Origin: Octopus vulgaris
Lineage: Eukaryota
Assembly: GCA_951406725.2 (NCBI GenBank)
Contig: OX597821.1
Location: forward strand, 79,298,001-79,362,000
DNA: 64,000 bases
Direction of reading: 5' to 3'
Shown: positions 1 through 64,000 of the stretch, piece after piece
Position numbering within the stretch: position 1 is the first letter of the stretch
Layout: each line of letters opens with the position of its first letter
Made by a program: the position numbers and the translations under genes
The notes under the pieces: model-generated
The model's input: only the letters and a program-made list of their open reading frames with translations
Databases searched by the model: none
Told to the model about the DNA's origin: nothing

Positions 1-1
1 T

Positions 2-47
<46 letters not shown>

Positions 48-93
48 CATGTATGTAAAACTGTATTTGTGCACGTGTATATTCATTTACTTT

Positions 94-470
94 TTCAGTC
101 ATTTGATTACTGGAATAACGCCTTAACGTGTTTTAGAGGAACAAATCGACCCCATAATTTATTGTTGCCAGACTAGTATTCATTCTATAACTTTCCCTTG
201 TCAACCCGCTCCATAACAGGGACGTAAACACACCAACATCAGTTGTCAAGTGAGAGTGAGGGGGACAAACACAGACACACATAAGTATATACATAGATAT
301 AAGACGTGTTTATTACAGTTACTCTCTACTAAATACACTCACAAGGCCTTGGTCAACCCGAGGATATAGTAGAAGACACTTGCCCAAGATGCCATGCAGC
401 GGAACTGAACCGGAATCTATGTGTTTGGGAAGTTAGTTTCTTACCACACAACCACGTCTCCGTCTTCACA
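94..470 (-). mobile_element. tRNA-derived SINE, degenerate (family 1); duplicated at ~12457-12833
   Basis: Reverse complement of the SINE body at 2762-2930 and 4958-5294 (ggttcagt...cttgggcaagtgtcttctactata...gccttgtgagtg). Confidence 0.75.
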
Positions 471-1174
471 CAGCTCCGCCTCCGCGAGATATAAATATAC
501 ATATATGTGTTTGCGTAAGAGTGTGTGAATGCGTCTGTGTGTATGCAGTGGGGACCCAGGATCTTTTTTGTTTCCAAAAAATTACTATATTAGTTGGGAA
601 TCGCAATTTGTAACAAATGGACACATTTTTATGTATTCTATGTTGTAGCAGACCAGAAACATATAAAACAGTTATGCTCTGAAAAACCTTGGTCCCGGTA
701 CTTTTTTGGTGTTGGATCGGCCAGAAAGGGTGTGACCCGGGCAACTAGGGCAACACCCCTGCCTCAACTACTGGTATCTATGTAGACATGTAAGCTTGCT
801 GCATTTATATGTTGATGGATGGATGGATGGATGGACGCATGTATGCAGGTAAGCTTGATGTATGTATGTATGTATGTATGTATGTATGTATGTATGTATG
901 TATTATGAATGTGTATGCGTGTGTCATTTATTGAGTCACCACTATACAAATGGCAAACAATGCTAATTTCTTTGAGAGAGAAAGTTGTATGAAATATTTG
1001 GAGAAGAGGATTGTTGACTATTTTAGGAGCAAAGCTTTGTTGTTTACTTCACTTGACTTAACATTTAGAACATACTTAAACAACCTGCCACTGTCTTGTG
1101 TCTCGACTACTACAATGTATCAGAATATTAATGCAATGACAAGGACGTAGTACTACAATGTTGTGGTAAACAAC

Positions 1175-1231
<57 letters not shown>

Positions 1232-1323
1232 TATCATCATCAGCTTTATATTATATATGCATATACATAATATGTATATAATACATACATATTTATATGT
1301 GGGCGTATGTATTTATATATATG

Positions 1324-1371
<48 letters not shown>

Positions 1372-1419
1372 TACATATATACATATAGACATACAGATAG
1401 ATAGATAAGATAGATAGAT

Positions 1420-1503
<84 letters not shown>

Positions 1504-1807
1504 GGGATAGATAGATATATTACATGTGTGTGTCCGTGTAACTACAATAAGGGCTTAGAAATAAATTTCCTAGCCATATGCTGAGAAAAAGACGCTAAAT
1601 TGCCTCATCACTGAAAAAAGTCAGAAACACATGTTGAATTCGATGCAACAAGCCAACGGAAATTTTCGATAAGATAATTCTGCATTAGCTAAAATCTGGA
1701 TCTGCCCAAATGCTCTCCCATCTTCAGCGGAAACATACTATAGATATAAATGAGATATTTATTAATGCACATAGGAAAGCGAAACGCAAATCCATAAATA
1801 CGCATAA

Positions 1808-2623
1808 ATTCCCCATTCTGCTGCCAGTTTGCGTAGACGCAGGCCAGCAAGTGTCCGAGCAAGTCCGGCATACTACGATAAAATTCATAGGGCAGACCAT
1901 CCAGCCCCGGCGACTTGTTCCTGGCGCATTCATCCAGCACATCCCCGACCTCCGCAGCTGTAATCGACTCTTCACCACATTCGGGCTCCCGCGCCGAGAG
2001 TCGCGGCCCGCCGGCGAACAAGTCCTTTAGGGACACACCACGGTCTAGCGCCCCGCTCGTCCCAAACCACCGGTCGAAATCTCTAATGATTAGTCCACGT
2101 CCACTGTGGAACGAGTACCTCACTCAGTCTATATTGGTCTACTAGGTTATAGCTTGCTAGTAGCTTTTTTAGACCAGAACGTCCCCTTCTATCGGTCGAG
2201 CCAACACTATCCACCCCTGCTTCGAGAATAGTGTTAACGTCTCCTACTATATCTAGAGTTTTAGACGTCACCAGAAAGCTCTCCAGGTCTCGAAAAAAAA
2301 AACACCTTGTCTACCCTCTTTCGGAGCGTAGACCGCTAACGACCTAAAGGACTGCTTACTCGCTTGTCACATCTAAGACGACCAACCTAACTTCTCGGTC
2401 CAGAAAGACTGTACTTACCTGTATGTCCAAGCTTTTTCTGAACAACACCACCAGGCCCCCGTCTCCCCGTCGACTAGGAGAAATAAATTTCTCATAGCCA
2501 TTTAGAAGAGACAAGAACCCCTGTGGCCCGTTCAACTTCCACTCAGTCGCAACACATATATCCGGTTCTAGTGAACTGAAGTCGTTCAGGAGACAAGTTT
2601 GCTTCTATTTCGATCTCAGGCCA
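1808..2623 (-). mobile_element. Tx1/L1-like LINE ORF2 fragment (APE endonuclease to pre-RT region), decayed
   Basis: Motifs IVGDVN and NKSPGLDGLPYEFY in minus-strand ORFs. Confidence 0.8.
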
Positions 2624-2949
2624 TCTTCCAATTTTTATTTTCTATTTTGGTTGGGGAAAGGAATTGTAGCTTCGTTTCTGCGCGATTGATGCCCTTATAG
2701 ATTGTTGTTATTTTCTCGGTGCACATCATTCCCCCTTCTGGGAGTGACATGGCTCTCAAGTAGGCGTAGGGGTGGCTGTATGGTAAGTAGCTTGCTTACA
2801 AACCACATGGTTCCGGGTTCAGTCCCACTGCGTGACACCTTGGGCAAGTGTCTTCTTCTATAGCCTCGGGCTGACCAAAGCCTTGTGAGTGGATTTGGTA
2901 GACGGAAACTGGAAGAAGCCCGTCGTATATATGTATATATATATATATC

Positions 2950-3632
2950 AACAGGACCATTTAAGGACCATTAAAAGGACCATTTAAGGCGAATTAAACT
3001 TTTTTGGCTGCTATTTCTACTAAGTTCAGTATGTGGCAAAGTAATTTATTTTACTAAGCCCTAATTATATAATGTAATATTTTGAATTCGCCTTAAATGG
3101 TCCTTTTACATACTGAACACTTGGTGAAATTGATTGATTAATTAATTTTACCCTCAATTGTTAATATTATAATTCATTTCTCTCCGTCATACTGCCTCGG
3201 TTCTCGCGGTTAAAATATAATGTTTGCTAGATAGACCACGTGGGTGGAAAAGGAGTGCAGAAATTTACGCCTGCGCATTTTGAATTTGTTGGCACTGTCA
3301 GTAGGAGCTGGTTCATCTGAAGCGACAAGTACGCCGATGGGTAAAGTTCCTTCTTTTTAGTGTTTCCAAATCCAAATTAAGAAATTTTGAGCTGACGATA
3401 GAAATGCTGATTTTATTTGGCTAATCTTGAAACGTTGACGTACTCAAACGATCTATGTACTTGTGATATTTTTCTGTATTTACCTCCAAACCTTCGTGAG
3501 CTGTCTGGAGTAAACATTATCTGAGAGAAACTTTCTTTAAGTAGTAGAAACGGCTAAAAAAACTTTTGGGCTGCTATTTCTACTAAGTTCAGTATGTGGC
3601 AAAGTAATTTATTTTACTAAGCCCTAATTATA

Positions 3633-3637
<5 letters not shown>
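2950..3637 (+). mobile_element. Retrozyme-like non-coding element, family A copy 1 (563 nt period, ~75 bp terminal direct repeat)
   Basis: Direct repeat ctgctatttctactaag...ccctaattatataat at ~3008 and ~3571; internal hammerhead; flanked by (TA)n; homologous to 29147-30192. Confidence 0.75.
3386..3448 (+). ncRNA. Type I hammerhead ribozyme motif (family A)
   Basis: tttgag CTGACGA [stem II] GAAA cgttgacg TA ctcaaa; stem I tttgag/ctcaaa, GUA cleavage triplet. Confidence 0.8.
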
Positions 3638-3702
<65 letters not shown>

Positions 3703-4957
3703 TCCCCACAACATCGCTTGACAACCGATGCTGGTTTGTTTATGTCCCCGTAAATTCGCGGTTCGGCATAAGAGATCGATAAAATAAGTAGTAGGCTTAC
3801 AAAGAATAAGTCCTTGGGTCGATTTGCTCGACTAAAGGCGGTACTCTAGCATAGCCACAGTCAAATGACTGAAATAAGTAAAAGAGTAAGTAATAATACG
3901 TTTCCCCAAATTTGTGACTTTCGCCGAAGATGATTTTTCTTTATTGTTGTTGTTGCTGTTGTTCCTGCTGCCCTGATAGATTATGTTAATGTTCTTCTCG
4001 TTCATTTTATTGTTGTTGTTGTTGTCTCAATTGTGGCGGCTGCTGTCGACGTTACAGTTGTAGTTATTATTGCTGTTGCTAAAGCTATCAGCGCCATTGT
4101 TGGTAGCTTTATCGCTGCTGCTGATTACATTATTATTGTCATTGTTGTTGTCGTAGTTCATACTAATACTAGTGCTATTATTGTTACTGTTGTCGTCATC
4201 GTCGTCGTCGCTGCGCTGATGTTGTTTACTGTTTTGTGTTTTATTGCTTGTAGTTTCTTTTCTTCTTTCCATGGGAGTGGCAACCGACTCGTATGGCTGA
4301 CTACTATGTCAGATCGTTCAACTACGACGTAAGAGGTGAGGCGAATACATTTCCTCCAAAAACTACTCCGCTATCTAAATTTTTAGGAAAAGAAATTATT
4401 AGAAGATATGTATGGGAAAACCTCTCGGAACAAGCTGATGCCAGTTCCATCATTACAAATGGGAGAATCTCCTTCAGTAGAAACCTGGATGCATCCGCGA
4501 AACAAAAGTTACAATTTCAGCGCTCGGAAATATTATAAATCGTATAAAGAGTAAATTTAGAGGAAACTCACCAGCGATATTCCAAGCTTAGAAGTCATGT
4601 GTGATGCCTAATAATAATTCTTTCTAATTTGGTCAAAAAGTCGGCAATTTTAGGGGAGGAGATTGTCCATTAGTTCGACCCCGTTCCTAAATTGGTATCT
4701 CTTCGATACCCGAAAGATGAAATACAAATCCAAACTCGGGGAATTTGAACTCATAACGTAAAAACGCACGAAATGTCGCTACTTCTAATCGTCCGACCTG
4801 TCAACTCACCGCATTCATAATAATAATGTTTTCGTTATTAGCCACACAAAACAGAAAAGGACAATACAACACAAGGGACAAGATATATACATATAGAGAT
4901 ATATGGACACACACACACACAAACACATATATGTATGTGTGTGTGTATGTATGTATA

Positions 4958-5294
4958 GCCTCGGGCCGACCAAAGCCTTGTGAGTGGATTTGGTAGATGG
5001 AAACTTAAAGAAGCCCGTCGTATATATGTATATATATGTGTGTGTGTGAGTGTATTTGTGTGTGTGTGTGTGTGAGTGTGCGTGCGTGTATGTTTGTGTG
5101 TCTGTGTTTGTCCCCCTAGCATTACTTGACAACCGATGCTGGTGTGTTCATGTCCCCGTCACTTAGTGGTTCGGCTAAAGTGACTGATAGAATAAGTACT
5201 AGGCTTACAAAGAATAAGTCCCGGGGTCGATTTGCTCGACTAAAGGCGGTGCTCCAGCATGGCCGCGGTCAAATGACTGAAACAAGTAAAAGAG
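4958..5294 (+). mobile_element. SINE family 1, 5'-truncated
   Basis: gcctcgggccgaccaaagccttgtgagtgg...(TG)n...ggcggtgctccagcatggccgcggtcaaatgactgaaac. Confidence 0.8.
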
Positions 5295-5326
<32 letters not shown>

Positions 5327-5493
5327 CTAAATATTAATTTACTAAAGATTGCCGAAACTATGCATAGTCCAGAAAGGAGAGGGTAAACGTTTTTATTTCT
5401 CTTTCCATTTCAGAATTACAACTATTAGTGGTTTGGAGTTTAGCTGCTCTTTCTAGTGAGTCGGATGTCCTATTATAGCCATCCCTTATATCT

Positions 5494-5545
<52 letters not shown>

Positions 5546-6909
5546 TCTTTTACTCTTATATATATATATATATATATATATATACCCACACATACATACA
5601 TACATACATACATACATACATACATACATACATAGAGACGTTTTGGCCAAGTCTATCTTTCAATCTATATGTTATATCGTTGGCGCGTCGGCAGAAATGT
5701 TTTACCGTATATTTTCTGGGTCTCTGCATTTAGAAGTCAAATCCCAGCTGTTTTGAGTAGTAAACGAGAAACCCTACAAATATTCATCGCAAGTCTAGTC
5801 ATTGTAGCCATTGTTCTAGTAATCTACTTAACGCTGGCAGGGCATTGTGTGGGTCCTCCCAGTTCGTACAAAGAGCACTGGAGAAGGTTCACAAACACAA
5901 GGTCTGCCCAAGGACAGACCACTAATAGCTTATATATGCACGATTCGTGTATAATTATCTCCGTTGGATTCGACTTTCGGGAAAAAATGCAGCACATGTT
6001 TTTGTACATGCATAACTGCATTAATATTTAGACTACACGAAATTATTTTTGTTTTATTTTTAAATTTATGCACTTAAAACTTTGTATCTACATTTATGTG
6101 CACCTGGTTGACAAGCATTTGTCACAAGTTTTGGTGTCCAAAGTTTGCAGCAATATCAAAACCTTGCAAATTCGAATACAAGTAAGAATATGTAATAAAC
6201 ATGTAGAAAAAAGTATATGCGCAAGATACGTACAATTCCACAAATTATGCGGATAATATAAAATATTTTTTGAATACACGAAGCTCTACAATGGGATGTA
6301 TACAACCAGAATGTGCACACAAAAATGTGTACATTAGGGCTTTTATGCGTATATACACGTACATCTATATGCACATGTATGTGTATGCGTATGTATAGTG
6401 TAGTGTTTGTATGTGTACATGTACACACATGCGGATGTGTGTTGTTGCACAGGAAAAAAACACATAATAACATAGATGGAAACAAAAATATGTACAGTAA
6501 CCTATGAATATACACTAAAAATAATGGTTATATAGCTATAGAAATGTTATTTTTTCCAATCTGCCCCATTTGTTTTCCCTCAGAAGTGTGTTGTGTTTAT
6601 ATTTCTGTCTACAATTCTACGTTGAGTCATTTATGATGCATATTTAGTGAATATACGATCCTCATGTAGGAGATGCTCTTGCTACATGTGAGGGAAATCT
6701 CTCCATTTTGGTGCTCTTTATTTTTAGCCTTACTTAAAACTACATGTAACTACCCAGTATTAAATACAAGCTCTCGTAGATATATTCCCACTCTGCTAAA
6801 AGACTAACCATGAGATTTATTTATGATAATAACAAAGAATGGTATCAAGGAGCAATGCTTGTGATTATGTTGAAAAAGTAGATTTGTTTTATGACAAATA
6901 AATTCGGTA

Positions 6910-7198
6910 GAGGCACATGGCCTAGTGGTTAGAGCAGCGGACTCGCGATCGAGGGATCGCGGGTTTGAATCTCAGACCGGGCTATGTGTGTGTTTATGAG
7001 CAAAACATCTAAGCCCACACGGCTCCGGCAGAAGGTGATGGCGAACTTCTGCTGACCCTTTCACCACAACTTTCTCTCACTCTTTCAGCTCACCTGCGAC
7101 GGACCGGCGTTCTGTCCAGGTGGGAAACCTATCCGCCAAGGAAACCGGGAAACCGGCCCTTATGAGCCAGGCGTGCCTCGAGAAGGAACAAACAACAA
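6910..7198 (+). mobile_element. tRNA-derived SINE family 2 (second copy at 57993-58295, minus)
   Basis: A box tggcctagtggtt, B box ggtttgaatct; two homologous copies; (aaac)n-like tail. Confidence 0.85.
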
Positions 7199-7495
7199 AA
7201 TAAATTCGTGAAATGAAAGCCCTTTCTTCTTAACTGCTGCCAGTTAATCTTTCTGCTGCATAAATGGGTGCGCGTTTCTTTAATTGTTGCTCATGTTCTA
7301 TTTATTAAACTTTCATGGGTCTCAGGTTTCGTTCTTACATTATAATACGCCAAACTTTTATTATCAGAATATGAGATGGAATTCCACGCGGATTTTGTTT
7401 ATTTAAAAACTCCACTTGAAAATTTAGAGCTCAAATTTATCATTATCATTATAATGATCATCATCTTGATCATGATAATCTTTACCCTTATCCTC

Positions 7496-7527
<32 letters not shown>

Positions 7528-9125
7528 CATCAATATCTTCGTCCTCGTTGTCGTCAACAGCATCTTCATCGTCGTCATCAACGTCATCGTCCTCAACAAT
7601 TATCGAATCATTGATTTTATATATTTTCTTGTTAGACCCGGTATATCCCTAGCCATATTCAGATGGCTTTAGTCCCTTATGTTATCGAGCAGTTACTGTC
7701 TATATCTCTTTTAGAGAATTATTATTGCTATATATATATACATATATACATATACATATATACATATATACATATATACATATATACATATATGTATATA
7801 TGTATGTACGTATGCAAGCAGTTTTCTTTTATTTCTCAGTAACGTTCCTCTCTTAAAAAGTCTTTTCATATAACCGTGTTAAGTCAAGTGCATCTGAAAT
7901 TTGAAAGGCTAATTTCAATACTTACAAATATGTCCCACATCCATCCAAGTATTGAAACTGGCTATTGTGTGAGAAATTTTGAATTCAGTAGATCACACAA
8001 AGATATACATATGTACCCTCAGGCACACATACATATGTCTCCTGGGTGAGTGTGACCCAGAGCGTACTGTTATGACCGAGACTTAGAATATTGGGGAGAA
8101 AAGGAGGAATGATGTATCTCTTTTTGTAGGATTGAAAATACACAGCCTTCTAGCTGTGATGTAATGTATATACGGGTTCGAGTGAGGCTAGTATTCCTAT
8201 CACTCTCTAGTTCTGGTGACCCTTATTCTTGAACCAGACGGATCACAGAGCTGAAAAACATGTATATTCTCTAAATAAACAAGAAATAGGGCAGAATATT
8301 TCTGCTCTTGTCTCACTGAGAAGACAGCATCAGTTGTATTTATTCTTGCCATAAAAACAGAAATCACGTCTACATTAAATTTCTCTTTCTAAGCAAATCG
8401 GATGTAATTCTTTTTGTAACCTTCATAACTTGCCCCAACAGTTTAACACCTCAAGCATTCTTCCTTTAATACATTACCTTTGCCTTTTATAGCAGTTAAA
8501 AATGGTATTACCACAAAAGTCACTGGGTATGAGACTCTCCTATTCAAGCTGATTTAGTTAGGGGCTGTCTAACCCGCATCCCACTCACGAGTATTTCGTA
8601 TCAGATACCTTCCCTACCTTCATATCTTTAAACGCATTCTCCACTGTACGGCTGTAAATTTGGATGGATGCCCCCCCCCCCCTCAACTGGGTTTACTTCC
8701 GATACACTCTTTATCCCTCTCCTATTCTTTTCATCCAACAAATTCTCATTATATCACGCCTGCTCTTCTTTCTTTACATTTCATGAATAACAAGAGTATC
8801 ATTATCATTCCGTACATAATCTCCATCAATAATGTCTTTCATTTCTCTCCCAGACAATCTTGCCATTCAGAATATGCCACACTTCTGATGTCTTAAAACA
8901 ATGATAAACTTCTTACTCTGCTCATCTTCCTTTCTTTGATATAAATGTTGCGTTGTTTCTTTTCTTGCAGCTTGGTGTTGCTTTTTGTGATCCTCTTTTG
9001 CCAATCTTTCCAAACCTGTCCCTTAACCTATGTGGCCCTTTCTATGCAGCTATTCCACTACATATATAAATTACATATGTATGTGTGTTTGTGCGTGTTT
9101 GTATACATATATATACACATATATA

Positions 9126-9577
9126 CAGGACAGTGCTTATAGCACCAGGAAGACATCTCCTCCAGTTGGCTAATGACACACAGTCTGTGTCCGATTAGTA
9201 TTTGCAAGGGAGGTCATCGCTCCCATGTCTAGCCTTACGTCATACACCCGGACGCAAGTTTCTTGGTGGCTACCTCCCCTCCCACCGAGCATGTGTTAAT
9301 CACTACCAAGTGATGAAAGTTCATTCCACTCGCAAATTATTATATATTTTTCTAGCGTCTCACAGTCGCTGATCTCGTAAAACGGAGAGATATGTTATTT
9401 TAAATTTAATATAACATATACAGATTTAATACAACGTATCTCTCTCTTTTACGAGATCAGCAACAGTGAGTCGCGAGAAAAGTATATAGTGATTTGGCTA
9501 CAGATGGGAGTTGTGTGTCGTTATTCAGCTGGAGGAGATGTCTTCCTGGGACTATAAGGTACAGTAGCACTGTCCTG
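9126..9577. mobile_element. MITE with long imperfect TIRs and TA target duplication (Tc1/mariner-like)
   Basis: TA|caggacagtgct...ccaggaagacatctcctccag versus ctggaggagatgtcttcctgg...agcactgtcctg|TA; additional internal hairpin 9368-9460. Confidence 0.75.
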
Positions 9578-9737
9578 TATGGCACGCCACATTCAGTTGG
9601 CAAATATAGTTTACAATTCCGTGCTGCTACTGTTTATATATCTCTCAGAAATTTTATATAAGATATGTATGCATGCATGTATGTATGTATATATACATAT
9701 ATGTATGTGTGTGCGTGAATGTGTGCGTAGTGTGTGT

Positions 9738-9775
<38 letters not shown>

Positions 9776-10692
9776 TTATGTATGTACTTGGTAAGGTGGA
9801 CACCCTTCGTTTAACTCCCTACAGGTCGAAAAGCAAACTATTTCAAAGGCCGGGTGAACACAGGAGAATCAACAACCCTCCAATGGCTGGGAGTTCGATA
9901 TAACTGCTTTTGTTGTAACATTTCTCTTATGTAATACCAATGATGTAGAATAGTTGTTTGTTTGGCAGGAATGTATTGGCTGTTTTGGGAGGGAGTCGGA
10001 ATTGCCATGTGCAAAGGTTCTCTCCTTCTATTTTTCCTCAGACGCAGCCAAAACGCACAGCCTTCGAACGACAAGGCACATAGCCTGCGATCGGCAAAAC
10101 ACAAAATTGAAAATTTCATGAGAGAACAAAGGTATGAGTCAGGGAAGATGGTAAGTCTCTCAAAACCTGCAGCAGGAAGTCGCCTTCGTTAGTATGTCTT
10201 TGATTGCGCAAAAGTGTTTAGATCCCTAACAGGACTAAAAAATACACGTCCCTGCTTCGTTGAGTAATCAAATGTGGCATATTTCGGAATCAAGTTGCAA
10301 CCATAATATGTGTTAGTTTATGTGTCATTGTATGCGTTTCTGTTTGGGTGTATGTGTGTGTTTTTAGAGGACATGAATTACGTATTTAATTTTAATAAGC
10401 TCACTGCAGTTTCTAGTGGTTACAGTGCATGCAGAGATGAGTGCTTGGGAATAAGCTTATAGTTTCTTCGAAGCTTCTAAAACGAAGTGCTTGTTTGTTT
10501 TGGAAAGCATTTATATACGTGGAAAAGATTAGCATGGAAAGCGTAAAAATGCATAAGAAATGCTGTAGAATTTGAAGAATAGAAACGACAATCAGAAATA
10601 ATCAGAGTTAGAGACAGAGAGAGTGTGAGTGTGTGGGGTGTGTGTGTGTGAGTGAGTGTGTGAAGGAGGGAGGGAGTGAGTGTCTGTGTGAG

Positions 10693-10731
<39 letters not shown>

Positions 10732-12072
10732 ATGTGTGTGTGTGTAAGTACATAATGAAGCCACATATTTATGAGTGTTCATACATATTTATACAAAATA
10801 CAAAAAGTATATATGTTAATATTTATTGTACGTATCACTGACCTTAAGAATCCAGACAAAGAAAAAGGAAATGGAAAATGAGAGACTCTAAAATTTAAAA
10901 AGAAAAAAATAGAAAGTGAAGAGAAATACTATGAAACACTTATAAGGAAATATTGTGTTAAGGTCGCAAATCTATCCACGTGTTTGTGGCCTTACAGCCT
11001 CTTACATGACTGACAATCTGACTTATCATAATGCTAGAAGAAGGCATACACAACACTGGTAATTCCTCCAATACACATTGTACAGTATCACAACGTCAGG
11101 GAACTCATTCGGATGAAGAATACAGAGCAGGAAGAATTGGTCAAAAGAAGGAACTACCAACGAAAACTAATAGACACACGAGACAAAATAATTCAACTGC
11201 TCATATCATTGCAAACTGTTCCAATCCTGTACAACACACTCGATTAAATAAGCCAAACAACACCTATAGGAATCAGCCTATATTTCCTTATCCTAACATG
11301 ATCCCTAAAGTAGTAGAGAACTGGTACCTTGCTAACCTACACGAAAGAGACAGATATATTAGCTAACACCTGCAACTCAGCATCCTCATCCTGCGCTCTA
11401 ATATACTGCTCTCTAGAAAGAAGACCTGAAGAGTCACTACCCATCGAAGAGAAGTCATGAGCCTCTAATTTATAAAACAAAATGACCAAGTAATACCTGA
11501 CAAATCACGAATGGAATCATTCGGCAAAGAAGACTTGGAAGAAATGTCTTTCGACATCGAACACGTCGCTGCACATGGAGCAAAAATACCAGGAAAATCA
11601 TCCTCCAACTGTTCTGTATTACCTGAACTCCCTGGAGAAATAGTGACAATAGGATCAACACTAACGTGGACCCTACAACATCATTTCCGATCAACACCCA
11701 GAAATGGGAGAGAGTCAAGAACACCTACACTCACCTCACCAGAAATCATATATTCAGAAAATGGAGAGGAGCAGAAGAATTGCCGCATTATACCCCGAAA
11801 CAAAACATCTGAGTTCCCTGACGACTCATCAAAAAAAGACAAAATATCCTTCGAAATCAGAGACTGAAGAACTCAAGTATCCCTCAAGATTGTTACGGGA
11901 AGTGGGAGAGACGTATCTCTCATACGTGACACAGAACATATTGAAACAAAGGGCAAAAACTCCTTCCGAACTATGGAATCTGAGGGTTTACAAACAAAAC
12001 TCTCCGAAAAGAAAGGCTTAGGTGCGACAAACACAAAAGCATTTTGGGGACCTGTGAACTAAACCCCCATAC

Positions 12073-12124
<52 letters not shown>

Positions 12125-12355
12125 AGTATGTATGTATGTATGTATGAATGTATGTATGTATGTATGTATATATATATTATTTCACAGGTTATTTAAATAA
12201 TTAGGTGCTATTACAGATTACTAAGGTTCCAAGGTTATAGCCGAGACGGCAGTTATAGAGCCATCGGAGATTTCCGATGCAGCGGATATATAATTGTTAA
12301 ACAGGACGTCAAACATCTCAAGTCATATACAATATTATATCATATTATATTATAT

Positions 12356-12363
<8 letters not shown>

Positions 12364-12410
<47 letters not shown>

Positions 12411-13537
12411 CATGTATGTAAAACTGTATTTGTGCACGTGTATATTCATTTACTTTTTCAGTCATTTGATTACTGGAATAACGCTTTAACGTGTTTTAGA
12501 GGAACAAATCGACCCCATAATTTATTGTTGCCAGACTAGTATTCATTCTATAACTTTCCCTTGTCAACCCGCTCCATAACAGGGACGTAAACACACCAAC
12601 ATCAGTTGTCAAGTGAGAGTGAGGGGGACAAACACAGACACACATAAGTATATACATAGATATAAGACGTGTTTATTACAGTTACTCTCTACTAAATACA
12701 CTCACAAGGCCTTGGTCAACCCGAGGATATAGTAGAAGACACTTGCCCAAGATGCCATGCAGCGGAACTGAACCGGAATCTATGTGTTTGGGAAGTTAGT
12801 TTCTTACCACACAACCACGTCTCCGTCTTCACACAGCTCCGCCTCCGCGAGATATAAATATACATATATGTGTTTGCGTAAGAGTGTGTGAATGCGTCTG
12901 TGTGTATGCAGTGGGGACCCAGGATCTTTTTTGTTTCCAAAAAATTACTATATTAGTTGGGAATCGCAATTTGTAACAAATGGACACATTTTTATGTATT
13001 CTATGTTGTAGCAGACCAGAAACATATAAAACAGTTATGCTCTGAAAAACCTTGGTCCCGGTACTTTTTTGGTGTTGGATCGGCCAGAAAGGGTGTGACC
13101 CGGGCAACTAGGGCAACACCCCTGCCTCAACTACTGGTATCTATGTAGACATGTAAGCTTGCTGCATTTATATGTTGATGGATGGATGGATGGATGGACG
13201 CATGTATGCAGGTAAGCTTGATGTATGTATGTATGTATGTATGTATGTATGTATGTATGTATGTATTATGAATGTGTATGCGTGTGTCATTTATTGAGTC
13301 ACCACTATACAAATGGCAAACAATGCTAATTTCTTTGAGAGAGAAAGTTGTATGAAATATTTGGAGAAGAGGATTGTTGACTATTTTAGGAGCAAAGCTT
13401 TGTTGTTTACTTCACTTGACTTAACATTTAGAACATACTTAAACAACCTGCCACTGTCTTGTGTCTCGACTACTACAATGTATCAGAATATTAATGCAAT
13501 GACAAGGACGTAGTACTACAATGTTGTGGTAAACAAC

Positions 13538-13594
<57 letters not shown>

Positions 13595-13686
13595 TATCAT
13601 CATCAGCTTTATATTATATATGCATATACATAATATGTATATAATACATACATATTTATATGTGGGCGTATGTATTTATATATATG

Positions 13687-13732
<46 letters not shown>

Positions 13733-13780
13733 TACATATATACATATAGACATACAGATAGATAGATAAGATAGATAGAT

Positions 13781-13852
<72 letters not shown>

Positions 13853-14972
13853 GGGATAGATAGATATATTACATGTGTGTGTCCGTGTAACTACAATAAG
13901 GGCTTAGAAATAAATTTCCTAGCCATATGCTGAGAAAAAGACGCTAAATTGCCTCATCACTGAAAAAAGTCAGAAACACATGTTGAATTCGATGCAACAA
14001 GCCAACGGAAATTTTCGATAAGATAATTCTGCATTAGCTAAAATCTGGATCTGCCCAAATGCTCTCCCATCTTCAGCGGAAACATACTATAGATATAAAT
14101 GAGATATTTATTAATGCACATAGGAAAGCGAAACGCAAATCCATAAATACGCATAAATTCCCCATTCTGCTGCCAGTTTGCGTAGACGCAGGCCAGCAAG
14201 TGTCCGAGCAAGTCCGGCATACTACGATAAAATTCATAGGGCAGACCATCCAGCCCCGGCGACTTGTTCCTGGCGCATTCATCCAGCACATCCCCGACCT
14301 CCGCAGCTGTAATCGACTCTTCACCACATTCGGGCTCCCGCGCCGAGAGTCGCGGCCCGCCGGCGAACAAGTCCTTTAGGGACACACCACGGTCTAGCGC
14401 CCCGCTCGTCCCAAACCACCGGTCGAAATCTCTAATGATTAGTCCACGTCCACTGTGGAACGAGTACCTCACTCAGTCTATATTGGTCTACTAGGTTATA
14501 GCTTGCTAGTAGCTTTTTTAGACCAGAACGTCCCCTTCTATCGGTCGAGCCAACACTATCCACCCCTGCTTCGAGAATAGTGTTAACGTCTCCTACTATA
14601 TCTAGAGTTTTAGACGTCACCAGAAAGCTCTCCAGGTCTCGAAAAAAAAAACACCTTGTCTACCCTCTTTCGGAGCGTAGACCGCTAACGACCTAAAGGA
14701 CTGCTTACTCGCTTGTCACATCTAAGACGACCAACCTAACTTCTCGGTCCAGAAAGACTGTACTTACCTGTATGTCCAAGCTTTTTCTGAACAACACCAC
14801 CAGGCCCCCGTCTCCCCGTCGACTAGGAGAAATAAATTTCTCATAGCCATTTAGAAGAGACAAGAACCCCTGTGGCCCGTTCAACTTCCACTCAGTCGCA
14901 ACACATATATCCGGTTCTAGTGAACTGAAGTCGTTCAGGAGACAAGTTTGCTTCTATTTCGATCTCAGGCCA
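12364..14972. repeat. Copy 2 of the ~2.6 kb duplication
   Basis: Near-identical to 1-2623. Confidence 0.95.
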
Positions 14973-16195
14973 CGAACATTTATATTACCTAACTTAATTT
15001 CCATGGTAAAAATTAAAACAAAAACATACATGTTAAGTATGGGGAGGGGCTGCACGAATTCTCCAGCCTCCCCTTCCTTTTCTTTCCGAGGTTTAGCCGC
15101 TGGGCTAAGAACAAGTCTTTTGTTGGCCATCTCTTGGTTAACATCTTGTATGTCCTGCGGGTATCTCACTTTAGATTGTTTAAATATTTCTGCTACTATC
15201 CTTGCCAACCGTATATTCGGTGGCATATCATGTATCGGTCTGGCCTTGATTTGATTATTTTGTTTGAGGCTTGAACCACCATCTCGAGTGTTTGGCCTTT
15301 CCAGTTTAGAGCCTCTCCCTTTTTCATTTGCGGTATTGATATTTCTTCTGCGTCGTAAATTACGGCCGATGCAATGCAGGTTACATTGTAACCACCTGGT
15401 TTTCTCCTCTATTGTTATTTTTGCAGTTCTCCGGCCTAGGTAGGTCGGGAGCAACATTATCTCCTCATTTTTTAGCGTTTGAGTCGATATTTCTTCTGCT
15501 AATTCAGCGTTTTCAAATTGTGCCTCAATAATGGAGCTTATTGGTCCTCGACCGACATAGGTATAATTTTTCCCTACGGGGGGGGGGGCACTTCTCTACA
15601 ACTTCGTTCTTCATTGACATTATTCTTTTTTCTTTACGGTTGTATATTTTGTATACTACCGTTCTGGCAGTTAAATCTTTCATCATGTACTGTGGTGGAA
15701 GAAGTTTGGTTTCGTTGCCACTTTTCTTTATAAGGTAGCGAAACTTAAATAAATGTTCCTTAGAGAGTTCCAATTCACAGAAATTGCCACCAACCGCAGC
15801 AGAAAAACTTGGCTTTTCCTTTCCTTCCTGGTTACAAACTTGTTTACTTTCTTTCATGGCTGGGAAATCCTTCTCTCAGAACTGAAAATCGACATTCGAC
15901 AACAAATTCAAATCCATTTTTACAAATGACCTCCGAATAACAGAAAAGTTCTAAGTATTATTGTCAAAAACTCCTGCAACGGGTAAAAAAAACACAAAAA
16001 GCAGTCCAACAAGTTATGTAGCAATTAATTTTCTGCCCCGTGGGGCGAAAAGTTTCCTTAAAACGACGACAACAGTTCGATTCCAACAAGCGCACAAACG
16101 TAACAATTTCAACATATAATCAACAACAAAAATACATTAACCTAAAAAACTCACTAAGCCAGAGCAGCCGAAAGCAGAAGGACTTCAGTCTGGAG
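14157..16195 (-). mobile_element. Tx1/L1-like LINE 5' part: UTR, decayed ORF1, and ORF2 APE start
   Basis: ORF1 remnant SFSAAVGG...; ORF2 start MEIKLGNINVRGLRSK; continues into GDVN and KSPGLDG motifs. Confidence 0.75.
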
Positions 16196-16203
16196 TAATT
16201 TCT

Positions 16204-17940
16204 TTATTATGATAATATCTTTCACATGACGTTACAAATATATAGATGAGCTAAGTGAGTTTATCATTAGAACCTGAATGAATCCCAGATACAATTTAAA
16301 TACAATTTTCTCATATATGCTTCGCGACATTTGTCTCTTCTCCTGCCCTGTCTTGCTCTTCAGGTGGTACCTGAAGTAGTATAGCAAGCCTTGGCCGGAT
16401 ATGAAGGACCCTGTCCCTATTCCTTGCATTCTTGTTCTCCATGCACACTCTTTCATTACTGCAACCGTACGCAGAAAACATGCCTCACTTTCCTTTTATA
16501 GTCCGGTTTGCGGTACAGTCTTTATCACAGACTCAGCTGATAGCTGTATTCTTCCCTCGTGCGACAACACGTGTTCTACGTAAATTATCAAGCCCAAAAG
16601 CTGCAGGCACAGTACAAGAGCGCGCAGGACAGTTTCTCTGTCCTGCCCGCACCTTGGGTATGCCGGTGGCATACCCAAGGGTATGCCTGGACAATTTATC
16701 GCGAACAGATAACTCATCCCTGTGACACTACCAGGTCAGGGGTTTTTGGTAATTATCCAAATACCCCGACCTGAATATGTTTTGAAACAGTTTGGCTAGC
16801 TGGTTCTCATCGAACCCCAAAGCCTCTTCTAGGACGCTATAGCTCTTATACTCTACCATCTCTTTATAAAATACAGAGGTGGTATTTCCGCTGCCGGCCT
16901 TGCCCGCACTGTGGATTAGCGCGAGTGCCTATCGGCACTCCTTTTACCATTCAGTTGTATTCTGTCTTTTTATCAAACCGGGTGTAGATTCCTCCAAGGG
17001 GGCCGGTCGTGGAAATAATTCCCCTGAAAGCGAATTCCACACCTGGCCACCATCCAGGTAGAGCCAGAGCGGCCTTAGCCTCAGTGTATGTCTGCATGTC
17101 AATAGCCACCGCAGCCCTAACCTACACTTTAGCGGTTCTACGGATCGCCTCACAAGCGGTTTTCCCTTCCACAAGAAGCGGAAGAGAAGTCGCACCAACT
17201 TGCATAGCCACGAATCGGGGCAAGGGACAACGGTCAGACGATGGGTGATAACAGACGCAATAAACAACTGCAACACCTCAGCCCTCTCTTTCAGAGACAG
17301 CGCACTTCCAGACCAGGTTCGGACTAGGGCCTCCACCCTGCCTGCCACCTCACTCCAATTCTTCTCCGTCTGGGAGTCTGGACCAAACTCCAAGCTACTT
17401 AACAGGACCATCTGTTCAGTGCCCCACGACACTGGACGTTATCGGCTTGCTACTCCACGTGCTGTGCCGCAAACCGATGTACTTGTCCTTGTTAACTTTT
17501 GCCCCTGCCACTGCCTTGTATCCTTTGATTTTATCCTGATCACAAGGTAGCTGAGCTACATTGGACACAGTGATGGTGACGTCATCCGCATATGCAGAAA
17601 CAGACTTACCACATCCTATTTCATTGGGGATGCCCCCCAAATTCTCCAACCTCCGCATCAATGGCTCAAGAGTCAATAGATACAGAAGCGGAGACAGGGA
17701 GGAACCCTTGCTGAACCTAGCGCTGAATCTCAAACCGTTCCGACAGGTAACTGTGGATTTGATGCCACCATAAATGGCCTTGATCCAACCGCGGAAGTCC
17801 GAGCCTAGCCTTGCCGTCTCAAGAACTGCCGCCAGGTACTGGTGGTCTACCCTATCGAAAGTTTTACTTTGGTCTAAATGGACCAATGCCCCACCTTTAC
17901 CGGATAATTTACCCACCCTGTCTAAGGTGTAGCGTAAGCG
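16204..17940 (-). mobile_element. Tx1/L1-like LINE 3' part (RT, C-terminal zinc-knuckle remnant), decayed
   Basis: LDQSKTFDRVDH, SLSPLLY, AYADDV, LLFRFLWKGK, PRCGQDRETV; AATAAA at 16209-16204. Confidence 0.85.
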
Positions 17941-18113
17941 ATGAAGTTTAGGGATACCGTAGAATAAACTTGATCTGCACTTGAAGTTGGTAGTGTAGTC
18001 GTACTCCATGTCTGTGAGTCCTTCTCGGTATGAGTTGAATAATGTCGTGAGGTTATTCATTATTTTTGGTTGGGCCCCTTCGTAGTATGCCTCATATCCT
18101 AATAGGGATAGTA

Positions 18114-18578
18114 CTAAATTTTATAATCATTTCTGTTCATTAATACTACCGCGTTGCTCCCATCTACCAACTTGATTGTTATGGTTTTACCTTCTCTTAG
18201 TTTGATGAGGTCGTTCCATTCTCTTTTGTTGAAGTTTGGTCTGTATTTTTGCTTATTGGGGAGTTGAAAAGGGAGATTGGTTATGTGGTCACAAAAGCGT
18301 TCTAAGGCTTTATTCTTTCCCTTGGTGGGGGTGTAGTCGCTGTTGTTTCTAGCTATTGATTCGTCATCTATTTGTTTGCCATGATATTCCTCGGCAAGTC
18401 TTAATTTCCTACAAAATTCCGAAATATCGTCTTTCGTTTCATAGTAATTTGGACGTTGTGGGGTTGGGATAAATATAAGTCCTTTGGATAGTATGCTTAT
18501 TTCGTTAGGTGTAAGGTCTTTATTTGAGAGATTGATTATTTTAATTACCTGTGGTTTCTTTTGTTTGTCCGTTGCCAT
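18114..18578 (-). pseudogene. Penelope-like RT N-terminal region
   Basis: ORF with the PLE-typical INLS...LSKGL.F.PTP motif, then a degenerate IK.ADKG.AVV motif (IKLVDGSNAVV). Confidence 0.8.
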
Positions 18579-19899
18579 CGTGTATCCCTGTTCCTGTATG
18601 TTAGTCTACAAAATGGTTGGTGTGGTTATGTTGAAAAACAATGTTTATCTGTCTCCTGTTGTAATTTTTAGAGTGGGTTTGTGGTGCTCTGTTTTGTAGT
18701 CTATTTTTGAACCGCGTGTTCCGTCTTAGTGTATCAGGTATATAGTGTTGGTAGTTGTTTCTTCTGTAGTGTTTTTGTTGTTTGTTAAGTTTGTTAAGTT
18801 TGTATGGTTGGTTCCTAGAGTAGAGGTTTGGTAGTTGAGTTTTAGTTGGGTTATGTAGATTGTAGTTCATAGAATTGTGTGTTGCATCCCCATGGTTCTT
18901 GAAATGGTGTGATGGGTCACTGTAGGTGTTTTGGGGTTGATTTAGGTAGTGTGGGGTGCGTTTAAAATGTCTTTCTCTGATAGGCAATGTATTTAGATTT
19001 CTTGGTGGTTGTTCCGTTCTGTTGGCATGTGGTTTTGTTTTTCTTAATTTTATGAAGGGGTTGTTGGACATGTGTTCAGTTTTGAAGTTGGTTTCATAAT
19101 CCAAGAACCATTTGGCGCTCTTTTCCCATCGTTGGAGGGACATTGGTTCCTATTTTTCTTAGTTTAAGTAATATTTCAGTATCGATACCGTCTGATAGTT
19201 TGTTGACTTCATTGATTTCTTCATCCATGGGTTTTACTTCTTCTTCATTCGTCTTTGCTCTCAGTTTAAGTAGTTCAATTTCCATCTTCATTTTTTCTAA
19301 TGACATTTTTTCTCTAAGTCTTCTTTGTGCTTCTGGTTCTTCCCGGATGGGTTTCATTTGTAATTTGCTGGGTATGATTTGGGGTGTTGAGTTCAGCCAC
19401 TTTTGGTAAATCTCTGCTTTATTCTGATCTTGTATTATTTTGCAAAATGCGAATTTTCTGTTTTGCTGCAGTTTTCTCCATTGTGGAAAGACTTGGTTTT
19501 ATATTTGTAATCTTGAAGTTATTGGGTTCTTCCCATGTGGTCCTTCGTTTTGTTGCCCTTGTTTTGTAAAGTTTGTAAAGAATGTCTTCATTGTATCGCA
19601 TAGATTTCCAAGGTGCTCCTACATTTCAGAGGGTGTTTTCTTCGTCTCCGTTTCTTCATTATTTGAGTTGAGTTTGTTTAAGACTGTTATTAGGTCTGAG
19701 TTTTTGCTCTTCAGTTCATTTAGCATCTCTTCATTTATAGAGAAGATGGTGTTTGTGTCTGTTTTAGTCGGCATTTTCAGAAGCTCGTACGTAATATGAT
19801 ATTTATAAAACAAGTGTAGGGGTATACGAGTGGGTATATATTTGTAAAAAAGAAGTTTGAAAACGCCACTATATAAGATAAATTTTAATTTTCTGAGAG

Positions 19900-19949
19900 A
19901 TTTTACATGTTTCGGTCCTTCTTAAAAAAACCAGCCTTATCAAAAAAAT
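19900..19949 (-). ncRNA. Minimal hammerhead variant (U3:A8) in the Penelope UTR
   Basis: ttt TTGATAA ggct ggtttttt-taa-gaaggacc GAAA catg TA aaat; homolog at 36241-36289. Confidence 0.6.
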
Positions 19950-20318
19950 ATAATTTTAAAAGTTAAGTGTAATAAAAGAAAAGTTCCTAATTATTTCTTA
20001 CTAGTCTCAACAAAATCCACGTGGAAGCGTTTTATGTGTGGGAACATAATGGCTGTGTTGTGCGTTGTCTAGAAACGTTGGGTGTAATAGCAGCAGTAGT
20101 AGAGACCTTTGGTCGTAGTGGCTGTAGTAGTGACCGTGATGGTAGTGATGGTTGCAGTTGTAGCAGTAGTTCATAGGCTGTATTAGTAGTAGTAGCAGTA
20201 GTAGTAGAGTGCAAATGACCGCTGGCTGTAATAGCAGCGGTAGCAGAGACCATAGGTCGTAGTAGTATAAGTGACCGTGGTGGTGGGGGGTGGAGTTGTA
20301 GCAGCAGTTCATTGGCTA

Positions 20319-20373
<55 letters not shown>

Positions 20374-20510
20374 CGAAGTGGAAGTGACTGTTGGCTGTAA
20401 TAGCAACAGTTGCACAGACCGTTGATTGCAGTAGTAGTAGAGATCGTGGTGGTAGTGTTGTTTGGAGTTGTAGAATTTTTTTTTTCTTTTTGGATAACCA
20501 ATATATGGTC

Positions 20511-20830
20511 TTAATGTCCCTGGCCCAGGGTGTTTAAACTTGGTCCGAATTTTCTCATGAAATGGAGTTCTTTGTTATGACGTGAAGTGAAGGTTACGTT
20601 GTTTTTGAATTGGTAAAGTGGGAAAGTTGTGAATTTTTGATTTTTCTTTGATGCACATCTGTCTATGTGGCCGCTGACAGGTATTTTCCTGTATTCGGGA
20701 TTCCTAATTTGGGATTTATGTACTGCCATCCTGTTTCGTAGACTGTTTTTTATATGACCAATATATTGCCTATTGCAACCTGCGCATGTTATCACGTAAA
20801 TTAACTTTTCCGATGCACAGATGAAGTTTA
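20511..20830 (-). pseudogene. Penelope-type GIY-YIG endonuclease domain
   Basis: FICASEKLIYVITCAGCNRQYIGHIKNSLRNRMAVH...VSGH...E...GPSLN. Confidence 0.85.
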
Positions 20831-21714
20831 TTCTGATGGAAAAATGATAGCCTTGTTCTAATGTGTATTCCGAACCTTCTGCTATCCCAAATTATGAATC
20901 CTGAATACAGGAACATACCTGTCAGCGGCCACATAGACAGATGTGCTGTCCCCTCTGTGTGAATGGCCGCAGTGGCAAAATAAAGACAGAGAGCGAGTCG
21001 GTGAGCTGTGTAAATCAGGGAGTTGCGTATTGTTGAGTTTAATTACAAGTATTGTGTATCTTGAGTAGAACGATTTGCCAGGAAGTTATTTATTACCCCG
21101 TTATATCGTACGGCGAACGTGCGATACAACAGTATACAAGTAAACTGGGAGTTCTGCAAAAGGGAAACGTAGAATAAGTAGTATGCTTTAAACACGAACG
21201 GGGTTCCATTTCATTGAGTAAAAAACACTTTAAACATGGTCCACAATAAGCTGGAAGGTGTCAGACTCGAACAACTGACAGAATAATATGCTATCCTCCT
21301 CCTTCTCATCATCATCATTGTAACGGTCGTCTATTCATAGTTGCATGGGTCGAAGAGAGTTCAGTGTCCAGATATTCTACACAGGGATGCCCATCCTGTC
21401 GAAACCATCGCCTACTTCGGAGAGAGACAAGGCTTCTTCATGGTTGCACATGTTGATGGCGGCGGTAGAGTCGGGTGGAAGGTGGTGCGGAAATACAAAG
21501 GATGTCGGTAAGTCTGTAAGAAACTAATGAATATCTTACACAGAATTTGAATAAAAGTCGAAACTTTAATAACAAATACAAGGATTAAATACGTATATAT
21601 GGCTTGAATACACGCGCGTATGTATACATTTATACCAGAATGTATGTATGTATGTATGTATGTATGTATGTATGTATGTATGTATGTATGTATGTATGAA
21701 TGTATATGTGTATG

Positions 21715-22245
21715 TCAGGTCACTTTCGGGTGCTAATTGTAACATGTAACCCAGTACAACCTGTTGCATGGTCGGGTCGTCGGCGACTAAACCGGCAACT
21801 CCACCAAGTTTGCTTGGTGAGGCGGGGTGTTTATTGGACACTCTGCGGGATGAAAAACAAAACCCGTCAAAGGGCGGAGGAACTCTTGAGAGTCAACGAC
21901 CATCCAATAAATGTCTTAAGGCTGTATCATGCGCGGGGACATAGAAATAATCGGACTGAATACCGTTGGGAGTGAAGGACTTCTAGCCTTTGTTAGGGCA
22001 TCCTTCTAGGCGAAGGTAACTCAGGTAACTGGGATAACTCCGATATAAAACCTCAGAGGTTACCGATAATGTTGACTTGTTCTTCTTTTCGGATTATGGC
22101 TGCTGTTGCTAAGTTAGTGGGATTGACTCAGTGCACAGCCTTTCCTCACTTTAAAAATAATCTTCTTGCACAGGCATTGCACGATAACAACATTGATTAA
22201 GCTTCGTGCAATGGCCATATGCGATAACGAGGAGACAGCACCATG
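21715..22245 (+). mobile_element. Non-autonomous retroelement with an RTE-like 3' tail in (TATG)n
   Basis: 3' end aagcttcgtgcaatggccat..cgataacgag shared with the LINE fragment at 61588-61632; (tatg)n on both sides. Confidence 0.6.
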
Positions 22246-22539
22246 TATGTATGTATGTATGTATGTATGTATGTATGTATGTATGTATGTATGTATGTAT
22301 GTATGTATGTATGTATGTATGTATTATGTATGTGTGTATGTTATTATCCAGTTTTATATGTACAGTGTGAGCCGGATTCTAACCTAGATCCAATGTTCCT
22401 TCATTGGAATTTCAACATCACAGGGTACATTTTCATGTATGTATGAGAATATTAGCCGTATTTGAAATTAGTACACCTGCAGATTTGTATATTTGGTTTT
22501 GTGTATGTATTCTCATGCATATATTTAAATGATAAATTT

Positions 22540-22900
22540 CTGGAAACATTTAGATTTTAAGAGATCCAGAGGTGACCTCGATCTGTAGATTTCGAATCAG
22601 CATTTTCCCGTTTGGTTTAAGGAAGCCTAATTTCTTGGGATTAGACAGTGTGTTGCATATCCCAGTGCTCCAATAATTACAGATTACAAGTTCAAGTCTA
22701 TACGTTAATTTATAATATAGGACGTGTGACTGTAGATTTCTCAAGACTTCAAGAATTCTTTTTATGATCTTTAGATTTACGTTAACATCCGCTGGTCAGC
22801 TCATTTCCACAGCTGTACACAGATTGTCTTCTCTGAGTCAAATCTTCTCTGTCACGTCGATTATGTTCACATTTTATTGAGGGTTTCACTGGGACATTTC
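22540..22900 (-). mobile_element. Decayed RLE-domain LINE 3' fragment
   Basis: Remnant translation CTAVEMS.PADVNVNLKI resembles the FLIDVSIPADDNVSLKE motif of the element at 62866-64000. Confidence 0.5.
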
Positions 22901-23168
22901 AAAAATACTCGTTCTTATTAGCGGCTATAGCTTCTACTATCTTGTGGGTCCTCGTAATATATGTATTATGAATCACTGTGTGTGTGTGTGTCTTTAGCAA
23001 TATTATACATACATATGTGTGTATGTGTGCGTGAGTATGTTTGTGTGTGTACATAGATATATACATGTATTGGTATACAATATATATAGATATATAATGT
23101 CTACATACAGCTCTTTATATACACATACATACAGAGACACACACACATACACACACATATATATATGT

Positions 23169-23468
23169 AGGTCCCGGGTTGAGTCGGGGTTAACCACAGT
23201 AAATAAGGTACTCAATACATAGCAGAGTAAATTAATTTATTTTATAGAAGGAGCTTCTACAGGACTAGAACTGTTTCATTCAAAAGAAATCATCAGGAAG
23301 CTAGGTGACAAGAATAGTTTTGGCATTTATACATTTAGGCAGGTTTAAAGGGGTGGTGGTGGGGGACTTTTTGGGGTAGGCATGGCGCAAACTATCATTC
23401 TTCGGGGAGTGGTCAAAGAAATCAGTGATAAAGTAGATAAAAGAATAAATAAAAGAATACATAAAAGA

Positions 23469-23499
<31 letters not shown>

Positions 23500-23570
23500 C
23501 ATATATACATATATATATACATATACATACACATACACACATACATCCATATACACATGTACATATGCAC
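23169..23570 (-). mobile_element. Hammerhead-bearing element family F (inverted partner at ~27579-27866)
   Basis: Non-coding island between microsatellites, reverse complement of 27579-27866. Confidence 0.7.
23252..23302 (-). ncRNA. Type I hammerhead ribozyme (family F)
   Basis: Reverse complement reads agcttc CTGATGA tttc-tttt-gaat GAAA cag-ttctagtc-ctg TA gaagct. Confidence 0.85.
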
Positions 23571-23688
23571 CCATATACATACATCTACGTACACACCCAT
23601 ACCCATACTCATACATACACACATATATGTCTACACACATATATATATAAAAAGGTGATATACACCCCCATACACACACGCTCACATA

Positions 23689-23726
<38 letters not shown>

Positions 23727-23740
23727 TACACATACACACA

Positions 23741-23770
<30 letters not shown>

Positions 23771-23773
<3 letters not shown>

Positions 23774-26290
23774 TTGACTTCATGGATGACTTCTTCTTGT
23801 TCCAACTGGTACTCGAACCAACGAGATGTCACAAAAACGTCTTAGACTTAATTTTCAGCAATCACACTGATACTATCCACAATATTGCAGTGGAGAAAAC
23901 CCTACTCTCCGACCATGACATGGTTCTCTGTGATCTGAGATTTCACTGGCCAAAATGCAAAACAAATGTCATCCCTCCTGTTCATCCATTTGACACTATG
24001 GATTTCCACAATGCAAACTGGGATGCGATCAATAATGATCTTGCACAAGTCGATTGGTCCTTCACGCACACATACACACCCACTAACATCAAAAAGTCCT
24101 GGCAGCCACTTGTAGACACCATCACGAACATATGTGCAAGACACACCGCATTAAGATCTGCAAACAAATCTAAGTGTCGAATCCCTAGAAATAGAAAATC
24201 TCTCATAAGGAAAATTAAAAGAATCAACAAAAAGATCAACATGCTGAAATACTGTCAACAGCAACACACCAACCTGACTGCCATCTCGTCGCTAGAGATT
24301 AAAAAACATAAACTCCAAAACAACATGATGTCTATCATCAATAGTCAGCGAAGAGCTGAAGAGGCCTGGGCCATTGAGAAGATCAAACTCAATCCCAAAG
24401 TGTTCTTTTCATTTGCAAAAAAACACAGAGTCACTAGTTCTACTGTTGGCCCTCTGATTGATGAAAATGGTACTCTTCAAGACAATGCCAAAACCATGGG
24501 AGAGATATTGCAGAAACAATATTGCTCTGTTTTCAGCAATCCTGATATGACTGATCTGGGCTGTATCAGTGATGTTACTCCCCAATACACTTTATCGGAC
24601 ATAACATTTGGCGCTCCTGATGTCTTAGCAGCAATAAAGGAAATGAAGCATAATTCAGCAGTAGGTCCCGATAGGTTCCCTGCTTGTGTCTTGAAGATGT
24701 GTCAAAACCAACTTGCACCCCCTCTAGCCAATCTGTGGCGGAACTCACTGGATGCTGGATATATACCAGAAGACCTTCTATCCCAGTCTGTTGTCCCAGT
24801 TTTCAAAAAAGGAAACAAATCGCTTGCCGTGAATTACCGTCCAATCTCACTCACCTCTCATATCATCAAGGTATTTGAGAGGGTGCTGAGATCGCGTATG
24901 ACTCACTTCCTTGAGAGTCATAATATGCTGAACCCCAACCAGCATGGATTCCGTAATGGGAGAGATTGCCTGACGCAGCTACTGCATCATTTTGATGACG
25001 TTTTGAGAGCCTTGGGAGAAGGTTCCAACACTGATGTCATCTACCTTGATTTCAGCAAGGCCTTTGACAGGGTTGATCATAAGATCCTTCTGAGAAAGCT
25101 GTCCAATATTGGTGTCACTGGAAAGCTGCTGCAGTGGATCAAGTGCTTCCTGTCTAACAGAACCCAACATGTTGTAGTCGAAGGTGTCAAATCCAGCCCA
25201 GCCAAAGTCAGCAGTGGTGTCCCACAAGGCACTGTGTTGGGCCCACTTCTCTTCATCATCTACATAAATGATATTACTGACACCATCAAACACAGTAACA
25301 TCAGAACCTTCGCTAATGATTCCAAGCTCCAGAAGGTCATCAATGGCGTGGATGACCGAATAAACCTTCAGTCAGACCTACTGGCTGTTGTCCAATGGGC
25401 GGAAAAGAATAACATGTTGCTAAATGAAGACAAATTCGAACTGATCCACTTTGGAAGGGAGGACGCTCTGAAACTCCCATACTCTCTTCCTTCTGGAGAA
25501 ATTCTCATAGCATCCAACAACATCAGAGACCTGGGAGTAACAGTGGACAACAACATAAGCTGGGCTACACATATAAGCAGCAAAGTTGACATGGCCCGCA
25601 GAATGTGTTCCTGGATTCTCAGAACCTTCCAGTCGAGAGATTCCCACGCTATTATCCTTCTCTTCTCCACTTTTGCCCGACCCCACCTTGAATACTGCTG
25701 TCCACTGTGGTCTCCCTACACAAAACAAAATATTATGAGAATTGAAGCTCCCCAAAGGTCAATCACAAAAAAGATAGATGGCATGTCAGACCTTGACTAC
25801 TGGGGTAGACTAGAGAAGCTGAAATTGTATTCACTCCAACGACGCCGTGAACGCTACATTATCTGTATGATGTGGAAAATATTCCACCAGCACTGTCCGA
25901 ATGATGTTGGCATCACCTTCAAAATGCATCCAAGGCTCGGACCACGTGCCATCCGTCCACAACAAAAATCTAAATCGCATCACATAACGACAATACGGCA
26001 CAACTATTTCACCTCAATTGGACCTGCTCTCTTCAACATTACACCAGGGCACGTCAAAAAAGAAACTGACCACACAAAATTCAAGAAGTCTTTGGACAAA
26101 TTCCTTCAAACAGTACCGGACAAACCACCCACACCCGGATATGTCTCCGCAAACAATAACTCTCTGCTCGAATGGGCCTTGGTGCCCAAATCCTGAACTG
26201 AAAGACTTCGCCAGGTGGTGCTATTAAGTTAGACATGGCCTGGGCCAATACTGGCCAAACCCTTTCTAAGTTATTCTAAGTTATAAGTTA
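23771..26290 (+). mobile_element. 5'-truncated CR1/L2-type LINE inserted in (TA)n
   Basis: Long RT ORF; 3' stem-loop and (ctaagtta)-type tail; (TA)n on both flanks. Confidence 0.92.
23782..26196 (+). CDS. LINE ORF2 (end of APE + reverse transcriptase); catalytic FADD mutated to FAND
   Basis: NYRPISLTS, QHGFR, YLDFSKAFDRVDH, GVPQGTVLGPLLF, LYSLQRRRERY. Confidence 0.9.
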   Translation: MDDFFLFQLVLEPTRCHKNVLDLIFSNHTDTIHNIAVEKTLLSDHDMVLCDLRFHWPKCKTNVIPPVHPFDTMDFHNANWDAINNDLAQVDWSFTHTYTPTNIKKSWQPLVDTITNICARHTALRSANKSKCRIPRNRKSLIRKIKRINKKINMLKYCQQQHTNLTAISSLEIKKHKLQNNMMSIINSQRRAEEAWAIEKIKLNPKVFFSFAKKHRVTSSTVGPLIDENGTLQDNAKTMGEILQKQYCSVFSNPDMTDLGCISDVTPQYTLSDITFGAPDVLAAIKEMKHNSAVGPDRFPACVLKMCQNQLAPPLANLWRNSLDAGYIPEDLLSQSVVPVFKKGNKSLAVNYRPISLTSHIIKVFERVLRSRMTHFLESHNMLNPNQHGFRNGRDCLTQLLHHFDDVLRALGEGSNTDVIYLDFSKAFDRVDHKILLRKLSNIGVTGKLLQWIKCFLSNRTQHVVVEGVKSSPAKVSSGVPQGTVLGPLLFIIYINDITDTIKHSNIRTFANDSKLQKVINGVDDRINLQSDLLAVVQWAEKNNMLLNEDKFELIHFGREDALKLPYSLPSGEILIASNNIRDLGVTVDNNISWATHISSKVDMARRMCSWILRTFQSRDSHAIILLFSTFARPHLEYCCPLWSPYTKQNIMRIEAPQRSITKKIDGMSDLDYWGRLEKLKLYSLQRRRERYIICMMWKIFHQHCPNDVGITFKMHPRLGPRAIRPQQKSKSHHITTIRHNYFTSIGPALFNITPGHVKKETDHTKFKKSLDKFLQTVPDKPPTPGYVSANNNSLLEWALVPKS

Positions 26291-27061
26291 CATATATATA
26301 TATATACACACACATATATATATACATACACACATACATACACATACATATACATATACATGCACACACATACACACACATTTCTTCCCTTAATTTAATT
26401 TTATTTTTATTTTTATTTTTATTTTTATTTTTATTTTGACCTCGGCCAACCAGGCCGGCACTGAAGTGAGGTCCTCCCAAGGGAGCTAGTCTAGCTGGCC
26501 TAAAGAAACCATTTATTGCCCCTCTCCCTTCCTTTCTATCTTTCTTCCCACTGATACGAGCACAAACACTCACACACGCACACACACTCACAAACAGACA
26601 TACACATACACAAACGCACGTGTTATATTCATACATACATAAGTGTACCGACTTTCACATAACCGTACACATAACTATGTACACACAAAACCACATATAT
26701 AAATAAATGTACTTCAGTACACATAAACACACATGAACATCTGCCCGCATATATAGACGCATATGCCTATATACAGACATTTGTGCATATAAACATACAT
26801 ACGCATATATACGCATCCATACGCCTTTAAGTACATATTAGCACACATGCACGCATACACGTGTACATAAAAGCATACCTACATATATCTACCTACACAC
26901 ATACATCTACATACATGCACGTATATACACATACGTACACGTACCTACAAATTCATATCTACACGCATACACATACATACATCTATACACACACAGAAGA
27001 CTAGTCCATACATATACACAAATAAATATATATACATATACATATATATATATACACACAC

Positions 27062-27092
<31 letters not shown>

Positions 27093-27393
27093 CATATACA
27101 CACACACATACGCATATACCTACATATACATACACACATATACTTACACCAGTCATATACATACCTACATACACATACATCCATATATCTATACATATAC
27201 ATAGACATATATATACACATGCACATACTAATACACATACGCTTATCTACGCACATACACGCACACACATCTATCTACATATATAAAAAAAGAAACCCAA
27301 CAAGTCCATACATATACACACATACACATACATACATGCATATACACATATATACCCATACATATATACACATACATACACATACACATATAT

Positions 27394-27436
<43 letters not shown>

Positions 27437-27814
27437 CATATACATACACACATGCATACACATACACACACACACGCGCATCTATATATACATAAATACA
27501 TACATGCATAAATGTATACATATGTTTATACATATGCATACACATACACACACACGCGCGCATCCATATATACATGTGGATATGGATGTATGTGTGTATG
27601 TGTATGTATATGTATATATATATGTATATATGTATATATATATATATGTATATATATATATTCTTTTATTTATTCTTTTATCTACTTTATCACTGATTCC
27701 TTTGACCACTCTCCTAAGAATGATAGTTTACGCTATGCCTACCCCAAAAAGTCCCCCACCACCACCCCTTTAAACCTGCCTAAATGTATAAATGCCAAAA
27801 CTATTCTTGTCACT

Positions 27815-27865
27815 AGCTTCCTGATGATTTCTTTTGAATGAAACAGTTCTAGTCCTGTAGAAGCT
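27815..27865 (+). ncRNA. Type I hammerhead ribozyme (family F)
   Basis: agcttc CTGATGA tttcttttgaat GAAA cagttctagtcctg TA gaagct; 6 bp stem I, GUA triplet. Confidence 0.85.
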
Positions 27866-27866
27866 C

Positions 27867-28025
<159 letters not shown>

Positions 28026-28037
28026 CATATATATAAA

Positions 28038-28109
<72 letters not shown>

Positions 28110-28344
28110 CTATCTATGTATACATCTCTGTCTGCATTTGAATGTATGTATGTGCATATATATATCAATCTTTTGTTTCTGTCAGTAGACATAGGCCAAG
28201 ATGGCTTACCGCCTTGAATAATATTTAATTGAATGAATCGTAATATTAAGGGGCCATAAACGCACCTACGCCGGTTGTTAAACACTCTAAAACACGCAAA
28301 CACACAAACAGAAACACACATACACGCTTATCCGCACATATACT

Positions 28345-28490
28345 GAGATGAGATGTTTCTTTCAGTTTCCGGCTATCGAAATCACTAAAAAGGCCCAGGT
28401 CGGTCGGAGGCTATAGCGGGAGATTCTCGTCCTTGTTGCGACGCAGTGGGACTGAACCCAAAACTATGTTTTTGGGTAGCAAGCTTCATA
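28345..28490 (-). mobile_element. SINE family 1 fragment
   Basis: cagtttcc...gaggctatag...gcagtgggactgaaccc. Confidence 0.6.
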
Positions 28491-28564
28491 CATGTGCGTG
28501 GGTATAAGTGTTTACACATGCATATACATAGATATAATATTAATATATATGTATATATGTCTGT

Positions 28565-29070
28565 AATTCCTTGATGATCTAAACGCATAGATACGCTGAC
28601 AAAGTGCTATATTTCAATTGTCCGTTACGTTCCAACTTCACATCTGAGGCTGGAGCTAGGGACCCGTGTTAGGCGTCTGAGTTAGCTGGTCTATATTAAT
28701 TAGAAGGAAAAGGACAACACAAATCAAGGCAGCGAGGGTATCTCAAGTACTTCATCGAAGTGCGAACTTAGGTCCCTACCCTCTGGAAAAGGATGTACTG
28801 TGAACATTATACACCTCTCTGTATTCTTCTATCTACTGATATTCTTCTATTTCCCATTTCATGCTTTTTAACTTGTGAATTTCCCTGTCCAGAACTTTCA
28901 CACATAGCCGCATAGTCTCTGATGTTGGAATACTTAGTGAACGCACATGCTAGCCTATCACATGGGATATCCTAGAAACGACTGGAGGACTTCAAATTAA
29001 ATATTGTAAATGACTTGAGATATTCTTCCTGCCTTCGATTTACATTGTCCGCTTCCCTTTAATTAATATA
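28565..29070. mobile_element. Family B element with internal inversion and degenerate hammerhead (28914-28991, plus)
   Basis: Left half matches 47750-47930 directly; right half matches 47990-48270 inverted; agtct CTGATGT...GAAA cgactg ga ggact. Confidence 0.6.
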
Positions 29071-29111
29071 CAAATACGCACACACACACACACACATATA
29101 TATGTATATGA

Positions 29112-29144
<33 letters not shown>

Positions 29145-29428
29145 TATTTCAACAATTGAGGGTAAAATTAATTAATTAATCAATTTCACCAAGTATTCAG
29201 TATGCAAAGGGACCATTTAAGGCGAATTCAAATTATTACATTATATAAAAGGGCTTAGTAAAATAAATTACCTTGCCGCATACTGAACTCATTAGAAATA
29301 GCAGCTAAAAAAACTTTTTAAAACTATTTCCAATACTTAAAGAAAACCTCTCTCATATAGTGTTTACTCAATTCAACTCACGAAAGTATGGGGGTAGAGA
29401 CATTAAAAAATCAAATGCAAAGGTTATT

Positions 29429-29481
29429 TGAGAACGTACGTTTCAAGATTAGTCAAAATCGACACTTCTATCATCAGCTCA
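29429..29481 (-). ncRNA. Type I hammerhead ribozyme (family A)
   Basis: tgag CTGATGA tagaagtgtcgattttgactaatctt GAAA cgtacg TT ctca. Confidence 0.8.
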
Positions 29482-29955
29482 GAATTCCCTGGTTTGGATT
29501 TGAAAACACTGAAAGTGGGAGCATACCCTTTCGGCTTGTTATCGCTTCTGAAGATCTACTCGAAACTAACAGTGCCAACAAACTCAAATATGCAAGCGAA
29601 GAATTTCTGCTCTCCCCTTTCCACCAGCGTGGGTTAAAATCACAAACACTATGCTTTTTTCGGTAAAATCCGAGACATTAAGTAGAGAGAGATGAATTAT
29701 AATTTCAACAATTGAGGGTAAAATTAATTAATTAATCAATTTCACCAAGTATTCAGTATGCAAAGGGACCATTTAAGGCGAATTCAAATTATTACATTAT
29801 ATAAAAGGGCTTAGTAAAATAAATTAGCAGAAATTCTTCGCTTGCATATTTGAGTTTGTTGGCACTGTTAGTTTCGAGTAGATCTTCAGAAGCGATAACA
29901 AGCCGAAAGGGTATGCTCCCACTTTCAGTGTTTTCAAATCCAAACCAGGGAATTC

Positions 29956-30008
29956 TGAGCTGATGATAGAAGTGTCGATTTTGACTAATCTTGAAACGTA
30001 CGTTCTCA
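29956..30008 (+). ncRNA. Type I hammerhead ribozyme (family A, inverted copy)
   Basis: Same motif as 29429-29481; palindromic stem III acgtacgt. Confidence 0.8.
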
Positions 30009-30185
30009 AATAACCTTTGCATTTGATTTTTTAATGTCTCTACCCCCATACTTTCGTGAGTTGAATTGAGTAAACACTATATGAGAGAGGTTTTCTTTAA
30101 GTATTGGAAATAGTTTTAAAAAGTTTTTTTAGCTGCTATTTCTAATGAGTTCAGTATGCGGCAAGGTAATTTATTTTACTAAGCC

Positions 30186-30226
<41 letters not shown>

Positions 30227-30867
30227 TATACATATGTGTCATCATCATCATCAACGCTCAACGTCCGTTTTCCGTGCTAGCAAGTCATATGTATGTGTAT
30301 ATATGTAGAATTTATATATATATATATATATATATACACGGTACTCGTCGTGACAAGACGTACTTTTTATAGCTCCCGTCAGTAGCTAACCAAAGAAGCA
30401 TATTTCAACTCAATTTAACTCAACTCAACTCAAGCCAACATAAACTCTCCTTGTTTTTAATCTCAAAACTTTTGAACTCTACAATCCTACTATACTACTC
30501 TTTTACTACCATCGGAGGATAAATTTATACAAATCTATATACAACCTGAAGAAAGAAAGAATTACAACCCAAAACTAAATACTAAACCCAAGACTAGTTC
30601 TAAAACTAGCCCCGTGAGTACAATTCTTTTTTCTTGATCTGTATTAAACACACCGCTCATCCTGATTGTACTAATTAGATTGTACCAATTACACTGAACT
30701 CTCACATACACAAGCCACGAATTTCCGAGTATATCGACACAAACTTTCCAACGGTGTATTCACTATTTTACACCAAGCCATCAATAACTGGTGTACATAT
30801 ACATATATACGCATACACATACATACAAACATACATATATATATTACACAACACTACCCCACTGAAT

Positions 30868-32144
30868 ATGGCCAATAATTTTCAAAAACGCCGCTGGGTT
30901 GAAAATGGAATTACTGCAATGATTAACGCTTGGTTCATCCATCACAACGAAGCTAATGTTTACAGTAAAATAACTGAGGATTTAACGAAAACATCCTTTC
31001 ACAGATCTGTAAAACAGATAGAAAATAAAATAAAAGAAATTGTTAGGATATTCCCTATTTTTTCACGCGCACATGGCTACACTAAAAGCCATTCTTGCCC
31101 AACGAATCCAGTATACCAAATGACCAAATTCCAACAGGTCAGGGGTCACTTCAACAGCAACAATCAACTGACCTACTTCCATTGACAACAGCACCTGATG
31201 AACCAAGTCAAGTTTCACCTTCGCTACAGCAACAAAAACAACAACAACAACAACACTCTAATACTACCACTAGTCAAGTTCCAATGCTGCTACAACAAAA
31301 ACAACTCTCCACTACTACTACTGCCACAATAGGAAAATCACTACTACATCCACGTAAAACTATCTGCCATTACTACTCTCAAGGCAGCTGCAGATTTGAC
31401 CACATCCTGGCAAGCCAGAACCCACCATCACAAAATCAACAAGCTGCTTCTAATACTACTGCTACTACTGCCAGAATAGAAAAACCACTACTACAACCAA
31501 ATAAAAACCCCTGCCGTTACTATTCTAAAGGCAATTGTAGATTTGGCCCCAGCGGCACAAACAACAATGGACGCTGTGCTTTTTCCCATCCGACCTTATG
31601 TCGTAGACTTGTTATGGGCACCTATCCATACGGGATAACAGGAAAAAATTGCCCCCACCTCCACCCCAAATACTGTCCTAAATACAGAATCTATGGTTCT
31701 GATCCTAAATACGGATGCATAAAAGGCAAAGGATTCACCTTATTCCATCCTAAACTGTGCCAAACTTCTGTCTCACAAAGGATGTGCCTGAACCCAGAAT
31801 GCAACCACCACCATCTGAAGGGCACAAAACGATCACAGAATAAATATAAACAGGAACAGAGGAAATCTAGGACAACAACAAGAACAAAATACAACCACGT
31901 TTCCCCTCCTACAATCAAACAACGTAGACAGAACCATGAAAAAACACCAAATAACGCCAACATGAAATATGTATCCTCTGACCAAGTGGCAAACCAAACA
32001 AGTAACTCTTTTTTACTGACATACCTAGAAAATATGAAGGCCGACCTAAGCCAGGAGATCCAGCGAGCTATCACCAACCATCTATGCAAATCACAAGGAC
32101 CACTCACCCATTACCAACTTCCCTTACCTCGACATTCCTGTTAA
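30868..32144 (+). pseudogene. LINE ORF1: Myb/SANT-like (trihelix) N-terminus, Q/T-rich linker, CCCH zinc fingers; one frameshift
   Basis: RRWVENGITAMINAW...YSKITEDL...RSVKQIENKIKEI; CRYYSKGNCRFG...CAFSHP, CPHLHP, CLNPECNHHH. Confidence 0.75.
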
Positions 32145-35087
32145 ATGTACGTGGCATCAACCCATCAATTATTGCCCAAAAATGGAAGATCCCATATATA
32201 GAGAGTTGGCTTGCCGAAATGGCACATTGCTTCCCTTTCTTTATCCTTACCGAGACTCACATGAACAACACCCATATGGACGCAAAGGTGAAAATAAAGG
32301 ATTTCACCATTGTTCGTGCGGATCGCACAGACCGAAATAAGGGAGGGACAGCCATCTTTATCCATGACTCCTTTTCACTTGATGCCAAGGACACATTTTC
32401 CAATGGCTACTGTGAATCGGTATCACTATACAACAAAGCCAAGGACATAACCATTGTTGGTCTTTACAGGCCTCCCCAGGCACCTCTAAAGTACTTTGAA
32501 GAGTGCCTTAGCAAAGTCAAGTCCTTCCTTCGGAAGTACCACTCCGGAAACATACTAGTGATGGGTGATTTTAACCTCCCTCATGTGAACTGGCCCACAA
32601 ATACTCTGAAGTTAGGCAGGTGCTCTACATCAGATAGAGCAGCAGCAGAACTGCTCTTTAATCTGATGGATGAGTATTTCCTGACTCAGCTAGTGCTTGA
32701 ACCAACGAGACAGAATAAAACGATCTTGCATCTGGTATTGACCAATCACTCTAGCTACGTTCACAGTATTTCAGTCGAAAAAACTCTCCTCTGCAATCAT
32801 GGTACTCTGCAATCTTAATTCCCAACATATAAAAACCAAACCAGCCAATACCACTACATGGCACCCATTTGACAACATAAACTTCCACAAAGCGGACTGG
32901 GGAACAATCAGAAAGGATCTGTCTTCCATCGACTGGTCTTTTACTCTCAATTCCTCTCATATTGAGACCGCGTGGCAGCACTTTGAAAACATTGTCACCT
33001 ATACATACTCTAAACACGCTCCCAAGAAATCTACTAACACAAACAGAAACCGGCTCCCTAAAAAGAAAAAAACACTCATCAGGCGCATCAAAAGACTCAA
33101 CAAAAAAATCAACCAATTAAAATATTCCCACACACAACATCCACATTCAACAACAATGAAAAGACTAGAGCTGGAAAAACTTCATCTGCAGACCAACATG
33201 AAAACCTCCATTGAAAATCAAAGAGCTGTGGAGGAACAATGGGTAATCAAAAACATCAAACAGAACCCAAAAGTTTTTCTATTCTTATGCAAATAAGCAT
33301 AGAACCACTGTCTCACCCATTGGGCCATTGATTGATGATAACGGCATACCCCAACACGATGCTAAAGAAATGGCAGAAATACTGCAGAAACAATACTGCT
33401 CTGTCTTTAGTGTTCCCACTGATATTGACGTAAGGGAAACGAACGAAGTTGACTCCCAACACAAAATCTCAGACATAACCTTCACTGCCACCGACATCGT
33501 AGCAGCAATAAATGAGGTAAAACATTACTCTGCTGTAGGCCCTGATAGATTTCCCGCTAGTCTCCTGAAGGAATGTAGATACCAACTTGCAGTCCCTCTG
33601 ACCAACCTCTGGAGAAATTCGTTAGACGCAGGTTATATACCGAAACAGTTTCTATCCCAGTCGGTCATCCCGGTTTTCAAACAGGGAAACAGATCCCTCG
33701 CAGTCAACTATCGCCCAATCTCACTCACCTCCCACATCATTAAAGTGTTTGAAAGAGTGTTAAGATCAAGGATAGCTGACTTCCTGGAGACCCACAAACT
33801 CCTAAATGCAAATCAGCATGGCTTTCGCTGTGGCAGGGACTGTCTAACACAGCTCTTACACCACATTGAAGATGTACTCAAAGCCTTGGGAACAGGTTCG
33901 AACTCTGACGTCATATATCTTGACTTCAGTAAAGCGTTCGACAGGGTAGACCATAACATCCTACTCTCAAAATTGGCAAACGTTGGAATCCGTGGAAAAG
34001 TTCTACACTGGATTAAGTATTTCCTGGCGAATAGAGCACAACATGTTGTAGTTGATGGAGTCCACTCAAACCCAGCAAAAGTCACCAGCGGTGATCCCCA
34101 GGGAACTGTTTTGGGTCCGCTACTCTTCATAATTTACGTAAACGACCTTTCCAGTGTCGTACATTACTGCAAAGTGAAAATATTTGCTGATGACACTAAG
34201 CTCCAGCAAATCGTCAATGAAGAAGCAGACCGAACTCAACTCCAGTCTGATCTATATGCTGTGAGTCAATGGGCAGACAGAAACAAAATGCAACTGAATG
34301 AGGGAAAATTTGAGCTGATGCATTTTGGAAGAAATTCCTCACTAAAACAACCATACTCTCTTCTTTCAGGGGAACCGCTCACATCCTCTAACAATATCAG
34401 AGACCTGGGTGTAATTGTTGATGACGATCTCAGTTGGAGTGCACACATCAACAAGAAGGTCGATATAGCTCGTAGGATGAGTTCCTGGATCTTAAGAACT
34501 TTCGGTTCAGAGAACAAGGTGTCATCATACCACTTTTTTCCTCCTTTGTACGGCCACACCTTGAATACTGCTGCCGACTGTGGTCTCCTCACACAAGACA
34601 AAACATCTCCAGAATTGAGTCACCCCAGAGGGCACTCACTAAACAAATTGAAGGCATGGCTGCTCTCGATTATTGGGATCGCCTGAAAGCCTTGAAACTT
34701 TACTCCCTCCAGCGTCGCCGTGAGCGGTACATCATTTGTACGATGTGGAAAATATACCACCAACTTTGCCCAAACGACCTAAACATTAGCTTCAAGGTTC
34801 ATCCAAGACTGGGACCACGGGCTATACGTCCCCTGCCCAATTCAAGATCACAACATACATGTACACTGCAACATAATTTCTTTTCCTCAACAGGCCCTGC
34901 CCTATTTAACATTGTCCCGAGGGAGATCAAAGAGGAAAAGGATCCCATCAACTTTAAACAGAGTCTGGATAGATTCCTTCAAAGAATACCAGATAAGCCA
35001 CCCATAATTGGATGCCACTCACCCAACAAGAACTCACTACTTGAACAAAACTGGATACAACTGACCCAACAAGAACTCACTACTTGA
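32084..35087 (+). pseudogene. LINE ORF2 APE-RT split by frameshifts
   Basis: LLNVRG, LTETH, YRPP, GDFNLP, QHGFR, FADDTK across ORFs 32084, 32799, 33328, 34656. Confidence 0.9.
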
Positions 35088-35201
35088 ACAAAACAAAACT
35101 TGACTTAAACAGGATTCGAATAATCCTATCAGGTGGTGCTATTAAGTTAGACATGGCGTGGACCAATCTTTGGTCGAAACATATCTAAGTTTATCTAAGT
35201 T

Positions 35202-35255
<54 letters not shown>

Positions 35256-35533
35256 ACTCACCTGCATGTATATATAATATATATATATATATTCTACCAC
35301 AACCACTACGACTGCTCTCACTAGCACTGCTACTACAACCACCGTGGTCACTACCATTACTGCTACGATCAACAGCCCCCTACTACTACCACTGCTGCTA
35401 CGGCCACAGTGAGAGAATTAAAATAGTGGAGGTGGGGGAATTACAATTTCTCAGATCCTAAAACAGTCACTCCCGCTGGCAGTGGTATGTCTTAGGGAAG
35501 GAAGAATTTATAAAAAGATTTTTTTTCTGCGAG

Positions 35534-35840
35534 CAGATCTGATTTTGATTCGTCAAAAAATTTATGACGTTTTACCTCCGTGGTCAAGCTTGTCGCCCTG
35601 CTTGGCTGGTTTCCTTACAAGATAAAGTTATGGGTCAGATCTGGTTTTGATTCGTTAAAAAACTGATGACGTTTTTCTTCCGTGGTCAAACTAGTCGTTC
35701 TGCTTGGTTAGCAACCTTACAGGATACAGTTATGGGTCAGATCTGATTTTGATTCGTTAAAAAATTGATGACGTTTTTCTTCTGTGGTCAAGCTTGTCGT
35801 TCTGCTTGGTTGGTTTCCTAACAGGATACAGTAATGGGTC
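35534..35840. repeat. Three tandem copies of a ~102 bp unit
   Basis: cagatctg...gttatgggt recurring at ~35534, 35636, 35738. Confidence 0.85.
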
Positions 35841-35879
35841 TTTTCCTTATATTCGTTGAAGCTGAGTTTTGATTGGTTT

Positions 35880-36330
35880 GGAATTATATGACGTCAGTGA
35901 ACAGTGCCAGAGACCACGGCTACTGCTGCTGTCACAGCCACAGCTTAGCTGATATAACCCCAACCACCACCAAGGTTACCAAAATTACGACCAACAGACG
36001 ACGACCAAGAATCACTACTGTTGCTTCCATTGGAACACAAGGTAAAATGTATAATGAACTTCTCCACTACATTCGACAAAACAGTAAGGAACGACTATGG
36101 ATTTTTTCTATTATACTCTTTATAATATATTTGATAAGGTTCGCCTTTTTAAGAACATGGATTCTATCGAATGTATATAGCATGGATTCTATTGAATGTA
36201 TGTAACAATTATGAACTGTTCCATTATACTGTGTATTATGAATTTTTTTGATAAGGTTCGTTATTTCAAGAACCGAAACATGTAAAATTAAAATTTATCT
36301 AATATAGTGGCGTTTTCAAACTTCTTTTTT

Positions 36331-36340
<10 letters not shown>
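35880..36340 (+). mobile_element. Penelope-related UTR/pseudo-LTR fragment
   Basis: 36240-36340 matches the reverse complement of 19836-19950 (aaatttatct.atatagtggcgttttcaaacttc). Confidence 0.65.
36241..36289 (+). ncRNA. Minimal hammerhead, U3:A8 variant
   Basis: aattttt TTGATAA ggttc-gttatttcaa-gaacc GAAA catg TA aaatt. Confidence 0.7.
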
Positions 36341-36370
<30 letters not shown>

Positions 36371-36413
36371 TACATACATATTTATATATAATTATATATA
36401 TATATATATATTT

Positions 36414-36459
<46 letters not shown>

Positions 36460-36548
36460 TGATTGATTGATTGATTGATTCTAGTTTCAGCTTATGAGCT
36501 GTGGCCATGCTGGGGCACCGCCATTTGGTGTTGCTACTTGGTTTCACT

Positions 36549-37895
36549 TCACGAAAGCTTTCTAGCAACTGCCATTTGGTGCATGAGAGAGTTCGATGCA
36601 GCTGCTCTCATCTGCCCCTCCTGCCGTGAAGTTGGTTCATCTGGGACACCTGACAGGAAGAGATCCAGCTTCATTTTAAAGACATCTGCATCCACCCCAT
36701 GCAGGTCTCTCAGGTTCTTCGGGAGGATATTGAAGAGCTGTGGGCCTCGGAAGCCCAGGCTATCACAGAATCTTGTCCTACATCTTGATGGCAAGTTTGG
36801 AGTCCTAGGCACCACGCAGTGGCGCCCAGTTCTGGCATTTGCGTAACTCTCGATGCTAAAGTTCAGGACACGTCCCTCCAGGATCTTCCAGATGTATATT
36901 ATGGCATATCTTTCACGCCTACGCTCCAGGGAATATAGTTTTAATCTCTTGAGTCTTTCCCAGTAGCTTACATTCTGCATAGAGGCTATCTTCTTCGTGT
37001 AGCTACGTTGGATCGCCTCGAGCTCTGTGATCAACTTGACACTGGATGGTGACCATAACTGAGAGCAGTAGTCAAAGTGGCTTAGGACAAGTGTCCTCCA
37101 GAGGACCATCATGGTTTCTTGTTCTCTTGTTCTAAAGGTTCTGAGGATCCATCCGGCCAGTCGTCTACATTTCATTGCCAATTTAGCAACATGTACACGA
37201 AAGGTCGCGTCATCACTCATGTAAATACCTAGGTCACGCACTGATTGTGCCTCTGGGATTGCTATTCCTCCGGGTCCAGTGTATTCATTGGGTATTGCAT
37301 TTAGTTTTGCATGCTGATAGTATAGAGCTTGAAACTTTTCAGCATTGAACTGAATGCTATTCTTTTCAGCCCACTTGTATATTTTGTCCAGCTCACATTG
37401 CAGGTGTTTAGTGTCCTCAGGGTTCTGTATTGCCTGTGAAACTTTTGTATCATCTGCATAACTTGTGATCGTGGCTCTCTGCGTGGCTGAGGGCATGTCT
37501 GAGAGGGCCATTATGAGTAGTAGTGGTCCCAGAACAGTGCCCTGCGGAACACCGCTCACTATTTGCGTGTTAATGGAAGTGGCCCCATTGGCTACTACCA
37601 CCTGACTTCTATCTTTCAGAAAGTCATGAAGCCATTCTCCCAGTTTTCCAACTATGTTGAGATCACGCAGTTTGTGACATATCATTCCATGATCGACTTT
37701 ATCAAAGGCCTTTGCAAAGTCGAGATATATCACTTCCACATTTGAGTGGTTGAGCAGCCGTTTCAGCACCCAGTCATAGTGTTGTAGGAGCTGAGTTAAA
37801 CAGCTTCTCCCTGGTCGGAAACCATGTTGGGTGTCGGGCAGCAAGTCATTCTCTTCAAGGAAGGTGATCAGCTTCCTTCTGACTATTCGTTCCAT
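36549..37895 (-). CDS. LINE RT C-terminal part (duplicated segment carrying the intact 3' end)
   Basis: QHGFR, YADDTK, LYSLERRRERY; near-identical to part of 38209-41055. Confidence 0.85.
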   Translation of the reverse strand: MERIVRRKLITFLEENDLLPDTQHGFRPGRSCLTQLLQHYDWVLKRLLNHSNVEVIYLDFAKAFDKVDHGMICHKLRDLNIVGKLGEWLHDFLKDRSQVVVANGATSINTQIVSGVPQGTVLGPLLLIMALSDMPSATQRATITSYADDTKVSQAIQNPEDTKHLQCELDKIYKWAEKNSIQFNAEKFQALYYQHAKLNAIPNEYTGPGGIAIPEAQSVRDLGIYMSDDATFRVHVAKLAMKCRRLAGWILRTFRTREQETMMVLWRTLVLSHFDYCSQLWSPSSVKLITELEAIQRSYTKKIASMQNVSYWERLKRLKLYSLERRRERYAIIYIWKILEGRVLNFSIESYANARTGRHCVVPRTPNLPSRCRTRFCDSLGFRGPQLFNILPKNLRDLHGVDADVFKMKLDLFLSGVPDEPTSRQEGQMRAAASNSLMHQMAVARKLS

Positions 37896-38208
37896 GACCT
37901 TGCTGATGTGTGAGGTCAGAGAGATAGGTCTGTAGTTCTTGGCTTCCGCTCTGCTACCTCCTTTATGAATGGGGCATATTTTACCTTCCTTCAGTTTTCT
38001 TGGAAGTTTGCCAGCTGCAAGGAAGCTCTGAAAGAGGAACTGCAGTGGTCTTGCTAGGACTCTCTTACATGCTTTTAGGAGGATTGCCGGGAATCCATCA
38101 GGTTCCAGTAGCTGAGTCTGTTTTCATTTCATATGAAGAGCATGTCTTCCTCGGAAGCCCAGGCTATCACAGAATCTTGTCCTACATCTTGATGGCAAGT
38201 TTGGAGTC

Positions 38209-41055
38209 CTAGGCACCACGCAGTGGCGCCCAGTTCTGGCATTTGCGTAACTCTCGATGCCAAAGTTCAGTCCCTCCAGGATCTTCCAGATGTATATTAT
38301 GGCATATCTTTGCGCCTACGCTCCAGGGAAAACAATATAGTTTTAATCTCTTGAGTCTTTCCCAGTAGCTTACATTCTGCATAGAGGCTATCTTCTTCGT
38401 GTAGCTACGTTGGATCGCCTCGAGCTCTGTGATCAACTTGACACTGGATGGTGACCATAACTGAGAGCAGTAGTCAAAGTGGCTTAGGACAAGTGTCCTC
38501 CAGAGGACCATCATGGTTTCTTGTTCTCTTGTTCTAAAGGTTCTGAGGATCCATCCGGCCAGTCGTCTACATTTCATTGCCAATTTAGCAACATGTACAC
38601 GAAAGGTCGCGTCATCACTCATGTAAATACCTAGGTCACGCACTGATTGTGCCTCTGGGATTGCTATTCCTCCGGGTCCAGTGTATTCATTGGGTATTGC
38701 ATTTAGTTTTGCATGCTGATAGTATAGAGCTTGAAACTTTTCAGCATTGAACTGCATGCTATTCTTTTCAGCCCACTTGTATATTTTGTCCAGCTCACAT
38801 TGCAGGTGTTTAGTGTCCTCAGGGTTCTGTATTGCCTGTGAAACTTTTGTATCATCTGCATAACTTGTGATCGTGGCTCTCTGCGTGGCTGAGGGCATGT
38901 CTGAGAGGGCCATTATGAACAGTAGTGGTCCCAGAACAGTGCCCTGCGGAACACCGCTCACTATTTGCGTGTTAATGGAAGTGGCCCCATTGGCTACTAC
39001 CACCTGACTTCTATCTTTCAGAAAGTCATGAAGCCATTCTCCCAGTTTTCCAACTATGTTGAGATCACGCAGTTTGTGACATATCATTCCATGATCGACT
39101 TTATCAAAGGCCTTTGCAAAGTCGAGATATATCACTTCCACATTTGAGTGGTTGAGCAGCCGTTTCAGCACCCAGTCATAGTGTTGTAGGAGCTGAGTTA
39201 AACAGCTTCTCCCTGGTCGGAAACCATGTTGGGTGTCGGGCAGCAAGTCATTCTCTTCAAGGAAGGTGATCAGCTTCCTTCTGACTATTCGTTCCATGAC
39301 CTTGCTGATGTGTGAGGTCAGAGAGATAGGTCTGTAGTTCTTGGCTTCCGCTCTGCTACCTCCTTTATGAATGGGGCATATTTTACCTTCCTTCAGTTTT
39401 CTTGGAAGTTTGCCAGCTGCAAGGAAGCTCTGAAAGAGGAACTGCAGTGGTCTTGCTAGGACTCTCTTACATGCTTTTAGGAGGATTGCCGGGAATCCAT
39501 CGGGGCCAGTAGCTGAGTCTGTTTTCATTTCATCTATAGCCTTGATTACATCGTCTTCCTTTATATCGATGTAATCTATCGTCGCCGCCTCTGATTTTAT
39601 ATCTGCAGTGGTAAAAAAGTCAGTTGGATTGGTGATTTGGAGATGCCCAAGGGGTGGAGTGAAAACACTCTTGAATTGCTCATTCAGTATTTCACTTACC
39701 CTCATTGGTTTTCCTGTAAGTGTGCCATCCTTTTCGAGGAGTGGCCCTATTCTACAGTGCACCGTAGCTGTTTCTTTGGCATACCTGTAGAAAGCTCTGG
39801 GGTTAGATTTTATGTTGTCTATAGCCCAGGCTTCTTTGTCTGCTCTTTCTTTTTCATGGGAGAGTTGCAGACATTTTTCGATTTCCAACAGTTTTATTTT
39901 TAGGCGGGACTTTTCACTGCTTTCAATCTGTTTGTTTAGGCGATTTGAAAATTTTGTACGCCGTCTCATTAAAATTTTCCTCTCTCTGGGGATTTTGTTC
40001 TTGTGTACAGTGGCCTTTCTCTCTGGGACACATTTGTAGCATATGGCTTGCATTACAGACATGAATTGTTGAAGTTTCACGTCGATGTCTGGCGAGGAGA
40101 GACATTTAGGCCAGTTTTGTTTGAGGATCTCTTTCTCAATTTGTTTCCAGTTTGCCTTATGGTAGTTCAAGCTGGAAAGATTCTGAGGGTTTCTTGTAGG
40201 CTGCATGTCCGTGCTCTCTTTTGGCCCGTACATGGTCAGCTCTATCATGTTGTGATCCGAGAGTAGTGTCGGTGTCACTTTCACATTATGGATGAGATCC
40301 ATGTCATTTGTGAAGCAGAGATCCAGTGTGTTACCTGCCCTGGTTGGTTGGAGTATTACCTGCTCCATGTACAGGGTGTTGATGAGGTTCAGGAGGGACC
40401 TCGCCTGTCCTCGTTCACATCTTGTCATTCCTGGGAGAGAAAGGCCCTCGGGCCATCTGACATTGGGCAGATTGAAGTCTCCCATAAGAAGTACACTTAT
40501 GTGTTGTTCTAATGTGGTTAGAACTTCTTCTATTTTTATAAGGCAGTCTTCAAACTTGCCCACATGGCTTGGGGCATCTGGAGGGCGATATGTAGCACAC
40601 ACAACTACATCAAGTTGCCTAATATGTACAATTAGTGTGTCACACACCGAGTTTGAGTATGACAAGAGGACCTGGGGTGTGAGGTCCTCACGGATGTACA
40701 TAGCAACACCTCCATGACTCCTTTCTTTTCTGTCGGTCCGTAGTACAGCATACTGTGGTATGTGTAACTCCGCATCTGCTATGTCCGGTTTCAGGTGCGT
40801 TTCCGTGAGTGCTATGCATAAGGCTTGATTGCATGCAACAAAGTCTCTCAGGAACGGGATTTTTGTCCTGTTACTGAGTGTTTGCAGTCCTCTGATGTTC
40901 AGTAGGAGCATCGAGGTGAGGTGTACGTTGTTGCCGGCGGTGTCCATCCTGGGTCTGTTTGCTGTGGTGGTCTGGTATATAGTGGGTAGTCCCACCTGCG
41001 GGCTTGGGTTTGATGAAGCCAGGTCAGCTGCTGTACAATCTTTTGTGCCATGCAC
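38209..41055 (-). CDS. LINE ORF2, APE endonuclease + reverse transcriptase
   Basis: 948 aa ORF: LLNIRGL, LTETH, GDFNLP, SDH, GVPQGTVLGP, YADD. Confidence 0.93.
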   Translation of the reverse strand: MHGTKDCTAADLASSNPSPQVGLPTIYQTTTANRPRMDTAGNNVHLTSMLLLNIRGLQTLSNRTKIPFLRDFVACNQALCIALTETHLKPDIADAELHIPQYAVLRTDRKERSHGGVAMYIREDLTPQVLLSYSNSVCDTLIVHIRQLDVVVCATYRPPDAPSHVGKFEDCLIKIEEVLTTLEQHISVLLMGDFNLPNVRWPEGLSLPGMTRCERGQARSLLNLINTLYMEQVILQPTRAGNTLDLCFTNDMDLIHNVKVTPTLLSDHNMIELTMYGPKESTDMQPTRNPQNLSSLNYHKANWKQIEKEILKQNWPKCLSSPDIDVKLQQFMSVMQAICYKCVPERKATVHKNKIPRERKILMRRRTKFSNRLNKQIESSEKSRLKIKLLEIEKCLQLSHEKERADKEAWAIDNIKSNPRAFYRYAKETATVHCRIGPLLEKDGTLTGKPMRVSEILNEQFKSVFTPPLGHLQITNPTDFFTTADIKSEAATIDYIDIKEDDVIKAIDEMKTDSATGPDGFPAILLKACKRVLARPLQFLFQSFLAAGKLPRKLKEGKICPIHKGGSRAEAKNYRPISLTSHISKVMERIVRRKLITFLEENDLLPDTQHGFRPGRSCLTQLLQHYDWVLKRLLNHSNVEVIYLDFAKAFDKVDHGMICHKLRDLNIVGKLGEWLHDFLKDRSQVVVANGATSINTQIVSGVPQGTVLGPLLFIMALSDMPSATQRATITSYADDTKVSQAIQNPEDTKHLQCELDKIYKWAEKNSMQFNAEKFQALYYQHAKLNAIPNEYTGPGGIAIPEAQSVRDLGIYMSDDATFRVHVAKLAMKCRRLAGWILRTFRTREQETMMVLWRTLVLSHFDYCSQLWSPSSVKLITELEAIQRSYTKKIASMQNVSYWERLKRLKLYCFPWSVGAKICHNIHLEDPGGTELWHRELRKCQNWAPLRGA

Positions 41056-41803
41056 AAAAAAGATTGTTGCTCAGCAGCTGCCCTTTCGACAACATCATGT
41101 TGGCGGTTTGTGGCACGCACAACATCTGCGTACCTCCGCTTTGGGGCAAGTGGTGCGTGGTCCATCCCTTTTCCTTGTGTTGATGGTTTGTCCATCTGCC
41201 TCGTGTCTCTGTGGCAGGGTCCCCGATGTGCAAAGCGGCAGCCTGCACCTTCCTTTCCATGCCAGCAGGAACCTCTCAGGTAGAACCTACACACCCGTGT
41301 GCGCTGTTTGTTTCCATCTTTTGCGGTTCCACTTCTATTCCTGGTTTTTCACCCTTTGGTCCTGCTTGAGCTTTTCCTTTAGCTCTTCCAGTCCTTCTTT
41401 TAGTTCTTCCTCCTCCCTCTACCTCTTCACCGGGTTCTCCGTCTCCATGGCCCTTGCTGCCGGTTGGAGAACTTGCACCTGGGTTCACTTCCCGGGCAGG
41501 TTTCTCACTCAAAACCTCCTCCCGGGCGTCCACCAGGTGGGGGTGACTTCTTTCATCGTCTCCATTCTTGCCATCTTTGCCCCGCTCGTTCTCAAAGATG
41601 GCATCAAGTGCGCCAATGTGCGACCGTATAAGCGCATATGAGCGCACGAATTCCCGTCTCTTTCGCTCCATCTGAGCCGCTGTCCTCTTGTAGCCGTTGT
41701 TCTTCAGCGCAGCCGCAATCACCTCGCTAGGGCTATCTCCGTCGGCGCACTTCCAGGCTCGTACGAATAAATCTAGTTCGTCAGGTCTCCAGGCTCTGGA
41801 CAT
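40899..41803 (-). pseudogene. LINE ORF1: Myb/trihelix-like domain + CCCH finger, one frameshift
   Basis: AWRPDELDLFVRAW...VIAAALKNNGYKRTAAQMERKRREF; CRFYLRGSCWHGKEGAGCRFAH. Confidence 0.75.
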
Positions 41804-41864
41804 GCTGGATAATCTGTCTATTTGTTTATCTATCTAACTATGTTCGAGAGAAGACAAGAAGATA

Positions 41865-42615
41865 TTAAGGCTAATTAGAAGATAGAGTATTTGAAAAAAA
41901 TATTAACAATATTAAAGTTTGTGGGTAAAAACGTTATTTAATCTTAAGGCTAATTAGGAGATAGAGTATCTTAACAAATATTAATATTATATTAAAGTGT
42001 GGGTAAAACGTTATTTAATCTTAAGGCTAATTAGTAGATAGAGTATTCAAAAATATATTAAAGTGTGGGTAAAAATGTTAAAGTGTGGGTAAAAACGTTA
42101 TTTAATCTTAAGGCTAATTAGAGGATAGAGTATTATTAATATTAACAATATTAAAGTTTGTGGGTAAAAACGTTATTTAATCTTAAGGCTAATTAGGAGA
42201 TAGAGTATCTGAAAATATGTTAACAATATTAATATTATATTAAAGTGTGGATAAAAACGTTATTTAATCTTAAGGCTAATTAGAAGATAGAGTATTCAAA
42301 AATATATTAAAGTGTGGGTAAAAATGTTAAAGTGTGGGGTAAAAAAACGTTATTTAATCTTAAGGCTAATTAGAGGATAGAGTATCTGAAAATATATTAA
42401 CAAATATTAAAATGTGGGTAAAAAGGCTAATTAGAATATATTAAAGTGTGGGTAAAAAAAATAGAAGATATTAAAGTGTGGGTAAAAACGTTGTTTATTC
42501 TTAAGGCTAATTAGAAGATAGAGTATCTGAAAAATTATTAACAATGTTAAACAATATTAAACAATATTAAACGTTATTTAATCTTAAGGCTAATTAGAAG
42601 ATAGAGTATCTGAAA
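41865..42615. repeat. Tandem monomers (~60-85 bp) in the LINE 5' UTR
   Basis: About 10 copies of taaggctaattagaagatagagtat...aaagtgtgggtaaaaacgttatttaatc. Confidence 0.9.
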
Positions 42616-43159
42616 GAGGAGAGATGAGAGGGTAAGAAAGAGAGGAAAGATTATTTATCTATCTAAAGTTCGTGAAAGTTCACGTCCATGCATATATACG
42701 CATACATATATACATACACGCACACATATATACATACACGTGCACACACACACATACACACACATATACACAGACGGAAAGAGAAGGAAGGTGGAAGAAA
42801 AAGAAAGTGAGTGAAAATATATTAAAATATATATATTAAAGTGTGAAGAAAGGGTTATTTAATTCTGAAGCCAATTTCTGCCTTCGAGAACAGATATTGA
42901 GATGTAAACAAAACAAAAATGGCGATCGTAACTTTAACGGAGATGTGGGCTTAAGTTAAGGGGGATAAAATAGGATAATAAACAAAATATGAAATAGAAG
43001 ATGAAAGTGATACTTAATCCAACGATGTGGTCTGGATTTTTTGTGGTTTACGGGATTGTTTTCCAGGAGAGATGCTTCTTTTTCCTTCTTGCAGGAGATA
43101 ACTTGATTCAGTGAGTTTTTCCACCATGTGTGTTTTCGGCGAAAATGAAAATTACTGTA

Positions 43160-43204
<45 letters not shown>

Positions 43205-43340
43205 TTTTAACCAAAGTGTTGTAATGATCTCTATGACTTAGAGTTTTACGTTTTGCTACTTCAGTAGGTTATTTCGCCGATCTATGCAAACTTTTTCACA
43301 GAGCAAAGGCAATCACGTCTCTCTCTGCTGAAAACGGGAC

Positions 43341-43393
<53 letters not shown>

Positions 43394-45152
43394 GAGTAAC
43401 TTTGCATATAAGAGGAGAGAAAGAATAATTAGAAGGCTTCACGCCAGGGTTGCCAATTTAGCATATTTATGATAGATCTAGCATTTTTTTCAACATTTAA
43501 CAGAAAGTTTTTGAATTTAGCATTTAGCAGGAAAAATAGTAGATTTAAAATTTTATTTAGAATTTTTCTTTGATCATGACATTACCTCAATAGTTACACT
43601 TTTTTCATCTTTGTTTTCGTTTTCTACTTTCATTAATTTATCTTATAGCCAAATTTTAGTACTATCGGCTATAGTTGAATTTTTTTTCGCTTTCTTGAAG
43701 CTTCAAATGAAAATTTTTCATAAGGATCTTTATCAAGTTATGAACTTTTCCAGCTCCTCCGCCTCCACCTACATACATATTTCAGAATATTATCTTTAGA
43801 AATACGTGGTGTAGGTGGCATTGAAGATGTCTTAAAAATTTAATTAGTGAAAACGAATTTAGATGTAAAACTTTTACTGGCTATAGGAACCAACAAGGCT
43901 AAAGAAATGAATCAACAATGGTGTTTTCCAGAAATTAAAAGAAGTTCCATCATTACTTCTATTTAGAAGGTTATGTCATTCTTTACAGTTGGCAGTATCC
44001 CACACTTGGACTGAAATTTAGCATAAAATTATGATTTTAAGTTGGTTAGACTGCTTCAAACACATACGGTATTCAGTTTCATAGAGTAAAACAATTCACA
44101 TTGCTGCGGCAATAAGCTTCAAGGTCACTGACCCAAGCAAATGAGAGAACAAAAAGCTATGATGATGATGTTGATCACCAGCATCATCATCATCATCATC
44201 ATCATCGTCGTCGTCGTCGTCATGATTGTAACGTCCATCAGTTCATAATGCTTGGGTTGAACGGTGTTCATTGTTCAGATATTCTACACACGAATCCCTT
44301 TCCTCTCGCTAGCCACCGCCTCTTTCCGAGAAAGAAACAACATTGTCAAAGATGGACATATTTTTAAACAGGCAGTTAAAGATGAATCTCATCGCTTGTG
44401 TGATGGTGACGCTCGTTTACGACAGTTCCGAGATGAAAAAAAGGGGAAAACACAAATAAAAATGCATTCATATACACATATTATATATACCCATAAATAT
44501 AATAATATAAATATATATGTGTGTACTTTTATATACACACATATTCATACACACCGGAAAAGATGTCCGGCAGAATAGGGATGGATGACCACAGAAGGAT
44601 TTGTACCAAACTTTGGCATTAAAATCTCTACAAATACCCGAAGAGGGCGCAACTGCATAGTGACAAAGTGGTCACATTCGTATATACACAAAGAGATATT
44701 CATACACACACACGTCTATGTTTAGGAGTGTGTGTTTGTGTGCGAGTAAGTGTGAGGTGGATATTTCTTGGGTGCAACCAGGATGTTAAGCAGAAAAGTC
44801 ACTAATTTGCAGCTATTTCATTTGCTCTCAAATGCAATAAAGTATACAAAGGTTTATATAGTGTATGATTTTATACAATTATATAATGCCTACGCATATG
44901 TATGTACGAACACACACACATTCGCAAATATATGCGTGTGTGTGCGTTTATATGTGTCTATATGTGGGATAGACACCATATTGATAAAACACAAAAGATA
45001 TTCACCATTGTGCAATGAATTACGTCTCAAAATTGTCGAACTACTCAAGCAAATATCTTATTTAACAACGAGTGTTGCAGTAGGAGTTGAGGCGTGAATG
45101 CAAAAGGATTATATATCATAATCATCATAATCATTGCGACAGTATGTATATA

Positions 45153-45238
<86 letters not shown>

Positions 45239-45391
45239 CGTGTGTGAGTGCATGTGTGGTAGGATTTGAGACGTGAATGCAAAAGGATAATATATCATAA
45301 TCATTGCGACAGTATATATATATATATATATATATATAAATATATATTATATACATGCATACATACATACATACATACATACATACATACA

Positions 45392-45423
<32 letters not shown>

Positions 45424-45603
45424 AACATATATATGCATATATATATATATATATATAAAAGCAATTAAGATTCAAGTCAATTTTAATGAATTCACTTGAA
45501 TGCGGTACTTAACTTAGATGCACCAGAAAACTATATGGTATTAACCATACAATAATGTGGGGTGATTATAAACGAGAAAAAAGCAACGAGAATGGATTAG
45601 TTC

Positions 45604-45694
45604 TTTTAGTACGATTGTTTCATACAAAGACAAGCTTTATTAAAACCTGCAAAAATTGCAGCAAATACAAGTGTCCCGTACTCTTCAGCTAAAA
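45604..45694 (-). ncRNA. Type I hammerhead with extended stem II
   Basis: ttttag CTGAAGA gtac...[~50 nt]...gtat GAAA caatcg TA ctaaaa; lies in island 45461-45980 between (TA)n tracts. Confidence 0.75.
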
Positions 45695-45979
45695 CACATA
45701 TGAGTTCTCCAAGCATCCTAGTGGGTGAGGCTACACTCATGAAGTATCGGAGATAGTTCTATAAAAAGCAAATTTAGGTTGTAAGTGGACTTCCAAAGTT
45801 CTTTAATGATGATGCACAGTCTTATAACAGGTTTTAAAAAAGCTTATTAGCTTCACAGAGAAGGTGAATCAATCCATAATGTAGGTGCAACTTTCCAGAG
45901 ATATGAGGAGATATTTCATACTCACAGACGATGAATCTATCCATGATCAATCCACAATGAGGTGGGTATAATTTCTTGC

Positions 45980-46010
<31 letters not shown>

Positions 46011-46156
46011 TTATATATAGAGGGCATTATACATACATGCCAGAAGGCATTATACATACATTCCAAACGCTAAGAGGGACAATTAGTCATTTCTACCAAA
46101 AATATTACTAATCCCACCGAATGCAATTTTTCAAAGTAAGACATTTAAAAAAATAT

Positions 46157-46204
46157 AGACCTGTATCACAGTGATTTCATACTTACGTACTCATCAGCAG
46201 GCCT
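46157..46204 (-). ncRNA. Canonical type I hammerhead ribozyme
   Basis: aggcctg CTGATGA gtac-GTAA-gtat GAAA tca-ctg-tga TA caggtct; lies in island 46020-46400 between (TA)n tracts. Confidence 0.88.
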
Positions 46205-46631
46205 GAATGTATTATAAATAAACAGCGACCCTGCCCCGCTTAAGTCGATCAGCTAACTGCTCAACATCAACGAAGCACATGGGTGAGTTTACATATATTA
46301 CATCCGGATAAATGGCAAACTTTTACGAATTGCATTTCGGGAGAGGAAAAGTTTTTTCGGAATAAAAATTTAGCAATTAAGGACAACTACTTAATAAGGA
46401 ATATATATATATATATATATATATGCATACATTACGTCGAACCATTGATCCCTACCCATATTTTTAACCCCGTCCTTTTCTTTTCGTTCTTTCTCCATTT
46501 ACTTCTCTCAGCATTTTCTGTCGAAGAGCGTAGGCTCGAAACGTCATAGGTTTTTCCATTCTTCTCAAATTAAAACATCTGATTGTTCTTTCCTCACCTC
46601 TCTTCGACTTTTGTTTCATGTAAATTTGAAC

Positions 46632-46703
<72 letters not shown>

Positions 46704-46801
46704 GGTATGTAGGTATGTAGGTATGTATGCATGTATTTATACTACATGTTTCATCTGCAGAAAAATAAGCACACATATACACATACACAGATCTCTGTGT
46801 A

Positions 46802-46839
46802 TCTTTCTGTTGAAGAGCGTAGGCTCGAAACGTTAAAGA
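46802..46839 (+). ncRNA. Minimal hammerhead-like variant (second copy at 46514-46549)
   Basis: tcttt CTGTTGA a gagc-gtag-gctc GAAA cg TT aaaga; non-canonical A6U. Confidence 0.5.
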
Positions 46840-46965
46840 CTTGTTTTATTTATATTTCCTGAGCGCCATACTAATACAATTGTTTGTTTGTAGTCCACCT
46901 GCCTTCGTCTTTGTTTATTTCCGTAAACCTGCCTTCGTCTTTTGTCTATTTTCATAAAGCTTCCC

Positions 46966-47001
<36 letters not shown>

Positions 47002-47282
47002 TTGCGTGACAATGAACGTAGCTTGAATATCTGGAAATCTCCCCAAGTCGAATCTTCAGTTTTCCCCACAGGGTGTATATATACCTCCGGTACAATGGTC
47101 ATGGGTTTAGGATGTTGAAGAAATGAAGTGGAAGAGATAACTCAGGATTCTCCACACACGACCCTACCAGGAATATTGGACATAGATTGATAGTTGCATA
47201 TATACAGGTGTACAAATGTATTTATGTGTGCGTGCGAGTGTGCGTTGTTTAATTAAATGAGGAAAACAATAAACGTTATTTA

Positions 47283-47560
47283 ATATGACTGAAGCTGTTA
47301 GAACACCTAAACTGCTAGAAATAAGAGCTAAATGGCTCTGTTGCTGCTGTCAACGCACATATATACCGATCTACATATATACATATATACCGGTCTGGAG
47401 ATGAAACCGTACGGTATACAGATGTCAGTAGTTGTCAGTCGCTGTCATCTACAGTCGCTGCTTGCATGTATGTATAAAATCATATGTGCGTTGACAGCAG
47501 CAACAGAGCCATTTAGCTCTTATTTCTAGCGGCATAGGTGTTGTAACACCTTCAGTCATA
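47283..47560. repeat. Fold-back element with ~75 bp arms
   Basis: tatgactgaag...gctagaaataagagctaaatggctctgttgctgctgtcaacgcacatat and its reverse complement at 47481-47559. Confidence 0.85.
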
Positions 47561-47568
47561 GTGAAGGA

Positions 47569-48290
<722 letters not shown>

Positions 48291-48750
48291 TATGAGTGTG
48301 TGCATGTATATATGGGTGCATGTATGTATGTATGTATGTATGTATGTATGTATGTATGTATGTATGTATGACACGTACACAAACATACATACATACATAT
48401 ATACATACATACATACATACATACATACATAGAGACAGACAGACAGATAAAATAAAAAAGACAGTCGCAATTGCATAAAAGAAAATTATGTATCAAAAAT
48501 ATCAAAATTTGAAAGTAAATCTTTTATTCAGCAAGAAGAGTTGCGGTGGGAGTTAAGGAGTGAATCTAGAAGGAAGAATAAAATGAATGAATAACAAAAA
48601 AAAAAACCCACTCATGACATTACAATTTTTGGTTAATAGATTGGGGAAAGTTATTTACGTAGTTGTTACGAAGGATAAATATGAAATTCGACAGCACTTC
48701 TTCAAAAAAATACATGTATACGCATGCATATATATATATGTGTGTATACA

Positions 48751-48802
<52 letters not shown>

Positions 48803-48807
48803 ATATA

Positions 48808-49320
48808 GTGGATAATTGGTCATCCGTTAGGTTCCAAGTTCACTGCTGAGGTTGGAGCTAGGGATCCGTAGTAGGCTTCCGAGTTAGCTGTTATATATTA
48901 AAGTCAAATGGACAACAAAACCGAGGCAGGACGAGTATCTCAGGTCATTTAGAATTTTTAATTTGAATAAGGTGAAGTAGAAGTAATTAATGCCTTACAG
49001 CTGTTTTAGGGATATCCCACATGACGGGTCAGTATCTTGGGATTCTGTCATCGGAGACAAGGTGCATATTTTGGAAAGTTCCAGACAGGGAATTCACGGT
49101 GAATAAAAGAATAAAGCTGTAGACAGAAGAATAAAGACAGGAGAATAAAGTTCACAGCTCATCTTGTTCTGGAGTGTATGGAGATTAGTCCGTACTTCCG
49201 TGAAGGTATAGGTCCTTAAGTATAATGCCAGATAAATCCCGACAGTATTTTGAATGTTGCGTTCAGATTGAAGGAATAGACTTAGTGGTTAGCTTGTAGG
49301 AAAATGGGCCGCGTGAAGGT
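48808..49320 (-). mobile_element. Family B element with degenerate hammerhead (48991-49059)
   Basis: tgtct CCGATGA...atccca/tgggat...AAAA cagctg TA aggca. Confidence 0.65.
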
Positions 49321-49335
49321 ATATATATATATATA

Positions 49336-50110
49336 CTAGCTGTATAGCCCAGCGTTGCTCGGGCTTGTTTACTTTTCGACCCTTTAGAATTGGAATTTTT
49401 GAAAAGTAAAACTTTTGCATTATGTAGCTTGTTATTCTCTTTAAGTGAACATTTTTCTGGTTGAAATACACCGAAAAATGGCGACACAGCAGTAAAAAAT
49501 CGTAAAAAATAGGGAATTTCATAGAAAAAAACACATTTCTGATGTAAATAATTTTTGGTGTTAACATGGTCCGATTTGAATTTTATCTTCTATGGAAAGA
49601 AGAGCAAGCCTTCTATCATACTCTCAATTTCGGTCAAATTGTGCCGCAGGGTCTCGGAGGAGATAATGTTAGTTGAAGGCTACCAAACCTGCCATACACA
49701 GACAACTTCAGGTTTATAGATATAAACTAGCAGTATCGCCAGGCGTTGCTCGGGTTTGTTTCGACCCTTTAGAATTGGAATTTTTGAAAAGTAAAACGTT
49801 TGCATTATGTAGCTTGTTATTCTCTTTAAGTGAACATTTTTCTGGTTGAAATACACCGAAAAATGGCCCCACAGCAGTAAAAGATCGTAGAAAATAGGGA
49901 ATTTAATAGAAAACAAGCACATTTTTGATGTAAATAATGTTTGGTGTTAACATGGTCCGATTTGAATTTTTTCTCCTATGGAATGAAGAGCAAGCCTTCT
50001 TCTATCATACTCTCAATTTTGGTCAACTTGCGCCGCAGGGTCTTGGAGGAGATAATGTTAGTTGAAGGCTACCAAACCTGCCATACACAGACGACTTCAG
50101 CTTTATATAG
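49336..50110 (-). mobile_element. Two tandem ~390 bp non-autonomous Helitron-like units
   Basis: Each unit ends, on the minus strand, in a hairpin (gcccgagc-aac-gctgggc in the first) followed by CTAG|T; units start at 49336 and 49727. Confidence 0.75.
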
Positions 50111-50464
50111 TGAGAGATTTCGTCTTATCTTTCACTGCTTATACAAAACACATGACACTTTTGTCTCACGAAAGGGAACTTTTCCTTTCCTTTCACCCTT
50201 TTCAAAAAATGGCACACCGACACACAGTCTGCTCGTAAAATTAACGCGCGAGTGGCTGAGTATTCCACACACATGCATACCATAATGTAATCCTCAGGAA
50301 AAATCATCTTCACACAAAACGTGACGAGACTGGCCAATTTGAATTGCAGCTACAACTCTTTTTGCCAATTGAGCGGACTGCAGTAAGGGGTGTAGAGTAC
50401 CTCGCTCAAAAATAGCGCACCGCAGGTAGTCGTACTCATGACTTTACGATCGTGGGGCCGAATA

Positions 50465-50880
50465 CCTACTTCTTTACTAAACACAAGGGGCTAAACACAG
50501 AGTGGACAAACAAGGACAGACAAACGGATTAAATTGATTATATCGACCCCAGTGCGTAACTGGTACTTATTTAATCGACCCCGAAAGGATGAAAGGCAAA
50601 GTCGACCTCGGCGGAATTTGAACTCAGAATGTAACGGCAGACGAAATACCTATTTCTTTACTAACCACAAGGGGGTAAATACAGAAGGGACAAACAAGGA
50701 CAGACAAACGGATTGAGTCGATTACATCGATCCGAGTGGGTAACTGATACTTAATTTATCAACCCCGAAAGGATTAAAGGCAAAGTCGACCTCGGCGGAA
50801 TTTGAACTCAGAACATAGCGGCAGACGAAATACCACAAAGCATTTCGCCCGGCGTGCTAACGGTTCTGCCAGCTCGCCGC
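50465..50880 (-). mobile_element. SINE family 3 with tandemly repeated core
   Basis: Reverse complement of ggcggcgagctggcagaa...gttcaaattccgccgaggtcgactttgcctttcatcc. Confidence 0.85.
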
Positions 50881-51128
50881 TCGTGGGCCGAATACCTCTA
50901 ATCTCTGAGGCACACATCTTCACTCTCTTAACCGTAGAGAAGAGGAGTGAAGCGATAGAGGCAGAGAATGGAAAGCATCAGTCATCTACAATAAAAATTA
51001 GACTGAAATACGATCGATCCTTCTTTACTTTTAACAATGAAGAAGAGGGAAAGCCCTTTAGTAATGTATAGAAGGAAAATCTTTCAGGTGTTTACGTTTT
51101 TATTCTGGGAGTTCTAGAACGATCGACT

Positions 51129-51550
51129 GGGATCTTTTCGGTTTGAACGGCAGTTTTTTCTAGCGGTGTCATATGAAATTGTCACCCATACTTATGACCC
51201 TAGTATCGATCTATTGCATTTCAATCTCTTTTAGGGTTAGCGTTAGGGTGGGGGAAGGGTATCTTTTTTTCTTCAGAAATGTAAAATAAACCCAATCTGT
51301 TTCTTAAACGAGGGACATATTCATACGGCACAGAATGCTTTTTTAACTCAATAGACGTCATTGATTGGTTGAACTTACAGAAATTGATGAAAACAAAACA
51401 AAACAACTATCTTACAAACTATAGAATTTTCTCAAGAAAGCCAAAAGAAAAAGATGTTTTATAAACACATTCTACCAGTATACGCAGTTTAAAATTTTTT
51501 AGTTACGAGGAAATTATTTTAAAAAACTGCCGTTCAAACCGAAAAGTTCC
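51129..51550. mobile_element. MITE with ~29 bp TIRs and 7-8 bp TSD, carrying TTAGGG-like units
   Basis: gggatcttttcggtttgaacggcagtttt / aaaactgccgttcaaaccgaaaagttcc; atcgact on both flanks. Confidence 0.8.
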
Positions 51551-51829
51551 ATCGACTGTTCTCTCTTTTTTCCCCCACTCCGGTTCTTATTGGCTTTCTC
51601 TCATAGTTCTTCACGTCTTTTAATTGGGTGGAGTGGGGGGGGGGGGCAGAAGACCATGTTTTGTTTTCAGGCACGTTTAATGTTTCCTCTACAAACTTCA
51701 GACAAGCCCCACCTCCCTTCCTATTTCCTTCATACAAAAACTAATGCAAATTCCGAACGGGATATAGCTGTGAAAAGACCCAAAAAAGATGGGTAATACC
51801 CACTAAAAATACGTGTGTGGAGATGGCAT

Positions 51830-52370
51830 AAGGCGGCGAGCTGGCAGAAACGTTAGCACACCGGGTGAAATGCTTAGCAGTATTTCGTCTGTCTATACGT
51901 TCTGAGTTCAAATTACGCCGAGGTCGACTTTGCCTTTGATCCTTTCGGGGTCGATAAATTAAGTACCAGTTACGCACTGGGGTCGATATAATCGACTTAA
52001 TCGATGTGTCTGTCCTTGTTTGTCCTCTCTGTGTTTAGCCCCTTGTAGATAGTAAAGAAATAGGGACATAGCTGTGAAAAGACCTCCAAAAGATAGGTAA
52101 TATCCACTAAAAATAGATGGGATAGATGTTATAAGGCGGCGAGCTGGCAGAAACGTTAGCACGCCGGGCGAAATGCGTAGCCGTATTTCGTCTGCTGCTA
52201 CGGTCTGAGTTCAAATTCCGCCGAGGTCGACTTTGCCTTTCATCCTTTCGAGGTCGATTAAATAAGTACCAGTTACGCACTGGGGTCAATATAATCAACT
52301 TAATCCTTTTGTCTGTCCTTGTTTGTCTGTCCCCTCTGTGTGTAGCCCCTTATGGGTAGTAAAGAAATAA
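51830..52370 (+). mobile_element. Two tandem SINE family 3 copies
   Basis: aaggcggcgagctggcagaaacgttagc at ~51830 and ~52134. Confidence 0.85.
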
Positions 52371-52406
52371 AAATGGGTTGGGTAGAAATGCTGCCAACAG
52401 ATGGTT

Positions 52407-52847
52407 GATCTTTACGTTTTGAACGGCAGTTTTTTCTAGCCGTGTCATATGAAATTGTCACCCATAATTATGACCCTAGTATCGATCTATTGCATTTCAA
52501 TCTCTTTTTAGGGTTAGGGTTAGTTAGGGTTAGGGTTAGGGTTAGCGTTAGGGGTGAGGGAAGGGTATCTTTTTCCTTCAGAAATGTAAATAAACCCTAT
52601 CTGTTTCTTAAACGAGAGACATATTCATACGGCACAGCATGTTTTCACCTCAATAGACGTCATTGATTGGTTGAAATTGCAGAAATTGAAGAAAAAACAA
52701 CAAATATCTTACAAACTATAGAGTTTTCTCCATAAAACCAAGAGAAAAAGATATTTTATAAACACATTCTACCAGTATACGAAGTTTAAATGTGTTTAGT
52801 TACGTGGAAATTATTTTAAAAATCTGCCATCAAACCGAAAAGATCCC
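52407..52847. mobile_element. Second copy of the TTAGGG-carrying MITE
   Basis: Homologous to 51129-51550; flanks agatggtt / agatagtt. Confidence 0.8.
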
Positions 52848-53099
52848 AGATAGTTGCTCGAAACTCAACTCCATACTTAGGCGAGTGTCTTCTACTATAG
52901 CCTCAGGCCGACCAAAATCTCGTGAGTGAATTTGGGATACGGAAACTGATGAGAATGACAATGAATAAATTAAATTTTAAATTTCATTTTTAGTTTTATT
53001 CTTAATTTTAATTTTTTATTTTCAGTTATAACTGAATTAGCTTCGTTGACTGACAGGTGACGGTCGTTTAGAGAGCGTGTGGGCTGAGACTACGCGCCT

Positions 53100-53210
53100 T
53101 CATTGGTCAGTTAAAGTTGAGACAGCGTCACGTGACAATTTGCTGGGGCTGCCTGCTGGAGCCTAGCGGCAGGTATTTAAAGGGAGATATTTGACAAGTC
53201 AGTCAGTCGT
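53100..53210 (+). promoter_or_regulatory. Compact Pol II promoter-like cassette, probably from an LTR or pseudo-LTR
   Basis: ATTGG 53102, gtCACGTGac 53127-53136, TATTTAAA 53174, TCAGTC initiator about 30 bp downstream. Confidence 0.45.
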
Positions 53211-53859
53211 CCGCTGACACTCGCTGACGCTACACCGAAGAGGCCAGGGAACAGAAGAAAAAAGAAGAAAGAAGACATGAACCCAACATCAGAGCTGGAG
53301 ACATCTCCGAAAGGGGGGGCGCCACGTCAAAACGGTAGAGGAGTAGGGGCCGAAACCGGACGTGGTTCCTCCTGATGATGTCTTGAGCTAACTGAATCCT
53401 ATAAAGTAGCTGTTGTGGTAGCAGACCACGAAACACGGTTGTAATTCCTTCCTATAATCACTATGATTTCATTTTTTCCTTATATTTTCACATAGTTTTT
53501 CGAAACGTACGTAAGTATTGAATCCAGTTTTATGATATAATCTATTTCTGTTTCAACAACTTTTCTCCATTTTCTTTTTACCCTTATTTATGGTATATTC
53601 TTATACCTCTTAATAGTGACTCGCTAAGAAACAAACAATGTTTTTGACTGAAATGTTTTATTTGAGTAATGAATTGAAAAAAAATAGCCTGATAAAAATA
53701 TAAAATTACAGTAATAGTCGATATTGATGTTGTTGTAGATGTTTAGATACCATATCTGCTGCGATTGAGGAGAACTGCTGAGAACAAAATGTAAGCATTC
53801 CATTTATGACCATCGCGTTTATTTTGTGGGTAACGTAGGAGTAGTAGGAACTGGCAGTC

Positions 53860-54048
53860 TTACTCTTGGTATGAATGATTTATTATCTGGGAGGGTAAAG
53901 TTCAGCTTCTCTCTTGGTATATTAAGGTTGCAAAAGTTCCCTTTAGCAGCGAACCCGAAGGGGCAATCACAATAGTGGAACCCGGGTCTGTTGATACATC
54001 TGTAAGGGAAAGGGCATCCACCATTGTTGCACCTACATTCGTTGATGT
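53860..54048 (-). CDS. Calcium-binding EGF exon, possibly the terminal coding exon
   Basis: ttcAG|ac atc aac gaa tgt: DINECRCNNGGCPFPYRCINRPGFHYCDCPFGFAAKGNFC...QE*; an alternative gtaaga donor overlaps the stop. Confidence 0.85.
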
Positions 54049-54082
54049 CTGAAATTAAGGAGAAATTAAATAAATAAAAGTA

Positions 54083-57676
<3,594 letters not shown>

Positions 57677-57992
57677 AGTTTGTACTTCTCCAGCAGTCTC
57701 AACTTGTGGTATTTTGCAGTGGTTTCAATCAGTAACTATACATAACTTGCCAATGTTGTGGTGATACGGCTTTCTGCATATTACTTGATGAATAAGGAAA
57801 AGTTTAGTAAAATGCCCAAACCTGACGCATAGAGAGGCGGCTCATGCAAACAGTAAATGCGATGTAGAAATAGTCGGGTATGAGATGGAAGTGAACACAA
57901 AATAAGATCAGATTGGAGCGTTGAATGTAGAGAAATAAATGGGTATAATAGAAAGCCCATTCAAGATTAGGTTACATAAACGTATGTTTAGT

Positions 57993-58295
57993 TGTTTGTT
58001 CCTTCTCGAGCCATGCGTGGCTCATAAGGGCCGGTTTCCCGGTTTCCTTGGCGTATAGGTTCCCCACCTGGATGGGACGCCGGTCCGTCACAGGTGAGCT
58101 GCAAGATGCAGGAGGAAAGAGTGGGAGAAAGTTGTAGCGAAAGAGTCAGCAGAAGGTTCGCCATTACCTTCTGCCGGAGTCGCGTGGAGCTTCGGTGTTT
58201 CGCTCATAAATACACACATCGTCCGGTCAGAGATTCAAACCCGCGATCCCTCGAACGTGAGTCCGCTGCTCTAACCACTAGACCATGTGCCTCCA
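57993..58295 (-). mobile_element. tRNA-derived SINE family 2
   Basis: Reverse complement of 6910-7198. Confidence 0.85.
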
Positions 58296-58503
58296 CATAA
58301 ACGTATGTCAGGAGGGAGAGATAATGGGGTTCAGGTTGAGGATATAGTGGATAACAACAGTGTTGAAATGGAGATAATCTAGTGGCGATGAGTTGTTTGT
58401 TAGAGACGGGGAATAAGTGAACCGAAGAATATGATGAAGGAAAAGTTAAGGGATAATAAGGCAGAGACTGTTCTGGAACGGGTAGAAAAGACAGTGTGTG
58501 CGC

Positions 58504-58622
58504 GCTTACAGCCATATCACGTTGAAAACACCGGTTCTCGCCTGATCACCGAAGTTAAGCAACGTCGACCCTAGTAAGTGCTTAGATGGGTGACCGCTTG
58601 GGAAACCTAGGTACTGTAAGCA
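58504..58622 (+). rRNA. 5S: 5S rRNA gene or pseudogene (solitary)
   Basis: 119 nt gcttacagccatatcacgttgaa...gatcaccgaagttaagc...gatgggtgaccg...ctgtaagca; helix I gcttacag/ctgtaagc intact. Confidence 0.92.
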
Positions 58623-58741
58623 TTTAAAAAGAGAATTTTTTAACGACAATGTGTGCGTGCGTGTCTTTGACGTGTGTGCGTGCGTGTGTGCGGGTATTTT
58701 TGTCTGCGAAATAACATTCTTCAATGAAATGATGAACTTAC

Positions 58742-58858
58742 CCACGCAGAAACGATTCCTAAATATTACATAACCCTTTCTACAGCTGCAAATGTAGGAT
58801 CCCGGAGTATTGGTACATATATGTTCACAGCGTCTTCTATATTTACACTCGTTGATAT
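58742..58858 (-). CDS. Calcium-binding EGF exon (117 bp, phase 1-1)
   Basis: AG|...|GTAAGT; DINECKYRRRCEHICTNTPGSYICSCRKGYVIFRNRFCV. Confidence 0.92.
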
Positions 58859-59082
58859 CTGTTAAATAAATAAATGTTTGTGAATGAGACTCAAAGTCAG
58901 CAGTTTACAACTATATGTCTTGACCTATAACATATCCACAATGACACAATTCCCTGCATACAATTAACTACAGCATATCCTGATGCTTAACAGGTTCACA
59001 CTGTCGCATTTAGCAACAGACAATTCAATACTATATGCCTGGTGTAGAGTAGGATCTTCTGTTTAATCAAACTCGTGGTGTA

Positions 59083-59660
59083 TAAGGCGGCGAGCTGGCA
59101 GAACCGTTAGCACGCCGGGAGAAATGCTTAGCAGTATTTCGTCTGCCGTTACGTTCTGAGTTCAAATTCCGCCGAGGTCGACTTTGCCTTTCATCCTTTT
59201 GGGGTCGATAAATAAAGTATCAGTTTCACACTGGGGTCGATATAATCAACTTAATCAACTTAATCCGTTTGTCTGTCCTTGTTTGTCCCCTCTATGTTTA
59301 GCTCCTTGTGGGTAGTAAAGAAATAGGCATTTCGTCTGACGTTACATTGTGAGTTCAAATTCCACCGAGGTCGACTTTGCCTTTCATCCTTTCGGGGTCG
59401 ATTAAATAAGTACCTGTTACGCACTGGGGTCGATATAATAGACTTAATCATTTTGTCTGTCCTTGTTTGTCCTCTCTGTGTTTCGTCTGCCGTTACGTTC
59501 TGAGATCAAATTCCAACCAGGTCGACTTTGCCTTTCATCCTTTCGGGGTCGATAAATTAAGTACCAGTTAGGCACTGGGGTCGATGTAATCGACTTAATC
59601 CGTTTGTCTGTTCTTGTTTGTCTCCTCTATGTTTAGCCCCTTGTGGGCAATAAAGAAACA
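59083..59660 (+). mobile_element. SINE family 3 with triplicated core
   Basis: Three gtcgactttgcctttcatccttt.ggggtcgat units. Confidence 0.85.
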
Positions 59661-59852
59661 ACAAACTTATGGTGTATTTGAAATAACAGATCTGGGCATC
59701 ACATTAGTTCGGTTGAATATACAAACCTTAGACCTGCTGGATCACTACATACCTAGGGTTAAATAACCATCAGAAACTGTGTGAAAAAATCAATGTAGGT
59801 TTGAAAGACTTTACTTTTGTTATTTTTGTTAAGGTTTTAGTGTTTTACTTAC

Positions 59853-59969
59853 CAACACATTGATTCTTTACATATCGGTAACCTCGTTTACATATACAAC
59901 GATAGGACCCGAGGACGTTGCGACATGTGGCCCCAGAACGACAAGGTTTGCGTAAACATTCGTTAATAT
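59853..59969 (-). CDS. Calcium-binding EGF exon (117 bp, phase 1-1)
   Basis: ttcAG|...|GTAAGT; DINECLRKPCRSGATCRNVLGSYRCICKRGYRYVKNQCV. Confidence 0.92.
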
Positions 59970-60077
59970 CTGAATTTTGAAAAAAAGAAAGAAATATTAT
60001 ACATATAAATATGGAACTGATATTATTTGTGTTATTACTGCTTTTGTTGTTGCTATTGGTGTTGTTATCCACTATAT

Positions 60078-60275
60078 CAGTGCTTTTCAATCTTTTTGCT
60101 CGAGCGGAACCCCAAGGAAACATTCCACTGGCTCGAGGAACCCCTGTGCAATAATTTAATAGTCTTATGCACACGTATCTGCACAGAATTAAAAATTACT
60201 GCCGATTTTAGCAGTTTTGTAACTTCTTGCGGAACCCCTAGACTGCACTGGCGGAACCCTGGTTGAAAACTACTG
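60078..60275. mobile_element. hAT-type MITE
   Basis: TIR cagtgcttttcaa / ttgaaaactactg; perfect 8 bp TSD cactatat. Confidence 0.85.
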
Positions 60276-60974
60276 CACTATATCCTCAAAACTAGCCCTT
60301 TTCTGCGGCTGTCTCCTAATCTTCCTACCTTCTCTCCTGATCATCCCTTAACTTTTCCTTCATCATATTCTTCGCTTCACTTATTCCCCGTCTCTAAACG
60401 TCTCTCGTTCTCTTGTACACACCCTTACAACCTTCAATCTCCCTATTTTTCCCATTCTCTTTTCTCTCACTCGCACATTAAGGGTCGGCACGAACAAACA
60501 ACTAACTCATCGCCACTAATTTATCTCCATTTCAAGTCCCACTCGATCGTTTCCACTCTATTCTAAAATACAGGTAGCCATATTTCTCCCTTACAAGCAG
60601 AATCCTATTATTTTCTGGCCCCTTTCGTTCATACTGAAATCCCTCATCTTCTCTTATAAAGCTGCCATCTGCTCCCTTCCTTTCTATTTGTCAAGTAAGC
60701 TGCGGCCTCACTAATGCTGATGAACGAAAGAGCACCCAATACACCCTGTTAAGTGGTTGGCGCTGGAAGAAAATCTAGACAAAAACTCTAGCAATGAAAA
60801 CAATGAAGTACGATGCAGTCGAGAGAGACCCGAGAGAGCATTCCTAACCGCCCAACCGATGCCTGCATGGAACATGGATATAAATTGCTATCAATATATA
60901 TTTTCTTCGAAATCGGCTACATGAAATGTGCCTGTATATGTATGCATGTATGTATGTATGTATGTATGTATCTA

Positions 60975-61390
60975 GGTATTTAGGCTCAAAAAGCAAAAAG
61001 CAAGGCCATGTAGGGGGACATGGAGTTATGTACAGGGTGGTGTTCATGTAAAGAGTTCAGGCCACTTGTGGTCAAGGGAGACTTTGAACCGAGTGGTCGT
61101 CGGCATCTTCACTATCTCGTCCGGCAGCTTATTCCACGGATCCGCAACCCGGACGGAGAAAGCCCCTCTCCTTCGATTGAGATGAAATCGTCGCAAATAG
61201 AGCTTTTCGGAGTGACCCCGCAGCCGACGCTCTGGAGCAGGAGTGAAGAACCGCTCTTTCGAGAGGTTACACTTTCCGCTTATGATGTTGTGAGCAAGAA
61301 TGAGATCACCACGGCGTCGTCGTTTTTCTAGAGAATAAATGTCGAGCGTCTTCAACCTTTCTTCATAAGACAAATGCTTGAGACCAAGCA
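60975..61390 (-). mobile_element. CR1-type LINE 3' fragment
   Basis: LSYEERLKTLDIYSLEKRRRRGDLI...RGHSEKL...WNKLP; (TACA)n tail. Confidence 0.85.
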
Positions 61391-61632
61391 TACTAATCAT
61401 ATCTGTCGGGCATCTGGAAGAGAGTGTAATTCGGTAGGAGGACTTAAACGACACGCAAACGTACATAAAGTTCAGTTACAACTACAGCCGGCTATTACCA
61501 GTAAAGGTCTTAGTTGCCAATTTTGTAAAAGACATTGTAGATCTTTAGTTGGGTTAAGTAACATTCGATCACAGCACCAATAACAATTAAGCTTCGTGCA
61601 ATGGCCATACTCGATAACGAGGGGGCAGCCAT
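61390..61632 (+). mobile_element. RTE-like LINE 3' fragment with C2H2-like fingers
   Basis: CRASGRECNSVGGLKRH, CQFCKRHCRSLVGL; tail shared with 21715-22245. Confidence 0.6.
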
Positions 61633-62309
61633 AATGTATGTAGGGAGGTAGGGAGGTATGTGTGCATGAGTATGTGTCTTTGTATATATGTATATTATAT
61701 TTGTACATATGTATGCATGCATGTATGTATACATGTTCGTATGTATGTACGTATGTATGAATGTATGTATGTATGCTAGCAAAATAATAATAATGCCATC
61801 AAAATGACACTGAGGTTAAATATACGAAGCCCAGTATACCCATCATGACTACCCATCTGATAAGGGTACACTAGGCACATGCATCACAAACATATGTGCG
61901 CGACATGGTGATCTCATATCAAGATAAACATGACCTTGCAGGTTGAGTCCAGTTAGAATTTTCTTCTGGTCAAGTAACCCATCCCGCTCAAAAGGTCCCT
62001 GAATAAGGGTTGTTTAAGGATGTTGAACGAAACCATTCATGTTTCCAGAATCCCTCTTAACACATGGCTATGATGCTCCCCCACTACTCCTGCTCATGAT
62101 CAGAGATGCACATATCATCAGCCATTAAGGGACATGCTCAACTGGTTAAGGTCAAGCAACTGACAAGCAAATCTGTGGTATTGAGCAGAATATTTGCTGT
62201 AACCCATCTTTTATACCAACACAAAACAATGTGCATGATAACACTTCCAATCAGTTAATATCAGAAGCCATGAGAGCCACTGCTTTGCACTGCATCAGGG
62301 AATTTATTC

Positions 62310-62865
<556 letters not shown>

Positions 62866-62869
<4 letters not shown>

Positions 62870-63817
62870 TAGTTTTATTTTTATAGCGTGCTTTCACTTC
62901 ACTACCGAGCGCAGCTCTGTGTGCCTTAGGTATGTGCTGTGATTTGTTGTGATGCTCTGATGGTTATTGTATGGAAAGTGTTCTGCGTAGGATGTGTGCA
63001 GTGCCTAGTAGTGTAATTTTCTGTATGTTATATGTGTTTGTAAGTTTTGGTGTTTTTGTTATGTATTTGTCTGAATATTTTTTTATCATGCCTAATGCAC
63101 CGACTATGATAGGAATTGTTTCTGTTTTTAGATTCAACATTCTGGTTACCTCTATTTCCAGGTCTTTGTATTTTGAGAGTTTCTCCATTTCTTTTAGAGA
63201 CACATTGTCATCTGCCGGTATTGATACATCAATTAGAAAGCATTTTTTTTCTTCATGATCTCTTTCAACTATATCTGGTCTGTTGACCTTAATTTCTCTA
63301 TCTGTGTGTATCGGCATATCCCAGTGTATGGTTGCCTTATCGTTTTCTGTGACCTTTTCTGGTGTGTGCCTATACCATCTTTTTTCTGTTGTTATTCCAT
63401 AATGTTGGCATAGCTTCCAGTGTATGTAGGTTCCAACTCTGTCATGTCTGTGAATATATTCCTTCATAGCCAGGACTGGGCAGCTAGAGATAATATGATT
63501 TATTGTTTCTTGTCCATCTCCACATATTCTGCAGTTACTTGTTATATTTCTTTTCATTACATGTTTTTGGTAATTTCTAGTGGAGAGGCTTTGATCTTGT
63601 GCTGCAATTAAAAATCTCTCTGACTCTGCTTTGAGTCCTGAGCTTCTCAACCATTGCTGGGATTTTTCTTTGTCTATTTCTTTTGCATTTAGTTTAGTCC
63701 AGTATTTACCATGAAGGGACTTTTCTTGCCATCGTTTTATCATGGTTCGTTGCTGTTCTATTTTTAGTTTGGATTTCATTTGTTTTATAGCTTTTGTTGT
63801 TTCTTCATCTTCTTCTT

Positions 63818-63848
<31 letters not shown>

Positions 63849-64000
63849 TTCTTCTTCTTCTTCTTCTTCTTCTTCTTCATATTTATTAGGTGGTATGATT
63901 TCTTGTTTGTATTTGTCAGCTTCCTTAAATACTGAGAACAGTTTTTTGTTTTGCTCGTGCTTTGCCGTTATTTGTATCAGTTTTCTTTCCTTCTGAAGTA
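62866..64000 (-). mobile_element. Dong/R4-like RLE LINE 3' region, extending beyond the window
   Basis: CCHC and PD..D restriction-like endonuclease; ends directly in (TAA)n. Confidence 0.88.
62964..63779 (-). CDS. RLE LINE ORF C-terminus (zinc knuckle + restriction-like endonuclease)
   Basis: CRICGDGQETINHIISSC, RHD, RPDIV...FLIDVSIP...EKLSKYKDL. Confidence 0.9.
   Translation of the reverse strand: MKSKLKIEQQRTMIKRWQEKSLHGKYWTKLNAKEIDKEKSQQWLRSSGLKAESERFLIAAQDQSLSTRNYQKHVMKRNITSNCRICGDGQETINHIISSCPVLAMKEYIHRHDRVGTYIHWKLCQHYGITTEKRWYRHTPEKVTENDKATIHWDMPIHTDREIKVNRPDIVERDHEEKKCFLIDVSIPADDNVSLKEMEKLSKYKDLEIEVTRMLNLKTETIPIIVGALGMIKKYSDKYITKTPKLTNTYNIQKITLLGTAHILRRTLSIQ

What the first reader, a model, noticed from the sequence alone, without database searches (positions are those of the whole stretch)
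2950..3637. Family A copies are different circular permutations of one ~560 nt monomer
Seen: this copy has a 563 nt period and ends at ...ccctaattatataat. The copy at 29147-29826 (minus) has a 556 nt period but starts and ends elsewhere in the unit (...ccctcaattgttgaaa). Each is slightly over one monomer with one hammerhead per monomer and no credible ORF. Inference: reverse transcription ran more than once around a circular (or multimeric) RNA made by ribozyme cleavage and ligation, the retrozyme signature, here with a monomer longer than typical animal retrozymes.
Basis: partly seen in the sequence, partly recalled or inferred. Interest (0 to 1): 0.85.

Follow-up and report, generated by a model that had tools for sequence, protein, structure and literature searches.

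The report
Penelope-mobilised ribozyme repeat, two fixed ends
This is one of more than a thousand copies of a 560-base non-coding repeat with a predicted self-cutting RNA motif; its copies end at one of two fixed points rather than at random, which likely marks where a borrowed Penelope-type enzyme starts copying a probably circular RNA into both strands of the target.

Summary
The periods (563, 556 nt), one type I hammerhead per unit and the predicted cut at 3442/3443 are real. 'Different circular permutations' is not. Only 5' ends vary; 3' ends sit at two sites about 95 nt apart (E1, E2), next to (TA)n: 103 of 112 arms, with 1,181 exact E2-(TA) junctions genome-wide. The two outer ends are nearly always one E1 and one E2 (40 of 41; 37 of 39 in a position-ordered sample). 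This is the Penelope-like element (PLE) 'tail plus inverted copy' anatomy, which Frangieh 2024 traced to two internal RT start sites; this tail is about three times the usual length. Units within one insertion are three times more alike than between insertions, and arms run through the ribozyme cut site for up to 10 units. That fits rolling-circle RT but also uncleaved multimers. No coding PLE carrying this end was found, and no circular RNA could be tested. Verdict: a new non-autonomous PLE-type retrozyme family whose paired ends bear on how PLEs integrate.

The parts
2948..2998 (-). Abortive inverted arm: 6 nt matching the E2 terminus directly against (TA)n, then three stuttered pieces of the tail (reverse complement of about 3082-3108)
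   Evidence: the 6-nt match alone is weak, but it sits at the (TA)n border where E2 ends lie
2999..3636 (+). Subfamily A1 forward arm, 1.13 units of 563 nt, 5'-truncated, ending at E1
3006..3163 (+). Conserved 3' module: motif GRCTGCTATTTC, long stem P1 (3024-3034 with 3108-3118), hairpin P2 (3040-3055), CCCT and site E1 (about 3063-3080) in the P1 loop, hairpin P3 (3123-3152), ACCCT and site E2 (3162/3163)
   Evidence: fold z -3.87; 94.9% of cells paired in 9 subfamily sequences versus 31-51% when slid, only 2 of 24 pairs with a two-sided change
3074..3163 (+). 'Tail': the stretch between the two fixed 3' ends E1 and E2
3386..3448 (+). Type I hammerhead (core CUGACGA...GAAA, near-palindromic helix III, GUA triplet), predicted cut 3442/3443; predicted to fold correctly as a dimer
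   Evidence: no Rfam match; this copy has a U-U at pair 10.1-11.1 where most A1 copies have A-U
3637..3669 (.). (TA)n target tract on the 3' side; a second one lies before 2948
29147..29826 (-). Subfamily A2 arm, 1.22 units of 556 nt, ending at E2 (29147) against (TA)n; hammerhead cut predicted at 29433/29432
29827..30190 (+). Inverted arm of the same A2 insertion, 364 nt, ending at E1 against (TA)n; second hammerhead, cut predicted at 30004/30005
   Evidence: 100% identical to 29248-29611

Best explanation
It is a non-coding, hammerhead-bearing repeat of about 560 nt whose copies end at two fixed sites in (TA)n tracts and which is likely copied in trans by a Penelope-like RT-endonuclease from a probably circular RNA. 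Shown: the unit, the two ends, their one-each pairing in inverted copies, random 5' truncation, read-through of the ribozyme cut site, and homogeneity of units within an insertion. Inferred: multimeric transcripts are cut by the hammerhead (likely as a dimer) and ligated to monomer circles. The PLE protein binds the three-helix 3' module and nicks both strands of a (TA)n tract. One nick primes at E2 and the other at E1 on the same RNA. Each RT runs upstream for a variable distance, sometimes many laps, and the two cDNAs join head to head. If one primer fails, a direct copy or a stub results, as at 2948-2998.
For: Ends: 103 of 112 scorable arms end at E1 or E2, 98 of these 103 against (TA)n; 1,181 exact E2-(TA) junctions, control 0; depth in a large run of unstated kind falls about 7-fold just after E2. 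Pairing: 40 of 41, 37 of 39, 5 of 5 in divergent subfamilies. One template: arm versus own partner 0.87% mismatch, versus other insertions 2.9%; units within 0.93% and 0.58%, between 3.12% and 2.12%. Two RNA-primed events: 9 of 40 pairs have lengths that exclude fold-back either way. 10 of 55 non-duplicate E2 arms are 80-110 nt, stopping near E1, versus 3-4 in neighbouring bins (counted by hand, post hoc). Laps: a 10-unit array with 0.08% unit mismatch ends at E1. Ribozyme: helix I pairs 4.63 of 5 in 19 variants versus 1.3-2.3 when slid, register set without helix I. Unit folds at z -4.5 to -5.6. Known: two internal RT starts give the PLE tail and both strands are extended (PMC11167929); inverted copy, tail at one end, (TA)n targets (PMC8557442); animal retrozymes form circRNAs (PMC7229834).
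Against: No coding PLE with this end was found in about a dozen lineages inspected, so the enzyme is unidentified. No cleavage or circular RNA was shown. In vitro the Anolis PLE used uncleaved RNA and showed no strand bias in start site (PMC11167929). Eight of nine Xenopus retrozymes did not cleave (2026 bioRxiv). 31 of 40 pairs are also compatible with fold-back by length, and 8 of 40 have both 5' ends within 15 nt (p 0.001). Exceptions exist: two E2/E2 insertions. The A1 monomer's lowest-energy fold sequesters the core, and A2's helix I has a mismatch. Tandem arrays long enough to template most arms as linear RNA exist.
Confidence: 0.6

Rival explanations
1. Same element and enzyme, but the template is an uncleaved linear multimer read from tandem source loci; the hammerhead and circles are not needed for insertion.
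For: Uncleaved RNA was the dominant substrate for the Anolis PLE in vitro (PMC11167929). Arrays of 5 and about 10 units exist. Homogeneous young arrays would also give homogeneous daughters.
Against: Linear copying can only shorten arrays and cannot spread a new variant to all units, yet many homogeneous haplotypes exist: 157 and 96 variants shared by all units of an insertion, 23 of them seen in no other sampled insertion, and a 545-nt variant fills a whole array. The hammerhead is kept with compensatory changes across all subfamilies. Unequal crossover or gene conversion could still homogenise arrays.
Confidence: 0.27
2. The inverted arm is made by fold-back or self-priming of one cDNA and trimmed at E1 by the endonuclease, not by a second RNA-primed RT (one template, one primer).
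For: Self-priming was proposed from palindromic junctions (PMC3846280), and endonuclease resolution for the tail (PMC8557442). Arms are near-identical; 8 of 40 pairs stop at the same position; 31 of 40 fit by length.
Against: 9 of 40 pairs cannot be fold-backs either way (one borderline). E1 also ends direct copies with no inverted partner. The PLE tail ends are RT start sites in vitro (PMC11167929).
Confidence: 0.1
3. The unit is only the pseudo-LTR of a coding PLE, and these are 5'-truncated stumps of that element.
For: The anatomy is that of PLE ends; many coding PLE families are active in the genome.
Against: Arms longer than one unit run back into the same unit, never into an ORF. 0 of 60 E2 termini and 0 of 20 variant loci lead into RT or endonuclease sequence.
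Confidence: 0.03

Closest known systems
Metazoan non-LTR retrozymes (PMC7229834; bioRxiv 10.64898/2026.07.22.740005)
   Same: Non-coding tandem units, one type I hammerhead per unit, GC under 45% (34-35% here), structured unit, dimer-type ribozyme as in axolotl, proposed PLE helper.
   Different: Here most sampled copies are dispersed 0.1-3-unit insertions with PLE-type inverted arms and two fixed ends. The text I read of those papers links retrozymes to PLEs by co-occurrence and pLTR similarity, not by insertion anatomy. Expression and circles are untested here, and no similar pLTR was found.
Endonuclease-positive Penelope-like elements: pLTR, inverted 5' copy and tail (PMC8557442, PMC3846280); Poseidon of Anolis carolinensis (PMC11167929)
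   Same: 5' truncation, partial tandems, head-to-head inverted copy, tail at one end only, AT-rich or (TA)n target, termini downstream of a hammerhead.
   Different: No ORF; tail about 95-105 nt instead of 30-40; ends about 195 and 285 nt past the ribozyme cut; near-strict one-each pairing of ends, whereas the Anolis enzyme showed no strand difference in vitro.
Non-autonomous Chlamys PLEs such as MRC1 (PMC8557442, passage)
   Same: Non-coding, multicopy head-to-tail insertions mobilised by a PLE.
   Different: Those generally share 3' sequence with an autonomous family, and that group lacks canonical hammerheads; here a hammerhead is present and no sharing partner was found.
L1 twin priming (recalled, not looked up)
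   Same: Second primer on the opposite strand gives a head-to-head inversion.
   Different: The L1 second priming site is opportunistic and arms do not overlap; here it is a fixed site and arms overlap by up to a whole unit.

Membership tests
Metazoan non-LTR retrozyme | Type I hammerhead in each unit | tested here: met
   Core and covarying helix I in 19 variants; core found upstream of 176 of 285 module motifs. No Rfam match.
Metazoan non-LTR retrozyme | Tandem units, at least dimers with complete ribozymes | tested here: met
   Arms of 2-3 units, arrays of 5 and about 10 units.
Metazoan non-LTR retrozyme | No coding capacity, low GC | tested here: met
   A1 longest ATG ORF 34 aa, GC 35%. 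A2 antisense 92-aa ORF has no Pfam match and is not shared with A1.
Metazoan non-LTR retrozyme | Self-cleavage of the transcript | not testable with these tools
   Only a predicted dimer fold with open core for A1.
Metazoan non-LTR retrozyme | Monomeric circular RNA in vivo | not testable with these tools
   Only assembled contigs of runs with a guessed RNA label were available.
Non-autonomous EN+ Penelope-like element | 5'-truncated partial tandems with a head-to-head inverted copy | tested here: met
   43 inverted insertions in 64 regions; 40 of 60 in the position-ordered sample.
Non-autonomous EN+ Penelope-like element | Optional tail at one end (two fixed 3' termini) | tested here: met
   about 95 nt, longer than the published 30-40.
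Non-autonomous EN+ Penelope-like element | AT-rich or (TA)n target | tested here: met
   98 of 103 E1/E2 ends abut a TA run. Target duplications cannot be read in (TA)n.
Non-autonomous EN+ Penelope-like element | Terminal sequence shared with a coding PLE in the same genome | tested here: inconclusive
   Not found in about a dozen lineages nor at 60 E2 termini; only top hits and sampled loci were seen.
Autonomous PLE | RT plus GIY-YIG ORF | tested here: not met
Plant-type LTR retrozyme | Type III hammerhead in LTRs | tested here: not met
   Helix I is the open helix; no LTR-internal-LTR layout.

The most novel reading that the evidence does not exclude
PLE integration is programmed twin priming. 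One RNP, plausibly the predicted RT dimer, holds one circular RNA by a three-helix module that presents two start sites, and commits one site to each strand of the cut. Every complete insertion then has one tailed and one tail-less end. A superfamily of more than 10,000 motif copies with 480-594-nt units records this, and a ~160-nt module would be a minimal cis signal for rolling-circle insertion into (TA)n.
Probability: 0.4. Interest if true: 0.7.

Novelty: new member of a known kind. Interest (0 to 1): 0.45.

Why it matters
How PLEs make their tandem, inverted and tailed insertions is named as an open question in PMC8557442 and PMC11167929, and PLE mobilisation of animal retrozymes rests so far on co-occurrence and sequence similarity. 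This family gives insertion-level evidence that a retrozyme is moved by PLE machinery. It also gives a countable rule (one E1 end and one E2 end per inverted insertion) and a short structured RNA with two mapped start sites that can be tested directly in the published in vitro assay. The element class itself is known.

Tried and rejected
Random permutation of ends: rejected. Pile-up of 5' ends at the ribozyme cut, expected for linear cleaved monomers: not seen (3 of 62 versus 2.3 expected; 3 of 40 versus 1.5; 2 of 58), although two A2 inverted copies have both arms stopping within 11 nt of the cut. Scars at the cut site from template jumping: 0 indels in 102 passes, but the median window elsewhere is also 0, so this is weak. 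Rfam: no hammerhead model matched. Expression: no RNA holder listed; three runs with a guessed RNA label, contigs only, showed the same 3'-heavy profile as the large run, so nothing follows for expression or circles. Partner search through GIY-YIG and RT queries, flanks and variant loci: PLE hits near copies lay outside the (TA)n-bounded insertions. One further PLE fragment (in L246) was not used as a query. The MAFFT alignment of hammerheads was off by one column for some rows, so pairs were counted by anchoring on the core instead; the list required helix I pairing and is not used as evidence. A2 antisense ORF: treated as chance (no Pfam match, not in A1, copies too young to test selection). 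Literature: searches for Penelope+octopus+hammerhead, cephalopod+hammerhead ribozyme, Penelope-like+twin priming+inverted and Penelope+pLTR+tail+inverted+mechanism listed no description of this family or of strict end pairing; the library lacks most subscription papers and Repbase was not available.

Full report
Observation. The window is G000:C8:79298001-79362000 of a 2.8-Gb genome in 227 contigs. It is microsatellite-rich, and I took it for an octopus-like genome (my guess, untested). The copy at 2950-3637 has a 563-nt period and the copy at 29147-29826 a 556-nt period; the two are 79% identical overall and 93% in a 163-nt segment. Two corrections. In the first copy only about 75 nt are directly repeated; 2948-2998 is inverted material. 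The second copy continues to about 30190 as a 364-nt inverted arm identical to 29248-29611. Both copies sit between (TA)n tracts. The first copy has a near-identical twin 18 kb upstream with the same flanks, a segmental duplicate.

Ribozyme. I located cores upstream of the family's conserved motif without using helix I (176 of 285 motifs with enough flank, 19 distinct variants). Helix I then pairs 4.63 of 5 on average, against 1.3-2.3 in slid registers, with G-C/A-U/C-G swaps and a self-complementary helix III segment throughout. The A1 monomer folds with the core sequestered, while two copies co-fold into the dimer form with an open core (-28.4 versus 2 x -9.8 kcal/mol); the A2 co-fold did not give the full form. 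Axolotl retrozymes cleave better as dimers (PMC7229834, passage). Cleavage here is predicted only.

Ends. Three own-genome searches (40 best of 1,531, 387 and 889 candidates) gave 90 loci, merged to 64 regions with 114 arms. Two arms ran off the fetched DNA. Of 112, 45 end at E1, 58 at E2 about 95 nt further on, and 9 elsewhere; 98 of the 103 abut a TA run. These sets favour long, query-like copies, and the query requires the tail. 5' ends are scattered. An exact E2-(TA) junction occurs 1,181 times, control 0. So the two window copies differ because one ends at E1 and the other arm at E2, not because entry points are random.

Pairing. Of 43 inverted insertions, 40 have one E1 and one E2 outer end, 1 is E2/E2 and 2 ran off the edge (one end at unit position 15 counted as E1). 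To reduce selection I fetched 60 of the first 66 E2 junctions listed on contig C1 (6 skipped as already held). Of these, 40 were inverted: 37 with E1 at the other end, 1 E2, 1 other, 1 off the edge. 18 were direct and 2 unassigned, one of which reads by eye as E1 plus a short E2 stub. Three of the 60 are duplicates. Divergent subfamilies behave alike, 5 of 5. The window's first copy fits too: E1 on the right, and on the left six bases of the E2 end against (TA)n followed by stuttered tail pieces.

Template. Units and arms of one insertion differ by 0.93% (A1, 33 of 40 insertions scorable) and 0.58% (A2, 19 of 22), versus 3.12% and 2.12% between insertions. An arm differs from its own partner by 0.87% and from other insertions' arms by 2.9%. 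Arms cross the ribozyme cut: 25 of the 26 that reach it, with no pile-up of 5' ends there. An array of about 10 units of a 545-nt variant has 0.08% unit mismatch and ends at E1 on (TA)n. Nine of 40 pairs have arm lengths that exclude fold-back in either direction; 31 do not, and 8 have both 5' ends within 15 nt. Ten of 55 non-duplicate E2 arms stop near E1 (80-110 nt), against 3-4 in neighbouring bins, a post-hoc hint that both primers sat on one molecule; AT-rich microhomology at E1 could also cause it. These data require a circle or an uncleaved multimer. I favour the circle because linear copying alone cannot spread new variants to all units or lengthen arrays (inference).

The 3' module and the superfamily. 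The segment most conserved between subfamilies spans both ends. It folds at z -3.87 into a long stem enclosing a small hairpin and E1, then a hairpin leading to E2; both ends follow a CCCT motif by about 5-20 nt. In 9 subfamily sequences 94.9% of cells pair, versus 31-51% when slid; only 2 of 24 pairs show two-sided changes and the sequences are related, so support is moderate. A second group with 480-nt units has a like layout. The motif pattern occurs 10,271 times, control 0, and the full module 5,307 times; these count motifs, not insertions.

Helper. The genome holds many coding PLEs with RT and GIY-YIG domains, including intact 781-aa ORFs and frames over 1,000 aa. None of about a dozen lineages (my grouping by eye) showed the module at its 3' end, and for one the end was not reached. 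None of 60 E2 termini leads into a PLE ORF; one had a PLE fragment outside the insertion. The partner is therefore unidentified.

Comparison. PMC8557442 (12 of 15 passages seen) and PMC3846280 (9 passages) describe 5'-truncated partial tandems, an inverted 5' copy and a 30-40-bp tail often at one end only. PMC11167929 (parts 1-2 of 4 read: abstract, main text, start of methods; supplements not opened) shows that a PLE protein nicks and extends both strands and starts at two internal sites that bound the tail, with no strand difference and with uncleaved RNA as main substrate. PMC7229834 (passages and Discussion) shows circRNAs from animal retrozymes and proposes PLE helpers. The 2026 bioRxiv survey (parts 1-3 of 5; supplements closed, and they could list similar families) gives units of 51-972 bp and links retrozymes to pLTRs by phylogeny. 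It works like a PLE end, and it meets every testable retrozyme feature; RNA-level features are untested. Different from the descriptions I saw: the tail length, the defined three-helix module, and the near-strict one-each pairing. Four searches listed no account of these.

Verdict. Observation partly confirmed; interpretation partly supported. New member of a known kind, interest 0.45. I put the identity as a PLE-mobilised retrozyme at about 0.9 and the full mechanism (circle plus paired priming) at 0.6.

Noticed in passing
window 46010-46400 (-), core at 46197: An unrelated compact type I hammerhead (4-bp helix II with tetraloop) in a ~390-nt element between (TA)n tracts; probably another PLE stump or retrozyme.
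   Followed up: no
window 23250-23567 and 27565-27867: Two copies (91% identical, inverted to each other) of a ~320-nt element with a hammerhead-like core at 23296 (-) and 27821 (+).
   Followed up: no
window about 18100-20900 (-): Decayed coding PLE with a GIY-YIG domain (20511-20891), related to an abundant family with intact 781-aa ORFs whose 3' hammerhead-like motif begins UUGAUAA instead of CUGAnGA.
   Followed up: partly
window 46-2623 and 12409-14972: Near-identical local duplication (99.8% over 1,375 nt and 100% over 1,123 nt); the region of the finding also has a twin 18 kb upstream. Recent segmental duplication or assembly redundancy.
   Followed up: partly
window 54148-57678, 47284-47560, 9333-9496: Several palindromic AT-rich elements, at least two of them next to (TA)n; possibly further head-to-head PLE-type stumps.
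   Followed up: no
window 29388-29666 (+): 92-aa antisense ORF of subfamily A2; an ORF of 80 aa or more is on that strand in 16 of 18 long arms; no Pfam match.
   Followed up: partly
A2 unit positions 447-453: Hot spot of 5' ends (7 of 40 arms; 2 more) at the base of a predicted hairpin: an RT stop or microhomology site.
   Followed up: no
L062, L128, L104, L200, L201: Family copies often sit in (TA)n tracts at or inside coding PLE copies, as expected if they share a target.
   Followed up: partly
window 58504-58622 (+): 5S rRNA match (Rfam RF00001, 99 bits), probably a dispersed copy.
   Followed up: no
L249:2091-7070 and L300: Long near-identical arrays (about 10 units; more than 5 units as an inverted arm): best candidates for multi-lap RT products or source loci.
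   Followed up: partly
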